A stretch of 64,000 nucleotides of DNA from a virus: positions 31,728-95,727 of IMG/VR virus record IMGVR_UViG_3300016643_000133; one strand, 5' to 3'. The notes beneath the pieces were generated by a model. That model was not told the origin of the DNA. It did no database searches and saw only the letters and a list, made by a program, of their open reading frames with translations. How positions within the stretch are numbered: position 1 is the stretch's first letter; each line of letters opens with the position of its first letter. Shown here one piece after another: positions 1-64,000 of this stretch. The position numbers and the translations under genes were made by a program.

Positions 1-771
1 ATCTATCGTGGTGATGTGAGGGTAGAATCAGACATATTGCCAATTTTAAAGCAAGCTGATATAATTATACCTCTTGCAGCATATGTTGGCGCACCTTTGT
101 GTGATAGGGATCCAGTTGGAGCATCTTCTACAAATAAAGATGCCATTTTTATGATGATGAAGTATTTGTCACAAGAACAAATTGTTTTAATGCCTACTAC
201 CAATAGTGCTTACGGAACAGGAGATTATTGTGATGAAACTTCACCTTTAAATCCTATTTCTCGTTATGCTAAAGATAAAGTAGAAGTAGAAAAGATTTTA
301 ATGGACCATCCAAATGCTACAAGTTTTAGGCTTGCAACTGTATTTGGTATGTCACCAAGAATGAGAATTGATTTGTTGGTAAATGATATGACTTACCGTG
401 CTGTGCATGATGGTTTTGTTGTGTTATTTGAATCGCATTTTAAGCGAAACTACATTCATGTATTAGATGTATGCCAAGCATTTACAATGGCAATAGAAAA
501 TAAGAATATGAGAGGTCAAATTTATAATGTTGGCCTTTCAACTGCCAATGTTTCAAAGCGTGAACTATGTGATACAATTAAAAAATATGTACCACGATTT
601 GAAATTGTTGAAGCAGAAATTGGTAGAGATAAAGACCAAAGAAACTATATGGTTTCCAATGAAAAGATTGAAAAAGAAGGATTTAAACCTAACTTTGATT
701 TAGATATGGGTATTCAAGAGTTACTTAAAGGATATGCCATGCTAAAGAATACCAAATATGGAAATGTTTGA
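1..771 (+). CDS. NAD-dependent epimerase/dehydratase (5' truncated by window edge)
   Basis: Frame open from position 1; SDR YxxxK (YAKDK), FRLATVFG, RNYIHV, YNVG motifs. Confidence 0.85.
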   Translation: MYRGDVRVESDILPILKQADIIIPLAAYVGAPLCDRDPVGASSTNKDAIFMMMKYLSQEQIVLMPTTNSAYGTGDYCDETSPLNPISRYAKDKVEVEKILMDHPNATSFRLATVFGMSPRMRIDLLVNDMTYRAVHDGFVVLFESHFKRNYIHVLDVCQAFTMAIENKNMRGQIYNVGLSTANVSKRELCDTIKKYVPRFEIVEAEIGRDKDQRNYMVSNEKIEKEGFKPNFDLDMGIQELLKGYAMLKNTKYGNV

Positions 772-1213
772 ATATAACCGCTTGCTTTTAGATAAGGCTT
801 GTGTTATAATTACCAAACACTTAACACCAGATTTATTACCAAAAAAGTGGGTAGAAAGAAACTCTACGAATCCTATGTTTGGTCATTGTCATACTGCATC
901 AGCTTGCCTACAGAAATTATTTGGTAGCAAGAACATAAAGTTGTACCGTGCATTAGACGATGAAGGAATCTGGCATTGGTGGGCAGTAACTAAAGAAGGA
1001 GAAACAATTGACATTACAGCGGACCAATACTACTCTCAGAACAGAGTACCGCCATACGATAAAGGGGAGAAAGCTTCAATGTTAGGATTTGATTACAGAA
1101 AAAGAGTGTTGAAGCTTCTGGATATAGTTAGTAACAAATTACTTGCAACCGGAACACCACCATTATTACATATGTCAAGCGTAAAAAGAGGCGAAGATGA
1201 CAAAAGCAACTAA
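758..1213 (+). CDS. hypothetical protein, possible transglutaminase/papain-like Cys-His-Asp fold
   Basis: GHCHTAS...WHWW...IDITADQ pattern. Confidence 0.5.
   Translation: MEMFEYNRLLLDKACVIITKHLTPDLLPKKWVERNSTNPMFGHCHTASACLQKLFGSKNIKLYRALDDEGIWHWWAVTKEGETIDITADQYYSQNRVPPYDKGEKASMLGFDYRKRVLKLLDIVSNKLLATGTPPLLHMSSVKRGEDDKSN
782..810 (+). promoter_or_regulatory. sigma70-type promoter
   Basis: TTGCTT-17 nt-TATAAT with extended -10 TG. Confidence 0.55.
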
Positions 1214-1739
1214 ACATTATGTGAACAATGCCGACTTTCTAGCAGCATTGATTGAATACAAAAAGGCTTGTGATGAAGCCAAAAAGAATAAGAAACCAGA
1301 ACCATCAATACCAAATTACATTGGTGAATGTTTTCTGAAGATTGCAGACCACCTGTCACGCAAACCAAACTTTATTTCTTATTCTTTCCGTGACGAGATG
1401 ATTGCAGATGGCATTGAAAACTGCCTGATGTATTTCCGTAACTTTGACCCGGACAAATCAAAGAACCCATTCGCTTATTTCACACAGATTATTTACTATG
1501 CTTTCCTGCGTAGAATTATGAAAGAGAAAAAGCAACTCTATGTCAAGTATAAGGCAACAGAGCAGTTTGGTATTTTAGATGAATTTGAAATGTTTGAAGA
1601 TTCTGACGGCAATATGAGGCAATTTGAATTGTATGACAACATCTCTGAGTTCATTCATAATTTTGAAGAAAACAAACGCAAGAAAAAAGAAGGCAAACAA
1701 AAAGGTCTAGAGAAGTTTTTAGAAGAAGATTTGCCGTGA
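1197..1739 (+). CDS. gp55: T4-like late transcription sigma factor
   Basis: HYVNNADFL, YIGECFLKIA, EMIADGIENC, NPFAYFTQIIYYAFLRRI; upstream of gp47/gp46. Confidence 0.95.
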   Translation: MTKATKHYVNNADFLAALIEYKKACDEAKKNKKPEPSIPNYIGECFLKIADHLSRKPNFISYSFRDEMIADGIENCLMYFRNFDPDKSKNPFAYFTQIIYYAFLRRIMKEKKQLYVKYKATEQFGILDEFEMFEDSDGNMRQFELYDNISEFIHNFEENKRKKKEGKQKGLEKFLEEDLP

Positions 1740-1867
1740 AATACTTGACAATTGTATTGTGTTGTTGTATAATGACAGGGTGTGCGCCATTTCTATTGTT
1801 GGCACACAAAAACTGCAAACAAGAAAACCCATGTCAAGGTCCAAAGGTTAAAATATTGGAGTGGTAA
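1736..1867 (+). CDS. small putative lipoprotein (43 aa, not in ORF track)
   Basis: GTG start overlapping gp55 stop (GTGA); MKYLTIVLCCCIMTGC lipobox-like signal; stop abuts next ATG. Confidence 0.6.
   Translation: MKYLTIVLCCCIMTGCAPFLLLAHKNCKQENPCQGPKVKILEW
1745..1773 (+). promoter_or_regulatory. consensus sigma70 promoter
   Basis: TTGACA-17 nt-TATAAT. Confidence 0.8.
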
Positions 1868-2047
1868 ATGGATATAAAAAAAGTAAAACATCATATAAAA
1901 CATCTCCAAGAATTACATGATGATTTAGATAAACAAATTATTGAAGAAGAAAAACATTATGGTAACGATGCATTAGTTGCCTTCTTAAAAAAGAAAAAAC
2001 TTAAAATCAAAGATGAAATACAAGGTTTCAAAAGTCAAATAACATGA
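1868..2047 (+). CDS. DUF465/YdcH-like small coiled-coil protein (59 aa, not in ORF track)
   Basis: MDIKKVKHHIKHLQELHDDLDKQI...LKKKKLKIKDEI; GGAG RBS; ATGA overlap with gp47. Confidence 0.7.
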   Translation: MDIKKVKHHIKHLQELHDDLDKQIIEEEKHYGNDALVAFLKKKKLKIKDEIQGFKSQIT

Positions 2048-3114
2048 AGATATGTATTCTTGGTGATACCCACTTTGGTGCCCGAGGTGACTCGTTAGAT
2101 TTTCACAAATACTTTGAGCGATTCTATGATGAGGTATTTTTTCCTTATCTGATTGAAAACAAGATTACTGATATATTTCAAATGGGTGATTTATTTGACC
2201 GAAGAAAGTATATCAACTTTAATAGCCTGTATCTGTGCCGCAAATATTTTTTTGAGAAGTGCGAACAATTGAACTTTGATGTTCACACCCTTCTTGGCAA
2301 TCACGATGTAGCTTTCAAAAATACACTAGAGGTAAACTCAACTGGCTTGTTGTTGAATGAATACCACAACATCAAATGTTATAAAGAATTTGAAACAGTA
2401 GAATTTGATGGTGTTGCCGTTGACATTGTGCCTTGGATGTGTGATGAAAATGCTGAAGAAATTTTAGAAAAGATAAAAGAATCTAGTTCTCAAATTGCTT
2501 TTGGTCACTTTGAAATTCGTGGTTTTGAAATGGACAGAGGTAATGTTTCTGAGGTAGGCATTGACAAAGACCTATTAAAGAGTTATGATATCGTTTTGTC
2601 TGGTCACTTTCATCACAAATCATCTGACCACAACATTGTATATGTTGGCACACCTTATGAAATGACATGGTCTGATTACAATGACCCAAAAGGTTTTCAT
2701 ATATTTGATACGAAAACAAGGCAACTAGAGTTTATTCGTAACCCACTTACAATGTTTAACAAGGTAACATACGATGATACCGAACTTGACTTTGATTGGT
2801 GGAAAACATATGATTTTGAATCACTCAAAAATACCTATGTTAAAGTTGTGGTATTAAACAAGCAGAATCCATTTCTGTTTGACCATGTGATAGATAATAT
2901 TTACAAGGCAAGTGTTGCTGACTTGTCTATCGTAGAAGATTTTACCGATGTTCTCATTGATACTGACCAAGACATTGTAGACCAGGCAGAAGATACGATG
3001 ACAATTCTTTCTAAGTATATTGATAACTTGACATTAGATGTGGAATCTGATAAGCTTAAAAACATTATGCGTGAATTGTATGTTGAGGCATTGAACACAG
3101 AAGTGGCTGAATGA
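2044..3114 (+). CDS. gp47: recombination endonuclease subunit (Mre11/SbcD-like)
   Basis: GDTHFG, GDLFD, GNHD, GHFH metallophosphoesterase motifs. Confidence 0.95.
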   Translation: MKICILGDTHFGARGDSLDFHKYFERFYDEVFFPYLIENKITDIFQMGDLFDRRKYINFNSLYLCRKYFFEKCEQLNFDVHTLLGNHDVAFKNTLEVNSTGLLLNEYHNIKCYKEFETVEFDGVAVDIVPWMCDENAEEILEKIKESSSQIAFGHFEIRGFEMDRGNVSEVGIDKDLLKSYDIVLSGHFHHKSSDHNIVYVGTPYEMTWSDYNDPKGFHIFDTKTRQLEFIRNPLTMFNKVTYDDTELDFDWWKTYDFESLKNTYVKVVVLNKQNPFLFDHVIDNIYKASVADLSIVEDFTDVLIDTDQDIVDQAEDTMTILSKYIDNLTLDVESDKLKNIMRELYVEALNTEVAE

Positions 3115-4823
3115 TATTATTTCGTAATTTAAAGTGGAAAAATTTACTAAGCACCGGCAATTATTGGACAGAAGTTAACCTGTCTAGTAATACCAATACT
3201 TTGGTTGTTGGTGAAAATGGTTCTGGTAAAAGCACAATGCTTGATGCGTTGTGTTTTGGTTTATTTGGAAAACCATTTCGTAACATTAATAAACCACAAC
3301 TCGTTAACTCAATCAATACCAAAGATTGTGTGGTTGAAGTTACATTTGATACCAACAATAAGAACTATCGTATTGTTCGTGGCATTAAACCAAACATCTT
3401 TGAAATCTATTGTAACGGCGACCTAATCAATCAAGAAGCTGCAAGCCGTGACTATCAGGAGTTTTTAGAGAAGTTTATTCTCAAACTTAATTACAAGTCA
3501 TTTACTCAGATTGTAATTCTTGGTAGTGCCTCATTTACGCCATTCATGCAGTTGTCGGCATCTGACCGAAGAGCTATCATTGAGGATTTGTTAGACATTC
3601 AAATCTTTTCTACAATGAACTCTTTAGTAAAAGACAAACTATCCAATAACAAAGATTTACTTTCACATAAGAAACATGAGATAGAACTTGCACAACAGAA
3701 ATACGATATGCAGAAGAAGCATATTGAAGAACTCAAACAAAACAATGAAGATAAGGTGAACGAATATGTTACGGAAATTTCATGTCATAATGATACCGTA
3801 TCCTCACTATTGGCAAATGTTACAATCCTTGCATCCGAAGTCCAGTCGCTGCAAGAAATTGTGGCAACTAAAATTGAAACAGAGGCTAAGGTCAAGAAGA
3901 TTACAAAAATTGAATCTCAAATTGAAACAAACTTATCCAAATTTCAAAAAGATATCAGTTTCTTTCAATCGCATGACAATTGTCCAACCTGTAGGCAAAC
4001 CATTGCCATGGAATTTAAAGAAGAAGAACTTGGCAATCTCAATACCAAAGTTATGGAGTGCAAACACGGTCTCACTCAACTAGAACAAAAACTAAATGAA
4101 GAACAAGAAAAGTTGAATGACATTAATGAGAAGCAAAAACTCATTAATAAAAAGCAAGTTGAGATTGCAACAAACAATACCACAATCAACGAAACAAATA
4201 AACTGATTGCTCGTTTAAGTAAATTGGTAGATGAGTTGAAAGAATCTAAAGTAGTATCAGAAAAGGAAGAACAAGAATTAAGTAACATAAATGTATCATT
4301 AAAAGAGTTAAAGCAACATTTATGTGACCTTATAGATGAACGGACATATTATGAAGTCGCAAGCAATTTGCTAAAAGATACCGGCATCAAAACAAAGATT
4401 GTGAAACAGTATTTGCCAATCATCAATAAATTGGTGAATAAGTATTTGGCATCACTAGATTTCTTTGTCAACTTTAACCTTGATGAATCATTTAAAGAAA
4501 CAATCAAATCACGCCATCGTGACGAATTTACCTATAACAATTTTAGTGAAGGTGAGAAACAAAGAATTGACATGGCATTGATGCTGACTTGGCGTGCTGT
4601 TGCTAAGTTAAAGAATTCGTCAAATACCAATCTATTGATACTTGATGAAACATTTGATTCTAGCCTTGATGCCAATGGCACAGAAGAATTGATGAAGATT
4701 CTACATATGCTAGAAGGTGTAAACTTGTTTGTTATCTCACACAAAGGAGATATACTGCAAGACAAATTTGCAAATGTGATTCGTTTTGCCAAAGAAAAGA
4801 ATTTTTCAAGGATAATAAAATGA
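3111..4823 (+). CDS. gp46: recombination ATPase subunit (Rad50/SbcC-like)
   Basis: Walker A GENGSGKS, CPTC zinc hook, FSEGE signature, LILDE Walker B. Confidence 0.95.
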   Translation: MILFRNLKWKNLLSTGNYWTEVNLSSNTNTLVVGENGSGKSTMLDALCFGLFGKPFRNINKPQLVNSINTKDCVVEVTFDTNNKNYRIVRGIKPNIFEIYCNGDLINQEAASRDYQEFLEKFILKLNYKSFTQIVILGSASFTPFMQLSASDRRAIIEDLLDIQIFSTMNSLVKDKLSNNKDLLSHKKHEIELAQQKYDMQKKHIEELKQNNEDKVNEYVTEISCHNDTVSSLLANVTILASEVQSLQEIVATKIETEAKVKKITKIESQIETNLSKFQKDISFFQSHDNCPTCRQTIAMEFKEEELGNLNTKVMECKHGLTQLEQKLNEEQEKLNDINEKQKLINKKQVEIATNNTTINETNKLIARLSKLVDELKESKVVSEKEEQELSNINVSLKELKQHLCDLIDERTYYEVASNLLKDTGIKTKIVKQYLPIINKLVNKYLASLDFFVNFNLDESFKETIKSRHRDEFTYNNFSEGEKQRIDMALMLTWRAVAKLKNSSNTNLLILDETFDSSLDANGTEELMKILHMLEGVNLFVISHKGDILQDKFANVIRFAKEKNFSRIIK

Positions 4824-5002
4824 CCAAAGACCAAATTCGTATTACTGATGGGTATGAAAGAACAGTAGATATTTTACCTACAAATGATGGTCAATATCAG
4901 GCTATAATGTTTGAAGCATCTACTGACTATCATCAAAATGCATGGTTTGCTACACTAGAAGAAGTTAAAAAATTTGCTGAAAGTTGGGTGAATAGAAAAT
5001 GA
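4820..5002 (+). CDS. hypothetical protein
   Basis: ATGA overlaps with both neighbours. Confidence 0.6.
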   Translation: MTKDQIRITDGYERTVDILPTNDGQYQAIMFEASTDYHQNAWFATLEEVKKFAESWVNRK

Positions 5003-5571
5003 GCGATATCTTAACCATTGACACCGGTGCTGGTGTAACATATAAACAAACACTAGACCCTTTGCCATTGTTTGACGAAAATCATCCGATGTTAAAGATG
5101 GTAATACCTGATTATAAACAAGCACTACCAAACCCAATTATGACAAATCTGGTAAAGCGTTTGCATATGACCAGAAAATTATATGGTGGTATTGGTCTTT
5201 CTGCCAATCAATGTGGTGTATTTGAAAGAGTGTTTGTAATTGGTACTGACCACTTTGATTTGGCTTGTATCAACCCAAAAGTAATTGAAATGTCGGCAGA
5301 TGTAATGAAAAGTGATGAGGGTTGCCTCTCTTACCCAGGCCTGTATGTTAAAATAGACAGACCAAATTGGGTTCAGGTTGAGTTTACTGATGAAAATGGA
5401 CAAACAAAACAAACTCGCCTAGAAGGTCTAAGTGCAAGATGTTTTTTACATGAACTTGACCATATGAACGGCAAAAAGTTTGTTGAGTATGTAGGCCCTG
5501 TTGCATTACAAATGGCAAGAAAAAAACAGGAAAAAATAATGAAGAAGGTTATTCGTAATAGAAAGAAATAA
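4999..5571 (+). CDS. def: peptide deformylase
   Basis: GIGLSANQCG, EGCLS, HELDH motifs. Confidence 0.93.
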   Translation: MSDILTIDTGAGVTYKQTLDPLPLFDENHPMLKMVIPDYKQALPNPIMTNLVKRLHMTRKLYGGIGLSANQCGVFERVFVIGTDHFDLACINPKVIEMSADVMKSDEGCLSYPGLYVKIDRPNWVQVEFTDENGQTKQTRLEGLSARCFLHELDHMNGKKFVEYVGPVALQMARKKQEKIMKKVIRNRKK

Positions 5572-6848
5572 TGGCTTATAGTTTTGACCCTAAAGATGAT
5601 GTAGAAACACAATGGCAGAAATGGCAAGAACAAACGCCAATTAAGCCATTGTCTTTCACCGAAGATGAACTGCGTGATAGAACCATCAAAGAACTAGGCT
5701 ATGTTTCACAAATGGATGTGAAAGAATATACCTTGTTTCAAAAGTGGTGTGAAGTGCAAGAAAAATACCCATCTATTGTAACACAAACATTATGGGGTGA
5801 AGAATGTCTGTTAGAAGATGAGGGTCAACGCCGGGCCATACAAGAAATCAAAAACAATTTTTGGATACCAAACGACCCTGATGCATACTTGGCATTAGAA
5901 CCTGAGCTTGTATATGCCAATAAACAAGATAATTTACCTGAATTGTGGAATTGTATTCGCACATTTTCTTCTACGATGAAGAATAATTCCAACATTGGTC
6001 GCAATCTAAACTTTATTGTCAAAGATAAACCAACACAAAAATATCTTGGTGTTATTTGTATTTCATCTGACTTTTTAGATTTGACACCAAGAGATAACTT
6101 TATTGGTTGGAGTAGAGAAAAGAAAACACAAGGCGGTATGATTAACCATACTGCGATTGGTTCTACAATTGTGCCATTACAACCTCTTGGTTTTAATTAT
6201 GTTGGCGGTAAATTGTTGGCTTTGCTTTGTTTAGCCACACCCATACAAGAACTATGGGAAAAACTATATGGTGATAAGTTGGTAAGTATTACAACAACAT
6301 CACTTTATGGTAAAACAAAAGCTGGTGGGTTGTCCCAATACGATAATCTGGACTACTGGCAGCCAATGGGCTTTACCTCAGGTTCAGTATCGTTTGAACC
6401 ATTGCAAGATACTCGTTACATGATTCGTGAGTGGTTGAAAGTAAACCATACACGAAAGTATTTTGAATGGTATGTAGCAAAGAAACCAAGTGGTCAACCG
6501 CATAAGCGTGACCACAAAAATCGTTCATTGTCTTTTGCTTATGCTAAGTTATCTGTGCCAAAAGAATTGATTCGTTCTGAACACGCAAGAGGCATTTACT
6601 TTGCACCTTTGTATGATAAGACCTGCGAATTTCTCCGCGGCGATAATGATGGCAAAGATATGAAAAAGTTGTTTAATACTGATGTAGAAAGCCTAAGTAA
6701 TATATGGAAAGAGAAACACGCCAAACCAAGAATTAAACAGTTGGTTAAAAAAGGCAGAGTTTCTTCTGACACTCTTTTCTATGATGACCTTACCGTGTTA
6801 TCATGGGAAGAAACAAAGGCTAAATATCTTATACAGGTTGGCAGATAA
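5571..6848 (+). CDS. DUF4338/DruA-like protein, putative GNAT-related fold
   Basis: IGRNLNFIV, IVPLQPLGFNYVGGKLLALL, TTTSLYG, SQYD...W..MG.TSG; paralog of 27226..28341. Confidence 0.6.
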   Translation: MAYSFDPKDDVETQWQKWQEQTPIKPLSFTEDELRDRTIKELGYVSQMDVKEYTLFQKWCEVQEKYPSIVTQTLWGEECLLEDEGQRRAIQEIKNNFWIPNDPDAYLALEPELVYANKQDNLPELWNCIRTFSSTMKNNSNIGRNLNFIVKDKPTQKYLGVICISSDFLDLTPRDNFIGWSREKKTQGGMINHTAIGSTIVPLQPLGFNYVGGKLLALLCLATPIQELWEKLYGDKLVSITTTSLYGKTKAGGLSQYDNLDYWQPMGFTSGSVSFEPLQDTRYMIREWLKVNHTRKYFEWYVAKKPSGQPHKRDHKNRSLSFAYAKLSVPKELIRSEHARGIYFAPLYDKTCEFLRGDNDGKDMKKLFNTDVESLSNIWKEKHAKPRIKQLVKKGRVSSDTLFYDDLTVLSWEETKAKYLIQVGR

Positions 6849-7275
6849 AACCTTTATGATTTGATTGTTTTCCTTTAGAAACATTTATCATACCACTCTG
6901 AAAAAGGCCATTCTCTTTACAGAATTTTGTTAAATTTTTTATTAATAATTTTGTTCCGTCAGGATAAGTAATTAACCATTCTTTAGAAAGTGTGTTTGCT
7001 ATTTTTTGTTTTTGTGATTCATAATTAGGTATGCCTTTGTTCCAAGGTATTTTTCCTTTATTTGCTTCACTCTGTTTCTTTTTTGTTTCTTCGGATAGTT
7101 TTTTACCTAAGTTTATTTCTCGCAACAACTGTTTAGTAGAATCATCAAGTTTTTCACCTGGAATTCCACCATAAGAATGAAAAGCATCTTTAGGTATTTT
7201 TAATGGATTATTTTTACACCATTCACGAAGTTCAATAATAAATGGGTCATTTTTATTTCTCAAATAAATATCCAT
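6829..7275 (-). CDS. NUMOD3-repeat DNA-binding protein, homing-endonuclease derived, no visible nuclease domain
   Basis: LSEETKKKQSEANKGKIPWNKG repeats; C-terminal NLTKFCKENGL...HKGF module. Confidence 0.7.
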   Translation of the reverse strand: MDIYLRNKNDPFIIELREWCKNNPLKIPKDAFHSYGGIPGEKLDDSTKQLLREINLGKKLSEETKKKQSEANKGKIPWNKGIPNYESQKQKIANTLSKEWLITYPDGTKLLIKNLTKFCKENGLFQSGMINVSKGKQSNHKGFICQPV

Positions 7276-7341
7276 GCTGGCATAGTTCCTTTATGTTAGA
7301 GTGGGTGAGAACGGCAATTCTGCGACCCACACCTATTTATG
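7273..7341 (-). promoter_or_regulatory. late promoter (CATAAATA) plus conserved structured leader, copy 1
   Basis: Aligns with 60115-60184 with compensatory base changes in three stems. Confidence 0.7.
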
Positions 7342-7352
7342 CCTTAAAACTA

Positions 7353-7382
7353 TTGACTTTTAGCATAAGTATTTGATATAAT
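7353..7382 (+). promoter_or_regulatory. sigma70 promoter for the tRNA-like RNA
   Basis: TTGACT-18 nt-TATAAT with extended -10 TG. Confidence 0.7.
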
Positions 7383-7392
7383 ATCCTTTCAT

Positions 7393-7455
7393 GCGGTGAG
7401 TCCGAGACAACCTACCCCCGTAGGCAGACAGGTTTAACTCCTGTTAACCGCTCCA
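7393..7455 (+). ncRNA. miniature tRNA-Gly-like RNA (63 nt) with encoded CCA
   Basis: Acceptor GCGGTGA/TAACCGC + T + CCA; T arm ACAGG-TTTAACT-CCTGT; CCTAC-CCCC-GTAGG arm; reduced D region. Confidence 0.75.
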
Positions 7456-7528
7456 TTCATGTAAGTAAGTGGTCACTAACATAGACCTGGTATGCAATAG
7501 AAGGTGTTGTTTTTATGCAACAACCCTA

Positions 7529-7557
7529 TTGACAAACCGGCCAAATGGTGATATAAT
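7529..7557 (+). promoter_or_regulatory. consensus sigma70 early promoter
   Basis: TTGACA-17 nt-TATAAT with extended -10 TG. Confidence 0.8.
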
Positions 7558-7569
7558 GGTTAAATAATA

Positions 7570-9945
7570 ATGAGTAAGGGTATTTCCATGTCGTTTACTG
7601 CCGAACAAAAATCACAATTAGCAAAATTACTGGCAACCGAGAATCTCACGGTTCAACACCAGAAAATTTCTACTGCACGGTTTGACACCAAAAACCGTAT
7701 TCTATACCTTCCAATTTGGCAAAATATGACAGGTTTCATTTACGACCTGTTGGTCGGCCATGAAGTAGGTCATGCTCTCTATACACCAGCTGAAGGTTGG
7801 CATGATGCGGTAATGGACAATGACAAGAACAAAAACTACAAAAACTTTTTGAATGTTGTTGAAGATGCTCGTATTGAGAAAAAAGTCAAACGCAAATATC
7901 CTGGTTTAAATACCGCATTTCGTCTTGCATACCAAGAACTCAACAATCGTGATTTCTTTGGCATTAAGAACCGTGATGTGAATGAACTGCCATTTATTGA
8001 CCGCCTAAATCTTTTCAGTAAATCGCAATGGCAAGCAACATGGATTAAATTCTCGGCTAACGAAGGATTGTTGGTCAAAGAAGTGCAAGCTGCTGAAACT
8101 TGGGCCGATGTTTTGCGTATTACTGAAAAAGTTTATCAGTATTCAAAAGATGAACAGCATGAAATGGCTCTTCAACAATTTGATGAAATGATGGCTGAAG
8201 GTGCTGATTCGGATGATGGTTATGATATGTCTGATTATGGCAATGATGACTATGAAGAAGGTGATGACGGTGATGATTATGACGGAGAGGGTGATGAAAC
8301 CAATGAGATTGAAAACGGCGATTCTCAATCACAACACAACAAAGCAACCGATGATGAATTTGATTCTAATTCAGAAGAATTAGGCGATAACATTACACAT
8401 GACAAAGAATCACACCCTGGCGATAAAGACCAGTTTAACCCTACTTGCAAAACAGATGAAAACTATCGCCGCAATGAAACACAATTGCTTGACGATAAAT
8501 GCAAAGAGTTTGTTTATGTTGACATTCCTAAACCAATCCTAAAAAACATTATTACTCCTGCCAAACGGGTGCAAGAGTTGATGAGTAAATCATGGAAAAA
8601 ATTTATTGCTGAATCGTTCATTGAACCAAACAAACCAGTAGAAGTTATGAATGAATTCAAACGCCGTAATGAGCGTTATGTTGGTCTGCTTGCTAAAGAA
8701 TTTGAAATGCGTAAGGCTGCAAAAGCTTTCAGCAAGTCAAAACTGTCCGATACTGGCGATATTGATATCAGTAAACTTTCTTCTTATAAGTTTGACGATA
8801 ACATTTTCCGCAAAGTAATGATGACACCAAAAGGCAAAAGTCATGGCCTTGTATTGTTACTTGACCGCTCTGGTTCTATGTCTAGAAATATGTCTGGTTC
8901 TATTGAGCAGATTCTCGTATTGTCAATGTTCTGCCGCAAAGTGAATATTCCGTTTGTTGTGTATGGCTTTACTGAATCAGCGACAGTCAAAACCATTGAC
9001 CTTGGTCTTGATGTAGATGACCAACAGACACATCAATTTAGCCGTGATTATTCTGGTACAGACAAATACAATTGTTTTACTCAAAATCTTGGTGAAATGA
9101 ATTTTAATAATGTTCATTTGCGTGAGTACCTGAATTCTAAAATGTCAAACGCTGAATTTACGGTTGCTCTGAAAAATATGTGTATGCTAATGGAATCTTA
9201 CAAAGATGGTAATTATCGTTTATATCCAAGGCCAGAATCTGAGCAACTAAACAATACACCAATGACACAAGCTATTGTTGCAACAGCTGAAGTTATGAAA
9301 GATTTTAAACGCATCAACAATTTGGATATTTGTAGTTTGGTCATTGTGCATGACGGTGATGCTGACTCTCTCAACAGTTATTGGGTTGAAAAAGAACGAC
9401 AAAATTACAAAACGGGCTTGACTGAAATGACGAAGGTCGGAGAATGGTATTCTAGTGACCGAGTTTATGTCATGCGTGACCGTCAAAACAAATTTGAAAT
9501 TAAAATTGTTAATGTAGTAGAAGATACTTCAACACAAGTTCTCAAATGGTTCAACAAAGTGACTGGTGCTCGTGTGTTTGGTTTCTTTATTGTTGCTGGT
9601 CGTGGTGAAGCCAAATATGCGTTATCTAACCGATATGTGAATGAAGAAGGTAAAAATATGTGGCAAATTAAAGCTGAGATTGGTTATGATGCTGCAATGG
9701 AATACCAGAAAAAACTTTTGAAGAATTTTAAATCTGAAAAATATGCTGCAAGCAAAATCTCTGGTTATGAGAATTTCTTTTTCATTCATGGCGGCGAAGA
9801 ACTTACCACCGATGATGAAGATGGTATTGAAGTAGAAGGTAAATTTACTGCGAAGAAGTTGGCAACGGCATTTGCCAAATACAATAAAAAACGGGCAGTA
9901 AATCGGGTATTAGTATCTCGGTTTATCCAAGGTATTGCCGCTTAA
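7570..9945 (+). CDS. CobT-like protein: N-terminal HExxH domain, acidic linker, VWA domain (start may be 7588)
   Basis: HEVGH, NVVEDARIE, D/E-rich linker, MIDAS DRSGSMS and HDGD. Confidence 0.8.
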   Translation: MSKGISMSFTAEQKSQLAKLLATENLTVQHQKISTARFDTKNRILYLPIWQNMTGFIYDLLVGHEVGHALYTPAEGWHDAVMDNDKNKNYKNFLNVVEDARIEKKVKRKYPGLNTAFRLAYQELNNRDFFGIKNRDVNELPFIDRLNLFSKSQWQATWIKFSANEGLLVKEVQAAETWADVLRITEKVYQYSKDEQHEMALQQFDEMMAEGADSDDGYDMSDYGNDDYEEGDDGDDYDGEGDETNEIENGDSQSQHNKATDDEFDSNSEELGDNITHDKESHPGDKDQFNPTCKTDENYRRNETQLLDDKCKEFVYVDIPKPILKNIITPAKRVQELMSKSWKKFIAESFIEPNKPVEVMNEFKRRNERYVGLLAKEFEMRKAAKAFSKSKLSDTGDIDISKLSSYKFDDNIFRKVMMTPKGKSHGLVLLLDRSGSMSRNMSGSIEQILVLSMFCRKVNIPFVVYGFTESATVKTIDLGLDVDDQQTHQFSRDYSGTDKYNCFTQNLGEMNFNNVHLREYLNSKMSNAEFTVALKNMCMLMESYKDGNYRLYPRPESEQLNNTPMTQAIVATAEVMKDFKRINNLDICSLVIVHDGDADSLNSYWVEKERQNYKTGLTEMTKVGEWYSSDRVYVMRDRQNKFEIKIVNVVEDTSTQVLKWFNKVTGARVFGFFIVAGRGEAKYALSNRYVNEEGKNMWQIKAEIGYDAAMEYQKKLLKNFKSEKYAASKISGYENFFFIHGGEELTTDDEDGIEVEGKFTAKKLATAFAKYNKKRAVNRVLVSRFIQGIAA

Positions 9946-9995
9946 GTTGATGTTTATTTGTTATAATTATTTTTCTTTGATAGGAGTTTTATATT

Positions 9996-11180
9996 ATGAG
10001 TAACCGTGCCGAACTAAAACAAATGTTCATTGATGCTTTGATTGCTACTGGTAAACAAACTGTTAGTAAATCAGAAATCAAAACAATTGCAACCGACCTC
10101 GGTCTTAAATCAACCCAATTCTTCACTAAAGAAGAATCTAATCGTGTTGGTCGTGGTCAATATCTAGTGCCAAATGCCAATGTTAATATGCAACCTGCTC
10201 TACAAGCGCAAGTGATTCCTATGTCCAAACCTGTTGAAAAATCTAGTCATAAAATCAGTAATGTAACAACTGACCTAGATGTTACTAACCTAGTGCCTGT
10301 TGCTTACAAAAACTATGTACCATTTGGTAACTTTGATGATGTATTGTCAATTGTTTCTTCTATGCGATTCTTTCCTGTGTTTATCTCAGGTCACTCAGGT
10401 AACGGCAAGACCATGTCTATTGAACAGGCTTGTGCTAAGGCAAAACGCAAATTCGTTTGTGTGTCAATGACACCTGAAACTGATGAGAGTGACCTTCTAG
10501 GTAACTATGTTCTGATTGATGGTAATATGGAATGGCGTGATGGTCCTGTGACTACTGCCGCTCGTCAAGGTGCTGTTCTCTGTATTGATGAGATTGATTA
10601 CGGTGCTCAGAACCTCTCCAGTTTGCAGCGTGTGCTAGAAGGTAAACCGTTTATGTTGAAAAAGAAAGGTGAATTGATTTCACCTGCACCCGGTTTTACC
10701 GTGTTTGCTACCGCAAATACTAAAGGTAAAGGTTCAGATGACGGTCGTTATATGTTCACCAATGTTTTGAACGAAGCATTCCTTGAGCGTTTTCGTACCA
10801 CAATGGAACAAGAATTTCCTCCTGTTAAAACTGAACGCAAGATTATTGAGAAAGAACTTGCTTCTGTTGGTAAAGCAGATAATGATTTTGCCGAGAAGCT
10901 TGTTACTTGGGCTGATGTGATTCGTAAAACATTCGCCGATGGCGGTTGCGATGAAGTGATTTCTACTCGCCGTCTTGTGCATATTGTTGAAACATACGGC
11001 ATCTTTGGTGATAAGATGAAGGCAATTACTCTGTGTCTGAATCGTTTTGATGATGACACTAAGGCATCATTTGTTGACCTGTATACTAAGGTTGATGCAG
11101 GTGCTTCTGCTGAACAGATTCTTGCACCTCAACCTGAACCTGTTGTTGAAGAAGTAAAACCTGAAGAACAACCTTACTAA
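9996..11180 (+). CDS. CobS-like MoxR AAA+ ATPase
   Basis: GHSGNGKT, LCIDEID, ATANTKGKG, LNEAFLERF, ISTRRLV. Confidence 0.9.
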   Translation: MSNRAELKQMFIDALIATGKQTVSKSEIKTIATDLGLKSTQFFTKEESNRVGRGQYLVPNANVNMQPALQAQVIPMSKPVEKSSHKISNVTTDLDVTNLVPVAYKNYVPFGNFDDVLSIVSSMRFFPVFISGHSGNGKTMSIEQACAKAKRKFVCVSMTPETDESDLLGNYVLIDGNMEWRDGPVTTAARQGAVLCIDEIDYGAQNLSSLQRVLEGKPFMLKKKGELISPAPGFTVFATANTKGKGSDDGRYMFTNVLNEAFLERFRTTMEQEFPPVKTERKIIEKELASVGKADNDFAEKLVTWADVIRKTFADGGCDEVISTRRLVHIVETYGIFGDKMKAITLCLNRFDDDTKASFVDLYTKVDAGASAEQILAPQPEPVVEEVKPEEQPY

Positions 11181-11202
11181 TAAGTTTGTAGTTCGGCACT
11201 TT

Positions 11203-11229
11203 GGCCTGTGGCAACACAGGCCTTTTTTT
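11203..11229 (+). terminator. intrinsic terminator
   Basis: GGCCTGTG-GCAA-CACAGGCC followed by T7. Confidence 0.9.
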
Positions 11230-11251
11230 GTAACATTTGCCTGTATAAAGC

Positions 11252-11280
11252 TTGTATAAATGTTTCAGATATGTTATAAT
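11252..11280 (+). promoter_or_regulatory. sigma70 promoter
   Basis: TTGTAT-17 nt-TATAAT with extended -10 TG. Confidence 0.7.
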
Positions 11281-11291
11281 TATATTATCAA

Positions 11292-11336
11292 ATTTGAGAG
11301 AACGGTCGCCTCTCAAATGTTTACCTTGTTGCGACC
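11292..11336 (+). promoter_or_regulatory. H-type RNA pseudoknot in 5' leader
   Basis: Stem 1 ATTTGAGAG/CTCTCAAAT (9 bp); loop GGTCGC pairs with GCGACC (6 bp). Confidence 0.65.
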
Positions 11337-11356
11337 ATTTTATGGAGTATTTCGTA

Positions 11357-11632
11357 ATGAAATCAGCTAAAGCTAAAGTTCTCGCCTATCTTTCTAAAGA
11401 CAGCGAGTATAACACTCTCACCGTTGCCAAGATGCAATCTGTTTTTGGTATCGCAAACCCTTCCGCTACTATCAATGAGTTGCGTAACGAAGGTCATGCA
11501 ATTTACCACAACACTCGCTTCAATGCTAACGGCGAAAAAGTTTCTTTCTATCGCCTTGGTCAGCCAACTAAGCGCATGGTAGCCGCAGGTATTGCCGCTC
11601 TGCGTGCTCAGGGAGAGCGTGCTTTTGCCTAA
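11357..11632 (+). CDS. small winged-HTH-like protein
   Basis: GGAG RBS; KVLAYL...LTVAKMQSVFGIANPSATINELRNEGHAIY. Confidence 0.7.
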   Translation: MKSAKAKVLAYLSKDSEYNTLTVAKMQSVFGIANPSATINELRNEGHAIYHNTRFNANGEKVSFYRLGQPTKRMVAAGIAALRAQGERAFA

Positions 11633-11652
11633 AATAGTTTAGGAAAAGCGAT

Positions 11653-11690
11653 GAGGAAGTAATACATATAGGTGTTACTTCCTCTTTTTT
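11653..11690 (+). terminator. intrinsic terminator
   Basis: 13-bp stem GAGGAAGTAATAC/GTGTTACTTCCTC then T-run. Confidence 0.8.
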
Positions 11691-11705
11691 GTTTATGGAG
11701 TTGTC

Positions 11706-12521
11706 ATGGAAATTCAAGTTAAAGTAGAAGATTTAAAGAAAAACAAGGTGTTCGTGGCAACACCGATGTATGGTGGCATGGCTCATGGCCTATACATTAA
11801 ATCATGCCTAGATTTACAAACCACCATGTCCAAATATGGTGTAGAAACAAAATTCTCCTTTCTGTTCAACGAATCACTCATCACAAGGGCTCGTAACTAC
11901 CTTGTAGATGAATTTCTCCGTTCTGATTTTACCCATCTCCTCTTTATTGATTCGGACATTCATTACAATCCACAAGATGTAATTGCTATGTTAGCACTTG
12001 ATAAAGATGTGATTGGTGGTCCTTATCCTAAGAAGTCAATCAATTGGGGTAATGTGGCACAGGCCGCAAGAAATAATCCTAATATGGAACCAAAAGAATT
12101 AGAAACTCTTGTTGGTGAATATGTGTTTAATGTTGTAAAAGGCACACAGTCATTTCAAGTTACAGACCCACTAGAAGTGCTTGAAATTGGTACTGGTTAT
12201 ATGATGGTCAAGCGTGGTGTATTTGATAAGATGAAAGATGCTTATCCTATGATTCACTACAAACCTGACCATGTTGGTCAAGCTAACTTTGATGGTTCTC
12301 GTTACATTCACGCCTTCTTTGATACAGTCATTGATACAAAAGAATCAATTACAGGCGGCGGTTCTGACCGTTATCTAAGTGAAGATTATATGTTCTGTCA
12401 AATGTGGCGTAAAATTGGCGGACAAGTTTGGCTATGTCCTTGGATGAAAACACAACACATCGGCACTTATGCATTTACTGGTAATATGCCTGCTGTTGCA
12501 CAATATACGGGTCGTCTATGA
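11706..12521 (+). CDS. GT-A fold glycosyltransferase-like protein
   Basis: ATPMYGG, SLITRARN, LLFIDSDI (DxD), GTGYMM, LSEDYMFC. Confidence 0.75.
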   Translation: MEIQVKVEDLKKNKVFVATPMYGGMAHGLYIKSCLDLQTTMSKYGVETKFSFLFNESLITRARNYLVDEFLRSDFTHLLFIDSDIHYNPQDVIAMLALDKDVIGGPYPKKSINWGNVAQAARNNPNMEPKELETLVGEYVFNVVKGTQSFQVTDPLEVLEIGTGYMMVKRGVFDKMKDAYPMIHYKPDHVGQANFDGSRYIHAFFDTVIDTKESITGGGSDRYLSEDYMFCQMWRKIGGQVWLCPWMKTQHIGTYAFTGNMPAVAQYTGRL

Positions 12522-12853
12522 CAAGCAAAGTTGTAAAAGAATCACAAACAGCGACAACAGGTGGCCGTAAATTTGATGGCGGTAAATTACAATATGGTTT
12601 ACTGCCGCCTGCTGCACTTAAAGCTACAGTTGAGATTCTTACTTTTGGTGCTGAGAAGTATGAGCCTGATAATTGGAAATATGTACCAGAATCCAAACGA
12701 AGATACTTTGATGCTTTAAATCGCCATTTGTGGGCATGGAAAGAGGGAGAACAGTTAGACCCTGAATCTGGTAAACACCATTTGGCCCATGCTATGTGTT
12801 GCCTCATGTTTCTATACGAACATGATACAATATACTCTGTTGATAAATCTTAA
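12518..12853 (+). CDS. DUF5664-type dATP/dGTP diphosphohydrolase domain protein
   Basis: GRKFDGGKLQYGLLP, FGAEKYEPDNW, DPESGKHHLAHA. Confidence 0.8.
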   Translation: MTSKVVKESQTATTGGRKFDGGKLQYGLLPPAALKATVEILTFGAEKYEPDNWKYVPESKRRYFDALNRHLWAWKEGEQLDPESGKHHLAHAMCCLMFLYEHDTIYSVDKS

Positions 12854-12868
12854 TTATGAGAGGTAAGT

Positions 12869-13555
12869 ATGAAACTATCAAACGAAACCATTTCGGTTCT
12901 TAAAAACTTTGGTGCAATCAACCAAGGTATCCTTTTCAAAAAAGGTAAAACACTTAAAACGGTATCTTCACACAAGAACATTCTTGCTGAAGTAGATATC
13001 AAAGAAGAAATTCCTGCTGAGTTTGGCATTTATGACCTAAACAATTTCTTGTCGGTCATTTCTCTACACAAAGACGACCCATCTTTTGAGTTTGATGAGA
13101 AGCAGGTTACGATTGTTGGTAACAAAGGTCGTAGCAAAATCAAATATCGTTTCACACCATCAAATATGATTGTTACTCCACCTGAGAAACAATTGACAAT
13201 GCCTGATGCTGAAATTAAATTTGAATTGAAATCAGAAGATTTTGAATGGGTTATGCGAGCTGCAGGTGTTCTTGCATCACCACAGATTGCTATTGAATCA
13301 GATGGTAAAAAAGTGAGCATTGTTACACTTGACCTACAAAATGATTCTGCACACACAGACGCACTAGAAATTGCTGATGGCAATGGTAACAAATACAAGA
13401 TGGTATTTAAGACAGAAAACATCACTAAAATTATGAGTGGTTCTTATGATGTTTCTATTTCTTCAAAAGGCATCTCTCATTTCAAAAACAAAACCCTTCC
13501 TCTACAGTATTGGATTACGACAGAGCAAGGTTCTAAATTTGAAAAGGTATCTTAA
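12869..13555 (+). CDS. gp45: sliding clamp
   Basis: MKLSNETISVLKNFGAINQGI, FGIYDLNNFL; synteny 45-44-62-regA. Confidence 0.93.
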   Translation: MKLSNETISVLKNFGAINQGILFKKGKTLKTVSSHKNILAEVDIKEEIPAEFGIYDLNNFLSVISLHKDDPSFEFDEKQVTIVGNKGRSKIKYRFTPSNMIVTPPEKQLTMPDAEIKFELKSEDFEWVMRAAGVLASPQIAIESDGKKVSIVTLDLQNDSAHTDALEIADGNGNKYKMVFKTENITKIMSGSYDVSISSKGISHFKNKTLPLQYWITTEQGSKFEKVS

Positions 13556-13556
13556 A

Positions 13557-13781
13557 ATGGCATTTAAATATTTCACAAACGCAGTAGAAGGTCATGTTGA
13601 TGAATCAATTGCTATCAACCCTGACCATATTATTAATGTGTATGAGCGTGAAACAGTTGTAGCTACAAAAGAAGGTAACAAAGAAAAGAAAGTAACAATT
13701 CTTTTTGCTGGTCCTGCTGGTTCTTGGGAAGTTAAAGAGGACCTTCTGACCGTTGTTGCTCGTCTAAATGAGCGTGACTAA
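13557..13781 (+). CDS. hypothetical protein
   Basis: MAFKYFTNA...IAINPDHI...WEVKEDLLTVVARLN; fills the gp45-gp44 gap. Confidence 0.65.
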   Translation: MAFKYFTNAVEGHVDESIAINPDHIINVYERETVVATKEGNKEKKVTILFAGPAGSWEVKEDLLTVVARLNERD

Positions 13782-13806
13782 ATTATGATATATGTGAAAG
13801 GTTCTT

Positions 13807-14739
13807 ATGGAACATTTGTTATGGACAGAGAAGTATCGGCCTCAGACGGTAGAAGATTGTATTCTTCCAGACCGTCTGAAAAAGCCATTTCAGGAGTATG
13901 TGAATCAAAAGGAGATACCAAATCTCCTATTGAGTGGCGGTGCGGGAGTAGGCAAGACAACCGTAGCGAAAGCGATGTGCAACGAAATTGGTTGCGACTT
14001 CATGGTAATCAATGGTTCTGATGAAAGTGGTATTGACACATTTAGAACCAAGATTAAGAATTATGCTTCTTCAATGGCACTTACTGGCGGCCGCAAGGTC
14101 ATCATTATTGACGAAGCAGATTATCTAAACCCAAACTCAACTCAACCGGCTTTGCGTAATGCGATTGAAGAATTCGCAAGCAATTGCTCGTTCATCTTTA
14201 CTTGTAACTACAAAAATCGCATTATAGAACCGCTACACAGCCGTTGTGCGGTGATTGACTTTGGCCTCAAGAATGGTGAGAAGGCCAAGATGGCTTCGGC
14301 GTTCTTCAAACGAATTCAATCAGTTTTGCAAAGTGAATCCGTTGACGCTGATGATGCAGTTTTGGCAGAATTAATTAAGAAACACTTTCCAGATTTCCGC
14401 CGTGTTCTCAATGAACTTCAGCGATACAGCCAGTTTGGTAAGATTGATACTGGTATTCTTTCACAGATTGCTGACATTTCAATCAGCGAACTAACCAAGC
14501 ACATTTCATCAAAAGATTTTTCTTCTATTCGTAAGTGGGTAGCGTCACACGAAATAGACAATACCACCATGTTTCGTAAACTATATGATACATTGTATGA
14601 CATTCTGAAACCAACATCTATACCACAAGCGGTGTTGATTCTGGCTGACTATCAATACAAAGCTGCATTTGTTGCTGACCAAGAAATTAATATGGTTGCT
14701 TGTCTGACAGAACTTATGGTGAATTGTGACTTTGTTTGA
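13807..14739 (+). CDS. gp44: clamp loader large subunit
   Basis: WTEKYRP, GGAGVGKT, IIIDEAD, LHSRC (RFC motifs). Confidence 0.95.
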   Translation: MEHLLWTEKYRPQTVEDCILPDRLKKPFQEYVNQKEIPNLLLSGGAGVGKTTVAKAMCNEIGCDFMVINGSDESGIDTFRTKIKNYASSMALTGGRKVIIIDEADYLNPNSTQPALRNAIEEFASNCSFIFTCNYKNRIIEPLHSRCAVIDFGLKNGEKAKMASAFFKRIQSVLQSESVDADDAVLAELIKKHFPDFRRVLNELQRYSQFGKIDTGILSQIADISISELTKHISSKDFSSIRKWVASHEIDNTTMFRKLYDTLYDILKPTSIPQAVLILADYQYKAAFVADQEINMVACLTELMVNCDFV

Positions 14740-15280
14740 TTCTTTATTTTCAGATGGGTCTTTGACCAAATATATCAAAGAAAAACAAAACGACATTTAG
14801 AAAAATACTTATTTTGAAGGTTATGTTCATCTTAACCCTAGACAAAAAGGGACTTTTGGTGAAATGTTCGTAGAGAAATATTTAACAAGTAAAGGCCATA
14901 CAGTAGAAAAAAGAACAAATGCTGGCCACGATAGAATAATTGATGACCACAAAACAGAAATTAAATTTGGAATGTGCAACAAAGGCATTAAAGATTGCTT
15001 TTTAATAAACCACATTTCAAAAAATAAAGATTGGGAAAGATTGATTTTTTGTGGCATAAATCCAACCGAAAAAGAAAGCATATTTGTATGGTTTACAAAA
15101 CAAGATTTCTGTAAAGTTTTAGAAACAACCAACGACATATTTGGTCATCAGCAAGGCGGTAAAAAAATTAAGAATGATGACTATATGTGTGGTAACATTG
15201 ATAGTTTATTGAAACTTCCTTTTGTTAGACCAATAACAGAATGGAAAAGAAAACAAACTTTGATTGATTTTATATTATGA
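14732..15280 (+). pseudogene. PD-(D/E)xK nuclease-like gene interrupted by in-frame TAG at 14798-14800
   Basis: TTG start overlapping gp44 stop reads MFDSLFSDGSLTKYIKEKQNDI*KNTYFEGYVHLNPRQKGTFGE into ORF 14864..15280, which has GHD...TEIK. Confidence 0.55.
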
Positions 15281-15660
15281 ACCCATTTGACTATGTTAAA
15301 GAAATTTTACAAGGTAAAAAACAATTAATTGTTGACGACCTTACAGAGAAAGAATATAACCCTTTCATCGTAAATCGCTCTCTATCCTACCATAAAGATT
15401 GCGTTTTGTATGCAAATGAGATGAACCGCCGTCATTTTTTAGACAAAAAGTTGCAGAATGACTTTTTACTAAATACCGTCAGGTCTCAAAAGAGACCCTT
15501 TGCGAAGTGGGTTAAGGCTGAGAAAAGTGATGATTTAGAATGTATAAAACAAATCTATGGATTCTCCGATTCAAAAGCCCGTGAGGCACTCCGTCTACTA
15601 AGCAAAGACCAAATCCAACAATTAAAAGAACAAACCGATACCGGTGGATTAAGGAAATGA
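15277..15660 (+). CDS. gp62: clamp loader small subunit
   Basis: YNPFIVNRSLSY, ANEMN, KRPFAKW, C-terminal GG. Confidence 0.9.
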   Translation: MNPFDYVKEILQGKKQLIVDDLTEKEYNPFIVNRSLSYHKDCVLYANEMNRRHFLDKKLQNDFLLNTVRSQKRPFAKWVKAEKSDDLECIKQIYGFSDSKAREALRLLSKDQIQQLKEQTDTGGLRK

Positions 15661-15661
15661 A

Positions 15662-16066
15662 ATGGTAGATTTGACACAGTTCATTGAGGTTTCGCTCAAC
15701 GAACAAGATGATTTTTTGAAAGTAAGAGAAACCCTTACTCGGATTGGTGTATCTTCACGGAAAGAAAAAGTATTATATCAATCTTGCCACATTCTTCATA
15801 AACAAGGCAAGTATTATATTGTGCATTTTAAAGAGTTGTTTGCTTTAGATGGCAAGCCTTCTAACATATCTGAGAATGACATTCAAAGACGGAATGCTAT
15901 TGCAAATTTGCTAGAAGAATGGGGTTTGATTAAAATATTGAATCGCAGGTTGATAGAAGGTAATATTGCACCTCTACACCAGATAAAAATTATTTCATTC
16001 AAAGAGAAAGACGATTGGAATTTAATTGCCAAATATAACATTGGCAAAAAACCAAACGATTATTGA
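15662..16066 (+). CDS. regA: translational repressor
   Basis: DFLKVRETLTRIG, LYQSCHILHKQG, YIVHFKELF. Confidence 0.95.
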   Translation: MVDLTQFIEVSLNEQDDFLKVRETLTRIGVSSRKEKVLYQSCHILHKQGKYYIVHFKELFALDGKPSNISENDIQRRNAIANLLEEWGLIKILNRRLIEGNIAPLHQIKIISFKEKDDWNLIAKYNIGKKPNDY

Positions 16067-16084
16067 TTTTTGAATAAATAATGG

Positions 16085-16140
16085 TGCGGCGCCTAATGGG
16101 CCGCAATTTGATTAACTCGCTTAATAGGAGATAAAAAATG
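16085..16140 (+). promoter_or_regulatory. ROSE-like RNA thermometer leader of hsp20
   Basis: TGCGGC/GCCGCA hairpin, then CTC-G-CT/AG-GAG hairpin with bulged G occluding SD. Confidence 0.6.
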
Positions 16141-16617
16141 GTTAGTCGTATTTCTTTTGGGCCTTTGGCTCATACAACTTTGGGTTTTGAGCGTTTCTTT
16201 GATGATGTTGAAAAACTTTTGGCTACAGATATTACAAAAGTAACCCAATCTTTCCCACCACATAACATCATTAAGCTAGACGAAACGCATTATGTCGTTG
16301 AGCTTGCTATTGCTGGTTTCAGTAAAGATGAAATTGAAATCACAACAGAAAATGGAACCCTCACTATCAAAGGTGAAAGGAAAGATAAAGATGTTGAAGT
16401 GAATTATCTGCATCGTGGAATTGGCACTCGGTCATTTACAAAACAATTGACCATTGCTGACACCGTTGAAGTTCGTGGTGCAGAGTTTAAAGATGGCATT
16501 TTGCGTGTTGGTTTAGAGAATGTAATTCCTGAGCACAAGAAACCACGCAAGATTGAAATTGGTAATGAACTTAAAGAGTTTAAGCCACAACTTCTACAAG
16601 AGAAGAAAGTAGCATAA
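16138..16617 (+). CDS. small heat shock protein (Hsp20/IbpA-like)
   Basis: FPPHNI, ELAIAGF, YLHRGIGTRSF, DGILRV, IPEHKKPRKIEI. Confidence 0.93.
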   Translation: MVSRISFGPLAHTTLGFERFFDDVEKLLATDITKVTQSFPPHNIIKLDETHYVVELAIAGFSKDEIEITTENGTLTIKGERKDKDVEVNYLHRGIGTRSFTKQLTIADTVEVRGAEFKDGILRVGLENVIPEHKKPRKIEIGNELKEFKPQLLQEKKVA

Positions 16618-16621
16618 CTCG

Positions 16622-16641
16622 GCGGGGCTCTGCCCCGCTTT
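16622..16641 (+). terminator. probable intrinsic terminator
   Basis: GCGGGGC-TCT-GCCCCGC-TTT right after hsp20 stop. Confidence 0.65.
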
Positions 16642-16654
16642 ACTTGGAGATATT

Positions 16655-16828
16655 ATGACAAAGCGTGATAAAAACTTTCGGTTGAGTAAAACAACCAAAC
16701 GGATGATGGCAGGTAAACTCTGCACCAATCCAAATCAATTTAAAAAAGCCATGATTGAAGCACAAATCATTGGCTCTATTCCAGTCAAATCAGAAAAGAA
16801 AAGCAAAAGCACACCTAAGGAAGAATAA
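16655..16828 (+). CDS. small basic hypothetical protein (57 aa, not in ORF track)
   Basis: GGAG RBS; MTKRDKNFRLSKTTKRMMA...FKKAMIEAQ; TAATG overlap with next gene. Confidence 0.65.
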   Translation: MTKRDKNFRLSKTTKRMMAGKLCTNPNQFKKAMIEAQIIGSIPVKSEKKSKSTPKEE

Positions 16829-17652
16829 TGAAGAACATAAAAATGTTTATGCACCTTCACAAAGATTTTCCTTTTAATTTTGATTCTTCTTGGGTCAAAG
16901 CGTGTTATGCTGGAGGTACCGGGCCGTATGAATGGCACCCACCATCTGATAAAGGTGCCTTTATTAATGTTACACTTGGCGGCATTTTAAAATATCGTCA
17001 TTATTATTCTGGCATTTCAGAAAATGAATTTCTTCGGGCTATTGGCCAACAAGCAACCGATTGTTATGTATCAAATTTAGGTTATGATATGCCAGATTAT
17101 GTTGGTGTTGGGTCATATCGCCGTTACCTTTTTATTGTGGATGCTCATAATAACCCACACGAAAAGGTTACAATGCCAGCCAATGAAGAATCTGTAAAAT
17201 ATTTAACTTCAGATGAGCAATTGGAAGCAGCTTCAAAATTATTGGATTCTGTTGATATAATTATCAATCGTGCTAGAACAATTAATGTAAACATTGAAGA
17301 ACAATACCTGCAATCACAACCTAAGGTATATTGGGATTTGTTTAAACAAGCTATTGTCAAAGTAAATCCGTCATACGAAAAACACATGAGTTGGTTTACA
17401 ACCAATAACATCATTAGTTTTGAAGGAGTTTACATTGTTCGTAAAGACCTATTTAAAAAATTAGTGAGTGAATATTTTCAGATTATGGAATACATTTGGT
17501 CTAATAGTCCAAACAATTATCCAACGCAACAAGTAACCTCTGAACCTCTTCCTTGGAGATACCCTGGTTTTCTAAATGAGAGGTTTGTTCCGTTTTTTAT
17601 CTTTGCGAATTCTTTAAGAAAAGCAGAAGTACCTTTGGTGTTTTTAAATTGA
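16828..17652 (+). CDS. DUF4422-like polysaccharide-biosynthesis protein
   Basis: DYVGVGSYRRYL and RYPGFLNERF motifs. Confidence 0.6.
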   Translation: MKNIKMFMHLHKDFPFNFDSSWVKACYAGGTGPYEWHPPSDKGAFINVTLGGILKYRHYYSGISENEFLRAIGQQATDCYVSNLGYDMPDYVGVGSYRRYLFIVDAHNNPHEKVTMPANEESVKYLTSDEQLEAASKLLDSVDIIINRARTINVNIEEQYLQSQPKVYWDLFKQAIVKVNPSYEKHMSWFTTNNIISFEGVYIVRKDLFKKLVSEYFQIMEYIWSNSPNNYPTQQVTSEPLPWRYPGFLNERFVPFFIFANSLRKAEVPLVFLN

Positions 17653-18056
17653 AAGAAAAATTCATCTCTGCTCATATGAAAGCTGCACAAGCATATGCAG
17701 AACTTTCATCAGCTAAAAGATTACAAGTTGGTTGTGTCATTGTAAAAGAAAACACGATTATTGGTATTGGTTATAATGGAATGCCAAGTGGCTGGGACAA
17801 TAATTGTGAAACAGAAGAAAACATTACACGACCAGAAGTGCTTCATGCCGAGACAAATGCAATCGCAAAAGTGGCACGCTCAACAAACTCAACTGACGGC
17901 TCTGATATGTTTATCACTCATGCGCCTTGTTTAGATTGTGCTAAGTTAATTCATCAGGCTGGTGTTAAAAATGTTTGGTTTAAAAATCATTATCGTGACA
18001 CCTCAGGCATTTCTTTTCTTCAAAAGTGTGGAATAGGAGTTACAAATGTCCAATAA
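17649..18056 (+). CDS. dCMP deaminase
   Basis: GYNG, HAETNAI, PCLDC zinc motifs. Confidence 0.92.
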   Translation: MKEKFISAHMKAAQAYAELSSAKRLQVGCVIVKENTIIGIGYNGMPSGWDNNCETEENITRPEVLHAETNAIAKVARSTNSTDGSDMFITHAPCLDCAKLIHQAGVKNVWFKNHYRDTSGISFLQKCGIGVTNVQ

Positions 18057-18237
18057 AAAAACATATACAACCAAAGTTTTGGCAATTGATTGTTTTGGTG
18101 ACGCAATTATACAATTACCAGATGAATTAGTAAAAGAATTAGATTGGCGGCCAGGAGATAAGCTAGATTATCAGTTAAAAGGCAAATCTGTAATTATTAC
18201 CAATCTTACCAAAAATGAACGATTATTGAAAAAATAG
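18046..18237 (+). CDS. AbrB/MazE-like small DNA-binding protein
   Basis: IIQLPDELVKELDWRPGDKL pattern. Confidence 0.65.
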   Translation: MSNKKTYTTKVLAIDCFGDAIIQLPDELVKELDWRPGDKLDYQLKGKSVIITNLTKNERLLKK

Positions 18238-18290
18238 ATAGCAGTTATAAAAAAATAATATTAGACAAATGATGGTTTTTGTGTTACAAT
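18225..18290 (+). promoter_or_regulatory. OxyR-like box abutting a sigma70 promoter for ahpC
   Basis: ATTG-N7-AGAT-N7-ATAA-N7-ATAT directly followed by TAGACA-17 nt-TACAAT. Confidence 0.55.
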
Positions 18291-18350
18291 ATTGATAAGT
18301 ATTATTAAGGTCATAAACCTAATAAACTTTAACTATTAAGGAGAATTGAA

Positions 18351-18911
18351 TTGAAAACAGTAGGTGATAAGATTGAACCGTTTGTCGTAACCGGCATTAA
18401 TCCTGGTTCAGATAAGTTTTTTGATATTACGGAAGAATCTTTTTCTGGTAAATGGAAAGTAATCGTTTACTATCCAAAAGATTTCACATTTGTATGCCCA
18501 ACAGAGATTGTGGCTTATGATAAACTATTCCAAGATTTTGCAGACCGTGATGCTGTATTGCTGACGGGCTCAACAGACAATGAGTTTTGTAAATTGGCTT
18601 GGCAAAATGCACATGAAGATTTGAAAAAGATTAAACACATTCAGTTTGCTGATACGCAAAGAGAAGCTTCTTGGTCTAAAGACAGATGTGTTTCTGGTAG
18701 CCTCGTAGAACAACTTGGTGTGTTCTTCAACCCTGCCGGTGCTGCTCTCCGTGCAACATTTATTGTTGACCCACAGAATGTTATTCAACACATTACTGTC
18801 AACAATCTAAATGTTGGTCGCTCACCAGAAGAAACTCTGCGTGTATTGGATGCTCTGCAAACTGGTGAATTGTGTGCCTGTAATCGCACCGTTGGTGGTG
18901 AAACACTATGA
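18351..18911 (+). CDS. ahpC: 2-Cys peroxiredoxin
   Basis: YPKDFTFVCPTE, RATFIVDP, GRSPEE, GELC; AAGGAG RBS, TTG start. Confidence 0.93.
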   Translation: MKTVGDKIEPFVVTGINPGSDKFFDITEESFSGKWKVIVYYPKDFTFVCPTEIVAYDKLFQDFADRDAVLLTGSTDNEFCKLAWQNAHEDLKKIKHIQFADTQREASWSKDRCVSGSLVEQLGVFFNPAGAALRATFIVDPQNVIQHITVNNLNVGRSPEETLRVLDALQTGELCACNRTVGGETL

Positions 18912-19420
18912 GTTGGGTTGACCAAATAAAGGAGGCTTTGCCTGAATATGCGAAAGACACTAAACTCAATTTGGATTCTGTTATCAATCGTAGCACTCTT
19001 GATGCTACTGTTGCTCAAGGCTGTGCCTTGGCCGCTGCTATGGCAACAGGCAATGGAAAACTCGTTGCCTTTATACAGTCAGGTTTGGAGGATGCCAAAG
19101 AGTGTGACGCAGCATTGACCGCTTCTTCACTTATGGGTATGAACAATGTTTGGTATCCATATGTTGAAATGGTAAATGACCCTAACCTTTCTGGTTTGCC
19201 AGCACAATTGCGTATGAACGCTATTGCAACACACGGCGGAACAACGAAGGCCAATTTTGAAGCCTACAGTTTAGCTGCGAGTATTGTTGGCAAGTGCCAT
19301 TTCTGTGTTAAGGCACACTATGATACTTTGAAGAAAGAAGGTATGACTGTTGAACAGTTGCGTGACATTGGTAGAATTGCAGCAGTTATTACTTCCGTTG
19401 CAAAAGTGTTAAATAGTTAA
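18908..19420 (+). CDS. ahpD: alkyl hydroperoxide reductase AhpD
   Basis: LPEYAKDTKLNL, MGMNNVWY, SIVGKCHFCVKAH. Confidence 0.9.
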   Translation: MSWVDQIKEALPEYAKDTKLNLDSVINRSTLDATVAQGCALAAAMATGNGKLVAFIQSGLEDAKECDAALTASSLMGMNNVWYPYVEMVNDPNLSGLPAQLRMNAIATHGGTTKANFEAYSLAASIVGKCHFCVKAHYDTLKKEGMTVEQLRDIGRIAAVITSVAKVLNS

Positions 19421-20070
19421 TGGCATTTCTCGTTCATAATCTACCACCAGTTCAATGCTTCGTTAAGAAAGAGTTTCTCTATGATTTTGAAAAAGGTCAT
19501 GGAGAATATGAACCTTGCATTTGGATGACAATCAAATGTATCAAAGGCCAAGCCTTTCGCATTGAAGCACTTCTGCCTAATTATGGTGCTTTATATGATA
19601 AACTTCCTCTCCATGCTTTTGTATCACGGCAAACAGACCTTAAAACTGCAACTTTGCCTTTGGACTACTTGCAAATATGGGACTGTTTGAGTTATAATGT
19701 TACTGTAATTGAAAAAGATAATTTGCGAATGTTGAAATGCAAATTCTTGGACAAAGACAGAACATGGCACTTCGGTGAGTATATGTTCACCGTAGATTTT
19801 TGCCAAAACGACCCTGGTTATTTGAATACAGGATTTTCTGAAACAGTTGAAGAACACAAAAGTTACAACTTTATCAAATTAGATAATGGTCAGTATGCGG
19901 CACAACCAAATAACAAGACCCTTTTCTATGATGCATCTTTGACTGTACCTGAATTTAAACGACCAGATTTTAAAATAGCAACAAAGTTATATTCTGTAGA
20001 GAAATTCAATAAACACTCTGCTAGAAATAACAATGATTTTTTTTATGACTTTGAAGAAAGAAAAGAATGA
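19420..20070 (+). CDS. conserved phage hypothetical protein
   Basis: 216-aa ORF coupled on both sides; YGALYDKLPLHAF, EEHKSYN, QPNNK. Confidence 0.7.
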   Translation: MAFLVHNLPPVQCFVKKEFLYDFEKGHGEYEPCIWMTIKCIKGQAFRIEALLPNYGALYDKLPLHAFVSRQTDLKTATLPLDYLQIWDCLSYNVTVIEKDNLRMLKCKFLDKDRTWHFGEYMFTVDFCQNDPGYLNTGFSETVEEHKSYNFIKLDNGQYAAQPNNKTLFYDASLTVPEFKRPDFKIATKLYSVEKFNKHSARNNNDFFYDFEERKE

Positions 20071-20291
20071 ACATTCGTGAACTTGCAAAAAAACTAGCCA
20101 TTGAAAACAAAATGCCTCGGGCCGAGAAGTATGATTTGGCGCTTCGTGAATTTGACAATAGTGTTGAAGTGATTGGTTGGATGCAAGACCCGACCTATGA
20201 CATGAAGGACTTCCAAGGGCGTGAGATGCTTTTTCCAAAACGCTGGGTTACAATTGGTGTATTGTCAGCTGATACGGAGGTTCGTGTATGA
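20067..20291 (+). CDS. hypothetical protein
   Basis: ATGA overlaps. Confidence 0.65.
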   Translation: MNIRELAKKLAIENKMPRAEKYDLALREFDNSVEVIGWMQDPTYDMKDFQGREMLFPKRWVTIGVLSADTEVRV

Positions 20292-20587
20292 CTGTTAAAC
20301 TTATAACCTTCAAAACAAACCAAACAATTCTGGCTGAGATTGATTGCACAGGAGAAAAAGAAATCTCTATGAAAGAGCCTGTTCAGGTGATTGTGCAACC
20401 AACACAACAAGGCCCAATGATGGGCTTCGCACCATTTTTAGAATATGCTGAAGAATTCAATACAGGCATTAAAGTATCAATGGACGATGTTCTTTGTCTT
20501 ACTACACCAAGCCGTGAATTAGTAAATCAATATAACAAAATGTTCGGAAGTGGCATACAGATTGCCTCATCTATTCCTAAAATCTGA
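20288..20587 (+). CDS. hypothetical protein, possible Sm-like fold
   Basis: GGAGG RBS; VKLITFKTNQTILAE...YNKMFGSGI; immediately before gp43. Confidence 0.65.
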   Translation: MTVKLITFKTNQTILAEIDCTGEKEISMKEPVQVIVQPTQQGPMMGFAPFLEYAEEFNTGIKVSMDDVLCLTTPSRELVNQYNKMFGSGIQIASSIPKI

Positions 20588-20599
20588 TATAATATATGA

Positions 20600-23137
20600 A
20601 TGTCTAAAAAATATTACACCCATGTTCTCTGCTTTGGTAATCACATTATGTACCGAGGCATCAACAACGGTCGGAGAGTAAAGCAGAAGATTGAATACTC
20701 TCCGACTTTGTATTTTCCCACTAACAAGAATACCGAATGGCGCTCGTTACAGGGCGATGTGCTAGAACCTAAATCGTTTGGCTCTATCCGTGAGGCTAAA
20801 GAGTTCATCAAACGGTATGAAGAAGTTCAAAACTTTAAGATGTTTGGTAATACCAGGCTTGAGTATGCCTATATCGCTGATACTCAGAAGGGTATCATAG
20901 ATTGGGACATCAAAGACCTTGACATAGCCATCATTGACATTGAGGTTGGGTCAGAGAACGGCTTCCCAGACCCAGCCACCGCCAGCGAACCGGTGACCGC
21001 CGTAGCTGTAAAACGACTAAATAAAAGGTTAAGCGTTTACGGATGTGGGGATTTTGACAATTCCCGTGATGATGTTGACTATATCAAGTGCCAAGACGAA
21101 TATACCCTACTTAAAACCTTCCTGATGGATTGGGAAGCAAACACACCAGATATTATGTCTGGTTGGAATATTAAGTTCTTTGATATTCCGTATCTCCACA
21201 ATCGTATGCAAAGAATTCTTGGGCCAGATTTGACCAAAAAACTATCTCCATGGGGTGGTCTTGCAGAGCGTGAAAAAATTATTAAAGGTAAAAAACAAAC
21301 AACATATGAGATTCTCGGTGTTTCTTGTCTTGATTATATTGAGTTATACCGCTGGTATGCTCCCTCTGGTAAATCACAAGAGTCCTACAAACTTGACCAC
21401 ATTGCTTCAGTTGAACTAGGCACAAACAAACTAGATTATTCTGAGTATGACAACCTGCATCAATTGTATAAACTAAACTATCAAAAGTTTATTGAGTATA
21501 ATATCAAAGATGTGGAACTTATTGTTGAACTAGAAGATAAGTTGAAACTGATTGAGTTGGCTGTAACTCTGGCATATGACACTAAAACGAACTTTGAAGA
21601 TGTGTTTGCTCAAACTCGTATGTGGGATTCTCTAATCAATTGTTATTTGATGGAACAAAAGATTATTGTGCCACCAAAAGAACGCAAAGAAAAAGATTCT
21701 GCATTTGAAGGCGCATATGTCAAAGAACCACAAGTTGGTAAGCACGATTGGGTTGCATCGTTTGACCTAAACTCTCTTTATCCACATTTGTTGATTCAAT
21801 ACAATATTTCACCAGAAACAATTATTGAACCTCACGAATACACACTAGAAATGCGGCGTATTATTTCTGATGGTGTAAGTGTTGATAAGATGCTTGATAT
21901 GAAAGTTGATACAAGCAAACTAGAAGGTGTTACATTGACACCAAACGGTCAATACTTTACAACTCGTAAACAAGGTTTTCTTCCTAAGATGATGGAAGAA
22001 ATGTATGAGGACCGAAAAAAGTTTAAGAAACTGATGATTAAGGCACAACAAGATTATCAAGTTGAAACTGATAAGAAGAAAAAAGCAGAACTAGAAAAAC
22101 TCATTGCACGATATAACAATCTACAACTTGCAAAGAAAGTTTCGCTAAACTCTGCTTATGGTGCTCTTGGCTCACAATACTTTCGTTTCTATGATTTGCG
22201 TCAGGCACTTGCAGTTACACAAGCAGGTCAATTAAGTATTCGTTGGATTGAGAAGAAACTCAATCAATTTATGAACAAATTATTAAAAACGGAAAAAGAT
22301 TATGTTATTGCTTCAGATACAGACAGCATTTATCTCCGTCTTGGTGAGCTCGTTGATAAGGTGTATAAAGAAAAGACGGACACTAATGCAATTATCACCT
22401 TCATGGACAAAGTATGCGAAGATAAAATTCAACCATTTATTGATGAAAGCTACCAAGAACTTGCTGATTATGTTCACGCACACTCACAAAAAATGCAAAT
22501 GAAGCGTGAAGCGTTGGCAGACAAAGGTCTATGGACTGCCAAAAAACGCTATGCGCTAAATGTATTTAATAACGAAGGTGTTGTTTACAAAGAACCAAAA
22601 CTCAAAGTGATGGGTCTAGAGATGGTCAAATCATCTACACCTTCTGTTATCCGTGAAAAGATGAAATATGTTTTGAACCTAATGATGATGGGCACCGAAG
22701 AAGATGTGCATGAGTTTATCTCAACTTTCAAAGAAGAATTTATGAAACTTCCGCCAGAAGATATCTCATCACCAAGAGGTTGTAATGGCATTGCACAGTA
22801 TTCGGATTCAGTTACATTGTATAAAAAAGGCACACCAATTCATGTAAAGGGTGCCATTCTATACAACTTTCATATTAAACAAATGAAATTAGAGAACAAG
22901 TATCCAATGATACAAGAAGGTGAGAAATTAAAGTTTGCTTATCTGAAAATGCCTAACCCAATCAAAGATACTGTCATCAGTTTTCCTCAACGACTGCCAA
23001 AAGAAATGGGTTTGCAAGAGTTTATTGATTATGATATGCAATTTGAGAAAGCCTTTTTAGAACCAATTCGTGTCGTATTGGATTGTATGGGTTGGAAAAC
23101 AGAGAAACAAAACTCATTGGAGGATTTCTTTGGATAA
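20600..23137 (+). CDS. gp43: family B DNA polymerase
   Basis: DIEV exonuclease, SFDLNSLYP, KVSLNSAYG, SDTDS; uninterrupted. Confidence 0.97.
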   Translation: MSKKYYTHVLCFGNHIMYRGINNGRRVKQKIEYSPTLYFPTNKNTEWRSLQGDVLEPKSFGSIREAKEFIKRYEEVQNFKMFGNTRLEYAYIADTQKGIIDWDIKDLDIAIIDIEVGSENGFPDPATASEPVTAVAVKRLNKRLSVYGCGDFDNSRDDVDYIKCQDEYTLLKTFLMDWEANTPDIMSGWNIKFFDIPYLHNRMQRILGPDLTKKLSPWGGLAEREKIIKGKKQTTYEILGVSCLDYIELYRWYAPSGKSQESYKLDHIASVELGTNKLDYSEYDNLHQLYKLNYQKFIEYNIKDVELIVELEDKLKLIELAVTLAYDTKTNFEDVFAQTRMWDSLINCYLMEQKIIVPPKERKEKDSAFEGAYVKEPQVGKHDWVASFDLNSLYPHLLIQYNISPETIIEPHEYTLEMRRIISDGVSVDKMLDMKVDTSKLEGVTLTPNGQYFTTRKQGFLPKMMEEMYEDRKKFKKLMIKAQQDYQVETDKKKKAELEKLIARYNNLQLAKKVSLNSAYGALGSQYFRFYDLRQALAVTQAGQLSIRWIEKKLNQFMNKLLKTEKDYVIASDTDSIYLRLGELVDKVYKEKTDTNAIITFMDKVCEDKIQPFIDESYQELADYVHAHSQKMQMKREALADKGLWTAKKRYALNVFNNEGVVYKEPKLKVMGLEMVKSSTPSVIREKMKYVLNLMMMGTEEDVHEFISTFKEEFMKLPPEDISSPRGCNGIAQYSDSVTLYKKGTPIHVKGAILYNFHIKQMKLENKYPMIQEGEKLKFAYLKMPNPIKDTVISFPQRLPKEMGLQEFIDYDMQFEKAFLEPIRVVLDCMGWKTEKQNSLEDFFG

Positions 23138-23675
23138 TATTCGCATTATACAAACTGGTGTTGATGTAAGTAAAATCAAAGAACAGTTAGAAATGTATCC
23201 AAAAGATTGGGGTATCCAAACAGAAATGGAACATAGAGATATGCTTGACCCTAATACCAACCTTGTAAGTGCTAAAGTATTACAATTGATGGTTGGTGCA
23301 ATATCAGAGGTTGGCCAAGATGTTCGTAATTCTGAAATCTGCATACCCACATCTGCTTGTAGCCGTCATACAGAAGTGTTACGCTGGGCTTGGAAAACAT
23401 TTGGTCGTTTTGCTCGGTGTGCTTTTTTGGCTTTGCCGCCAAAAAAGATAGTCGGTCAACACATAGATTGGGGAACATATTACCTCACGAAAGACCGATA
23501 TCACCTTTCAATACAAGGTCGTTATAAGTATACAGTTGGCGGAGAATCCGTTATCGTAGAACCAGGAACATTTCTTTGGTTCAATAATAAACTATCACAT
23601 GGCACAGAGAATATTGGTGAAGAAACAAGAATCACATTTGTAATAGATGTGCCTCACCATCCAAATAACCCATGA
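23130..23675 (+). CDS. aspartyl/asparaginyl beta-hydroxylase-like 2OG-Fe(II) oxygenase
   Basis: HID...RYHLSIQG...WFNNKLSHG...RITFVID; TTG start after GGAGG. Confidence 0.75.
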   Translation: MDNIRIIQTGVDVSKIKEQLEMYPKDWGIQTEMEHRDMLDPNTNLVSAKVLQLMVGAISEVGQDVRNSEICIPTSACSRHTEVLRWAWKTFGRFARCAFLALPPKKIVGQHIDWGTYYLTKDRYHLSIQGRYKYTVGGESVIVEPGTFLWFNNKLSHGTENIGEETRITFVIDVPHHPNNP

Positions 23676-24505
23676 CACAAGTAATTTTTCCTTTAATCAC
23701 AGCGTTAGCATTATCTGCTATAGCTGCCTTTTATTCTGTAATTGGTTTAGCGCAAATCTTTCCTGGTTCATTTTGGCCAATCGTAGTTATGGGTTCAGTA
23801 TTAGAGCTTGCTAAACTCGTTACTGTTTCTTGGGTGTATAATAATTGGAATACAACAAAAAGAATAATGAAATATTATTTTTTGACTGCTGTTATATTGC
23901 TAATGATTATAACATCAATGGGTATCTTTGGTTACCTTTCAAAAGCTCACCTAGAATCTAATGTCACACTTGGTGCCAATTCTGTTCAACTTAAAACATT
24001 AGAGACACAAGAAAAAATTGCTAAAGAAAGGTTGACATATCTTTTACAGAGAGCAGGCGACCCAGCTACAGCATCAGCTCGTATTGATAGGCAGATACAA
24101 GAAACACAAACAGAATTAAAAAGAATTACAAACGAAAAACTGCCTTTGATGGCAGAAGAAAACAAATTGGCGGCAGAGATTGGTCCAATTAAGTATATCG
24201 CCGAAATGTTCTATGATAAAGATGACCCTTCATTCATAGATAAAGCTGTAAGAGCAGTAATCATTACAATCATTATTGTTTTTGACCCACTTGCCGTGTT
24301 ACTTCTTATAGCATCACAACAGAGTTACCGTAAATTAAAACCACACCAAAAACAAATAAGATGGCCAAAATTTACCAGAAAGCAAGTAAAACCACTTGAC
24401 AAACCACCTGAGGATAGTGTAAAATTTAATCCTTATTTGGACACAACAAGTAACGAAATTATTCCCAAATCAAAGATTACCAAAATGGATGGAGGCACTT
24501 TTTAA
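23672..24505 (+). CDS. membrane protein with coiled coil
   Basis: Three N-terminal TM segments, SMGIFGYLSKAH, GPIKYIA, VFDPLAV TM. Confidence 0.75.
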   Translation: MTQVIFPLITALALSAIAAFYSVIGLAQIFPGSFWPIVVMGSVLELAKLVTVSWVYNNWNTTKRIMKYYFLTAVILLMIITSMGIFGYLSKAHLESNVTLGANSVQLKTLETQEKIAKERLTYLLQRAGDPATASARIDRQIQETQTELKRITNEKLPLMAEENKLAAEIGPIKYIAEMFYDKDDPSFIDKAVRAVIITIIIVFDPLAVLLLIASQQSYRKLKPHQKQIRWPKFTRKQVKPLDKPPEDSVKFNPYLDTTSNEIIPKSKITKMDGGTF

Positions 24506-24506
24506 T

Positions 24507-25562
24507 ATGAGTTTGCTAGATAAATTAAAAAAGAATACAACGATTAAAGATTCGTCTATTCTTGCTAAATCAAAATTCTTTAATGAAAAAGATATGATAC
24601 AAACAGATGTGCCGATGGTCAATGTGGCACTATCTGGACAATTAGATGGTGGCCTAACACCAGGACTTACAATGCTTGCAGGTCCATCTAAACACTTCAA
24701 AACAGCATTTGCTCTTTTGATGGCATCTTCTTATATGAAAAAATATAAAGAAGCTGTCGTATTGTTTTATGATTCAGAATTTGGCACACCACAAAAATAT
24801 TTTGAAACATTTAACATCAATATGGACCGAGTTCTTCATACACCAATTACTGACATTGAAGAATTGAAACATGATATTATGAATCAGTTGCAAGGCCTTG
24901 ACAAAGATGACAAAGTGATTATTGTCATTGATTCAATTGGTAATTTGGCATCACGCAAAGAAGTTGAAGATTCGTTAGAAGGTAAATCTGTTGCAGATAT
25001 GACCCGTGCCAAACAAATCAAGTCATTGTTCCGTATGATTACACCACACCTAACAATCAAAGATGTTCCAATGGTTGTTGTCAATCACACTTACAAAGAA
25101 ATTGGTATGTTCCCTAAAGATATTGTTGGTGGTGGTACAGGTTCTTATTACTCTGCTGATACAATTTGGATTCTTGGTCGTCAACAAGATAAAAATGGCG
25201 GTGAAATTACTGGTTACAACTTCATTATCAATGTTGAAAAATCTCGTTATGTGCGTGAGAAATCTAAAATTCCTATTACTGTTTCATTTGATGGCGGTAT
25301 TCAGAAATACTCTGGTCTTTTAGAAATTGCTTTAGAAGGAGGTTTTGTTCAGAAGCCATCGCCTGGTTGGTATGCAAAAGTTGACCAGAAAAGTGGTGAG
25401 CTTGGTGCTAAACTGCGTGAGACAGACACCAACTCAAAAGAATTTTGGAAGGATATTCTAAATGATAAGAAGTTTAATGAATACATTAAGCAACGGTACT
25501 CTATTGCTTTTGGAAGTATTCTCGGACAAGATGCAGAGTTGGAGGAAACCGAAAGTGCTTAA
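24507..25562 (+). CDS. uvsX: RecA-like recombinase
   Basis: AGPSKHFKT, FYDSEFG, IDSIGNLAS, DMTRAK. Confidence 0.95.
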   Translation: MSLLDKLKKNTTIKDSSILAKSKFFNEKDMIQTDVPMVNVALSGQLDGGLTPGLTMLAGPSKHFKTAFALLMASSYMKKYKEAVVLFYDSEFGTPQKYFETFNINMDRVLHTPITDIEELKHDIMNQLQGLDKDDKVIIVIDSIGNLASRKEVEDSLEGKSVADMTRAKQIKSLFRMITPHLTIKDVPMVVVNHTYKEIGMFPKDIVGGGTGSYYSADTIWILGRQQDKNGGEITGYNFIINVEKSRYVREKSKIPITVSFDGGIQKYSGLLEIALEGGFVQKPSPGWYAKVDQKSGELGAKLRETDTNSKEFWKDILNDKKFNEYIKQRYSIAFGSILGQDAELEETESA

Positions 25563-25872
25563 AGAAGGAGTTGACTACGCTTTCATAGAATTCAAAGATA
25601 GTGACCTTACTGGTATACAAGTTCTAAAAGGCGAGTATGAAGGCGTAGTTTACCATTACCATAAAGCCAGGGTAGTTGAAGATAACGGCTTTGCTAGGTT
25701 ACAATTTGGTTTTACAATCGTTCATCCAGGCAAACACGACATAGACCTCTTGCAAAATGACGAAGGATTTGTTACAATTATGGGTGATATCTTACAACAA
25801 TTAGTATTGAATAAAGCGAAGGCAGATGAACAGATTAGAACAGATAATTCTGAAGAATTTAATTTACAATGA
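25555..25872 (+). CDS. hypothetical protein in the position of T4 gp40
   Basis: GTG after GGAGG, between uvsX and gp41. Confidence 0.6.
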   Translation: MLKEGVDYAFIEFKDSDLTGIQVLKGEYEGVVYHYHKARVVEDNGFARLQFGFTIVHPGKHDIDLLQNDEGFVTIMGDILQQLVLNKAKADEQIRTDNSEEFNLQ

Positions 25873-27229
25873 GGCTTTCACAAGAAAAGTAATTCCTTTT
25901 ATTCGTTCTGATTATTTTGGTGAAGATGCCGAAAGAATCATTTTCAAAGAAGTTTTTGAATTTACAAACAAATACAAGAATCTTCCGTCACACGAAGCCC
26001 TTGTAATCAACCTTACCGAAAGTAAATCGCTGACCGAACCACAAGTAAGGTCGGCGATTGAACTTCTCAACGAAATCAAAGAATCAAAAGATGAAACTGT
26101 AGAGTTGTCTTGGATTACTGAGCAAACAGAAAAGTTTTGCCAAGATAAAGCCATCTACAATGCCATCATGGAATCTGTGCATATCCTTGATGACAAAAAC
26201 TCCAAAAAATCAAAAGGCGAAATACCAAAACTTCTTGCTGATGCTCTTGGTGTTTCATTTGACAGTAATGTTGGTCACGATTACATGAATGACTTTGATG
26301 ACCGATATGACTTCTATCACCGTGTTGAAAGTCGTATTCGTTTTGATTTGGATATTTTCAACAAGATTACTAAAGGCGGTCTGCCAGTTAAAACTTTGAA
26401 TATTGCTCTTGCAGGCACAGGTGTTGGTAAATCATTGTTTATGTGTCACATGGCAGGCTCTTGTTTGTCACAAGGCCATAATGTGTTGTATATTACACTA
26501 GAAATGGCCGAAGAAAAGATTGCTGAGCGTATTGATGCGAACTTACTCAATGCTGATTTCAATGAACTTCATACGATGAGTAAATCTGATTATGAGCGCA
26601 AGTTTGAAGCCCTCAGAACCAAAACTCATGGTAAACTTATCATCAAAGAATATCCAACTGCCAGCGCTTCTGCACTACATTTCCGTGCTTTGCTAAACGA
26701 ACTTGCTCTGAAGAAGAATTTCAGACCAGATATTATCTTTATTGATTATCTAAACATCTGTTCATCAGCACGAATCAAACCAGGCGGCAATGTCAACAGT
26801 TATACTTACATTAAATCTATTGCTGAAGAATTGCGTGGTCTTGCCGTTGAAAACAACCTACCTATTGTTTCTGCGACACAAACAACCCGAAGCGGTTTCA
26901 CCAATTCAGACCCTGGCTTGGAAGATACAAGTGAATCGTTTGGTCTGCCTGCAACGGCCGATTTTATGTTTGCTTTGATTTCAAATGAAGAACTAGAAGG
27001 TCTGAATCAGATTCTTGTCAAACAATTAAAGAATCGTTATAGTGACCCAAATGCCTTCAAACGATTTGTAGTTGGTGTTGACAGGTCAAAAATGCGACTA
27101 TATGATGCAGAAGATTCAGCACAACAGGGCATTACTGATTCTGGTCAAGATGAAGATACAGGCCCAATCAATACATTTGGCACAAGAGAAAGCAAATTTA
27201 ATCGTAATTTTGATGGTCTAAAAGTATGA
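25826..27229 (+). CDS. gp41: replicative DNA helicase
   Basis: AGTGVGKS, YITLEMAEE, IDYLNIC, SATQTTR, SESFGLPATAD. Confidence 0.96.
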   Translation: MNRLEQIILKNLIYNEAFTRKVIPFIRSDYFGEDAERIIFKEVFEFTNKYKNLPSHEALVINLTESKSLTEPQVRSAIELLNEIKESKDETVELSWITEQTEKFCQDKAIYNAIMESVHILDDKNSKKSKGEIPKLLADALGVSFDSNVGHDYMNDFDDRYDFYHRVESRIRFDLDIFNKITKGGLPVKTLNIALAGTGVGKSLFMCHMAGSCLSQGHNVLYITLEMAEEKIAERIDANLLNADFNELHTMSKSDYERKFEALRTKTHGKLIIKEYPTASASALHFRALLNELALKKNFRPDIIFIDYLNICSSARIKPGGNVNSYTYIKSIAEELRGLAVENNLPIVSATQTTRSGFTNSDPGLEDTSESFGLPATADFMFALISNEELEGLNQILVKQLKNRYSDPNAFKRFVVGVDRSKMRLYDAEDSAQQGITDSGQDEDTGPINTFGTRESKFNRNFDGLKV

Positions 27230-28341
27230 ATTTAAATTATGACCAGGCCTTGCATTGTGCCAAGGTTTTTGAAGATTATTTTGGTGATTTCAACCGAATA
27301 GATGAGTATATGCGAGAGCAGAAATTAAACTCTCTCGCAGAAATGCCATTTGCTTTGCCAGGTTGTGGACCAGAAGCAGATTTGTTTGATGATTTTACCA
27401 TGAACCCACAAGATATGGAGTTTGAGGTTGTTGAACTAGAATCGGCTAGATGGCAATTATATCTGGATATTATTTCATCACACAATAATCTATCATCACC
27501 TGGCCGTAATGTTCGCTTGGCTGTAATGGAAAAGAAAACTCAGAAATGGGTTGGTTTCATTCGTCTTGGTTCTCCAACAATTATGATGAAGCCAAGAAAT
27601 GAACTTCTTGGTTGTGTAATGACAAATGAACTAGAAACAACCAAGGCTTTCAATCGTGCTGCTGCGATGGGTTTTGTAATTGTACCAGCGCAACCTTTTG
27701 GTTTCAATTATCTTGGTGGTAAATTGCTGGCAGGTATCTGTTGTTCACATGAAGTGCGTGAGATATTGAACAAGAAGTATGGTATGAATACTTGCTTGTT
27801 TGAAACCACCAGTTTGTATGGCACCACAAAGTCCGTATCTCAATATGATGGTATGAAACCTTATCTAAGATTTGGTGGTGTAACTGAATCTGATTTTTTA
27901 CCAATGATGCATGGCAAACCATATGAAGATTTAAAAGAATATGTTGAAGGTATTGTTGGTGAATTTGTTCCTGCTGATGCTTCTAGTCGCAAACTAAAGA
28001 TTAGCAATACGATTATTGCGATGACGAAGGCTGCATTAAAGAACCATAAGAGTGATTATGACACATTTATGGCCACCATCCAGAAAGCCAAAGGTTTGAC
28101 TGAAAGAAAACGATACTACTATTCAAACTATGGTTTTTCTAACTTCAAAGATGTGGTGATTGGAAAGTCAGATAAACTTGTACCAGACAAGGAAAACTAT
28201 GATAAATTTCACATGGAGAATATCATAGAATGGTGGAAAAAGAAGGCTTGTAGTAGATTTACAACACTTCAGACAGAAAACCGACTGAGAACAGAGATAG
28301 AGGTGTGGACAGGCGATAAAGAGATTGACATTATCCGTTAA
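27226..28341 (+). CDS. second DUF4338/DruA-like protein
   Basis: PGRNVRLAV, IVPAQPFGFNYLGGKLLA, FETTSLYG, SQYDG; paralog of 5571..6848. Confidence 0.6.
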   Translation: MNLNYDQALHCAKVFEDYFGDFNRIDEYMREQKLNSLAEMPFALPGCGPEADLFDDFTMNPQDMEFEVVELESARWQLYLDIISSHNNLSSPGRNVRLAVMEKKTQKWVGFIRLGSPTIMMKPRNELLGCVMTNELETTKAFNRAAAMGFVIVPAQPFGFNYLGGKLLAGICCSHEVREILNKKYGMNTCLFETTSLYGTTKSVSQYDGMKPYLRFGGVTESDFLPMMHGKPYEDLKEYVEGIVGEFVPADASSRKLKISNTIIAMTKAALKNHKSDYDTFMATIQKAKGLTERKRYYYSNYGFSNFKDVVIGKSDKLVPDKENYDKFHMENIIEWWKKKACSRFTTLQTENRLRTEIEVWTGDKEIDIIR

Positions 28342-28359
28342 TCGTAGTAGGATAAATAC

Positions 28360-29466
28360 ATGAATATGAAAATTCCTACTAAAGTCAATACTGATACTTC
28401 AAGTCAATCTGGTGCTGGTGCAGAAGTAACTGCATTAGCAGAATCTTTGCAAGCATATGCTTGTGCAACTAGACAACACTATGGTAAACCTCTTGGCGAT
28501 ATATCTCAGGTTACAGAAAGAACAATTGCTGATGCTGATTGCGATAGAACACTAAAACAATGTATGAAAGGCCTTGACGAAAAATGGTTTCTCAGCATCG
28601 TAAAAACAGCAAATAAAATTTTTGAAGAAGTTCCTGGAGCTAAAACAGGAAAAAGATTTAAGTTTTACCGTGGAGGTAGATTTGTAGATTCCATTTACAA
28701 TCAATGGAGAAAATTTAAAAAAGATAGTGGAATTACTGGTGATGATAAATGGAATCCTGCTGATATTTGGATGGCCAAAAAAGATTTTAAATTAAAGGAT
28801 GGTTGGCCAACCCTTAGAGATTATAACCGTTACATCTATGATGAATTTGCAAAAACCAATTTAATTGGTATTTCTTTAAAAAAATTAGACCCTAAAGCAA
28901 CTGAAGCACATTCTAAAATTTTTAATAATGGTAAACCACTTATAGCACAGTTTAAAGGAATAAAACTCGGCGCAAATATGTTTGATTCAAAAGATATCTA
29001 CATACAATACAAATCAGAAGGCGTTGACGGTGAAATTCAGTTTCGTAATTTTTCTAGCAGACCACAACCATCTTCTTGGCAAGGAGAAATTAAAGGTAAA
29101 AGCGCTGCAGGTGGAAAAATTGGCGGCGGAGTTGTAATGTCTGGTGCTATAGAAGCGGGAGTTCCTAGAACTAAATTAACACAACCAAATCAAGTGCCAA
29201 TTGAAAAGCCAAAAGATTCTGACTTTAAAGAATTTGCTATGATGTTTAAATACTTATCAAAATCAAAAGATAATTTAGACAACTTAATAATGCAGGCAAA
29301 AGCTGGCCACCGAAAAGATAAAACTTGGTGGATGTCCAAATATCTTGGAATTAGTTTAGTATATGCAGTATTACAATCAAAAAAAGAAGATGCATTTTGT
29401 AAATATATTTTTGAGTATGCTTCATCAGCAACAAAAAATAGTAGTATTTTTATAAAGTATAGCTAA
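28360..29466 (+). CDS. putative PD-(D/E)xK-like nuclease, late expressed (start may be 28366)
   Basis: AESLQA, DKWNPADIW, LIGISLKK; GATAAATA just upstream. Confidence 0.5.
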   Translation: MNMKIPTKVNTDTSSQSGAGAEVTALAESLQAYACATRQHYGKPLGDISQVTERTIADADCDRTLKQCMKGLDEKWFLSIVKTANKIFEEVPGAKTGKRFKFYRGGRFVDSIYNQWRKFKKDSGITGDDKWNPADIWMAKKDFKLKDGWPTLRDYNRYIYDEFAKTNLIGISLKKLDPKATEAHSKIFNNGKPLIAQFKGIKLGANMFDSKDIYIQYKSEGVDGEIQFRNFSSRPQPSSWQGEIKGKSAAGGKIGGGVVMSGAIEAGVPRTKLTQPNQVPIEKPKDSDFKEFAMMFKYLSKSKDNLDNLIMQAKAGHRKDKTWWMSKYLGISLVYAVLQSKKEDAFCKYIFEYASSATKNSSIFIKYS

Positions 29467-30692
29467 TGAATTTCACAGAATTTTTAACCGAAGGTAAAGA
29501 AGGTAAGAATGTTCACCTTGAGCATATTGAGGATGAAGTTCTAAATTTTGGCGTAACTGGTGCCAGGTCCGCCATTAACTTTCTACAATCACTCCGTAAT
29601 ATGTTGGCAGGTCATGCTGAATCAAAAGTGAATATTACTACGAAGTGGGATGGCGCACCTGCTATTTTTGCTGGTATTAATCCAGAAAATGGTAAATTCT
29701 TTGTTGGCACCAAAGGTGTATTCAATGTCAGCCCAAAATTAAATTATACAGATGAAGATATTGATAACAACCATCCAACAGAAGGCCTTAATAAAAAACT
29801 TAAAGTAGCACTACGCTATCTACCAAAACTCGGCATCAAAGGCATATTGCAAGGCGATATGATGTTTACAAAAGGTGATATTGATAAGCAAGTAATTGAT
29901 AATCAATCTTACATTATCTTTCAACCAAATACGATTGTCTATGCTGTGCCATCAGATACGAAACTTGCTCGTTCAATGTTAGATGCTCAAATTGGTGTGG
30001 TATTTCATACATCATATACAGGTAAGAAGATGCAGGATATGAAGGCCTCTTTTAATGTTGATATTGGCGGTCTCACAAATACTAAAGATGTTTGGTTCCG
30101 TGATGCGTCATTTGTTGATACCTCTGGTTCTGCCACATTCACAGAAGAAGAAACGAAGCAATTGACAACCATACTTTCTATGGCAGGCAGGACCTTTCAG
30201 AGTATTAGTTCTATGGTATTGAATCGTGTTGCTTCAAATGATGTAATTAAAACTTATATCAAAACATTTAATAATGCTAAAGTTCGCCAAGGTGCCAAAA
30301 TTACCAATACAAATCAACATACATTGGAATTGATTCGCTGGGTTGAGGCGAAGCTAAATAAAGATATTGCTGATGTAAAAAAAGAAGAAGCAAAAAGAAA
30401 GCGTATACAAGCTAAAACGGAAATTATGCGGTTCTTCCGTCAAAATGCAGGACAATTAAGGTCTATATTTGATTTACAAAATCTGTTAGTAGATGCAAAA
30501 CTAATGATTGTTCGTAAATTAGAAACTGTCAAATCAATTGGTACATTTGTAAAAACTGATGATGGTTTCAGAATTACTGCACCAGAAGGGTTTGTTGCGG
30601 TAGATAGGTTAAAAGGTAATGCAGTTAAATTGGTTGACCGATTAGAATTTAGTCAAGCAAACTTTAATGCTGCAAAGAATTGGGACAAATAA
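29466..30692 (+). CDS. DUF6267-like protein with ligase-type KxDG motif and capsid-targeting-like N-terminus
   Basis: MNFTEFLTE; HLEHIED, TTKWDGAPA, LQGDMMF, PEGFVA, VKLVDRLEFS. Confidence 0.65.
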   Translation: MNFTEFLTEGKEGKNVHLEHIEDEVLNFGVTGARSAINFLQSLRNMLAGHAESKVNITTKWDGAPAIFAGINPENGKFFVGTKGVFNVSPKLNYTDEDIDNNHPTEGLNKKLKVALRYLPKLGIKGILQGDMMFTKGDIDKQVIDNQSYIIFQPNTIVYAVPSDTKLARSMLDAQIGVVFHTSYTGKKMQDMKASFNVDIGGLTNTKDVWFRDASFVDTSGSATFTEEETKQLTTILSMAGRTFQSISSMVLNRVASNDVIKTYIKTFNNAKVRQGAKITNTNQHTLELIRWVEAKLNKDIADVKKEEAKRKRIQAKTEIMRFFRQNAGQLRSIFDLQNLLVDAKLMIVRKLETVKSIGTFVKTDDGFRITAPEGFVAVDRLKGNAVKLVDRLEFSQANFNAAKNWDK

Positions 30693-30964
30693 TGGCATAC
30701 GATATTACTAAAATTTTAGCAGAGTATGGTGAAGATGACTTTGGGTTTACTACAGTTGATGAAGCTGAATATCAAGCAGTTATTGCTGAGAAAGATGAAA
30801 CTGTAGAAGAATACAAAGCTAGGTTAGCACAGGTAGAAAAGATTATTATGCCTTTTCTTACTAACCTTTATAAGTCAGCTAATCAACCATATATTCATTG
30901 GCCAAACCGTGGTCCAATTATTGAAAAACAAATGCAAAAGATTCTTACTTTGACGAGGGGTTAA
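30692..30964 (+). CDS. hypothetical protein
   Basis: DDFGFT...PFLTNL...YIHWPNR; TAATG coupling. Confidence 0.7.
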   Translation: MAYDITKILAEYGEDDFGFTTVDEAEYQAVIAEKDETVEEYKARLAQVEKIIMPFLTNLYKSANQPYIHWPNRGPIIEKQMQKILTLTRG

Positions 30965-31290
30965 TGTTTAAAAGTAAGGTAGATGAAGCTGCATATGTTG
31001 GCAACATTGGTATGATGGAACTAATGAGATTTCACCAAAAAGCCAATGCAGAACAAAAAAAGAAACTTCAACAACATATAAAGAATAAAGAAAGTGGTAA
31101 AGCTTGGGACCACATTCAACAAGTTACTGGCATGAAGTTGCATAAGAGTGTAAAAGAAGAAGCAAAGCCAGATATTTTGCCTGTTGCTGGTGCTGGCCAA
31201 TGGGGAACAGATACACTACGGCGAAATTATCAAAATGCAACACCTGGCCAAGGAATAAAACGATTTAAGGATTATAACAAGCATAAGTAA
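30964..31290 (+). CDS. hypothetical, probable head-internal modular protein
   Basis: VDE/VKEE junctions, GAGQWGT...TPGQ, C-terminal IKRFKDY. Confidence 0.6.
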   Translation: MFKSKVDEAAYVGNIGMMELMRFHQKANAEQKKKLQQHIKNKESGKAWDHIQQVTGMKLHKSVKEEAKPDILPVAGAGQWGTDTLRRNYQNATPGQGIKRFKDYNKHK

Positions 31291-31312
31291 TTAATAACAA
31301 CTGAGGTTTATT

Positions 31313-32149
31313 ATGAAAGATTTGATAATCGGCACAAGTACCAACTATGATTGGTCCAAATTAAAATATTGGGTCAACTCAATCAACAAATCAGGATTCC
31401 AAGGTGATAAGGTCCTGGTTCTTCTCAACTGCGATAGAGACACCATAAAAAAAGTCCAAGAAGCAGGGTTCATTGTCGTTGGCACCAAACAAGATGACAA
31501 TGGAAATTTAGTATACCAATCAAGTATTCCTGTTCATGTAGAGCGCTTTCTACATATGCACGCTTTCTTAGAAAAAAGAGAGTATCGCTATGTCATCACT
31601 ACAGATGTAAAAGATGTGGTGTTTCAGCGTAACCCAATTGACTATATTGAAAAAACACTCAATGATGATAAAGAGTTGATGTTTGCTTCAGAATCTTTGC
31701 GTTACTTTGATGAACCATGGGGAAATCAAAACCTAATGGACACATATGGCAATTACATCTATGACCATTATAAAGGTAATGAAATTTATAATGTTGGCGT
31801 TTTGGCTGGCACAGGTCAAGCGATGAAAGAATTGTTTATCAATATCTTTGCTGCAGCTATTGGCCGACCAATTCCTATTTGTGACCAATCAACCTTTAAC
31901 TTTATGATTCAAAGCACATGGTTTAGAAAAACATCCGTGTATTTGAGGTCTGAAGATGCTTGGGCTGCACAACTTGGCACAACAGCGGATCCATCTAAAA
32001 TAGAACAGTTTAGACCTTTATTGGTAGAACCTGAACCAAAAATGGAAAATGGTGAAATCACAACATCTGCCAATATACCCTTTACAATTGTGCATCAGTA
32101 TGATAGAATTCCTTATTGGAAAAATGTGATAGAGGCAAAATATGGCTAA
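31313..32149 (+). CDS. glycosyltransferase-like protein
   Basis: TTDVKDVVFQ DxD-like, NVGVLAG, DQSTFN, IVHQYDR. Confidence 0.65.
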   Translation: MKDLIIGTSTNYDWSKLKYWVNSINKSGFQGDKVLVLLNCDRDTIKKVQEAGFIVVGTKQDDNGNLVYQSSIPVHVERFLHMHAFLEKREYRYVITTDVKDVVFQRNPIDYIEKTLNDDKELMFASESLRYFDEPWGNQNLMDTYGNYIYDHYKGNEIYNVGVLAGTGQAMKELFINIFAAAIGRPIPICDQSTFNFMIQSTWFRKTSVYLRSEDAWAAQLGTTADPSKIEQFRPLLVEPEPKMENGEITTSANIPFTIVHQYDRIPYWKNVIEAKYG

Positions 32150-33164
32150 AAAAGTATTAGTAACTGGTGGTGCAGGTTTTATTGCACACCATCTGATTGA
32201 AACATTGATACAAAAAACTGATTGGGAGATTGTATCATTAGACCGTTTGGACTTTTCTGGTAATCTAAATCGTCTTGCAGATGTGATGCAACAATTTACA
32301 CCGCAAGATAGAAAGAGAGTTCAAATTGTTTACCATGATTTACGAGCAGAACTAAATGCACAGATTATTAGTTTGCTTGGCGATGTAAATATTATTTTAC
32401 ATTTAGCCGCAGGTTCTCATGTTGACCGTTCAATTGAATTCCCTATGGAGTTTGTGATGGACAATGTGGTTGGTACAACCAACCTTTTAAACTACGCAAG
32501 AAACCTACGCAATCTAGAAAGATTTGTTTATTTTTCTACTGACGAAGTGTTTGGTCCTGCACCAGAAGGCGTTTATTATGGCGAGCGAGACAGGTATAAC
32601 TCAACAAACCCTTATTCAGCTTCTAAAGCTGCCGCAGAAGAAATTTGTGTCGCATTTGAAAACACTTATAAGATGCCATTATACATTACACATACGATGA
32701 ATGTATTTGGCGAGCGTCAGCATCCAGAGAAATACATTCCGTTATGTATTCGCCGTGTCCGTGCAGGTGAAACAATTATGATTCATTCTGACCCAACAAA
32801 GACCAAGGCAGGTTCTCGCCATTACATTCACGCAAAAGATGTAGCAGATGGTCTACTTCATGTTTTGAGTTTACAAGGACCATTTTCTAAAGATTATGGT
32901 GGTGCCAAATGTCCTAAATTTAACCTTGTTGGTAAAGAAGAAATTGATAATCTTACTTTAGCACAGATGATTGCTAAAGTGCAAGGTAAAGAATTGCATT
33001 ATCAAATGAATGATTTTCATTCTGCAAGGCCAGGCCATGACCTTAGATATTCATTGAGTGGTGAATATATGAAATCATTGGGATGGGAACCACAGATTGC
33101 TTTGAGTGAGCGTATTGAACAGGTTGTAAACTGGACTCTGGCAAATGATAGGTGGTTGAAATGA
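32142..33164 (+). CDS. dTDP-glucose 4,6-dehydratase-like (RmlB family)
   Basis: TGGAGFIA, HLAAGSHVDRS, STDEVFG, YSASK, RPGHDLRY. Confidence 0.88.
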   Translation: MAKKVLVTGGAGFIAHHLIETLIQKTDWEIVSLDRLDFSGNLNRLADVMQQFTPQDRKRVQIVYHDLRAELNAQIISLLGDVNIILHLAAGSHVDRSIEFPMEFVMDNVVGTTNLLNYARNLRNLERFVYFSTDEVFGPAPEGVYYGERDRYNSTNPYSASKAAAEEICVAFENTYKMPLYITHTMNVFGERQHPEKYIPLCIRRVRAGETIMIHSDPTKTKAGSRHYIHAKDVADGLLHVLSLQGPFSKDYGGAKCPKFNLVGKEEIDNLTLAQMIAKVQGKELHYQMNDFHSARPGHDLRYSLSGEYMKSLGWEPQIALSERIEQVVNWTLANDRWLK

Positions 33165-33853
33165 AAATTGCATTGTGTTTGAGTGGACAGCCAAGGTGTG
33201 TCAAACAAGGTTATGAATACCACAAAAAAAATCTATTAGACCATTATGATGTAGATGTTTTTTGCCATGTGTGGGATACAAATGGAGTTGAAGATATTTC
33301 GCTTTATAATCCAACAGCGTTGATGATTGAAAAATCATTAACAAATGACCTATCAAAATACACAAGAGTTCCACCACCACAACCAAATTGGAAAGTAAAA
33401 GACCCTGCTCGTGCAGCATGGAATCTCACTTACTCTCTGATGAAAGCAAACGAACTGCGACAAGCATCTACAACAAAATACGATTGGGTAATTCGTTCTC
33501 GTTATGATTTCGCACTAAATGTGGTAATTCCTTTTGCAGAGTTAGATAGCACCAAACTTTACATACCAAATTGTCGTATGACACCACAGAGAGATTTTGG
33601 TAATGACCAGTTTGCATTTTCTTCACCTGAAAATATGGACAAATATGCAGATTGTTTTAATCAAATTAACAAGTTTTATGACCTTGGCACAATTATGATT
33701 GGTGAAGAAATGATGGCTGCAAATTGGCGTGAAAAAGGTTTAACTGGTGAGAACTTAGTTTACTTTGACCCCAATCACCCGTTTCCACCTGGCCCACACA
33801 ACGGCACCTGGCATTCATTATTGAGAGAAGATTTTGAATCTTGGCAAAAGTAA
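33161..33853 (+). CDS. glycan-biosynthesis hypothetical protein
   Basis: KIALCLSGQPR, YDWVIRSRYD, NDQFA. Confidence 0.6.
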   Translation: MKIALCLSGQPRCVKQGYEYHKKNLLDHYDVDVFCHVWDTNGVEDISLYNPTALMIEKSLTNDLSKYTRVPPPQPNWKVKDPARAAWNLTYSLMKANELRQASTTKYDWVIRSRYDFALNVVIPFAELDSTKLYIPNCRMTPQRDFGNDQFAFSSPENMDKYADCFNQINKFYDLGTIMIGEEMMAANWREKGLTGENLVYFDPNHPFPPGPHNGTWHSLLREDFESWQK

Positions 33854-34584
33854 TCAAACAGCTGAAAGGCCATTCAATGAGTAAAGTTGAATTGATGCAA
33901 AAAGATGGTCAGACCTTTGTTCGTAAGACCGGAGGTATTGGTCGCAATATAGAAAGATATGATGCTCTTTCTCGCCTTAACTTGCCTATTCCAAAAATAT
34001 TAGAAATTTATGGTGATTCATATGACATGGAATATATTCAGCATGAAGATATGAAAACCTTTTTGACAAATCATAATGTAAATGATTTGGCTGAATTTTT
34101 AAAAACCACAATTGATAGTTTTTTATGGACTACAATTGAAAAAGATTATTCTAGGATATACGAACAAAAACTTTCTGTTTTTCCTTGGGATAATTATGAC
34201 CTGCCATTTAGAGGGCATGAGTTATACAATAAATTACCAAAATTTTTACCTTCGTCAGAGTATCATGGTGATTTAACTTTAGAAAACATATTGTATAAAA
34301 CAACGGGTGATTTTGTTTTAATTGACCCACTAACTACTGAGTATGATTCATATGTTTTTGATTTAGCTAAATTGCGCCAAGATATTACCTGTAAGTGGTT
34401 TATCCGTGGCGAAAAGTTTTATTTTGATTCTAAGTTAAAAGTATTAGATGACACTTTAAAAACCTATCGCCATTATTACGATGATTATTTACTCATACTG
34501 ATGTTAATGAGAGTTTTGCCTTACACATATTATGATGCAGATAAAGAATTCGTTGAAAGTGAGATAAGAAAATTATGGAAGTAA
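33841..34584 (+). CDS. APH/choline-kinase-like phosphotransferase
   Basis: HGDLTLENIL, LIDP, DLAKLRQD. Confidence 0.75.
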   Translation: MAKVIKQLKGHSMSKVELMQKDGQTFVRKTGGIGRNIERYDALSRLNLPIPKILEIYGDSYDMEYIQHEDMKTFLTNHNVNDLAEFLKTTIDSFLWTTIEKDYSRIYEQKLSVFPWDNYDLPFRGHELYNKLPKFLPSSEYHGDLTLENILYKTTGDFVLIDPLTTEYDSYVFDLAKLRQDITCKWFIRGEKFYFDSKLKVLDDTLKTYRHYYDDYLLILMLMRVLPYTYYDADKEFVESEIRKLWK

Positions 34585-35588
34585 TTATTCCTTGCGCTGG
34601 TGCTTCATCACGGTTTCCTGGTATGAGACCAAAATATTTGTTGACCGATTATGCTGGTCGCCTGATGGTTGAAAATGCGGCCGCACATTATATTGGTGTT
34701 CATCGTGTTACGATTGTTATTCTTAAAGAACATGATGAAAGGTACCAAGCTCGCAAGAAATTAGAAGAAGCTTTTAGTAATAAAATTGACATTGTTATGT
34801 TGGATAAACCAACTGCTGGCCCGGCCGATACAGTTTATCAGGCCATCAAAAGAGGCCGAGTAAAATTATCAGATTCGCTTCTAATCAAAGATTGTGACGG
34901 TTTCTATAAAACACAAGAGGTTGGCGGCAATGTAATTTATGTTGCAAGTTTGTCGGAACATCCAGGTATCAGAACAGCTGGTGCTAAAAGTTATACACTT
35001 ACAAATGACCAAGGCATTATCAATTCTGTTGTAGAAAAAAGAATTGTAAGTAATCATTTTTGTGTTGGTGGTTATCAATTTGAAACAGCACAAAGTTTCG
35101 TTGATGCTTTTGATAAGTTATCTACTACAAGTGAAATATTTGTTTCTAATATTGTAGATTACATGATATCAGAAGGCACCGTGTTTATTGAAAGTAATGT
35201 TGGTAATTTTACAGATGTAGGCACCGCAGATGATTGGTTTGATTATAATAACAAACCAACCTATTTCTGTGATATTGATGGCACGATTGTTAAGTCAAAG
35301 TGGGATTACTATGAGCCATGTGAACCATTGTGGGACAACATTACTGCTTTATTAAAAGAAAAACAAAGAGGGTGTAAAATTGTTTTTACCACATCTAGAC
35401 CAGACAAATATGGTAAATTGACATTGGATATGTTAGATGAACTAGGTTTCGGTGGTTGTCCTTTAATTATGGGTATTCATCATAGCAAACGAGTATTGAT
35501 AAATGATTATGCAAATTCAAATCCATACCCTACTGCTCTCGCTATCAATATCAAAAGAGACAGCGAAGATTTGGGAGATTTGATTTGA
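34575..35588 (+). CDS. sugar nucleotidyltransferase fused to HAD phosphatase
   Basis: IPCAGASSRF...PKYLL; C-terminal FCDIDGTI, TSRP, LINDY. Confidence 0.8.
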   Translation: MEVIIPCAGASSRFPGMRPKYLLTDYAGRLMVENAAAHYIGVHRVTIVILKEHDERYQARKKLEEAFSNKIDIVMLDKPTAGPADTVYQAIKRGRVKLSDSLLIKDCDGFYKTQEVGGNVIYVASLSEHPGIRTAGAKSYTLTNDQGIINSVVEKRIVSNHFCVGGYQFETAQSFVDAFDKLSTTSEIFVSNIVDYMISEGTVFIESNVGNFTDVGTADDWFDYNNKPTYFCDIDGTIVKSKWDYYEPCEPLWDNITALLKEKQRGCKIVFTTSRPDKYGKLTLDMLDELGFGGCPLIMGIHHSKRVLINDYANSNPYPTALAINIKRDSEDLGDLI

Positions 35589-36595
35589 ATATTTTTATTA
35601 CTGGCGCAGCTGGTGGTATTGGTTCTACATTAGCATTAAAACTCACACAAAATGGCCACAAAGTTATTGCGTATGATAATTTAAATAATGGGTATGAAGA
35701 AAACTTAATGGAAAATGGAGAGTTTTTCTGTCAACTAATTAAAGGTGACATTAGAACATTCACTAAACAGTTATCAAATTATTTTGATTACCATAATATT
35801 GATGTTGTTATTCATCTTGCAGCAATTACTTCTTTGCCAGAATGTGAATCTGATCCAGGCGAATGTATTGATGTAAATGTTGGCGGTACAGTCAATATCC
35901 TCAATGCAGCTCGTGAAAAAGGTATTCATGTCATTGTTGCTAGCACTTCAGCAATATATGAAAACAATGACCCAAAAGAAGCGCCGTTTAAAGAAGAATC
36001 AATTGTAGTGCCAAGGTTATTCTACCCATTGTCTAAGAAACTTATGGAAGAAACAATTCAATCATACATTCGTAATTATGATATGAATATTACAACCCTA
36101 AGATTCTTCAATGTGTTTGGTCCACGACAAGACATTCATCGTAAATCACCGCCTCTAATGAATTACATTGTGCGACAAATTAAAAGTAAAGAACCAATGA
36201 CATTCTATTCATCTGGCAACCATCCAAGAGATTATGTTCATGTTGATGATGTGGTGTCAATGATTGAAAAAGTATTACCAAGAACTGACAGACAAACATT
36301 CAATGTATGCACAGGAACTTTAACTTCTGTTTCTGATATCATTCGTTATGCTAAAATGGCCTTTGGTAGTTTTGAATATAGTTTTGAGAAACCTGCTAAG
36401 TATTGGTCAAATTATGATGAGCTATATAAAGGTGCCAAGCCAATACAAGATTTCGTAATTGAAAATGAGGTTAAAAAGTTTTCTTTAGGTTGCACCAAAA
36501 AAGCAGAACAACTTTTAGATTGGAAACCAAACAAAGATATTGAATCGTTAATGATAGAATCAATGAAACAAAATTATGAGCTTTATACCAAATAA
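35585..36595 (+). CDS. NAD-dependent epimerase/dehydratase
   Basis: TGAAGGIGS, HLAA, YPLSK, RFFNVFGP, RDYVHVDD. Confidence 0.88.
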   Translation: MNIFITGAAGGIGSTLALKLTQNGHKVIAYDNLNNGYEENLMENGEFFCQLIKGDIRTFTKQLSNYFDYHNIDVVIHLAAITSLPECESDPGECIDVNVGGTVNILNAAREKGIHVIVASTSAIYENNDPKEAPFKEESIVVPRLFYPLSKKLMEETIQSYIRNYDMNITTLRFFNVFGPRQDIHRKSPPLMNYIVRQIKSKEPMTFYSSGNHPRDYVHVDDVVSMIEKVLPRTDRQTFNVCTGTLTSVSDIIRYAKMAFGSFEYSFEKPAKYWSNYDELYKGAKPIQDFVIENEVKKFSLGCTKKAEQLLDWKPNKDIESLMIESMKQNYELYTK

Positions 36596-37286
36596 AAACT
36601 TATTCATTGTAACCTCGGCATTACACGCTAACATTGGTGTTGTTAATGAACAAAATAGATTGTTACAAACAATTCAGACATTAGAAAACCTCAAACAAAA
36701 AGTGCCTGATGCGGTGGTTCTTTTCGTTGATGGCTCACCACATAACATCTCTGAAGAAATTAAAAAGAAAATTAGTGAATATTGCCAAGCATTTTGGTTT
36801 AACAATCATCCAGATGTTTATGCAATGGCATCTTCTGGTCGTAAAAGTGAAGCAGAAATTGTTATGTTGTTTAATACTCTAATTCAATTTAAACAAAACA
36901 AAGAACTAATGAAGTTTATGCATGAAGTAAAACGAATATTTAAATACTCAGCAAGAACTATATTAGAAGATGATTTTGACATAAAAGAATACGATAACAA
37001 GTTTGGTAAATATGTATTTAAAAAATCTATTCCTTCTTGGATGTCACCAGAGCGAAAAACAAACATTACTGACCACCTTTATATTACAAGAATGTATTCG
37101 TTTTGTCCGTCTTTATTGGACAATTATTTACAATCATTACAACCAATATTGAACAATGTTATTCAACATGGCATTGATACAGAACACGCTCACTATTTGT
37201 GTCTAGATAGGAGAAATGTGATTGAGTTTGATAGAATTAAATGTGCTGGCATCGTAGCTGGTTCAGGTGAAACGGAGAGATACTAA
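36576..37286 (+). CDS. glycosyltransferase-like hypothetical protein
   Basis: FIVTSA...RLLQTIQT...KSEAE...FKYSAR; sugar-island context. Confidence 0.5.
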   Translation: MSFIPNKNLFIVTSALHANIGVVNEQNRLLQTIQTLENLKQKVPDAVVLFVDGSPHNISEEIKKKISEYCQAFWFNNHPDVYAMASSGRKSEAEIVMLFNTLIQFKQNKELMKFMHEVKRIFKYSARTILEDDFDIKEYDNKFGKYVFKKSIPSWMSPERKTNITDHLYITRMYSFCPSLLDNYLQSLQPILNNVIQHGIDTEHAHYLCLDRRNVIEFDRIKCAGIVAGSGETERY

Positions 37287-37972
37287 TGGATTTGTGGAAT
37301 TACTTTACATCAAACACAGGTAGAAAAATTACAAAGTGGAAACATTATTTTCCAATTTATGAAAAACATTTTGGCCCGATTCGCAACAAACCAATTAAGA
37401 TACTAGAGATTGGTATTTTAAACGGCGGTTCATTAGAGATGTGGCGTTACTATTTTCCAGAAGCCACAATTGTTGGTATTGACATTAATCCAAACTGCAA
37501 GCAACACGAGCAAGAAGGTATCAATGTTCGTATTGGTGACCAAACAGATGAAAATTTCTTACAGAGTTTAATTGATGAATTTGGTACATTTGACTTGATT
37601 ATTGATGATGGTTCTCACCATGTTGCTCATGTCAATAAAACATTTCAATTTTTGTTTTCAAAATTAGCAGATGACGGAATCTATTTCATTGAAGATACCC
37701 ATGCAGCCTATTGGGATTCTCATGGCGGCAGCATTAATGCACCAGAATCTATTAACAATGTATCCAAAGGAATGATTGACAGTATTAATGCAGACCATGC
37801 CAGAGGCCAAAAAGAACCTGACTATTTTACACGCAATATTAAGTGTATGTCTGTTTATGATTCCATCATTGTTTTTGACAAAGGAAATGTTGGCGAAAAG
37901 GTGCCTATGGAGATAGGCAATGATGTGGCACCTCCGCCAGATGACAGGATTTTGACAATTAGAACACATTAA
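37286..37972 (+). CDS. class I SAM-dependent (sugar O-)methyltransferase
   Basis: ILEIGILNGGS, GIDIN, GDQ, IIDDGSH, YFIED. Confidence 0.85.
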   Translation: MDLWNYFTSNTGRKITKWKHYFPIYEKHFGPIRNKPIKILEIGILNGGSLEMWRYYFPEATIVGIDINPNCKQHEQEGINVRIGDQTDENFLQSLIDEFGTFDLIIDDGSHHVAHVNKTFQFLFSKLADDGIYFIEDTHAAYWDSHGGSINAPESINNVSKGMIDSINADHARGQKEPDYFTRNIKCMSVYDSIIVFDKGNVGEKVPMEIGNDVAPPPDDRILTIRTH

Positions 37973-37975
37973 TCG

Positions 37976-37983
37976 TATAAATA
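37976..37983 (+). promoter_or_regulatory. T4 late promoter
   Basis: TATAAATA; other copies at 46644, 53715, 61338, variants at 16073, 28351, 44410. Confidence 0.8.
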
Positions 37984-38018
37984 CCGTATCAATATAACGC
38001 TGTAGAGGCGGGAGAGAT

Positions 38019-40562
38019 ATGAGATTTAGCGATTTTCTGCAAGAGCAGAAAGAAAAACACGCAGTAATGGCCTTTGGTAGGTTAAACCCACCAACAATTG
38101 GCCATGAAAAGTTAGTCAACAAAGTTAAAGAAATTGCCAATAAAGTTGGTGGTTCTGCACACATAGTTGTTTCTCATTCGCAAGACCCACAAAAGAACCC
38201 TCTCACTCCCGCTCAAAAACTCAAACACGCCAAGCGTGCTTTTCCTGGTGTCAATGTAACTGCATCAGATTCTTCTGCACCAAATTTTCTAGCCCAAGCC
38301 GCCAAATTACACAAGCAAGGTGTAACTCATTTTCACATGGTTGGTGGTTCTGACCGGGCTGAAGAATATCATAAACTTTTACACAAATACAATGGCGTAA
38401 AAGGCCCACACGGTTCATTTAATTTCAAAAAGATAGAAGTTCATTCTGCTGGTGAGCGTGACCCTGATGCTGAAGGCGTAGAAGGTATGTCAGCATCCAA
38501 AATGAGAGAACACGCATCAAAAGGCAACTTTAAAGAGTTTCGTAAAGGTGTGCCATCGGCTATGACTGATGCTCATGCTAAAGAATTATTTGGTCATGTT
38601 CGTAAAGGCATGGGCATCAACGAAGATATCAATGAAGATTTTGAAGAACTGCTTGTTGAAGGAGTTCACGATAAGGCCATTTTCAAAGCAGTATTTTTAG
38701 CTGGCGGTCCTGGTTCTGGTAAAGATTATGTGCTTGATAACACACTTGCAGGCCATGGACTTACTGAAATTAATTCAGACAAAGCTTTAGAATTTTTAAT
38801 GGACAAAGAAGGCCTTGACAAAACAATGCCTGAGTCCGAAAAAGAAACAAGAGATGCTGTTCGTGGCAGAGCCAAGAATATGACCGAGTTGCGTCAACGA
38901 TTAGCACTTACAGGTCGTAATGGTCTTATCATCAATGGTACAGGTGATGATTACGAAAAAATTAAACGAATCAAAGAGCGTTTAGAAGAAATTGGTTATG
39001 ATACTTCTATGATTATGGTCAATACAAAAGACGAAGTATCATCACAAAGAAATGTTGAAAGAGGTCAAAGAGGCGGCAGAACTGTACCTGAAGATGTTCG
39101 CCGTCAAAAATGGGAAGCGGTACAAAATGCAAGACCAGAATTAGCAAAGATGTTTGGTGACCGATATGCTGAATTTGATAATTCAGAAGATTTAAGAACA
39201 GCAACACCTGATGTAGTCAAAGCTAAAAAAGATGAAATGTTAAACCTTTATAAAGGTGTTCAACAATTTGTAGCAGAACCACCAAAATCAGAAGCAGCTT
39301 CATTATGGGTTGCACACGAATTAGATTTATCCGATAAATTACCAGTACCAAAAGAAGGTGCAGAACAAGCGCCACATCCTAGTTCTGCAGCCGGTGAAGA
39401 AGCTCGTAAAATGGGATTACAATATTATGGTTTTGGCCGTTATGGTCGTAATGGTAAAGTCACACATCGCTCAATACACGATAAATTGGTTGAAGTTCAA
39501 AGAGAAGAACCTCAGCAACCAAAAGTTCCTGTATCAGGTTCATCTGGCACACCAAAGAAAAATGTTAATGAAGAATTTGAAGAAGTGTTTGCAGAAGATT
39601 TACGCCAATGGTTTGACCCTAATCATCCAAAAGGTGGTTGGAAAAGAATCAATAGCAAAGGCGAAGCAATTGGTCCATGCGCTCGTAAACCAGGCGAAGC
39701 AAAACCAAAATGTATGTCAAATGAAAAGCGGGCCAAGTTAAGTAAAAAAGAGCGTGCAGCGGCCGTTTCTGCTAAACGCCGACATGACCCAAATCCAGAG
39801 CGTAAAGGTGCACCAATTAATGTTTCAAATTTTGGCAAAGGCAAATTGTCAGAATCATATTCTTTATCAGATTCGTCATCACTTAACCTTTTACTATTAG
39901 GTAACCGTGTTGACGAAGTAGATTATGATAATGTCCATGAAGAAAAGAAAGAAATTAAATTACTTAAAGATAAAAATGGTAAAGTAAGAACATTTATGCT
40001 TCGTAGAGCTGCAGCTAAAGAAGCACACACGATTAACGGTACAGTCATGCCGTATAAGAATGGCTATGTCATTAAATTAAATGAGGAGAATGAAGATGTT
40101 AAACCTAATCAAAAGCCTTTTTGGCAAATCAGAGAAGCCAACAGAGAGCCATCCTTTGGACGGCCCAATCCGAGTGGCACAGGAGAAGTCGGACAACTTC
40201 GCAAAGAATATGCAGAGCTCACCAGCGCCAACGAATACGCCAAAGGTGACGGCATCCAACTCCAAGCCGGCAGTCAAGCAGAGAAACCCACAAAAATCAC
40301 ACTCGCAAAAATCCGCACCAAGCAAAAAGAAAAAGTAAAAGAATCAATTGATAAAGGCATTGAACCTGGTTTATCAATGTCTGCATCAGGCGAAAATCTT
40401 CTGCGAAAAGGATTAAAAACTAAGCAAAATGTAAAACCTTTTGAAGAAGCTATTGGTGCTGGCGGTGAAGATGCTACATCAATGAGTGATTTTAATGATA
40501 ATGTATTGAAACAAAAAGGTATCAACATTAAAACATTTAAAGCAAAAAGGCCAATAGGATGA
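38019..40562 (+). CDS. modular protein: cytidyltransferase-like (HxGH) domain, P-loop kinase (zeta-toxin-like) domain, small basic modules
   Basis: MRFSDFLQE; FGRLNPPTIGH, VGGSDR, MSASKMR; LAGGPGSGKD, INSD, INGTG; modules after NEE/AED junctions. Confidence 0.8.
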   Translation: MRFSDFLQEQKEKHAVMAFGRLNPPTIGHEKLVNKVKEIANKVGGSAHIVVSHSQDPQKNPLTPAQKLKHAKRAFPGVNVTASDSSAPNFLAQAAKLHKQGVTHFHMVGGSDRAEEYHKLLHKYNGVKGPHGSFNFKKIEVHSAGERDPDAEGVEGMSASKMREHASKGNFKEFRKGVPSAMTDAHAKELFGHVRKGMGINEDINEDFEELLVEGVHDKAIFKAVFLAGGPGSGKDYVLDNTLAGHGLTEINSDKALEFLMDKEGLDKTMPESEKETRDAVRGRAKNMTELRQRLALTGRNGLIINGTGDDYEKIKRIKERLEEIGYDTSMIMVNTKDEVSSQRNVERGQRGGRTVPEDVRRQKWEAVQNARPELAKMFGDRYAEFDNSEDLRTATPDVVKAKKDEMLNLYKGVQQFVAEPPKSEAASLWVAHELDLSDKLPVPKEGAEQAPHPSSAAGEEARKMGLQYYGFGRYGRNGKVTHRSIHDKLVEVQREEPQQPKVPVSGSSGTPKKNVNEEFEEVFAEDLRQWFDPNHPKGGWKRINSKGEAIGPCARKPGEAKPKCMSNEKRAKLSKKERAAAVSAKRRHDPNPERKGAPINVSNFGKGKLSESYSLSDSSSLNLLLLGNRVDEVDYDNVHEEKKEIKLLKDKNGKVRTFMLRRAAAKEAHTINGTVMPYKNGYVIKLNEENEDVKPNQKPFWQIREANREPSFGRPNPSGTGEVGQLRKEYAELTSANEYAKGDGIQLQAGSQAEKPTKITLAKIRTKQKEKVKESIDKGIEPGLSMSASGENLLRKGLKTKQNVKPFEEAIGAGGEDATSMSDFNDNVLKQKGINIKTFKAKRPIG
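40096..40338 (+). CDS. putative overprinted small protein in alternative frame
   Basis: GAGGAG RBS 7 nt before ATG; MLNLIKSLFGK amphipathic start, K/P/S-rich tail. Confidence 0.4.
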   Translation: MLNLIKSLFGKSEKPTESHPLDGPIRVAQEKSDNFAKNMQSSPAPTNTPKVTASNSKPAVKQRNPQKSHSQKSAPSKKKK

Positions 40563-41326
40563 AAAAGTTTAAGTCATTCATTGTAAAAGAAGAACAAGTA
40601 GAAGAAGCTTCTAAGAAAGAAGAAGGTAAATTCCATTCTGCGTTAGATAAACTTGTTCACAAAACTTTTGGCAAATCAAAAGCCGAAATGAAAAAAGAAG
40701 AAGTTGAGCAAATTGAAGAAATGGATAAATCTCAACCTTCTTCAAGCCGTGGTGCAGAAGGTGTGCCAACAGGCAAAAAAGCAAAGCCCTCTAAAACCGA
40801 TAAAGTTAAAACTGATGCTTTAAAGGTGTTACAAAAACAATATAAAAAAGTAAAAGAAGAAGTTGAACTGGATGAAGTATCTAAAAATGTTATCAAAAAA
40901 GCAATGTATTTAGCACACGATAAATCTTTAGAAGCACAAAAATCTGGTGACTATAATTTATCAAAAAACAAACTTAATCAGGCAGAACGACTTCAAAAGA
41001 AACACAATGAAAAAAATAAATCTATGAAAGAAGAAACAGAACAGATTGACGAAGTTGCTGCTTGGCAACGCAAAGAAGGCAAATCTGAATCTGGTGGATT
41101 GAATCGCAAAGGTATTGAATCGTATCGCCGTGAAAATCCAGGTTCAAAACTTTCAATGGCCGTTACAACAAAGCCATCAAAGTTAAAGCCAGGTTCAAAG
41201 GCAGCCAATCGCCGTAAATCATTTTGTGCTCGCATGGGTGGAATGAAGAAGCGTTTAACTTCTGCTAAGACAGCAAATGATCCAGATAGCCGTATCAATA
41301 AAGCATTAAGAAAGTGGAATTGTTAA
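40559..41326 (+). CDS. modular head-internal-like protein, C-terminal DUF6321-like module
   Basis: MKKFKSFIVKEE; four EExxxxDE/EE linkers; AAWQRKEGK...RRKSFCARM...ALRKWNC. Confidence 0.7.
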   Translation: MKKFKSFIVKEEQVEEASKKEEGKFHSALDKLVHKTFGKSKAEMKKEEVEQIEEMDKSQPSSSRGAEGVPTGKKAKPSKTDKVKTDALKVLQKQYKKVKEEVELDEVSKNVIKKAMYLAHDKSLEAQKSGDYNLSKNKLNQAERLQKKHNEKNKSMKEETEQIDEVAAWQRKEGKSESGGLNRKGIESYRRENPGSKLSMAVTTKPSKLKPGSKAANRRKSFCARMGGMKKRLTSAKTANDPDSRINKALRKWNC

Positions 41327-42067
41327 GTGTCTCAAACAAATAAAATTGCTTACCTAGAAGATGAGCGAATAAAAATTGCTCGTGGCCAAGTTAAAGGAAC
41401 TATTCCTGTTCATAAATTTGGTGCGGTTCCTTCTATGGCAACGAACACAACAGGCACGGTATGGGATAAAAATGATACGATTTATCCATGGTCTGTTTGG
41501 AACGCAGGTGCAAATACAATTACAGTAAGCAGTTCAAGTGCATCAGATGTAAACACAAGTGTTATCGTAGTTGGTTTAGATTCTAACTACGACATATTAG
41601 AAGAAGAAATTGAATTGGTTACACAAACAAATAATGCCAGTTCAAATAATTTTATTCGTGTCTATCGTGCATACATGGGCAACGGTGACACAAATGTTGG
41701 AACAATATCAATCAAAAACGGTTCTACTGATGTTGCATTGATTACCGCAGGTTTTGGTCAAACACTTATGGCAATTTATACAATACCAAGATATTATTCT
41801 GGTTATTTGTATCAGGGAACCTGTTCTGCTCAGGCAGGTGCAGATGCAACAGGAAATATGTTCGTAAGATATGGCGGAACAACAGCGTTTAGAGTAGGTC
41901 ATAGTTTTGAAGTTTCTGGTGCTGGCGGACAATACACTTATCCATTTTCTTTTCCACCAGAACTAACAGAAAAATCTGACATTGATGTAAGAATAACAAC
42001 AAGAAGTAACAATGGTCGTTATACAGCGGCATTTGATTTACTTCTCGTAAGAAATCCAAATACTTAA
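41327..42067 (+). CDS. putative virion structural protein
   Basis: beta-rich S/T/G/N composition; VHKFG, FIRVYRA, GQTLMAIYTIP, EKSDIDVR. Confidence 0.6.
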   Translation: MSQTNKIAYLEDERIKIARGQVKGTIPVHKFGAVPSMATNTTGTVWDKNDTIYPWSVWNAGANTITVSSSSASDVNTSVIVVGLDSNYDILEEEIELVTQTNNASSNNFIRVYRAYMGNGDTNVGTISIKNGSTDVALITAGFGQTLMAIYTIPRYYSGYLYQGTCSAQAGADATGNMFVRYGGTTAFRVGHSFEVSGAGGQYTYPFSFPPELTEKSDIDVRITTRSNNGRYTAAFDLLLVRNPNT

Positions 42068-42086
42068 ACTCATTAGGAGAACTACA

Positions 42087-42923
42087 ATGAACCTCAAAAA
42101 AGAACTATCTGGTGTTGCTGAAATTGCTGCTCAAATTATGGGCGAGCAATTGAAAGGACAACAACACAAGATTGATGCTAACAAAAACAACAAAATTGAT
42201 GCACACGATTTTAAGATTCTTCGTGCTCAAAAAGACAAAGAGAAAGCAAACTCTTTGAAGTATGGCAAACAAGTAAAAGAAGAACAAGAGCAGATTGATG
42301 AAATGGGTTATTCTGCTACTGCTGCTCGTGCAGGTAAAGACATTGGCAAACCAGGCAAAATGTTTAGTAAGATTGCTGCCTCTGCTGCTAAGAAATATGG
42401 TTCAGAAGAGCGTGGTAAGAAAGTTGCTGGTGCTGTTCTTGCCAAACTCCGTATGAAAGAAGATGTTGAACATGACATTACAGATGAAGAAGTAGAAGAA
42501 ATTCTTACTGCTTATGAAGAAACACCAAAAACATTCTCTGAAATGATGGCAGCTTACAAAGAAGATGGTTTGGCATTTTTTGCTGAAGAGCCAACACAAG
42601 ATGAGTATGAGAAAGAAATCAAAAAAGCTCAGGCTAAATCAGAAGGCAAAGAAAAAGCTGATGTTGCTGCGGCCGCTGTTCAAGCAGTAAAGAATGAAGA
42701 AACTCATACTAAAATTCAAGTGATTGATATGACTGACCCAAACAACATTCAAAAGAGTGAAATTGATTTGGAAGAGCGCACACTCACAGAACCAGAGGCA
42801 AAGAAAAAAGAAGAAATTGTTAAGTCAATGAAAAAGAAAATGCCTGGTTTCAAAGAGCGTTATGGTGAGCGTGCTAAGTCAGTAATGTATGCAACCGCTA
42901 CAAAACTTGCCAAGAAAGATTGA
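42087..42923 (+). CDS. modular head-internal-like protein
   Basis: LKGQQHKIDANKNNKIDAHDFKILR, EEQEQIDE linker, C-terminal RYGERAKSVMYATATKLAK. Confidence 0.7.
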   Translation: MNLKKELSGVAEIAAQIMGEQLKGQQHKIDANKNNKIDAHDFKILRAQKDKEKANSLKYGKQVKEEQEQIDEMGYSATAARAGKDIGKPGKMFSKIAASAAKKYGSEERGKKVAGAVLAKLRMKEDVEHDITDEEVEEILTAYEETPKTFSEMMAAYKEDGLAFFAEEPTQDEYEKEIKKAQAKSEGKEKADVAAAAVQAVKNEETHTKIQVIDMTDPNNIQKSEIDLEERTLTEPEAKKKEEIVKSMKKKMPGFKERYGERAKSVMYATATKLAKKD

Positions 42924-42924
42924 A

Positions 42925-44394
42925 ATGAAAAAGTTGTCTGAAATTTTTAGCTTGCGTGAACGGTGTTGGCCTGGTTACAAACCAACACCAGGCAAAAAAG
43001 CTTATGATAAGGGTTCTTGTGTGAAAGAAGCAAGTGCTGCGGCTATTGCTGCAGCTACCGCCATTTCTAAAAAGAAATCTGGTAACTATGACAAAAAAGG
43101 TTTCAGAAAAACACCATATAAAAACCCTGACCATCCAAATGTTAAAAGTAATGAACAACGCAGAAAAGAAATAAATGAAGATTTTTCTGGTGATAACCCT
43201 CAGCAAGTTGCTGGTTCTGCTCAATCAACATTAACAGATAAACCAAACAGAGAACCTATGAAAACTTATAAACAAAAAAACATTACGGAGTTATCTACTG
43301 AACTCCTACATCGTTACAAAGAAAAAGCTTCGGCTGATTCTACAAAAGCTGATAAAGAAGGTGATATTGCAAGAGGCAACAAAAGGTTTTCTGGTGTTGT
43401 CAAAGCAACCAACAAACAATTTGCTAACTTTAAGAAAAAAGGTTTCAAAGAAGAAACAGAGCAAATTGATGAGATTTCTTCTGATTTAGTTGCCAAAGCT
43501 AGAGATGTTGCTTTTGCCAAAGGTAAAGAAAAACAAGCTTTTCGTTTTGTAAGAAAACACTATGAAAAGCAGAAAAAAGAATCTGATGCTTTTGGTAAAA
43601 AAATGGCAGAAGAAGTTGAACAGATTGATGAGAAAAATGTTCCTACTTCACCAGAAAAATGGGCTCAGGCTAAAGCTCAAGCAAAAGCCAAGTTTGATGT
43701 TTATCCATCTGCATATGCAAATGGTTGGGCAGCCAAAAAATACAAAGCAATGGGTGGTGGTTGGAAGTCCGTTTCAGAGGCAGTAAAAGACAAGTTTGAC
43801 ATTGGTGAATATGACCAAGAAGGTGATATGGCTAAATCTGATTTGCGTTCTATCATGGCCAATGCACAGAAACTACACGATATGATTAAAGACGCTGACA
43901 ATTTACCAGAATGGTGTCAGAACAAAATTACTTTAGCAGAAGATTATATCTCAACTGTTGCTAATTATTTGACCGCTGAAATGAATGAAGAATGGTCAAA
44001 GACAGGTAAAGAAGCTACTCACCGTGAAACTGGTGAAAAGACCTACGAATATCAGGAAGTAGATAAAGAAGGCAAATCAACAGGTAAGCGTGAGTATCGT
44101 AACGCACAAGGTAAACCAATGGGAGAAGCAACTGAACAACTTCCATTTGAACCAGATAAAAAACCAAAGAAACCTTCTGTTATTGCTGGCAAATATGGTG
44201 CAGGTTATTCTACTGCACGCCACCTTGCTCGTATGGCCATGCAAAAACAAGCTGAAAAAATGAAGAAGCCTATCAAAGAAGAAGAATCTAAGAAGGCTAA
44301 AATTGTAAAAGATATTATGAAGAAGAAAAAGACGGCTTCTGAAGATGCCTTTCAGAAAGACCCTGAGTTATCATCTACATTGACAAAAATATGA
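42925..44394 (+). CDS. modular head-internal-like polyprotein
   Basis: CWPGY..C module, YPSAYANGW module, EYDQEGDMAK...LPEWCQNKIT module, EExEQIDE linkers. Confidence 0.7.
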   Translation: MKKLSEIFSLRERCWPGYKPTPGKKAYDKGSCVKEASAAAIAAATAISKKKSGNYDKKGFRKTPYKNPDHPNVKSNEQRRKEINEDFSGDNPQQVAGSAQSTLTDKPNREPMKTYKQKNITELSTELLHRYKEKASADSTKADKEGDIARGNKRFSGVVKATNKQFANFKKKGFKEETEQIDEISSDLVAKARDVAFAKGKEKQAFRFVRKHYEKQKKESDAFGKKMAEEVEQIDEKNVPTSPEKWAQAKAQAKAKFDVYPSAYANGWAAKKYKAMGGGWKSVSEAVKDKFDIGEYDQEGDMAKSDLRSIMANAQKLHDMIKDADNLPEWCQNKITLAEDYISTVANYLTAEMNEEWSKTGKEATHRETGEKTYEYQEVDKEGKSTGKREYRNAQGKPMGEATEQLPFEPDKKPKKPSVIAGKYGAGYSTARHLARMAMQKQAEKMKKPIKEEESKKAKIVKDIMKKKKTASEDAFQKDPELSSTLTKI

Positions 44395-44449
44395 TACCGA
44401 GTGTAGGCATAAATATACTATAAAATTTTAATTCTTAGGAGAGAAAATA

Positions 44450-44806
44450 ATGTCACTATGGGGAAATTTAGATGCCGCCAACAATGCGCCAAAATTTGGT
44501 CCTACCGGCGGTTTAGGTTTAACAGCCAACACCCAACAACTTTTTGGTAATACAACTGTTGCGACTATCAGCACCTCTTTAGGTGTTGCTGGCATGGCAA
44601 TTGGTGTTTTTGGTGTTGATGCCAATGAAAAATCAAATACTGGTGCAGGCGCAGCAAATACTGCTGGTGCTCATGCTGGTTGGGTTTTGCGTAAAGTAGG
44701 AACTGGAGGTCGTGCTGGCCGTATTCATGTAGAAACACTCGTTGCTATGGGCTCTGTCTATGGCGATGCAGCTGATGATGTAACATATCCTGACGCAAAC
44801 ACATAA
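44450..44806 (+). CDS. putative virion structural protein
   Basis: CATAAATA and AGGAG upstream; MSLWG, HAGWV, GGRAGRIHVETLVAM. Confidence 0.65.
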   Translation: MSLWGNLDAANNAPKFGPTGGLGLTANTQQLFGNTTVATISTSLGVAGMAIGVFGVDANEKSNTGAGAANTAGAHAGWVLRKVGTGGRAGRIHVETLVAMGSVYGDAADDVTYPDANT

Positions 44807-45234
44807 TGCGGTTTAAACAGTTTGTTGAAGAATTGACCGGTATTCAATCTGGTCAAGCAGCCGATGCACATGAGCCAACGGGTGAAGGGTCGTCAGCAAT
44901 TACGAACCCTAAAATTCGTATGGAAATGAATTATCGGTTAACAAATGAGTTATATGAACCTTTTCTCTCTCCAGAAGGTGGTATTCAGGCAATTCGTAAA
45001 GTGCTGCATAGGTATGGTTTTGATATGCCAGCACTTTACGATGCTAACCCCGAAGGAGATGAAATTGTTTTTGATATAGAACAATTTGGTCAAGAAAATT
45101 TATCAACAAATATTTACATTTTATATTATCTCACCGATGAAGGTCATTATGTGTTTTTTGCTGAAGTAGGCGATGATGCGAGAATGGATGAACTTTTGGC
45201 TGACGGTGGGGAGGACAACGAAGAAATAGAATAA
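44806..45234 (+). CDS. acidic hypothetical protein with capsid-targeting-like N-terminus
   Basis: MRFKQFVEE. Confidence 0.6.
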   Translation: MRFKQFVEELTGIQSGQAADAHEPTGEGSSAITNPKIRMEMNYRLTNELYEPFLSPEGGIQAIRKVLHRYGFDMPALYDANPEGDEIVFDIEQFGQENLSTNIYILYYLTDEGHYVFFAEVGDDARMDELLADGGEDNEEIE

Positions 45235-45626
45235 TGTCTTTTGATAATTTGACCAATGAAAATGTGATGGTTTATTCCATTAAAGCATACGATAAACCAA
45301 ACTGTATAATGAGTGAGTTTAAAGAAGATATGAAGCGCTTCAATTACCTCAAACGGTTATTTAAGCGTTATCGCAAATTAGGCGAACTTCGTGAGCAATT
45401 AGTGTTAAATCATTTGGTCGTATTAAACAATGTTTTTGGACCAGAAGTTGCAACAAGGTTATTGTTTTTTAAAATGTCAAAAGAAGATTATTCAGCTCTC
45501 AAAACATATCTTTTGTTTTTGAGTTGTATGCCAGAAAGAGTGCGAGGTATTAAAGGTCAAGATATTATTTCTTCAGAAATTTCAGTAGACATGACCGTAG
45601 CACAATCACTTAGAAATCTAAAATGA
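45234..45626 (+). CDS. conserved T4-like hypothetical protein
   Basis: YDKPNC...EFKEDMKRFNYLKRL...LNHLVVLNNVFG. Confidence 0.7.
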   Translation: MSFDNLTNENVMVYSIKAYDKPNCIMSEFKEDMKRFNYLKRLFKRYRKLGELREQLVLNHLVVLNNVFGPEVATRLLFFKMSKEDYSALKTYLLFLSCMPERVRGIKGQDIISSEISVDMTVAQSLRNLK

Positions 45627-46648
45627 TAATTGGACCAGGTATTACCATTGGCTCTGGCACACTCATTACTCCAGACCCTACCAGTGCTTTGTATGCTTTC
45701 ACAACAATCACATTCACAAATGCAGATGCTATAGGTAATAACGGTCCATACCTTGCAAATTGCTTAACCTCTTATGATACAGCAAATAACGCATGGCTAA
45801 ATGATACTGCATATTTTAATGTATCAACTAGAGGCATACAATTATGGACAGTTCCAGAAACAGGCAATTATAGAATTACTGTTGCGGGAGCGTCTGGCGG
45901 CAATAATAATGTTGCAAGTCCAAGAATTATTGGTGGTTTTGGTGCTCTCATTACAAATGAAGTCACTCTAACACAAGGCGATGTATTAGCAATTGTTGTT
46001 GGCCAAAAAGGTACAGATAGAACGACAACAACAGGAACAAACTATAATGCTGGTTCGGGCGGTGGTGGAACTTTTGTTTATAGAACCAGCGACAACCTTT
46101 ATTATGCTGTTGCTGGCGGTGGTGGCGGTGCAGCTTCGGTTGCAACAGGTTTACTTACAACACAAAATACTGCCAATGGTAATGTAACAACATCAAATGG
46201 TTCAACAGTATTAATACAAAATGGTTCAAGAGCAAACGGTGGTATTGGTGGATTAGGCGGCAACACAAGCACTAGAGGTGTGCTTATGGCTGGTGCTGGT
46301 GCCGGCATATTATCTGATGGTCAAGAAACAAAGGGTGTTGGAAGTAACGGAAGAAGCCGTGCAAATAATTGGATTGGTGGTTACATAACAAGAAATAGTA
46401 ATTACACTCTTCCTGGAGGTTTTGGTGGCGGCGGGGCTTCTGGTGATTCTTCTAACAATGCCTCTTATGTAAATTATAGTTGGGCCGGCGGTGGCGGTGG
46501 TTATTCTGGTGGTGGTGGCGGTGGTAATGGTGGCGCTGGTGATGGTCAGTATGGTGGCGGTGGCGGCAGCTACTGGATTGGAACAACTATCAGCTCACAG
46601 ACAGGTGGCAACAGGTCAAATGGATATGTTACCATCACTAAGGTATAA
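45623..46648 (+). CDS. glycine-rich putative virion/fibre protein
   Basis: GIQLWTVP.TG.YRI.VAGA.GG and long GGG tracts. Confidence 0.7.
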   Translation: MIIGPGITIGSGTLITPDPTSALYAFTTITFTNADAIGNNGPYLANCLTSYDTANNAWLNDTAYFNVSTRGIQLWTVPETGNYRITVAGASGGNNNVASPRIIGGFGALITNEVTLTQGDVLAIVVGQKGTDRTTTTGTNYNAGSGGGGTFVYRTSDNLYYAVAGGGGGAASVATGLLTTQNTANGNVTTSNGSTVLIQNGSRANGGIGGLGGNTSTRGVLMAGAGAGILSDGQETKGVGSNGRSRANNWIGGYITRNSNYTLPGGFGGGGASGDSSNNASYVNYSWAGGGGGYSGGGGGGNGGAGDGQYGGGGGSYWIGTTISSQTGGNRSNGYVTITKV

Positions 46649-46658
46649 ATAATCTCCT

Positions 46659-47348
46659 ATGAAAAACACATTAAAACAAGTCAATGAAGCAAGAGTAGAC
46701 AAACACGAAATAAGTGGCTATGTTGTCATTGATGGTCATGTGTTTCGTGATGCCGGCAAATCAGGTCGTTCCACTTATGGTAGATACGCAACAAAAGACC
46801 CAAATTATGTAAAAGACCCTAAAGAAGTTGGTATGCATAGAAATTATAGAAAACCAGATACCGTGTCTTTTTCCACTATAAATGATGCGAAGAAATGGGT
46901 CAAGACACAACCAAAAAAATCTAAAGAAGAAATTGATAGAGTTCATCAAAAATTTGCTGAGCGTGAAAAATATATGAATGAAGAATCACCTATCCACGAT
47001 GAGTTTAAAAAAGCTATGGGTGTTGGTTCTTATGGTGATTTTGTTAAAAAACATGGTGTGTCAAAAACACGAACTATAGTATCTTCTCTCAAAAAAGAAA
47101 GAGATGATATAAGAAAAAAAGAGTGGGCTGGGCCTCAACATATAAAGCACCATGACTTTGCTATTCACGGTTTAAAAAGAGCAATTGGCGAAGATGTAAG
47201 TATGGTTGGTGGTTCACCAGCCAATAATGTTGGTGGTGGAGACATTGCCGGTCTCGGCATCGGCCCACAAGGTGAACCTGGTGTCAAAAAAGGTCAAAAG
47301 AAAAAAGTAATGCCGTTTGCTGTATTTGCTAGAAAATATCCAAAATGA
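46659..47348 (+). CDS. modular head-internal-like protein
   Basis: Late promoter 7 nt upstream; MKNTLKQVNE, MNEE, IGED junctions; PANNVGGG.IAGLG..GEPGV. Confidence 0.6.
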   Translation: MKNTLKQVNEARVDKHEISGYVVIDGHVFRDAGKSGRSTYGRYATKDPNYVKDPKEVGMHRNYRKPDTVSFSTINDAKKWVKTQPKKSKEEIDRVHQKFAEREKYMNEESPIHDEFKKAMGVGSYGDFVKKHGVSKTRTIVSSLKKERDDIRKKEWAGPQHIKHHDFAIHGLKRAIGEDVSMVGGSPANNVGGGDIAGLGIGPQGEPGVKKGQKKKVMPFAVFARKYPK

Positions 47349-47776
47349 TTTTATGGTTATTAAACTCTTGGATTAGTTACATTGTTCATGCCGCATTAAT
47401 TGCTGGTGTGGTTGGTACTTTTTTTGGTTCAATAGTCGCAAGAATTCCCGTAATTGGTAACTATGGCGCAATTGTAAAAACGATTGCATTACCATTATTG
47501 ATTGTTGCTATATTTGCTGAAGGTTATTTGTTTGCATCCAAATCTTGGATAGAAGAATCTAAGAAGTTTGAAGAAAAAGTAAAAGTTGCTGAGCAAAAGG
47601 CTAAAGATGCTAACGACAAATTAGGCCAGGCACTTACAGACAAAAATAATTCAGTTAAGCAACAACAAATCGTAATACAAGAAAGAATTAAAGAAGTTCA
47701 GGTGAAAGTAAATGCTGAATGTAAAATATCACCTGAAGTTGTAAAACTATTAAATGATGCGGCAAAAGTAAAATGA
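47345..47776 (+). CDS. putative inner-membrane spanin (Rz-like)
   Basis: N-terminal TMs, coiled coil, C-terminal Cys, followed by lipoprotein. Confidence 0.6.
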   Translation: MILWLLNSWISYIVHAALIAGVVGTFFGSIVARIPVIGNYGAIVKTIALPLLIVAIFAEGYLFASKSWIEESKKFEEKVKVAEQKAKDANDKLGQALTDKNNSVKQQQIVIQERIKEVQVKVNAECKISPEVVKLLNDAAKVK

Positions 47777-48036
47777 AATACACATTACTATTATTGCCTC
47801 TATTATTGACTGGTTGCTTTAAATCTATACCAGTTAAAATGAGTTTTCCTGATGCGCCAACTGAAATGAAAACGGCTTGTCCAGAATTAAAACAAGTAAA
47901 AGAAAATGCTGAGATGAGTGATGTATTAGAAGTTGTAGCAAGTAATTATGGTACATACCATGAGTGTAAAAATAAAGTAGATGCATGGATTGAATGGCAT
48001 AAACAACAAAAACAAATAAGTGATAACATAAAATGA
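47773..48036 (+). CDS. putative outer-membrane spanin lipoprotein (Rz1-like)
   Basis: Lipobox LLTGC, Pro-rich segment, CPEL...NY..YHEC. Confidence 0.7.
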   Translation: MKYTLLLLPLLLTGCFKSIPVKMSFPDAPTEMKTACPELKQVKENAEMSDVLEVVASNYGTYHECKNKVDAWIEWHKQQKQISDNIK

Positions 48037-48440
48037 AAAAACTATTGTTAGTAGGTTTAATTTCTAGCACACTATCTGGTTGTGCATTGTGGGACGCTTA
48101 TATGATGGCAGGTTATGATACTACAGAATATGCATTAGTGAATCGTATCAAAACTCAAGCAGAGTTAGCAATAGAAGATTGTAAAGATGCAGTTAAATCT
48201 AAACAAAATGCGGATAATCTGTATGGTACCGCAGTTGAATTGAAGAATTTTTCTACAAACATTCCTCGTAATGAAGATACTGCCAAGTTAGCAGGTAATT
48301 TGGTAGAGCTTACTAAACAAGGAAAAGAACAATATGTTAAAAATTCTAATGTATCTGAAACTTTTTGCAAACTCAAGCTACAACAAATTGGTCGCTCTGC
48401 TGAAGTGGCCCAAAAAGTCATAGGGAGAAAACCAAGATGA
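48033..48440 (+). CDS. lipoprotein
   Basis: Lipobox TLSGC. Confidence 0.7.
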   Translation: MKKLLLVGLISSTLSGCALWDAYMMAGYDTTEYALVNRIKTQAELAIEDCKDAVKSKQNADNLYGTAVELKNFSTNIPRNEDTAKLAGNLVELTKQGKEQYVKNSNVSETFCKLKLQQIGRSAEVAQKVIGRKPR

Positions 48441-48643
48441 ATTTACAAGAAATAGAACAGCAATACAATCAATATACCGGAATGTATCATACAGGCGATA
48501 TTACCAAAGAAGAATATGTAAACCTTTTGCAAGGTTTAGAAGTTGAAAAGGCAGTTTCACTTAATGCCGAAGAATTACAATATAAAGAACAATTAAACAT
48601 GGCTATTAATGCCGCAATTTCAGCTGCGAGTGTGTTAGCATGA
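48437..48643 (+). CDS. hypothetical protein
   Basis: ATGA overlaps on both sides. Confidence 0.6.
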   Translation: MNLQEIEQQYNQYTGMYHTGDITKEEYVNLLQGLEVEKAVSLNAEELQYKEQLNMAINAAISAASVLA

Positions 48644-49269
48644 CAGAGATTACATTAGACCAATTAAAACAATTATTGCCAAAAAACCCTTATGTTGACC
48701 ATTGGCACCATGCATTGGCACAATTGTTACCAGATTATGAAATCAATACACCAAATCGTATTGCGGCTTTTATTGCACAATGCGCTCACGAATCTGGTGG
48801 TTTTACGGCGTTGAAAGAGAATTTAAACTATCGTGCTGCATCTTTGCGTAAGTTATTTCCAAAGTATTTTCCTACTGATGAATTAGCAAACGATTATGCT
48901 TCACGACCAAATAAACAAGAGGCCATTGCCAACCGAATCTACGCTAATCGTATGGGAAATGGACCAGAAGAAAGTGGCGATGGTTTTAGATACTGTGGTC
49001 GTGGTCTGATTCAGTTGACAGGTAAAAGCAATTACGAAAATTTTGCGATGAGTATTGAAACTCCTGTTGAACAAATACCAGAGTATCTTGCTACATTTGA
49101 GGGTGCTGCACAATCGGCCTGTTGGTTCTGGGAAACCAATAACCTCAATAAGTGGGCAGATACGGGTGATATCAAAGAACTCACAAGGCGAATCAATGGT
49201 GGTTACATTGGGTTGGAAGACCGAATCAAACACTATGAACACGCTCTTCATGTGATGGGTGGTCATTAA
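48640..49269 (+). CDS. glycoside hydrolase family 19 endolysin
   Basis: FIAQCAHESGGF, ENLNY, YANRMGNG, GRGLIQLTG, RINGG. Confidence 0.9.
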   Translation: MTEITLDQLKQLLPKNPYVDHWHHALAQLLPDYEINTPNRIAAFIAQCAHESGGFTALKENLNYRAASLRKLFPKYFPTDELANDYASRPNKQEAIANRIYANRMGNGPEESGDGFRYCGRGLIQLTGKSNYENFAMSIETPVEQIPEYLATFEGAAQSACWFWETNNLNKWADTGDIKELTRRINGGYIGLEDRIKHYEHALHVMGGH

Positions 49270-49493
49270 TGAAGTGGTATCATAGTATGCTTACTGATGG
49301 TACCGATGACGGTATCAGTAGCAAAAGAGTTGTAACACTTTTGGCATTTATATTGTGTGCTGCAGGTTTTATTGGTGATTTAATTTGGAATTTAGATGTA
49401 AAAGATGCCATCTATGAGGGCATGATGTATATTGCGATTGCAGGATTAGGATTCACAGCATCAGAAAAATTTGCTAAAAAGGAAGAAAAATGA
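49269..49493 (+). CDS. putative holin
   Basis: SSKRV, two TM helices, basic C-terminus, directly after endolysin. Confidence 0.6.
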   Translation: MKWYHSMLTDGTDDGISSKRVVTLLAFILCAAGFIGDLIWNLDVKDAIYEGMMYIAIAGLGFTASEKFAKKEEK

Positions 49494-49690
49494 AGAACTT
49501 AATTTTTGTAGCGGGCCTTGTTTTTGCCGTTCCTGCTTTTGCTGAAGCAGAAATCAAAGAAGTTTGCAAAGACAAAGTAGACAAAGCAGGTAAAGTTGTC
49601 AAAGGTAAAGACGGCAAAGTTGTGCAAGAGTGTAAGAAAATTAAAGTGCATAAGAAGTTAGAAGGCACTAAGGTTCCTGAAAAGAAATAA
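49490..49690 (+). CDS. small secreted basic protein
   Basis: Signal peptide ending AFA; two Cys; Lys-rich. Confidence 0.6.
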   Translation: MKNLIFVAGLVFAVPAFAEAEIKEVCKDKVDKAGKVVKGKDGKVVQECKKIKVHKKLEGTKVPEKK

Positions 49691-50124
49691 TGTTGCCTGA
49701 CGAACAAAAATTATATGACATTGAAATGAAAGTCGGTCTGCTTGGCAAAGATGTTGAGCAGACCGACCGTCTTTGCGAGAAACTTTCGGAATCAATTGAA
49801 AAACTTCAGGAGGTTAACGCAAACCTATTGCGAATGATTACCTTGCATGAGCAAAGGCACGAGCAACACGAAAAGGTAGAAACAGATTTGAAAGAAGATA
49901 TAAAAGATTTACACGATAGAATTGACCAAGTAGAACGGCATATTTCTGAAAGAATTGACGCTCTACGGGCCGACCTTATGAGCCACAAAAAACATGATAA
50001 TGTAGTAGGCGATACCCTTAAAGAAATTGACAAATATAAATGGATGATTTTGGGTGCCGCTATTGCTATTGGTTGGATTATTGGCAATGTTAACTTAGGT
50101 GTTTTAGGCACACTATTCAAATAG
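49690..50124 (+). CDS. coiled-coil protein with C-terminal membrane anchor
   Basis: Heptad repeats then KWMILGAAIAIGWIIG. Confidence 0.65.
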   Translation: MLPDEQKLYDIEMKVGLLGKDVEQTDRLCEKLSESIEKLQEVNANLLRMITLHEQRHEQHEKVETDLKEDIKDLHDRIDQVERHISERIDALRADLMSHKKHDNVVGDTLKEIDKYKWMILGAAIAIGWIIGNVNLGVLGTLFK

Positions 50125-50126
50125 TA

Positions 50127-50155
50127 TTGATTTTCTGTGAGATTTATGTTATGAT
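50127..50155 (+). promoter_or_regulatory. sigma70 promoter for primase (leaderless geometry)
   Basis: TTGATT-17 nt-TATGAT; ATG 6 nt after -10; no SD. Confidence 0.6.
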
Positions 50156-50161
50156 TATATT

Positions 50162-51193
50162 ATGTCGCTTCCCATTGATACAAAGTACCTCCGTTTAGTT
50201 TCTTCTCGCTTGCGTAACTTCAAGCAGAAGAATACTTATTTGTATAACTTCAGTTGCCCTTACTGCGGCGATAGTCAAAAGAATAAATCCAAAGCCAGAG
50301 GCTATGTCTTTCAAAAGGGCAATGACCTCATCTATAAATGCCATAACTGTGGGGTAGGCGCAAATGTTGGTAACTTCCTCAAGCATCTTGACGAATCACT
50401 ATACCGAGAATACACTCTGGAAAAGTATAAATCAGGTGAATCCAATAACTCCCATTCAGCGAACACAATCCTCAACATATCACCGCCCAAATTTGGCCGA
50501 GTTGAGAAACAAAAAATATTTGAACACGCAGAATGGTGTGACAAATTACCAAGTGGACATTATTGTTTAGATTATTTGAAAAACCGCAGAATATCGCAGT
50601 CACATTACGACAAACTGCTTTTCACTAAACATTACAAACAATTCTGTGATGCGCTTATACCTAATCATGGCAAGCAACTCTATGATGATGCACGGCTCGT
50701 AATTCCGTTTTATGATGAGTATGATGAATTGATTGCTGTGTCTGGTCGTGCATTAGAAACAAGTGACAAAACAATACGATATGTCACACTTAGAACCAAC
50801 AATTCGGATAAAAAATTAATTTATGGCATGAACAAAGTTGATTTGAAACAACCATTGAAAATTGTTGAAGGTCCAATAGATTCAATGTTTCTTACGAATT
50901 GTGTGGCAAGTGGTGATGCTAATTTAATGATTGCATCAGATGAAATTTCAGCAGATGATAAAATATTAATTTTTGACAATGAACCACGAAATAAAGAAAT
51001 CGTGAAGATGATGCAAGATGCAATCAAATCGGGTCATAATGTTGTGATTTGGCCAAGTAATACGGTAGGAAAAGATATTAATGAGATGATTATTGCTGGA
51101 AAACCTGTGGATGAGATAGAAAGAATTATAAGTAGTAACTCCTTCAGTAGTATTGAGGCGCAGTTGAAATTTAATATGTGGAAGAAAATATGA
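50162..51193 (+). CDS. gp61: DNA primase
   Basis: CPYCGDS...CHNC zinc finger, VEGPIDS, FDNEPRN, KDINEM TOPRIM. Confidence 0.95.
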   Translation: MSLPIDTKYLRLVSSRLRNFKQKNTYLYNFSCPYCGDSQKNKSKARGYVFQKGNDLIYKCHNCGVGANVGNFLKHLDESLYREYTLEKYKSGESNNSHSANTILNISPPKFGRVEKQKIFEHAEWCDKLPSGHYCLDYLKNRRISQSHYDKLLFTKHYKQFCDALIPNHGKQLYDDARLVIPFYDEYDELIAVSGRALETSDKTIRYVTLRTNNSDKKLIYGMNKVDLKQPLKIVEGPIDSMFLTNCVASGDANLMIASDEISADDKILIFDNEPRNKEIVKMMQDAIKSGHNVVIWPSNTVGKDINEMIIAGKPVDEIERIISSNSFSSIEAQLKFNMWKKI

Positions 51194-51870
51194 ATGTGAA
51201 ATTAATTAGTCATTCACAGCCAACAAAGCAGTTAGCAAATAGTGGGTTGGCTTACGCTCATGAATTGGTTGCTTTTTGTGCTCGTGTATCAAACCCAAGC
51301 AATCAAACCAACACAGAAACAAGTGAGAAGTTAATTCGTTATCTCATAAAGAATCAACATTGGTCACCATTAGAGATGGTGAGTGTTTGTTTAGAAATAG
51401 AAACTACAAGAGATATCGCAAGACAAATGCTTCGTCACCGTTCATTTTCATTTCAGGAGTTTTCACAGCGTTATGCTGATCCAACAAAGGACTTAGAATT
51501 TGAATTGCGTCAATGTAGATTTCAGGATACAAAGAATCGTCAAAACAGTATTCCATGTGACGGTACTTTGGGACAAGCATTAATTAGTGATGAATGGAAA
51601 CACAAACAACAAGTCCTTATTGCACTTGCCAAAGAAACATATGAATGGGCAATCAAACAAGGCATAGCAAAAGAGCAGGCTAGGGCTGTTCTGCCCGAAG
51701 GCAATACTGTCTCTCGTTTGTATATGAATGGAACATTGAGGTCGTGGATTCACTACATACAACTCCGTTCTGCAAATGGCACACAGAGTGAACACATAGA
51801 AATAGCAAAGAAGTGCGCTGAAGTAATCGCCAAAGTATTTCCGATGGCGAATGAATTTGTAACAGAATAA
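51190..51870 (+). CDS. thyX: flavin-dependent thymidylate synthase
   Basis: HWSPLE, RHRSFSFQEFSQRY, EQARAVLP, TQSEH. Confidence 0.95.
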   Translation: MNVKLISHSQPTKQLANSGLAYAHELVAFCARVSNPSNQTNTETSEKLIRYLIKNQHWSPLEMVSVCLEIETTRDIARQMLRHRSFSFQEFSQRYADPTKDLEFELRQCRFQDTKNRQNSIPCDGTLGQALISDEWKHKQQVLIALAKETYEWAIKQGIAKEQARAVLPEGNTVSRLYMNGTLRSWIHYIQLRSANGTQSEHIEIAKKCAEVIAKVFPMANEFVTE

Positions 51871-51888
51871 TAATAACTGGAGTATTGA

Positions 51889-53685
51889 ATGTCTGACACC
51901 ATCCACGGCATTGCCGTTGATTTTTCCCGTGATTCTCTTTTTGATGAACTAGGTATTAAAAGATTAAAAGAAAGTTATATGCGAGAGGATGAGGCCTCTC
52001 CACAAGAAAGGTTCGCATATGTATCTAAACATTTTGGGTCGTCAACTGAACACTCGCAAAGGCTATATGAGTATAGCTCTAGACATTGGCTTTCTTATTC
52101 TACTCCCATTTTATCTTTTGGTAGGTCTAAGCGTGGTCTTCCTATTTCATGTTTTCTTCCATACTTGGATGATTCTGCGGAAGGTTTGGTTGATTGCCTC
52201 TCAGAAGTCAACTGGCTTTCCATGTTAGGAGGCGGAGTTGGAATCGGTATTGGAATTCGTTCGGCTGATGACAAATCTGTTGGCGTTATGCCTCATCTTC
52301 GCACTTACGACGCTTCTAGTTTGGCTTACAGACAAGGCCGCACCCGCCGTGGCTCTTACGCTGCTTATCTTGACATTAGCCATCCTGACATTCTCATATT
52401 TTTGGAGATGAGAAAACCAACAGGCGACCAAAACATGAGGTGCCTAAATCTACACCATGGTATTAATATTACAGATGATTTCATGCACCTCATTGAAAAA
52501 TGTATGCTTGACCCTGAAGCAGACGATACATGGAATTTAAAAGACCCACATAGCGGTGAAGTCAGAGATACAATTTCTGCTCGTGAATTGTGGCAGCGTA
52601 TCTTAGAAATTCGTATGCAAACAGGTGAACCGTATTTGCATTTCATTGACACAAGTAATCGTGAAATGCCAGAGTTTCAAAAGAAACTTGGTCTATCAAT
52701 CAAGCAATCAAACTTGTGTAGTGAAATCATTTTGCCTACAGACAAAGAGCGCACAGCAGTATGTTGCCTTTCATCAGTTAATTTAGAATATTATGATGAA
52801 TGGAAAAATGACCCATTATTTTTGCGTGATGTAGCAGAAATGCTTGACAATGTATTACAACACTTTATTGACAATGCACCAGATACAGTAAAAAGAGCCA
52901 AATACTCTGCGATGCGTGAGCGTTCTATTGGTATTGGTGCGTTAGGCTTTCATGCATATCTACAAAAGAGAAACCTTCCGTGGGAATCTGCACAAGCAAC
53001 TGGTGCCAATATTAAAATGTTTAAACATATAAGGGAAAAATTAGATGAAGCTAATAAACAACTTGGCACAGAGCGTGGTGAAGCTCCTGATGCAGCCGGT
53101 ACCGGTTTACGCTTTAGTCATATGTTGGCTATTGCTCCTAATGCTAGTTCATCCATCATCATGGGTAACACTAGCCCTTCTGTTGAGCCTTTTCGGGCTA
53201 ATGCTTATAGACAAGATACATTAAGCGGCTCTCACCTCAACAAGAACAAATATCTGGACAAAATCATCAAGGAGAAGTGTGATGCGGACGAAAAGCTTGA
53301 CTACAATGAGATTTGGTCCTCAATCATCGCAAATGACGGAAGCGTTCAACATCTCAACTTTTTGGATGAATGGCAAAAAGATGTGTATAAGACCTCTATG
53401 GAAATTGACCAGAGATGGGTTGTTGACCATGCAGCTAACAGACAGAGTTACATTGACCAGGCGCAGTCAGTCAACCTTTTTTTCAGACCTGATGTAAATG
53501 TAAAGTATCTGCACGCTGTTCATTTTCAAGCATGGAAGCAAGGATTAAAAACATTGTATTATTGTCGTAGTGAGAAGTTGGCTAAGGCCGATAAAGTAAG
53601 TAAAAAGATAGAGCGCCAGGTGATTGAAGAAATAGATTTAAAAGCATTGGCAACAGAAGAAGTTTGTTTAGCTTGCGAGGGATAG
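51889..53685 (+). CDS. nrdA: class Ia ribonucleotide reductase alpha subunit (no ATP cone visible)
   Basis: PISC, SNLCSEI, VCCLSS, APNASSS, KTLYY, C-terminal CLACEG. Confidence 0.95.
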   Translation: MSDTIHGIAVDFSRDSLFDELGIKRLKESYMREDEASPQERFAYVSKHFGSSTEHSQRLYEYSSRHWLSYSTPILSFGRSKRGLPISCFLPYLDDSAEGLVDCLSEVNWLSMLGGGVGIGIGIRSADDKSVGVMPHLRTYDASSLAYRQGRTRRGSYAAYLDISHPDILIFLEMRKPTGDQNMRCLNLHHGINITDDFMHLIEKCMLDPEADDTWNLKDPHSGEVRDTISARELWQRILEIRMQTGEPYLHFIDTSNREMPEFQKKLGLSIKQSNLCSEIILPTDKERTAVCCLSSVNLEYYDEWKNDPLFLRDVAEMLDNVLQHFIDNAPDTVKRAKYSAMRERSIGIGALGFHAYLQKRNLPWESAQATGANIKMFKHIREKLDEANKQLGTERGEAPDAAGTGLRFSHMLAIAPNASSSIIMGNTSPSVEPFRANAYRQDTLSGSHLNKNKYLDKIIKEKCDADEKLDYNEIWSSIIANDGSVQHLNFLDEWQKDVYKTSMEIDQRWVVDHAANRQSYIDQAQSVNLFFRPDVNVKYLHAVHFQAWKQGLKTLYYCRSEKLAKADKVSKKIERQVIEEIDLKALATEEVCLACEG

Positions 53686-53744
53686 CATAGGTTACTTACA
53701 GAAGTATTGAGATTTATAAATATGATTTTTAGGAGTAATCTATG
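53686..53744 (+). promoter_or_regulatory. RBS/AUG-occluding hairpin enclosing a late promoter
   Basis: CATAGGTTACTT pairs with GAGTAATCTATG; TATAAATA 53715-53722 lies between the arms. Confidence 0.75.
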
Positions 53745-54374
53745 AAACCATATTATTATGTAATCAAACATAAACCGTCAGGTAAATTATATGCAGGTTC
53801 ACAATATGGAAAGAATAGTGATCCAAATAATTTGTGGGAAACATATTTCACATCATCCAAGCTTGTAAAAGATTTGATTGAGAAGGATGGTGTAAATTCT
53901 TTTGAAATTGAATATGTAGATTGTAGGCCTGATGCAAGAGAATACGAACAAAAATATTTGATGGCAATGTATGAAAAGTATGGTCGTGAAAAATTTTTAG
54001 ATAAGTTTTTGAATCGCAATTTATCTCCTGGAATTTTATTAACTGAAGAAATAATTGCAAAAGCCAACGAAAAAAGAAAAATTAGTAATTCAATTTCTGC
54101 TAAAAAGTTAATAGAAGAAGGAAGACACAATTTTCAAAAAACAAACGCAGGTAATTATGACCATGTAAAAGAATTAAGGTCTGCGAGGATGAAAGGTAAT
54201 AATTATGGTTCTCTCAGAAAAGTTGATGGAGAATTAAGGAAAAAGTTGTCAGATAAATCAAAAGGAAACACCAATGTCCGCGGAACAAAATGGTGGACAA
54301 ATGGAGTAGTAAACAAAAGAAGTTTGGAATGTCCTGGTGAAGGATTTGCGTTAGGTACAAAAAAAGGAAAATAA
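53742..54374 (+). mobile_element. free-standing GIY-YIG-like homing endonuclease gene between nrdA and nrdB
   Basis: PYYYVI...KLYAGSQY, YFTSS, AREYEQ, FLN; C-terminal KWWTNG...CPGEGF.LG module. Confidence 0.75.
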
Positions 54375-55364
54375 ATGTCAAAGAAAAAGCATTCGTTAAC
54401 AGATGAAAGACAATCATTTAAACCGTTTCATTATCCATGGGCATACGAGGCGTGGTTAAAACACGAACAATCCCACTGGCTTCACACGGAATGTCCTATG
54501 CTAGAAGATGTAAAAGATTGGAAAAATAAATTAACATCAAGTGAGAAACAATTTCTTACACACATTTTCCGTTTCTTCACACAAGGTGATGTGGATGTGG
54601 CAGGTGGTTATGTAAAGAATTACCTGCCATATTTTCCACAACCAGAAGTTCGTATGATGCTATTGGGCTTTGCGGCTCGTGAGGCACTTCATGTTGCTGC
54701 CTATTCACATTTGATTGAAACACTTGGTCTGCCTGACACCATGTATAATCAGTTTTTAGAATATGATGCAATGAAGCAGAAGCACGATTATGTTTTAGAC
54801 ATTTCTTCACAAAATACCTCAAAAGAAAACACCGCAAAGCACATTGCTGTATTTTCAGCATTTACCGAAGGTATGCAATTGTTCAGTTCGTTTATTATGT
54901 TGTTAAATTTCCCACGCAACGGTACAATGAAAGGCATGGGTCAAATCGTTACATGGTCTATCGTAGATGAAACAATGCATACAGAATCAATGATTAAATT
55001 GTTTAGACAATACATTGAAGAAAACAAAGAAATTTGGAATGATGAACTCAAAGGCGAATTATACACAATTGCAACCAGAATGGTGGAACTAGAAGATAAA
55101 TTTATTGACCTTGCATTTGACATGGGTGAGATGACACGACTAACAAAAGAGGATGTCAAACAATATATCAGATACATAGCAGACAGACGCCTCATTTCTT
55201 TGGGTTTAAAAGGCATTTTTAAAGTCAAAAAGAATCCTCTGCCTTGGGTTGAAGAAATGGTGAATAGTCCTGTGCATGGTAACTTCTTTGAGAACCGTGT
55301 AACTGATTATGCCAAAGGTGCCTTGTCTGGTAATTGGGATGATGTTTGGGGTAAGGCTGCCTAG
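54375..55364 (+). CDS. nrdB: ribonucleotide reductase beta subunit
   Basis: FFTQGDVDV, EALHVAAY, EGMQLFSSF, DETMH, NFFE. Confidence 0.95.
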   Translation: MSKKKHSLTDERQSFKPFHYPWAYEAWLKHEQSHWLHTECPMLEDVKDWKNKLTSSEKQFLTHIFRFFTQGDVDVAGGYVKNYLPYFPQPEVRMMLLGFAAREALHVAAYSHLIETLGLPDTMYNQFLEYDAMKQKHDYVLDISSQNTSKENTAKHIAVFSAFTEGMQLFSSFIMLLNFPRNGTMKGMGQIVTWSIVDETMHTESMIKLFRQYIEENKEIWNDELKGELYTIATRMVELEDKFIDLAFDMGEMTRLTKEDVKQYIRYIADRRLISLGLKGIFKVKKNPLPWVEEMVNSPVHGNFFENRVTDYAKGALSGNWDDVWGKAA

Positions 55365-56065
55365 TGTTCTTACTCATCTACACACTTATTGTCACACACA
55401 TTACCATAGTATGTGTCACGCTCTATCTACACAGAGGTCAAGCACACCGAGGCATTGAGTTTCATCCTGTTTTAGAACATTTTATGAGATTCTGGTTGTG
55501 GTTGACAACTGGAATGGTGACAAAAGAGTGGGTCGCAATTCACCGTAAACATCACAGACATACGGAACAAGAAGGCGACCCACATTCTCCTCATGTCTAT
55601 GGTATCTGGCGTGTATTGTTTGGCGGCGCATTGCTATATAAAGATGCAGCAAAGAATTATGCAATGGTTGAAGCATATGGCGTAGGCACACCAAACGATT
55701 GGATAGAAAAAAATTTGTATTCTAAGTATAGTAAATTAGGTTTTACTTTACTTCTGATATTCAATACATTATTGTTTCATGGTTGGGGAATCGTTATCTG
55801 GTTGATACAGATGGCATGGATTCCGTTTTGGGCGGCTGGTGTCGTAAACGGCATCGGACATTATTTTGGTTATCGTAACAGCGATACAAAAGACAAGTCA
55901 AAGAATATCATACCTTTGGGCTTTATTATTGGTGGTGAAGAATTACATAACAACCATCACGATACACCTGCAAGTCCTAAACTCTCACGCAAATGGTTTG
56001 AGTTTGACATAGGTTGGATGTGGTTGAATATACTCATACAATTAAATTTAGCGAGGTTAAGATGA
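55364..56065 (+). CDS. membrane fatty acid (delta-9-type) desaturase
   Basis: His boxes HRGQAH, HRKHH, HNNHH; DPHSP; TM segments. Confidence 0.9.
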
Positions 56066-57339
56066 TTAATAAAGAGAAATTAGCACAAGCAATTCAAAAG
56101 GAATGGTCAGAAAGTCCACGATGGTCTGGTGTTCGCCGTAATTATACTGCGGATGATGTAGTGAGGTTATACGGGTCATTAGATGAACAGTTTACATTGG
56201 CTGCCCGTGGTGCCAGTAGATTATGGACAGATTTACACAATGAACCTTTTGTGAATGCTCTTGGTGCCTTGACTGGTATGCAGGCACTACAACAGGCAAA
56301 GGCTGGTCTAAAGGCCATCTATTTGTCTGGTTGGCAAGTGGCAGCCGATGCAAACATGGCAGGTGAAATGTATCCTGACCAATCATTGTATCCTGCTTAT
56401 AGTGTACCAAAAGTTGTTGAGAAAATCAACAACACATTTCGGCGTGCTGACCAAATCCAATGGATGGAAGGCGTAGGTGATATAGATTATTTTGTACCAA
56501 TCGTTGCTGATGCAGAGGCTGGTTTTGGTGGTGTTCTTAATGCCTTTGAGTTAATGAAACAGATGATTCGCTCAGGCGCCGCAGGAGTTCATTTTGAGGA
56601 TCAACTTGCTTCGGTTAAAAAATGCGGTCATCTCGGTGGTAAAGTTCTTGTTCCTACCAGAGAAGCTGTCAACAAACTTAATGCTGCTCGTCTTGCTAGT
56701 GATACTCTTGCCGTACCTACTGTCCTCATTGCTCGCACAGATGCTGAGGCGGCTGATATCATAACAAGTGATATTGATGAAAACGATAAACCATTCCTTA
56801 CAGGTGAAAGAACAGTAGAAGGTTTCTATAAAACAAAACCTGGTTTGGAACAAGCGATAAGTAGAGGCCTGGCCTACGCACCTTATGCTGATTTAATTTG
56901 GTGTGAAACAGGCAAACCTGATTTAGAGTATGCTAAGAAATTTGCAGAGGCGATTCATAAAAGTTTTCCAGGCAAAATGTTGGCATACAATTGTTCACCC
57001 TCTTTTAATTGGAAGAAGAATTTAGATGATGCCACGATTGCAAAATTTCAACATGAGCTCGCTGCGATGGGCTATAAATTTCAGTTTATTACTCTTGCTG
57101 GCTTTCACTCTCTCAATGCTTCTATGTTTGAGTTGGCTAATGGGTATGCTAATCGGAATATGTCAGCATTTGTTGATTTACAGGAGAGAGAGTTTTTATT
57201 ACAGGAACATGGATTCTCTGCTGTCAAACATCAGAGGGAAGTTGGAACATCCTATTTTGATGCCGTTACAACGACAATTGAACAAGATAGCTCAACGACT
57301 GCCATGAAAAATTCAACGGAGGCCGAACAGTTTCACTAA
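56062..57339 (+). CDS. aceA: isocitrate lyase
   Basis: [55 protein letters not shown]. Confidence 0.96.
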
Positions 57340-58121
57340 TGCACTACAAAAGCATATTCATTAGTGATGTGCATTTGGGTACCAAAGATTGTAAAGCAGA
57401 ATTATTAAATAATTTTTTAAAGCATAATACTTGCGAAACTCTGTATCTTGTTGGTGATATTATAGATGCTTGGAAGATACAAAAAAATAAGTGGCGGTGG
57501 AAACAATCTCATACAAATGTTGTGAGGCGTATTCTAGGTTACGCTAAAAGAGGAACAAGGGTTGTCTATGTAACAGGCAACCATGATGAATTTCTACGGC
57601 CAATGATACCGTATGGTTTATCTTTTGGCCAAGTGGAACTTTGCAATCAAATTGAACATATTGGCATTGATGGTAAACACTATCTTGTTGTTCATGGTGA
57701 TTTATTTGATGGTATTACAAGAATTGCCAAGTGGTTGTCATTCTTAGGTGATTCTGCCTATGATTTTGTATTGAATTTAAATAGCAAGTTTAATTGGTGG
57801 CGCCATAAATTTGGCCTTAGTTATTGGTCTCTTAGCAAGTATTTAAAATACAAAGTAAAGCGTGCAGTAGATTTCATGTTTCAATTTGAAAATAATTTAT
57901 CTACGCATTGTAAGAAAAAAGGTTATGATGGTGTCATCTGTGGTCATATACACCATGCAGAAATAAAAGAAATTGATGGCGTAATGTATATGAATGATGG
58001 TGATTGGGTTGAATCCTGCACCGCATTAGTAGAAAATATAAATGGCAAGTGGGAAATTGTAACTTGGACCGAATTATTACAAAATGAAAAAACTATTGAT
58101 AATAACAGACAACCTACCTGA
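57339..58121 (+). CDS. metallophosphoesterase, LpxH-like/PlcP-type phospholipase C
   Basis: SDVHLG, GDIID, GNHD, HGDLFD, CGHIH, YMNDGDWVES. Confidence 0.8.
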   Translation: MHYKSIFISDVHLGTKDCKAELLNNFLKHNTCETLYLVGDIIDAWKIQKNKWRWKQSHTNVVRRILGYAKRGTRVVYVTGNHDEFLRPMIPYGLSFGQVELCNQIEHIGIDGKHYLVVHGDLFDGITRIAKWLSFLGDSAYDFVLNLNSKFNWWRHKFGLSYWSLSKYLKYKVKRAVDFMFQFENNLSTHCKKKGYDGVICGHIHHAEIKEIDGVMYMNDGDWVESCTALVENINGKWEIVTWTELLQNEKTIDNNRQPT

Positions 58122-59055
58122 CCAAATCAATGGTGTCGTTACAACATTCCAGAATATTGAAAAGAATCTGGTTTTGGATGGGTATTCTGTTGTATATCTT
58201 AATCCCAGGCAGTTCTTACATTTTGCTTGCCCAGGCTACAATGAAGTTAAACTTTCGCTTCCTTGGAAAATCGGTCAAAAGATTGCAGAAATATCTCCAA
58301 ATCATATACACATCGCCACAGAGGGTCCTATTGGTCTGTTCGCTAGATTTTATTGTAACCGTCACAATATACGGTACAATACTTCTTACCATACTAAATT
58401 CCCTGAATTTCTAAAAAAGATTTATGGATTACCTGAAGGCATCACATACAAATATCTAAGATGGTTTCATCGTGATTCAGAAAAAGTATTGGTGCCAACC
58501 GAAGGTCTAAAAAAAGAATTAGAAAATAAAAAATTTAAGAACCTCAAAGTTTGGACCAGAGGTGTAGATACAGAAATTTTTAATCCAAAGCGCAGAACAA
58601 ACCCTGGTGATTACATTGTTTGTGTAAGCCGTGTATCAAAAGAAAAAGGTCTAGATGATTTTTGCCAATTAAAAGGCAACAAAGTATTAATTGGCGATGG
58701 GCCATATTTGAATACACTTAAAGAAAAATATCCAGATGTTAAATTTCTTGGCGTAAAACAAGGTGCAGAATTGGCAGGATGGATTGCAAATGCTGATGTG
58801 TTTGTATTTCCGTCAAAGGCAGATACATTTGGTATTGTTATATTGGAGGCGATTGCGTGTGGCACTCCAGTCGCATCATACATAGAACCTGGTCCATTAG
58901 AGGTCATATCAAATGGTATCAATGGTTATTATAGTAATGATTTACAAATGAATGTTGTGATGTGCTTAACTATAAACCGTGGTGATGTTTATAGTTCTTC
59001 AAAAAATTGGTCATGGAAAAACTCAACAAAACAATTTAAAGAGGCATTAGTATGA
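58084..59055 (+). CDS. GT4 glycosyltransferase, Agt-like
   Basis: QINGVV, HIATEGPIG, SYHTKFPE, RGVD, FPSKADTFGIVILEAIACGTPV. Confidence 0.85.
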   Translation: MKKLLIITDNLPDQINGVVTTFQNIEKNLVLDGYSVVYLNPRQFLHFACPGYNEVKLSLPWKIGQKIAEISPNHIHIATEGPIGLFARFYCNRHNIRYNTSYHTKFPEFLKKIYGLPEGITYKYLRWFHRDSEKVLVPTEGLKKELENKKFKNLKVWTRGVDTEIFNPKRRTNPGDYIVCVSRVSKEKGLDDFCQLKGNKVLIGDGPYLNTLKEKYPDVKFLGVKQGAELAGWIANADVFVFPSKADTFGIVILEAIACGTPVASYIEPGPLEVISNGINGYYSNDLQMNVVMCLTINRGDVYSSSKNWSWKNSTKQFKEALV

Positions 59056-59492
59056 AACTTTATATTTTCTTAGCACTGGCCATCGCAATTGCGGCGCCAG
59101 CGTATGCACAAAAAACACCACAAGGTATGGTGTATGAGGCACAAATTCTTCGTGTATCTGATGGTGATACGGTTGTAATTGCTGCGCCGTTTCTACCACA
59201 ACCATTGAAACCAGAATTAGCGGTTCGTATCTATGGCGTAGATACACCAGAAAAAGGATTTAGAGCTCAATGTCCAAGTGAAGATGCTCGTGGTAAAGCT
59301 GCATCAGAGTTTACCAAAAATGCCGTGGCACAATCACAATCTCGTCAAATGGTCTTATATTCTTGGGATAAATTTGGTGGTCGTGTATTAGGTGACATTA
59401 TTCTAAACGGCCAATCACTACGCACCATGCTTATTCAAAACGGTTTTGCTCGTGAATACTTTGGTGAAGCCAAACAATCATGGTGTAACTAA
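59052..59492 (+). CDS. secreted thermonuclease (SNase family)
   Basis: Signal peptide ending AYA; DGDT, RIYGVDTPE, DKFGGRVLG. Confidence 0.88.
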   Translation: MKLYIFLALAIAIAAPAYAQKTPQGMVYEAQILRVSDGDTVVIAAPFLPQPLKPELAVRIYGVDTPEKGFRAQCPSEDARGKAASEFTKNAVAQSQSRQMVLYSWDKFGGRVLGDIILNGQSLRTMLIQNGFAREYFGEAKQSWCN

Positions 59493-59644
59493 TGGCGGTA
59501 TTACACCATATCTGTAATGAGTGTAGTTCTGAATTCACACTCAAATACGATGAGGAACAAGTAGAAGATGCACCTCACTATTGTACCTTTTGTGGAGAAA
59601 TGATGATTGACTTTGATGAAAATTATGAAGATGATGAAGAATAA
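59492..59644 (+). CDS. small zinc-ribbon protein with acidic tail (50 aa, not in ORF track)
   Basis: CNEC...CTFC; TAATG coupling to nuclease. Confidence 0.7.
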   Translation: MAVLHHICNECSSEFTLKYDEEQVEDAPHYCTFCGEMMIDFDENYEDDEE

Positions 59645-60117
59645 TTTTTACATTTACTGAAATGCCATCGGTTCATAGCTAAAGATTTTCCTTTTTTGTT
59701 ACAATGTGGGCAAACTATTATTTGTTTCGTGTGGTGGTCATTATTTTTGTGCCATTCTGAAATTTTTGGCATTTTCCTATTCAACATACCTTGTCTTAGT
59801 TTTTCTTTTACAGAATCAAGTAATGGTTTTCCATAATTTGGATTTTTTTCACCAAGTTTAGATTGACTGTAATTTTGACGCATTTTTTCTGTAAGGACTT
59901 TTCTTTTTGCAGCTAAACCACATTTAATTTTAGTTTCTTCTGATGGGGATTTTCCTTTATTCCAAGGAATAACTCCTTTTTGAAAACCAAAATTTTTAGG
60001 ATGCCAAAAACCTCTCTTTGAGTGCTCAAGTTCTTCTTTTGTTAAGGGATTGTTTTTACACCATTCTCTTAAATCAATAAGAAAAGGGTCATTTGGAGTT
60101 AAATAAATATTACTCAT
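59623..60117 (-). CDS. NUMOD3-repeat DNA-binding protein, no visible nuclease domain
   Basis: PWNKGKSPSEETK, GEKNPNYGK, C-terminal CPHC...RWHFSKC; N-terminus homologous to 6829..7275. Confidence 0.7.
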   Translation of the reverse strand: MSNIYLTPNDPFLIDLREWCKNNPLTKEELEHSKRGFWHPKNFGFQKGVIPWNKGKSPSEETKIKCGLAAKRKVLTEKMRQNYSQSKLGEKNPNYGKPLLDSVKEKLRQGMLNRKMPKISEWHKNNDHHTKQIIVCPHCNKKGKSLAMNRWHFSKCKNYSSSSS

Positions 60118-60184
60118 AGCTGATACGGTCCTTTCGTATTAGAGTGTATGCGGTCTGACCACCGGCGATACACACCTATTTATA
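60115..60184 (-). promoter_or_regulatory. late promoter (TATAAATA) plus conserved structured leader, copy 2
   Basis: Homologous to 7273-7341 with covarying stems. Confidence 0.7.
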
Positions 60185-60197
60185 CATTGAGGAATAT

Positions 60198-60605
60198 ATG
60201 GCATGGTATTTTCAAAACACCACAAATGAAGTAAGTCCTGAAGATATTGAAGGTTTTTATGGTTTTGTATATTGTATTACCGAAAATGCGACTGGTAAAA
60301 AATATATTGGTCGCAAATACTTCACCAAAGCCAAAACAAAACAAGTAAAAGGTAAAAAGAAAAAAACCCGTGTGGCCTCTGATTGGGAGGATTACTACGG
60401 ATCCAATAAAGATTTGTTACAAGAAATAGAAGTGAAAGGTAAGGAAGCTTTTACCCGTGAAATATTACACCTTTGTAAAACAAGGTCAGAAACAAACTAT
60501 TTTGAAACTTGGGAGATTTTTAACAGACACGCATTAATGTCTGATAATTATTGGAACCAATGGGTATCATGCCGTATTCGTAAGGACCACTTGGTAAAGC
60601 CTTAG
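60198..60605 (+). CDS. GIY-YIG endonuclease, endonuclease II (DenA)-like
   Basis: YGFVYCI...KKYIGRK, SDWEDYYGS, REIL, YFE. Confidence 0.75.
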   Translation: MAWYFQNTTNEVSPEDIEGFYGFVYCITENATGKKYIGRKYFTKAKTKQVKGKKKKTRVASDWEDYYGSNKDLLQEIEVKGKEAFTREILHLCKTRSETNYFETWEIFNRHALMSDNYWNQWVSCRIRKDHLVKP

Positions 60606-60757
60606 CTTTATTATCAAAGCGGAACACCGATACTTATGAGCCTGGCAGGTATAAACCTGTAATCACCAGGTAAAAATATACCACATTTGCCTCATTATTA
60701 TGTTGCGTTGCAGTATAATTATACTAAATAACTGAGTAACGCTTAAGGAGGTTACTA

Positions 60758-60865
60758 ATGTTATTGAAACTTAAATCTTTCCTAAAATCTTTTGGTCAAG
60801 TGTGGACAGAGGCTATGCAAAGGCGTGCCGAATACTACAAAAAACACAATAGATTTATGGATTAA
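60758..60865 (+). CDS. small hypothetical protein (35 aa, not in ORF track)
   Basis: AAGGAGG RBS inside AGTAAC/GTTACT hairpin; MLLKLKSFLKSFGQVWTEAMQRRAEYY. Confidence 0.5.
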   Translation: MLLKLKSFLKSFGQVWTEAMQRRAEYYKKHNRFMD

Positions 60866-60894
60866 CTAACTCGCTTAACTAAGGAGAAATAAAA

Positions 60895-61149
60895 ATGTTT
60901 GAATTCCCAAAAGCCAATGATTTTGCTTTCGTAGTAAACAAGTCCAAAGATATTGCTGTATCTACAGTTGACTTTGGCAACACTCTTTTCAATGAGAGCC
61001 TGAAGTATTTCAATGAAATCACAGGAAAGACCTTTTATACATATACGGTGAAGGCTGCTGAAGCCCATACACAGGTCACCGATTATGCAAAAGAATTCAT
61101 CAAAACAGGCACCGTCAAAGAAATATTTGCAGGTAGCGCAAAAAACTAA
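60895..61149 (+). CDS. small helical protein, possibly phasin-like
   Basis: AAGGAG RBS in ROSE-like hairpin; amphipathic helical pattern. Confidence 0.55.
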   Translation: MFEFPKANDFAFVVNKSKDIAVSTVDFGNTLFNESLKYFNEITGKTFYTYTVKAAEAHTQVTDYAKEFIKTGTVKEIFAGSAKN

Positions 61150-61342
61150 ATCTTGGTATCCAGTCGCAAGAAACGGCTGGATTATCAAATTTTCTATTTT
61201 TGATGAGACCTTTTTTCTTATAACGGTCATCTCGCAATACACAGGACAGGCAATTATCCGATACTTTAACGATGAGGATAATGCCTGTCTTTTCATTAAT
61301 TTTATACAAGAACTAGACGCTGAGCAATTGGTAGAATTATAA
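61085..61342 (+). CDS. hypothetical protein (true start probably later, e.g. TTG 61127)
   Basis: Fills gap to the late promoter at 61338. Confidence 0.5.
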   Translation: MQKNSSKQAPSKKYLQVAQKTKSWYPVARNGWIIKFSIFDETFFLITVISQYTGQAIIRYFNDEDNACLFINFIQELDAEQLVEL

Positions 61343-61379
61343 ATAAAGCATCAGATTTTTATAATTCATAAGGTTCTTC

Positions 61380-62162
61380 ATGGCACTCACAAAAGTCACT
61401 GCTGGTGTAATTGCCGCAAATGCAGTCGTAGATTCGTTTGGTAGTCAATCCATCACAGGCGATAAGATTGGCCTGACGGCTATCAATGCAAACAATATTG
61501 TTACTGGTGCAGTTACAGGTGATAAGTTAGGCATAACATCAATTAATGCAAATAATATTGTAGACGCAACAATTACAAATGCAAAAATTATTTCTGTTGC
61601 AAATACAAAAATTTCTGGTAATATTATAAGTTCTCAGATTGCACCAGAGCAAATATTTTATGGCAATACAATCATTAGTGGTTCTGGTTCTTATTTGAGA
61701 TTAGCTTCTGGTACTGGCGGCATCCAATTCAACGGAGACACTTCATCCGCTAATGCGCTAGATGACTACGAGGAAGGGACTTTTACTCCGACTGTTTCTG
61801 GGGCATCAAGTGCTGGAAGTGCTTCTTACAATATTCAACAAGGAACATATACAAAAGTTGGAAGGGTAGTTACTGTTTCTCTGCGGATTGAAGTTATTAG
61901 TTTTACCGGAACAGGCGCATTGCAAGTTAATGGTTTTCCTTTTGCAACTGCTCAATTAAGTCCATTGTCAATGGAATATATTGCACCAGTAATGACTAAC
62001 GGAATGAATTGGACTGGTGGCTCACAGGTTGTTTATTATATGCCTCCTAACGCAACTTACGGAAACATCTTTTATATGGCTGATGACGCTGCGTGGGGAG
62101 TTCAACAATGTGTTAACGAGTCGTTCAACATTATTCTAACAATGACTTATGTAACAACCTAA
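61380..62162 (+). CDS. tail-fibre-like virion protein
   Basis: MALTKV, repeated (I/V)TGDK(I/L)G..INANNIV, LDDYEEGTFTP, YTKVGRVV. Confidence 0.7.
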   Translation: MALTKVTAGVIAANAVVDSFGSQSITGDKIGLTAINANNIVTGAVTGDKLGITSINANNIVDATITNAKIISVANTKISGNIISSQIAPEQIFYGNTIISGSGSYLRLASGTGGIQFNGDTSSANALDDYEEGTFTPTVSGASSAGSASYNIQQGTYTKVGRVVTVSLRIEVISFTGTGALQVNGFPFATAQLSPLSMEYIAPVMTNGMNWTGGSQVVYYMPPNATYGNIFYMADDAAWGVQQCVNESFNIILTMTYVTT

Positions 62163-62201
62163 TTATCTGCACTGGACTGTGCAGACGGAAAGGAAAACAA
62201 A

Positions 62202-62441
62202 ATGGCTTTAGAAAAACAAGTAGTTGTAGACAAGATTGAAGTGGTAGAGAATGGCTCTATTCAAGTTCGCACCGCAACTCGTATTGTTGAAGATGGTAAT
62301 GTTATCTCTACTACATATCATCGTCATGTGGTTTTACCAGGTCAAGATTATAGCAACGAAGATACACGGGTAAAGGCTATCTGCGCTGCTACTCATACAG
62401 AAGAAGTCATTGCTGCCTATCAAGCAATGATTGAAGCATAA
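62202..62441 (+). CDS. small protein following tail fibre, chaperone-like
   Basis: DKIEV...IQVRTAT...YHRHV...VKAICAA. Confidence 0.6.
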   Translation: MALEKQVVVDKIEVVENGSIQVRTATRIVEDGNVISTTYHRHVVLPGQDYSNEDTRVKAICAATHTEEVIAAYQAMIEA

Positions 62442-62509
62442 AAAAAAAAATAAAATTTTAAATTCACTTTTGCCGCACTAAGTGCCCTGTCTATGATAGG
62501 ATGTAGAGT

Positions 62510-62926
62510 ATGGAAATTTATGGCAAAATCAATACCAAAATGCGTGAGGCAATACACTTTTTTGCCTCAGAGCTATTGACACCTCAGCTCAAAAAGCATA
62601 TAATAATCAAATTAAAGTTTACTCGCAAATTGCCTGTATGTGGATTTACTGAGGTAGATGGCTATAACTCAAAGGGTCAACCAAGAGAGTTTACCTTAGA
62701 GATTAATCATGGTATGTCAGAGAAACAAACACTTAAAACCTTGGCTCACGAACTAGAGCATTTGCGACAGTATGCTTACGGCGAAATAGATGAGCGTGGT
62801 ACCATGTGGTTATCACGCAAAATGGACCACGATTCGGTGCCTTATCATAAGAGACCATGGGAAATTGAAGCGTTCAAAGCAGAAGAAAGGTTGTACCGTA
62901 AATGGTTACAGATGAAAAACTCCTAA
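62510..62926 (+). CDS. HExxH zinc metalloprotease-like protein
   Basis: TLAHELEHLRQ, PWEIEA. Confidence 0.75.
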   Translation: MEIYGKINTKMREAIHFFASELLTPQLKKHIIIKLKFTRKLPVCGFTEVDGYNSKGQPREFTLEINHGMSEKQTLKTLAHELEHLRQYAYGEIDERGTMWLSRKMDHDSVPYHKRPWEIEAFKAEERLYRKWLQMKNS

Positions 62927-63126
62927 AAATTAGTTACGACATTGATGAGTTTCTAATGAGTGAAGTTTTAAAACATGACATATCACCAATTACCTTGTCT
63001 GGTATCATAATGGCTCGCTTAGTTCGTATGAATGAAAGTGCCAAGACCGACAATGATTTTTACGAATTGCTAAATACAGTTTCGGCTAAAGACCACCTAA
63101 AATCTGATATGAGGACACTACAATGA
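62902..63126 (+). CDS. hypothetical protein
   Basis: Overlap-coupled ORF. Confidence 0.55.
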   Translation: MVTDEKLLKISYDIDEFLMSEVLKHDISPITLSGIIMARLVRMNESAKTDNDFYELLNTVSAKDHLKSDMRTLQ

Positions 63127-63320
63127 ACAATGAAGTTGAATCTTATGTTGGTGAATTGCGAGAACTACGAGAAAAAGTAAAGTACCTAGAAGCAGAACTA
63201 GCAAAACATAAACCAAAAATTCGTGTGTCTGGTGTGCCATATGATGTGGGAGTAGAAATGATACAAGAGCCAAATAAACCCACTACCATTTTTAGAGAGA
63301 TTAAAAGAGAGATAGAATAA
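63123..63320 (+). CDS. hypothetical protein
   Basis: GAGG RBS, ATGA overlap. Confidence 0.55.
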   Translation: MNNEVESYVGELRELREKVKYLEAELAKHKPKIRVSGVPYDVGVEMIQEPNKPTTIFREIKREIE

Positions 63321-63643
63321 TGGGAATGTTTGATTATGTGACATTTGAAGGCAAGCAGTATCAAACCAAAGATACACCGCAGCAGACATTAGATGACTAT
63401 GAGATTCGGGGTGATGAACTCTGGTGGCGTAAAGTTCAGTATGAATGGGAAGAAAATGCTTCTCGCTTTGGCGGTTATATGAAAGAAATCTCCCATGAAT
63501 GGTTATTTTGCAATGATTTTGATGGCCTAATCTTATTCTACCGTGAAGATAAAGAAAACGGTGGCCACAAAGCGGATAAATGGGTTGAATACAAAGCTTT
63601 GTTTATGAATGGTAAGATAATTAAATTAGAAAGAATTGAATGA
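63320..63643 (+). CDS. conserved phage hypothetical protein
   Basis: MGMFDYV...QTKD...WVEYKALF..G. Confidence 0.7.
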   Translation: MGMFDYVTFEGKQYQTKDTPQQTLDDYEIRGDELWWRKVQYEWEENASRFGGYMKEISHEWLFCNDFDGLILFYREDKENGGHKADKWVEYKALFMNGKIIKLERIE

Positions 63644-64000
63644 TTTACTTAATTGATGATGTGATTGATAGCAACATGGCTAATCATATTGAGAAACAGA
63701 TGTTTTCTCTAAAATTTCCTTGGCATTTCACACCAGATACCTCATACGGTTCTGCCAACACCTATCAACAAAGACCTGGTTTTCTGCATTGGTTTATTAA
63801 AGATGGCCAAAAGTCACAGTATCTAAGCATGATTGAGCCGCTCATTACAAACGGCGCATTAGAACTACAGAAAAAAGAGGTTGATGTGATACAGATTCGG
63901 GCATTTCTACAATTGCCTTTGAATCCTGAGTTTACAGGCCAAGATATTGATACACCGCACATTGATTTGTATGAACCTCATTGGGTTCTACTCTATTATG
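63640..64000 (+). CDS. 2OG-Fe(II) oxygenase-like protein (3' truncated by window edge)
   Basis: Open frame MIYLIDDVI...FPW...TPHIDLYEPHWVLLYY. Confidence 0.65.
   Translation, partial: MIYLIDDVIDSNMANHIEKQMFSLKFPWHFTPDTSYGSANTYQQRPGFLHWFIKDGQKSQYLSMIEPLITNGALELQKKEVDVIQIRAFLQLPLNPEFTGQDIDTPHIDLYEPHWVLLYY

Follow-up and report, generated by a model that had tools for sequence, protein, structure and literature searches.

A conserved RNA gene derived from tRNA-Gly in T4-like phages, its DruA-family GNAT-fold neighbour, and a possible glycyl carrier outside translation

What does a freshwater T4-like phage do with a 63-nt RNA that carries the acceptor end of a tRNA-Gly and stands beside a gene of the DruA/DUF4338 family? 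The question is raised by a 64,000-nucleotide stretch of viral DNA (IMG/VR record IMGVR_UViG_3300016643_000133, positions 31,728 to 95,727; the window), for which a sequence-only reading had suggested that the phage may encode a private glycyl donor for a DNA or protein modification. We find that the RNA is a real, conserved and selected phage gene derived from tRNA-Gly. As a tentative reading of its function, we propose that it may be a private glycyl carrier working outside translation, with the neighbouring DruA GNAT-fold enzyme as its most likely user. The features of the locus are collected in Table 1.

Table 1. Coordinates of the features discussed, as positions in the window.
Feature	Position	Strand	Details
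DruA/DUF4338-family gene, paralog 1	5571..6848	+	425 aa; Pfam PF14236
GNAT-fold catalytic domain	5883..6677	+	residues ~105-369; VIA-align and Foldseek
Motif-A-like segment QPLGFNYVGGKLL	6180..6218	+	residues 204-216; beta4/alpha3 junction; shared with paralog 2
Inserted cassette	6828..7376	.	absent from relatives and from DNA-run contigs
NUMOD3 ORF, homing-endonuclease remnant	6829..7275	-	148 aa; Pfam NUMOD3 E 8.9e-7
Sigma-70-type promoter of RNA gene	7353..7382	+	TTGACT-18-TATAAT, TG extension; 11/12 consensus positions
tRNA-Gly-like RNA, class A	7393..7455	+	63 nt; fold, covariation, conservation boundaries
Acceptor stem	7393-7399 with 7445-7451	+	G6/A mismatch; discriminator U 7452; CCA 7453-7455
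Reduced D-arm hairpin GUCCGAGAC	7400..7408	+	invariant in 23 variants
Anticodon-arm remnant	7411..7424	+	5-bp stem; 4-nt loop CCCC (7416-7419)
T arm	7428..7444	+	5-bp stem A49-U65, C50-G64, A51-U63, G-C, G-C; 7-nt loop UUUAACU
Small conserved hairpin	7505..7525	+	between RNA gene and next promoter
Promoter of downstream peptidase-like gene	7529..7557	+	12/12 consensus positions
Peptidase-like gene	7570-9945	+	phrog_459 peptidase, E 2e-173
Second DruA/DUF4338 paralog	27226..28341	+	371 aa; directly after DnaB-like helicase gene; PF14236 E 2.4e-10

The predicted fold of the RNA is a mini cloverleaf (-20.7 kcal/mol, z -2.9), and covariation supports it. Across 23 variants, 91.5% of cells are paired versus at most 52% in slid controls, and double-change cells number 33 versus 9.5 in shuffles. 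The T arm is 100% paired with two covarying pairs and an invariant loop, and the anticodon-arm stem carries compensatory changes in three pairs; the invariance of the D-arm hairpin means that covariation neither supports nor contradicts its pairing. Sequence conservation starts at G1 and stops at the CCA, and phages that share just 78% identity in DruA have RNAs that are 100% identical. A pattern scan recovered 72 further class-A copies in viral contigs, while the class-A pattern had no match among 185,579 cellular genomes. A 64-nt variant of the RNA also occurs.

The GlyRS acceptor set announced by the sequence-only reading (G1-C72, C2-G71, G3-C70, U73 and CCA) can be read directly in the RNA, is invariant in the 23 class-A variants and is retained in classes B-D. 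The bodies of classes A-D diverge widely, and all of them retain GCGG...CCGC-U-CCA. Bacterial GlyRS determinants comprise G1-C72, C2-G71, G3-C70 and U73 together with C35 and C36 (PMC7826273). CC is present in the anticodon-like loop of all four classes (CCCC, CCCA, ACC or UCC) and supplies putative equivalents of C35 and C36, a feature on which the sequence-only reading had not drawn; within class A the loop is CCC(C/A), with rare variants of 6-7 nt that contain ACC or UCC. Class D, which has G33, covaries as well, with 98-100% of its cells paired.

As had also been claimed, the 63-nt RNA is no normal decoding tRNA: it cannot decode codons, and the 7-nt anticodon loop, the normal D arm and the T-psi-C loop are gone. 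ARAGORN calls no tRNA at the RNA, Rfam RF00005 does not match it at E<=10, and a full Rfam scan of 6800-7700 at the same threshold returns chance matches only. Both tools likewise miss a class-D RNA adjoining a canonical tRNA-Gly that scores 69 bits. The canonical tRNA-Gly of T4-like phages has the same acceptor end (GCGG...CCGCUCCA), whereas the window RNA is passed over by tRNA models, cannot decode and is found outside the tRNA cluster. A complete 214-kb relative holds both kinds of gene, with canonical tRNA-Gly(UCC) and tRNA-Gly(GCC) in a 28-tRNA cluster and a mini RNA adjoining DruA. Class D can stand in tandem with canonical tRNA-Gly(UCC), which suggests an origin by duplication.

Descent from tRNA-Gly could also mean a decaying pseudogene, or an odd tRNA that still decodes, and the 7-nt loops, U33 and ACC or UCC anticodons kept by rare variants and by the HTVC008M and Mosig genes (whose 7-nt loop includes U33) fit such a reading. 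We give it hardly any credence, because a loop of 4 nt has no way to present an anticodon, the complete relative also has canonical tRNA-Gly genes, and the conserved promoter, the sharp conservation boundaries, the compensatory changes and the identity of the RNA where DruA has diverged all argue for a maintained gene. Two further candidates were set aside during the search: a weak RF00005 match in Mosig (93210-93268) falls in coding sequence and seems fortuitous, and a 57-nt stretch of the L199 phage that matches GCGG...CCGCTCCA has poor pairing and probably arose by chance.

The closest precedent is found in staphylococci. The NP1-3 tRNAs of S. aureus and S. epidermidis, donors for FmhB, FemA and FemB, keep the GlyRS set and are unfit for EF-Tu and the ribosome (PMC7826273); similarly to the phage RNAs, they coexist with canonical tRNA-Gly. 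These non-proteogenic tRNAs have weak EF-Tu T-stem pairs (A49-U65, U50-A64 and A51-U63) and a T loop with UGC or UGU in place of UUC (PMC7826273). The window RNA has two of these three pairs (A49-U65 and A51-U63) and C50-G64 in place of the third, and the UGC T loop is present in phage classes C and D, whereas class A has UUU instead. The window RNA, in contrast, is phage-encoded and far more reduced: it is 63 nt long, its D arm has collapsed and its anticodon-arm loop is down to 4 nt. In addition, the staphylococcal system uses Fem transferases; none is present here, and the candidate partner is a DUF4338 GNAT.

In the window, an antisense NUMOD3 cassette separates this candidate partner from the RNA gene. 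The sequence-only reading had reasoned that without the cassette the RNA would directly follow the DUF4338 gene, an arrangement that we indeed see in relatives: the RNA lies 25-50 nt past the DruA stop codon in about 56 of 80 related loci, and in contigs of two DNA runs only 27 other letters stand between 6827 and 7377. The cassette is an insertion polymorphism. Its ORF shows no detectable nuclease domain, and PHROG homing-endonuclease families match it via their C-terminal parts only. The promoter proposed ahead of the RNA holds up too, with a -10 box conserved at equal distance in all relatives. Downstream, the small hairpin keeps its stem in relatives despite sequence change, and no T-tract terminator was called there. 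A metatranscriptome run yielded short contigs that map to the DruA gene and to 7407-7668; such contigs cannot show transcription, RNA ends or strand, and we therefore do not count them as evidence of expression.

This setting also bears on a reading in which no free RNA is at work and the tRNA-like element has a role in cis, either as a hotspot for recombination or homing or as a signal for RNA processing. A homing-endonuclease remnant is inserted right beside it, and in the exchanges of RNA bodies described below the breakpoints fall at the conserved acceptor ends. We nevertheless regard it as very improbable, given that the dedicated promoter and the CCA encoded at the end suggest a discrete RNA as the product and that a DNA-level role does not explain why the Gly identity set is conserved.

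The upstream ORF belongs to the DruA/DUF4338 family, matching Pfam PF14236 at E 2.7e-20 (73.2 bits; curated cut-off 27) and PADLOC DruA at E 4.9e-18. Its 902 homologs at E<=1e-3 take in a defence-system component and giant-virus proteins. Around it lie a gp46-like ATPase, a peptide deformylase, the NUMOD3 ORF and the peptidase-like gene, in a T4-like phage replication/recombination region. Type I Druantia consists of DruA together with DruB, DruC, DruD and the DruE helicase. The DruA of that system falls in the same HMM family as the window protein (PF14236/DUF4338) and sits with DruB-E, whereas DruB-E were not found beside the window DruA, whose setting is a phage genome. A related-locus search with the distant DruA homolog P0029 returned no viral locus, and in a literature search we found no paper that ties DruA/DUF4338 to tRNA or describes these mini RNAs.

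Could such a protein use an aminoacyl-tRNA? The AF2 model of the 425-aa DruA has a pLDDT of 94, and its residues 105-369 align with dozens of GNATs at Z 8-9.7 (VIA-align), consistent with the earlier description of the enzyme as GNAT-like and with the classing of DUF4338 as GNAT by others (PMC10853773). Leading Foldseek PDB matches are GNATs throughout. The best solved match is phage Mu Mom (8bv8; Z 9.7, 174 of 202 residues aligned by VIA-align), although this score is within 1 of many CoA-using GNATs and thus effectively tied with them. The catalytic residues of Mom are R111, S124 and R151. In a BFVD search Mom ranks 10th, among the best matches outside DruA's own family, and FemA (Z 7.9, rmsd 5.8, 194 residues) does not rise above other GNATs. 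An idea that residues 1-110 form a winged-helix DNA-binding domain is unsupported, with a moderate model (pLDDT 75, pTM 0.39) and a best match of Z 3.5.

The motif-A-like segment picked out by the sequence-only reading is where it should be: QPLGFNYVGGKLL occupies a strand-helix junction (E194-202, H206-219; DSSP of the model), the site of GNAT motif A. In GNATs, the acyl-CoA-binding motif A reads Q/R-x-x-G-x-G/A after beta4. In DruA, QPLGFN followed by GGK takes this place, with the last motif position mismatched, and Q204, P205, G207, G212, G213, K214 and L215 are invariant or nearly so in 51 homologs. Other conserved residues, besides K214, are R174, T242-S244, Y257 and R340.

Mom, which the sequence-only reading had taken to be Gly-tRNA dependent, is indeed a Gly-tRNAGly-dependent DNA glycyltransferase; it attaches glycine to dsDNA at N6 of adenine and apparently reads mainly the tRNA 3' end (PMC13219725). 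Mom (PF25680) and DruA are both GNAT-fold phage enzymes, but without sequence or profile similarity. DruA has no PF25680 match at E<=0.1, hmmsearch of PDB sequences with the DruA profile does not retrieve Mom, and hhalign of DruA against Mom alone or against a 27-member Mom alignment gives a probability <2%. By sequence, DruA is not a Mom-family member, and the suggested 'Y..W..MG.T' likeness to Mom finds no counterpart at the profile level. DruA is twice Mom's length, its extra N- and C-terminal parts being its own. Furthermore, Mom draws on host tRNA-Gly and has no private RNA, whereas the phage of the window encodes the mini RNA.

A Q-x-x-G segment that resembles the CoA-binding motif, in a protein with no sequence link to Mom, would equally suit an acyl-CoA-dependent acyltransferase with a separate target. 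DruA and the RNA would then be unrelated neighbours, and the RNA, acting alone, could serve as a decoy or sponge. Its target would be some host factor able to recognise tRNA-Gly or Gly-tRNA-Gly, with a TacT-type GNAT toxin, a tRNA nuclease, GlyRS and the stringent-response machinery as candidates. We consider this alternative somewhat less likely than the glycyl carrier; the genomic linkage of the RNA and DruA weighs against it.

The linkage stands for class A and loosens beyond it. All 72 complete class-A RNAs for which upstream sequence is available stand behind a DruA gene, at DruA identities down to 59%, and all nine larger genomes examined that hold a family RNA also encode DruA, with no RNA-only genome among them. 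Class-D RNAs, in contrast, lie away from DruA in 64 of 100 resolvable cases, sometimes in tandem with canonical tRNA-Gly; distances to DruA of 4-9 kb occur, as do positions next to canonical tRNA-Gly genes. HTVC008M and Mosig have their tRNA-Gly(ACC)-like gene 3.9 kb and ~6.5 kb from DruA, respectively. No RNA adjoins DruA homologs at 42-49% identity. Moreover, DruA genes that are 96-97% identical carry different RNA bodies, and where the flanks of phages are 97% identical, one may hold a class A body and another a class B body, with no more than 60% similarity between the two. Hence there is no co-adaptation of the enzyme to the RNA body. The RNA-DruA link is thus only partly supported, and both may simply be core genes of the phage clade.

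Several of these observations would also suit a decoy. A separate promoter precedes the RNA, at least three genomic positions are taken by members of the family, tandem copies are frequent, and RNA bodies are precisely swapped between near-identical phages, a pattern suggestive of diversifying or arms-race selection. Work cited in PMC13219725 describes GNAT toxins with Gly-tRNAGly as their target. On the other hand, no host factor of this type has come to light; if an anticodon nuclease were to be lured away, the anticodon loop should have been retained, whereas here it is the element least conserved in length; and neither the constant adjacency of class A to DruA nor the presence of DruA in every examined RNA-bearing genome is expected of unrelated neighbours. 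The TacT-type toxins, as cited in PMC13219725, are GNATs that act on the Gly-tRNAGly 3' end and in this resemble the proposed enzyme, yet they are small, belong to toxin-antitoxin pairs and acetylate the tRNA as a target, not as a donor. They are absent among the top structural matches listed for the DruA model.

The RNA might instead donate glycine to a different enzyme: the second paralog, another phage protein or a host aminoacyl-tRNA transferase. The second paralog (37% identical with paralog 1 in the GNAT core; phrog_19197, E 1e-134) is located in the replication module, the position of the RNA varies relative to paralog 1, and other phages carry DruA paralog pairs in tandem. We judge this improbable, as no further aminoacyl-tRNA-dependent enzyme was identified in the window and no mini RNA adjoins paralog 2.

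Returning to the private glycyl carrier, we propose the following sequence of events. (I) The phage gene descends from a tRNA-Gly; it has lost the parts needed for decoding and kept those that GlyRS and an enzyme reading the 3' end require. (II) The RNA would be transcribed from its own promoter and trimmed to its encoded CCA end. (III) Host GlyRS would charge it with glycine. (IV) EF-Tu and the ribosome would probably handle it poorly, and because of this the charged RNA would form a private pool of activated glycine outside translation. (V) The likeliest user would be the neighbouring DruA/DUF4338 enzyme, possibly with its paralog. (VI) Through this enzyme, the glycyl group would pass to a target that, by analogy with Mom, may be a DNA base, which would protect phage DNA. 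Taken as a whole, a self-contained phage glycylation system, in which a host-charged, non-decoding tRNA-Gly feeds a DruA GNAT that glycylates phage DNA or another macromolecule, seems to us unlikely on present evidence.

If true, the proposal would mean that a second class of aminoacyl-tRNA-dependent GNATs, DUF4338/DruA, has evolved independently, would give the family its first testable biochemical function and would hint at a use of charged tRNA by the bacterial DruA of type I Druantia. The phage would also be the first virus known with its own non-translating aminoacyl carrier, and the staphylococcal idea of a non-proteogenic tRNA-Gly would extend to phages. Regardless of function, the RNA family matters for annotation, since it occurs widely among T4-like phages of fresh and marine waters and is missed by tRNA finders. 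Among cultured SAR11 phages, the Mosig RNA is annotated as a hypothetical protein and that of HTVC008M carries no annotation.

The window derives from an uncultured freshwater T4-like phage, represented by a 95.7-kb contig (54% genome completeness as estimated by CheckV). Among cultured phages, it is closest to the SAR11 myophages HTVC008M and Mosig of the family Kyanoviridae. In this phage, a NUMOD3 ORF lies between the gene for a 425-aa DruA-like (DUF4338-family) protein and a 63-nt tRNA-Gly-like RNA, with a 20-nt overlap at the DruA stop codon; the cassette that contains it supplies a new −35 box to the RNA promoter. The sequence-only reading had taken this cassette for an insertion, and relatives bear this out. 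Of 80 related viral loci, most show only 25–50 nt between the DruA stop codon and the start of the RNA, with no intervening ORF, and in contigs from two independent freshwater DNA runs position 6827 is followed by 27 other letters and then by 7377. Homing-endonuclease families match the NUMOD3 ORF by their C-terminal, DNA-binding parts only, and no nuclease domain is detectable in it. Past the RNA gene and ahead of the next promoter, the window has a small hairpin that relatives retain despite sequence changes; it lacks a T tract and could serve as a terminator, processing site or operator.

Features of the window and of related phages (L-numbers, related viral loci)
Source	Feature	Position	Strand	Remark
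Window	gp46-like ATPase	3111-4823		first in local gene order; followed by a small ORF
Window	peptide deformylase	4999-5571		
Window	DruA-like gene (paralog 1)	5571-6848	+	
Window	NUMOD3 ORF	6829-7275	-	antisense
Window	small tRNA-Gly-like RNA	7393-7455	+	class A
Window	hairpin	7505-7525		
Window	peptidase-like gene	7570-9945		
Window	DruA/DUF4338 paralog 2, 371 aa	27226-28341		directly after DnaB-like helicase gene, near uvsX
L008	exchanged RNA body	4781-4844		class A
L009	exchanged RNA body	4808-4874		class B
L212 (G003:C1:9000-17500)	tRNAs with CUA and UUA anticodons (ARAGORN)	1488-1562; 6633-6706		in 28-tRNA cluster of 214-kb relative
L218	second-locus class D RNA	6438-6586		own promoter; near hsp20 and dCMP deaminase gene
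L221	second-locus class D RNA	9568-9637		own promoter; near hsp20 and dCMP deaminase gene
HTVC008M (KC465899.1)	tRNA-Gly(ACC)-like gene	91140-91213	+	no feature in record
Mosig (MT647606.1)	tRNA-Gly(ACC)-like gene	7779-7852	-	non-canonical T loop; annotated hypothetical protein CDS Mosig_000011

The RNA folds as a miniature cloverleaf of −20.7 kcal/mol, and no shuffle folds as well. Every relative has a TATAAT box ~8 nt upstream, and conservation starts at G1 and stops at the terminal CCA, with flanks that vary freely. Across the 23 distinct variants of class A, the body type of the window copy, 91.5% of cells are paired versus at most 52% with slid partners, and double-sided changes number 33 versus 9.5 in shuffles, with compensatory changes in the acceptor, anticodon-like and T stems. 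The RNA is in fact more conserved than the adjoining gene, being 100% identical where the phages' DruA is only 78–79% identical. Among 185,579 bacterial and archaeal species, at one genome each, the class-A pattern was not found. As the earlier reading held, this is no normal decoding tRNA: both ARAGORN and the Rfam tRNA model fail to detect it, and a complete 214-kb relative has a cluster of 28 canonical tRNAs at 9–17 kb, Gly-UCC and Gly-GCC among them, and its mini RNA adjoins DruA at about 143 kb. Since the canonical Gly tRNAs occupy this separate cluster, the mini RNA is not the phage's decoding tRNA-Gly. The CUA and UUA tRNAs of the same cluster, of amber/ochre suppressor type, hint at stop-codon read-through or recoding in the 214-kb phage.

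At loci without a BLAST match, the site is occupied by RNAs of other types, namely class B (67–68 nt, with loop ACCC or UCCC and T loop AGCAAAG), class C, and class D (69–70 nt, with T loop UGCGAAU and a 7-nt loop, UGUCCAA or UGACCAA, that has G33), the last with strong covariation in both its stems. Rare class-A variants have loops of 6–7 nt containing ACC or UCC, and some phages carry two RNAs of the family in tandem. Common to all classes are G1-C72, C2-G71, G3-C70, U73, CCA and a loop CC, which match the published GlyRS identity set (PMC7826273), the CC being the putative counterpart of C35 and C36; the acceptor identity first noticed in the window copy is thus kept across classes A–D. We find that the mini RNA is a real, non-decoding tRNA-Gly derivative in which selection maintains the GlyRS identity set and the CCA end. 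D-region and T-loop types always switch together (GUCCGAGAC with UUUAAC; UAG-containing loops with xGC), a pattern that would fit a retained D-loop/T-loop contact and that common descent could also explain. The non-proteogenic tRNA-Gly of staphylococci is charged normally by GlyRS, binds EF-Tu poorly and is preferred by Fem transferases (PMC7826273). Two of its three weak EF-Tu pairs also occur in the window T stem (A49-U65, A51-U63), and its UGC T-loop triplet is common to classes C and D.

The protein, 425 aa long, is assigned to DruA (formerly DUF4338) by Pfam PF14236 (E 2.7e-20) and by the PADLOC DruA models, with 902 homologs at E ≤ 1e-3 in an exhaustive search. An AlphaFold2 model built with an alignment of 51 homologs is very confident (pLDDT 94, pTM 0.91) and places a predicted GNAT fold at residues about 105–369, in line with a published classing of DUF4338 as a GNAT domain (PMC10853773); the N-terminal 110 residues, folded alone, gave no structural match. 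The GNAT-like character proposed earlier is upheld by Foldseek, whose leading PDB matches are all GNATs, though weak, and by a structural search of all against representatives. In the latter, the DNA-modifying enzyme Mom of phage Mu (8bv8) ranks first (Z 9.7, 174 of 202 residues aligned, rmsd 4.1), ahead of dozens of acetyl-CoA-dependent GNATs at Z 8–9 and FemA at Z 7.9, and by the search's own rule the Mom, GNAT and FemA rows are tied. Against the viral structure library BFVD, the model (m389ac494e3b7) matches DUF4338 relatives best, three giant-virus proteins among them; the first named match outside the family, at rank 10 (E 7e-3), is a Mom protein. The giant viruses are Faunusvirus, Yasminevirus and Dasosvirus, and in two of these cases the matched region belongs to a protein of about 1200 aa.

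The suspected resemblance to Mom stands for the fold but not for the sequence. The Pfam search gave no match to PF25680 (Mom), no Mom is among the PDB sequences matched by the DruA profile, and hhalign of DruA against Mom, or against a 27-member Mom alignment, returned probabilities <2%. Consequently, the DruA-like protein is Mom-shaped but not a member of the Mom family. The motif-A-like segment QPLGFNYVGGKLL, also singled out earlier, is nearly invariant in homologs and lies at the β4/α3 junction, the site of GNAT motif A, a position no less compatible with a CoA-type donor site than with any other role. For Mom itself, a 2026 report shows N6 of adenine in dsDNA to be the acceptor of a glycine taken from Gly-tRNAGly (PMC13219725), which confirms the Gly-tRNA dependence given in the earlier reading; every host isoacceptor works, and the 3' end and the amino acid seem to be what is chiefly recognised (PMC13219725). 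In the literature searched, no paper ties DruA/DUF4338 to tRNA and none describes these phage RNAs.

A class-A pattern scan independent of the protein found a DruA gene, at identities down to 59%, preceding 72 of 72 complete RNAs with upstream sequence; for chance pattern matches the count was 0 of 38. Among the larger genomes examined, none has an RNA of the family without also encoding DruA. The postulated RNA—DUF4338 linkage across T4-like phages thus holds for class A and for co-occurrence, but not throughout: 36 class D RNAs with enough flank follow DruA and 64 do not, and no adjacent RNA was found for DruA homologs at 42–49% identity. Non-adjacent class D RNAs have their own promoter and come after an unrelated gene in the neighbourhood of hsp20 and gp45, and DruA is 7–9 kb upstream where visible at all. 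In some phages, only 5 nt separate class D from a downstream canonical tRNA-Gly(UCC), which the Rfam tRNA model scores at 69 bits while missing the aberrant RNA. The sole tRNA of HTVC008M, Gly(ACC) with an odd T loop (AGCGUUA), lies 3.9 kb from DruA, and a similar gene in Mosig, missed by RF00005, about 6.5 kb from it.

In two phages, the flanks are 97% identical overall, rising to 99–100% over the nearest 100 nt to either side, yet the RNA body is of class A in one and class B in the other, and the two bodies are only 60% alike; the exchange is exact, between GCGGUGAGU and CCGCUCCA, the conserved acceptor ends. By this comparison, the RNA body is a swappable cassette that does not co-evolve with the enzyme. 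Such a swap fits an enzyme reading the acceptor end only, as proposed for Mom, and equally no interaction at all. Under the main rival explanation, only somewhat less probable than our preferred one, the RNA acts alone, e.g., as a decoy for a tRNA-Gly-recognising factor, and DruA is an ordinary acyl-CoA enzyme. Our best single explanation, put forward tentatively, is a private glycyl carrier: the mini RNA would be charged with glycine and excluded from EF-Tu, the DruA GNAT would be the likeliest user of this putative donor, and DNA a plausible target of glycylation.

The window also encodes a second, shorter DruA paralog, which is 37% identical to paralog 1 across the GNAT core, has the conserved motifs of paralog 1 and is matched by phrog_19197 over its full length (E 1e-134). 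Tandem pairs of DruA paralogs occur in other phages (loci L200 and L201).
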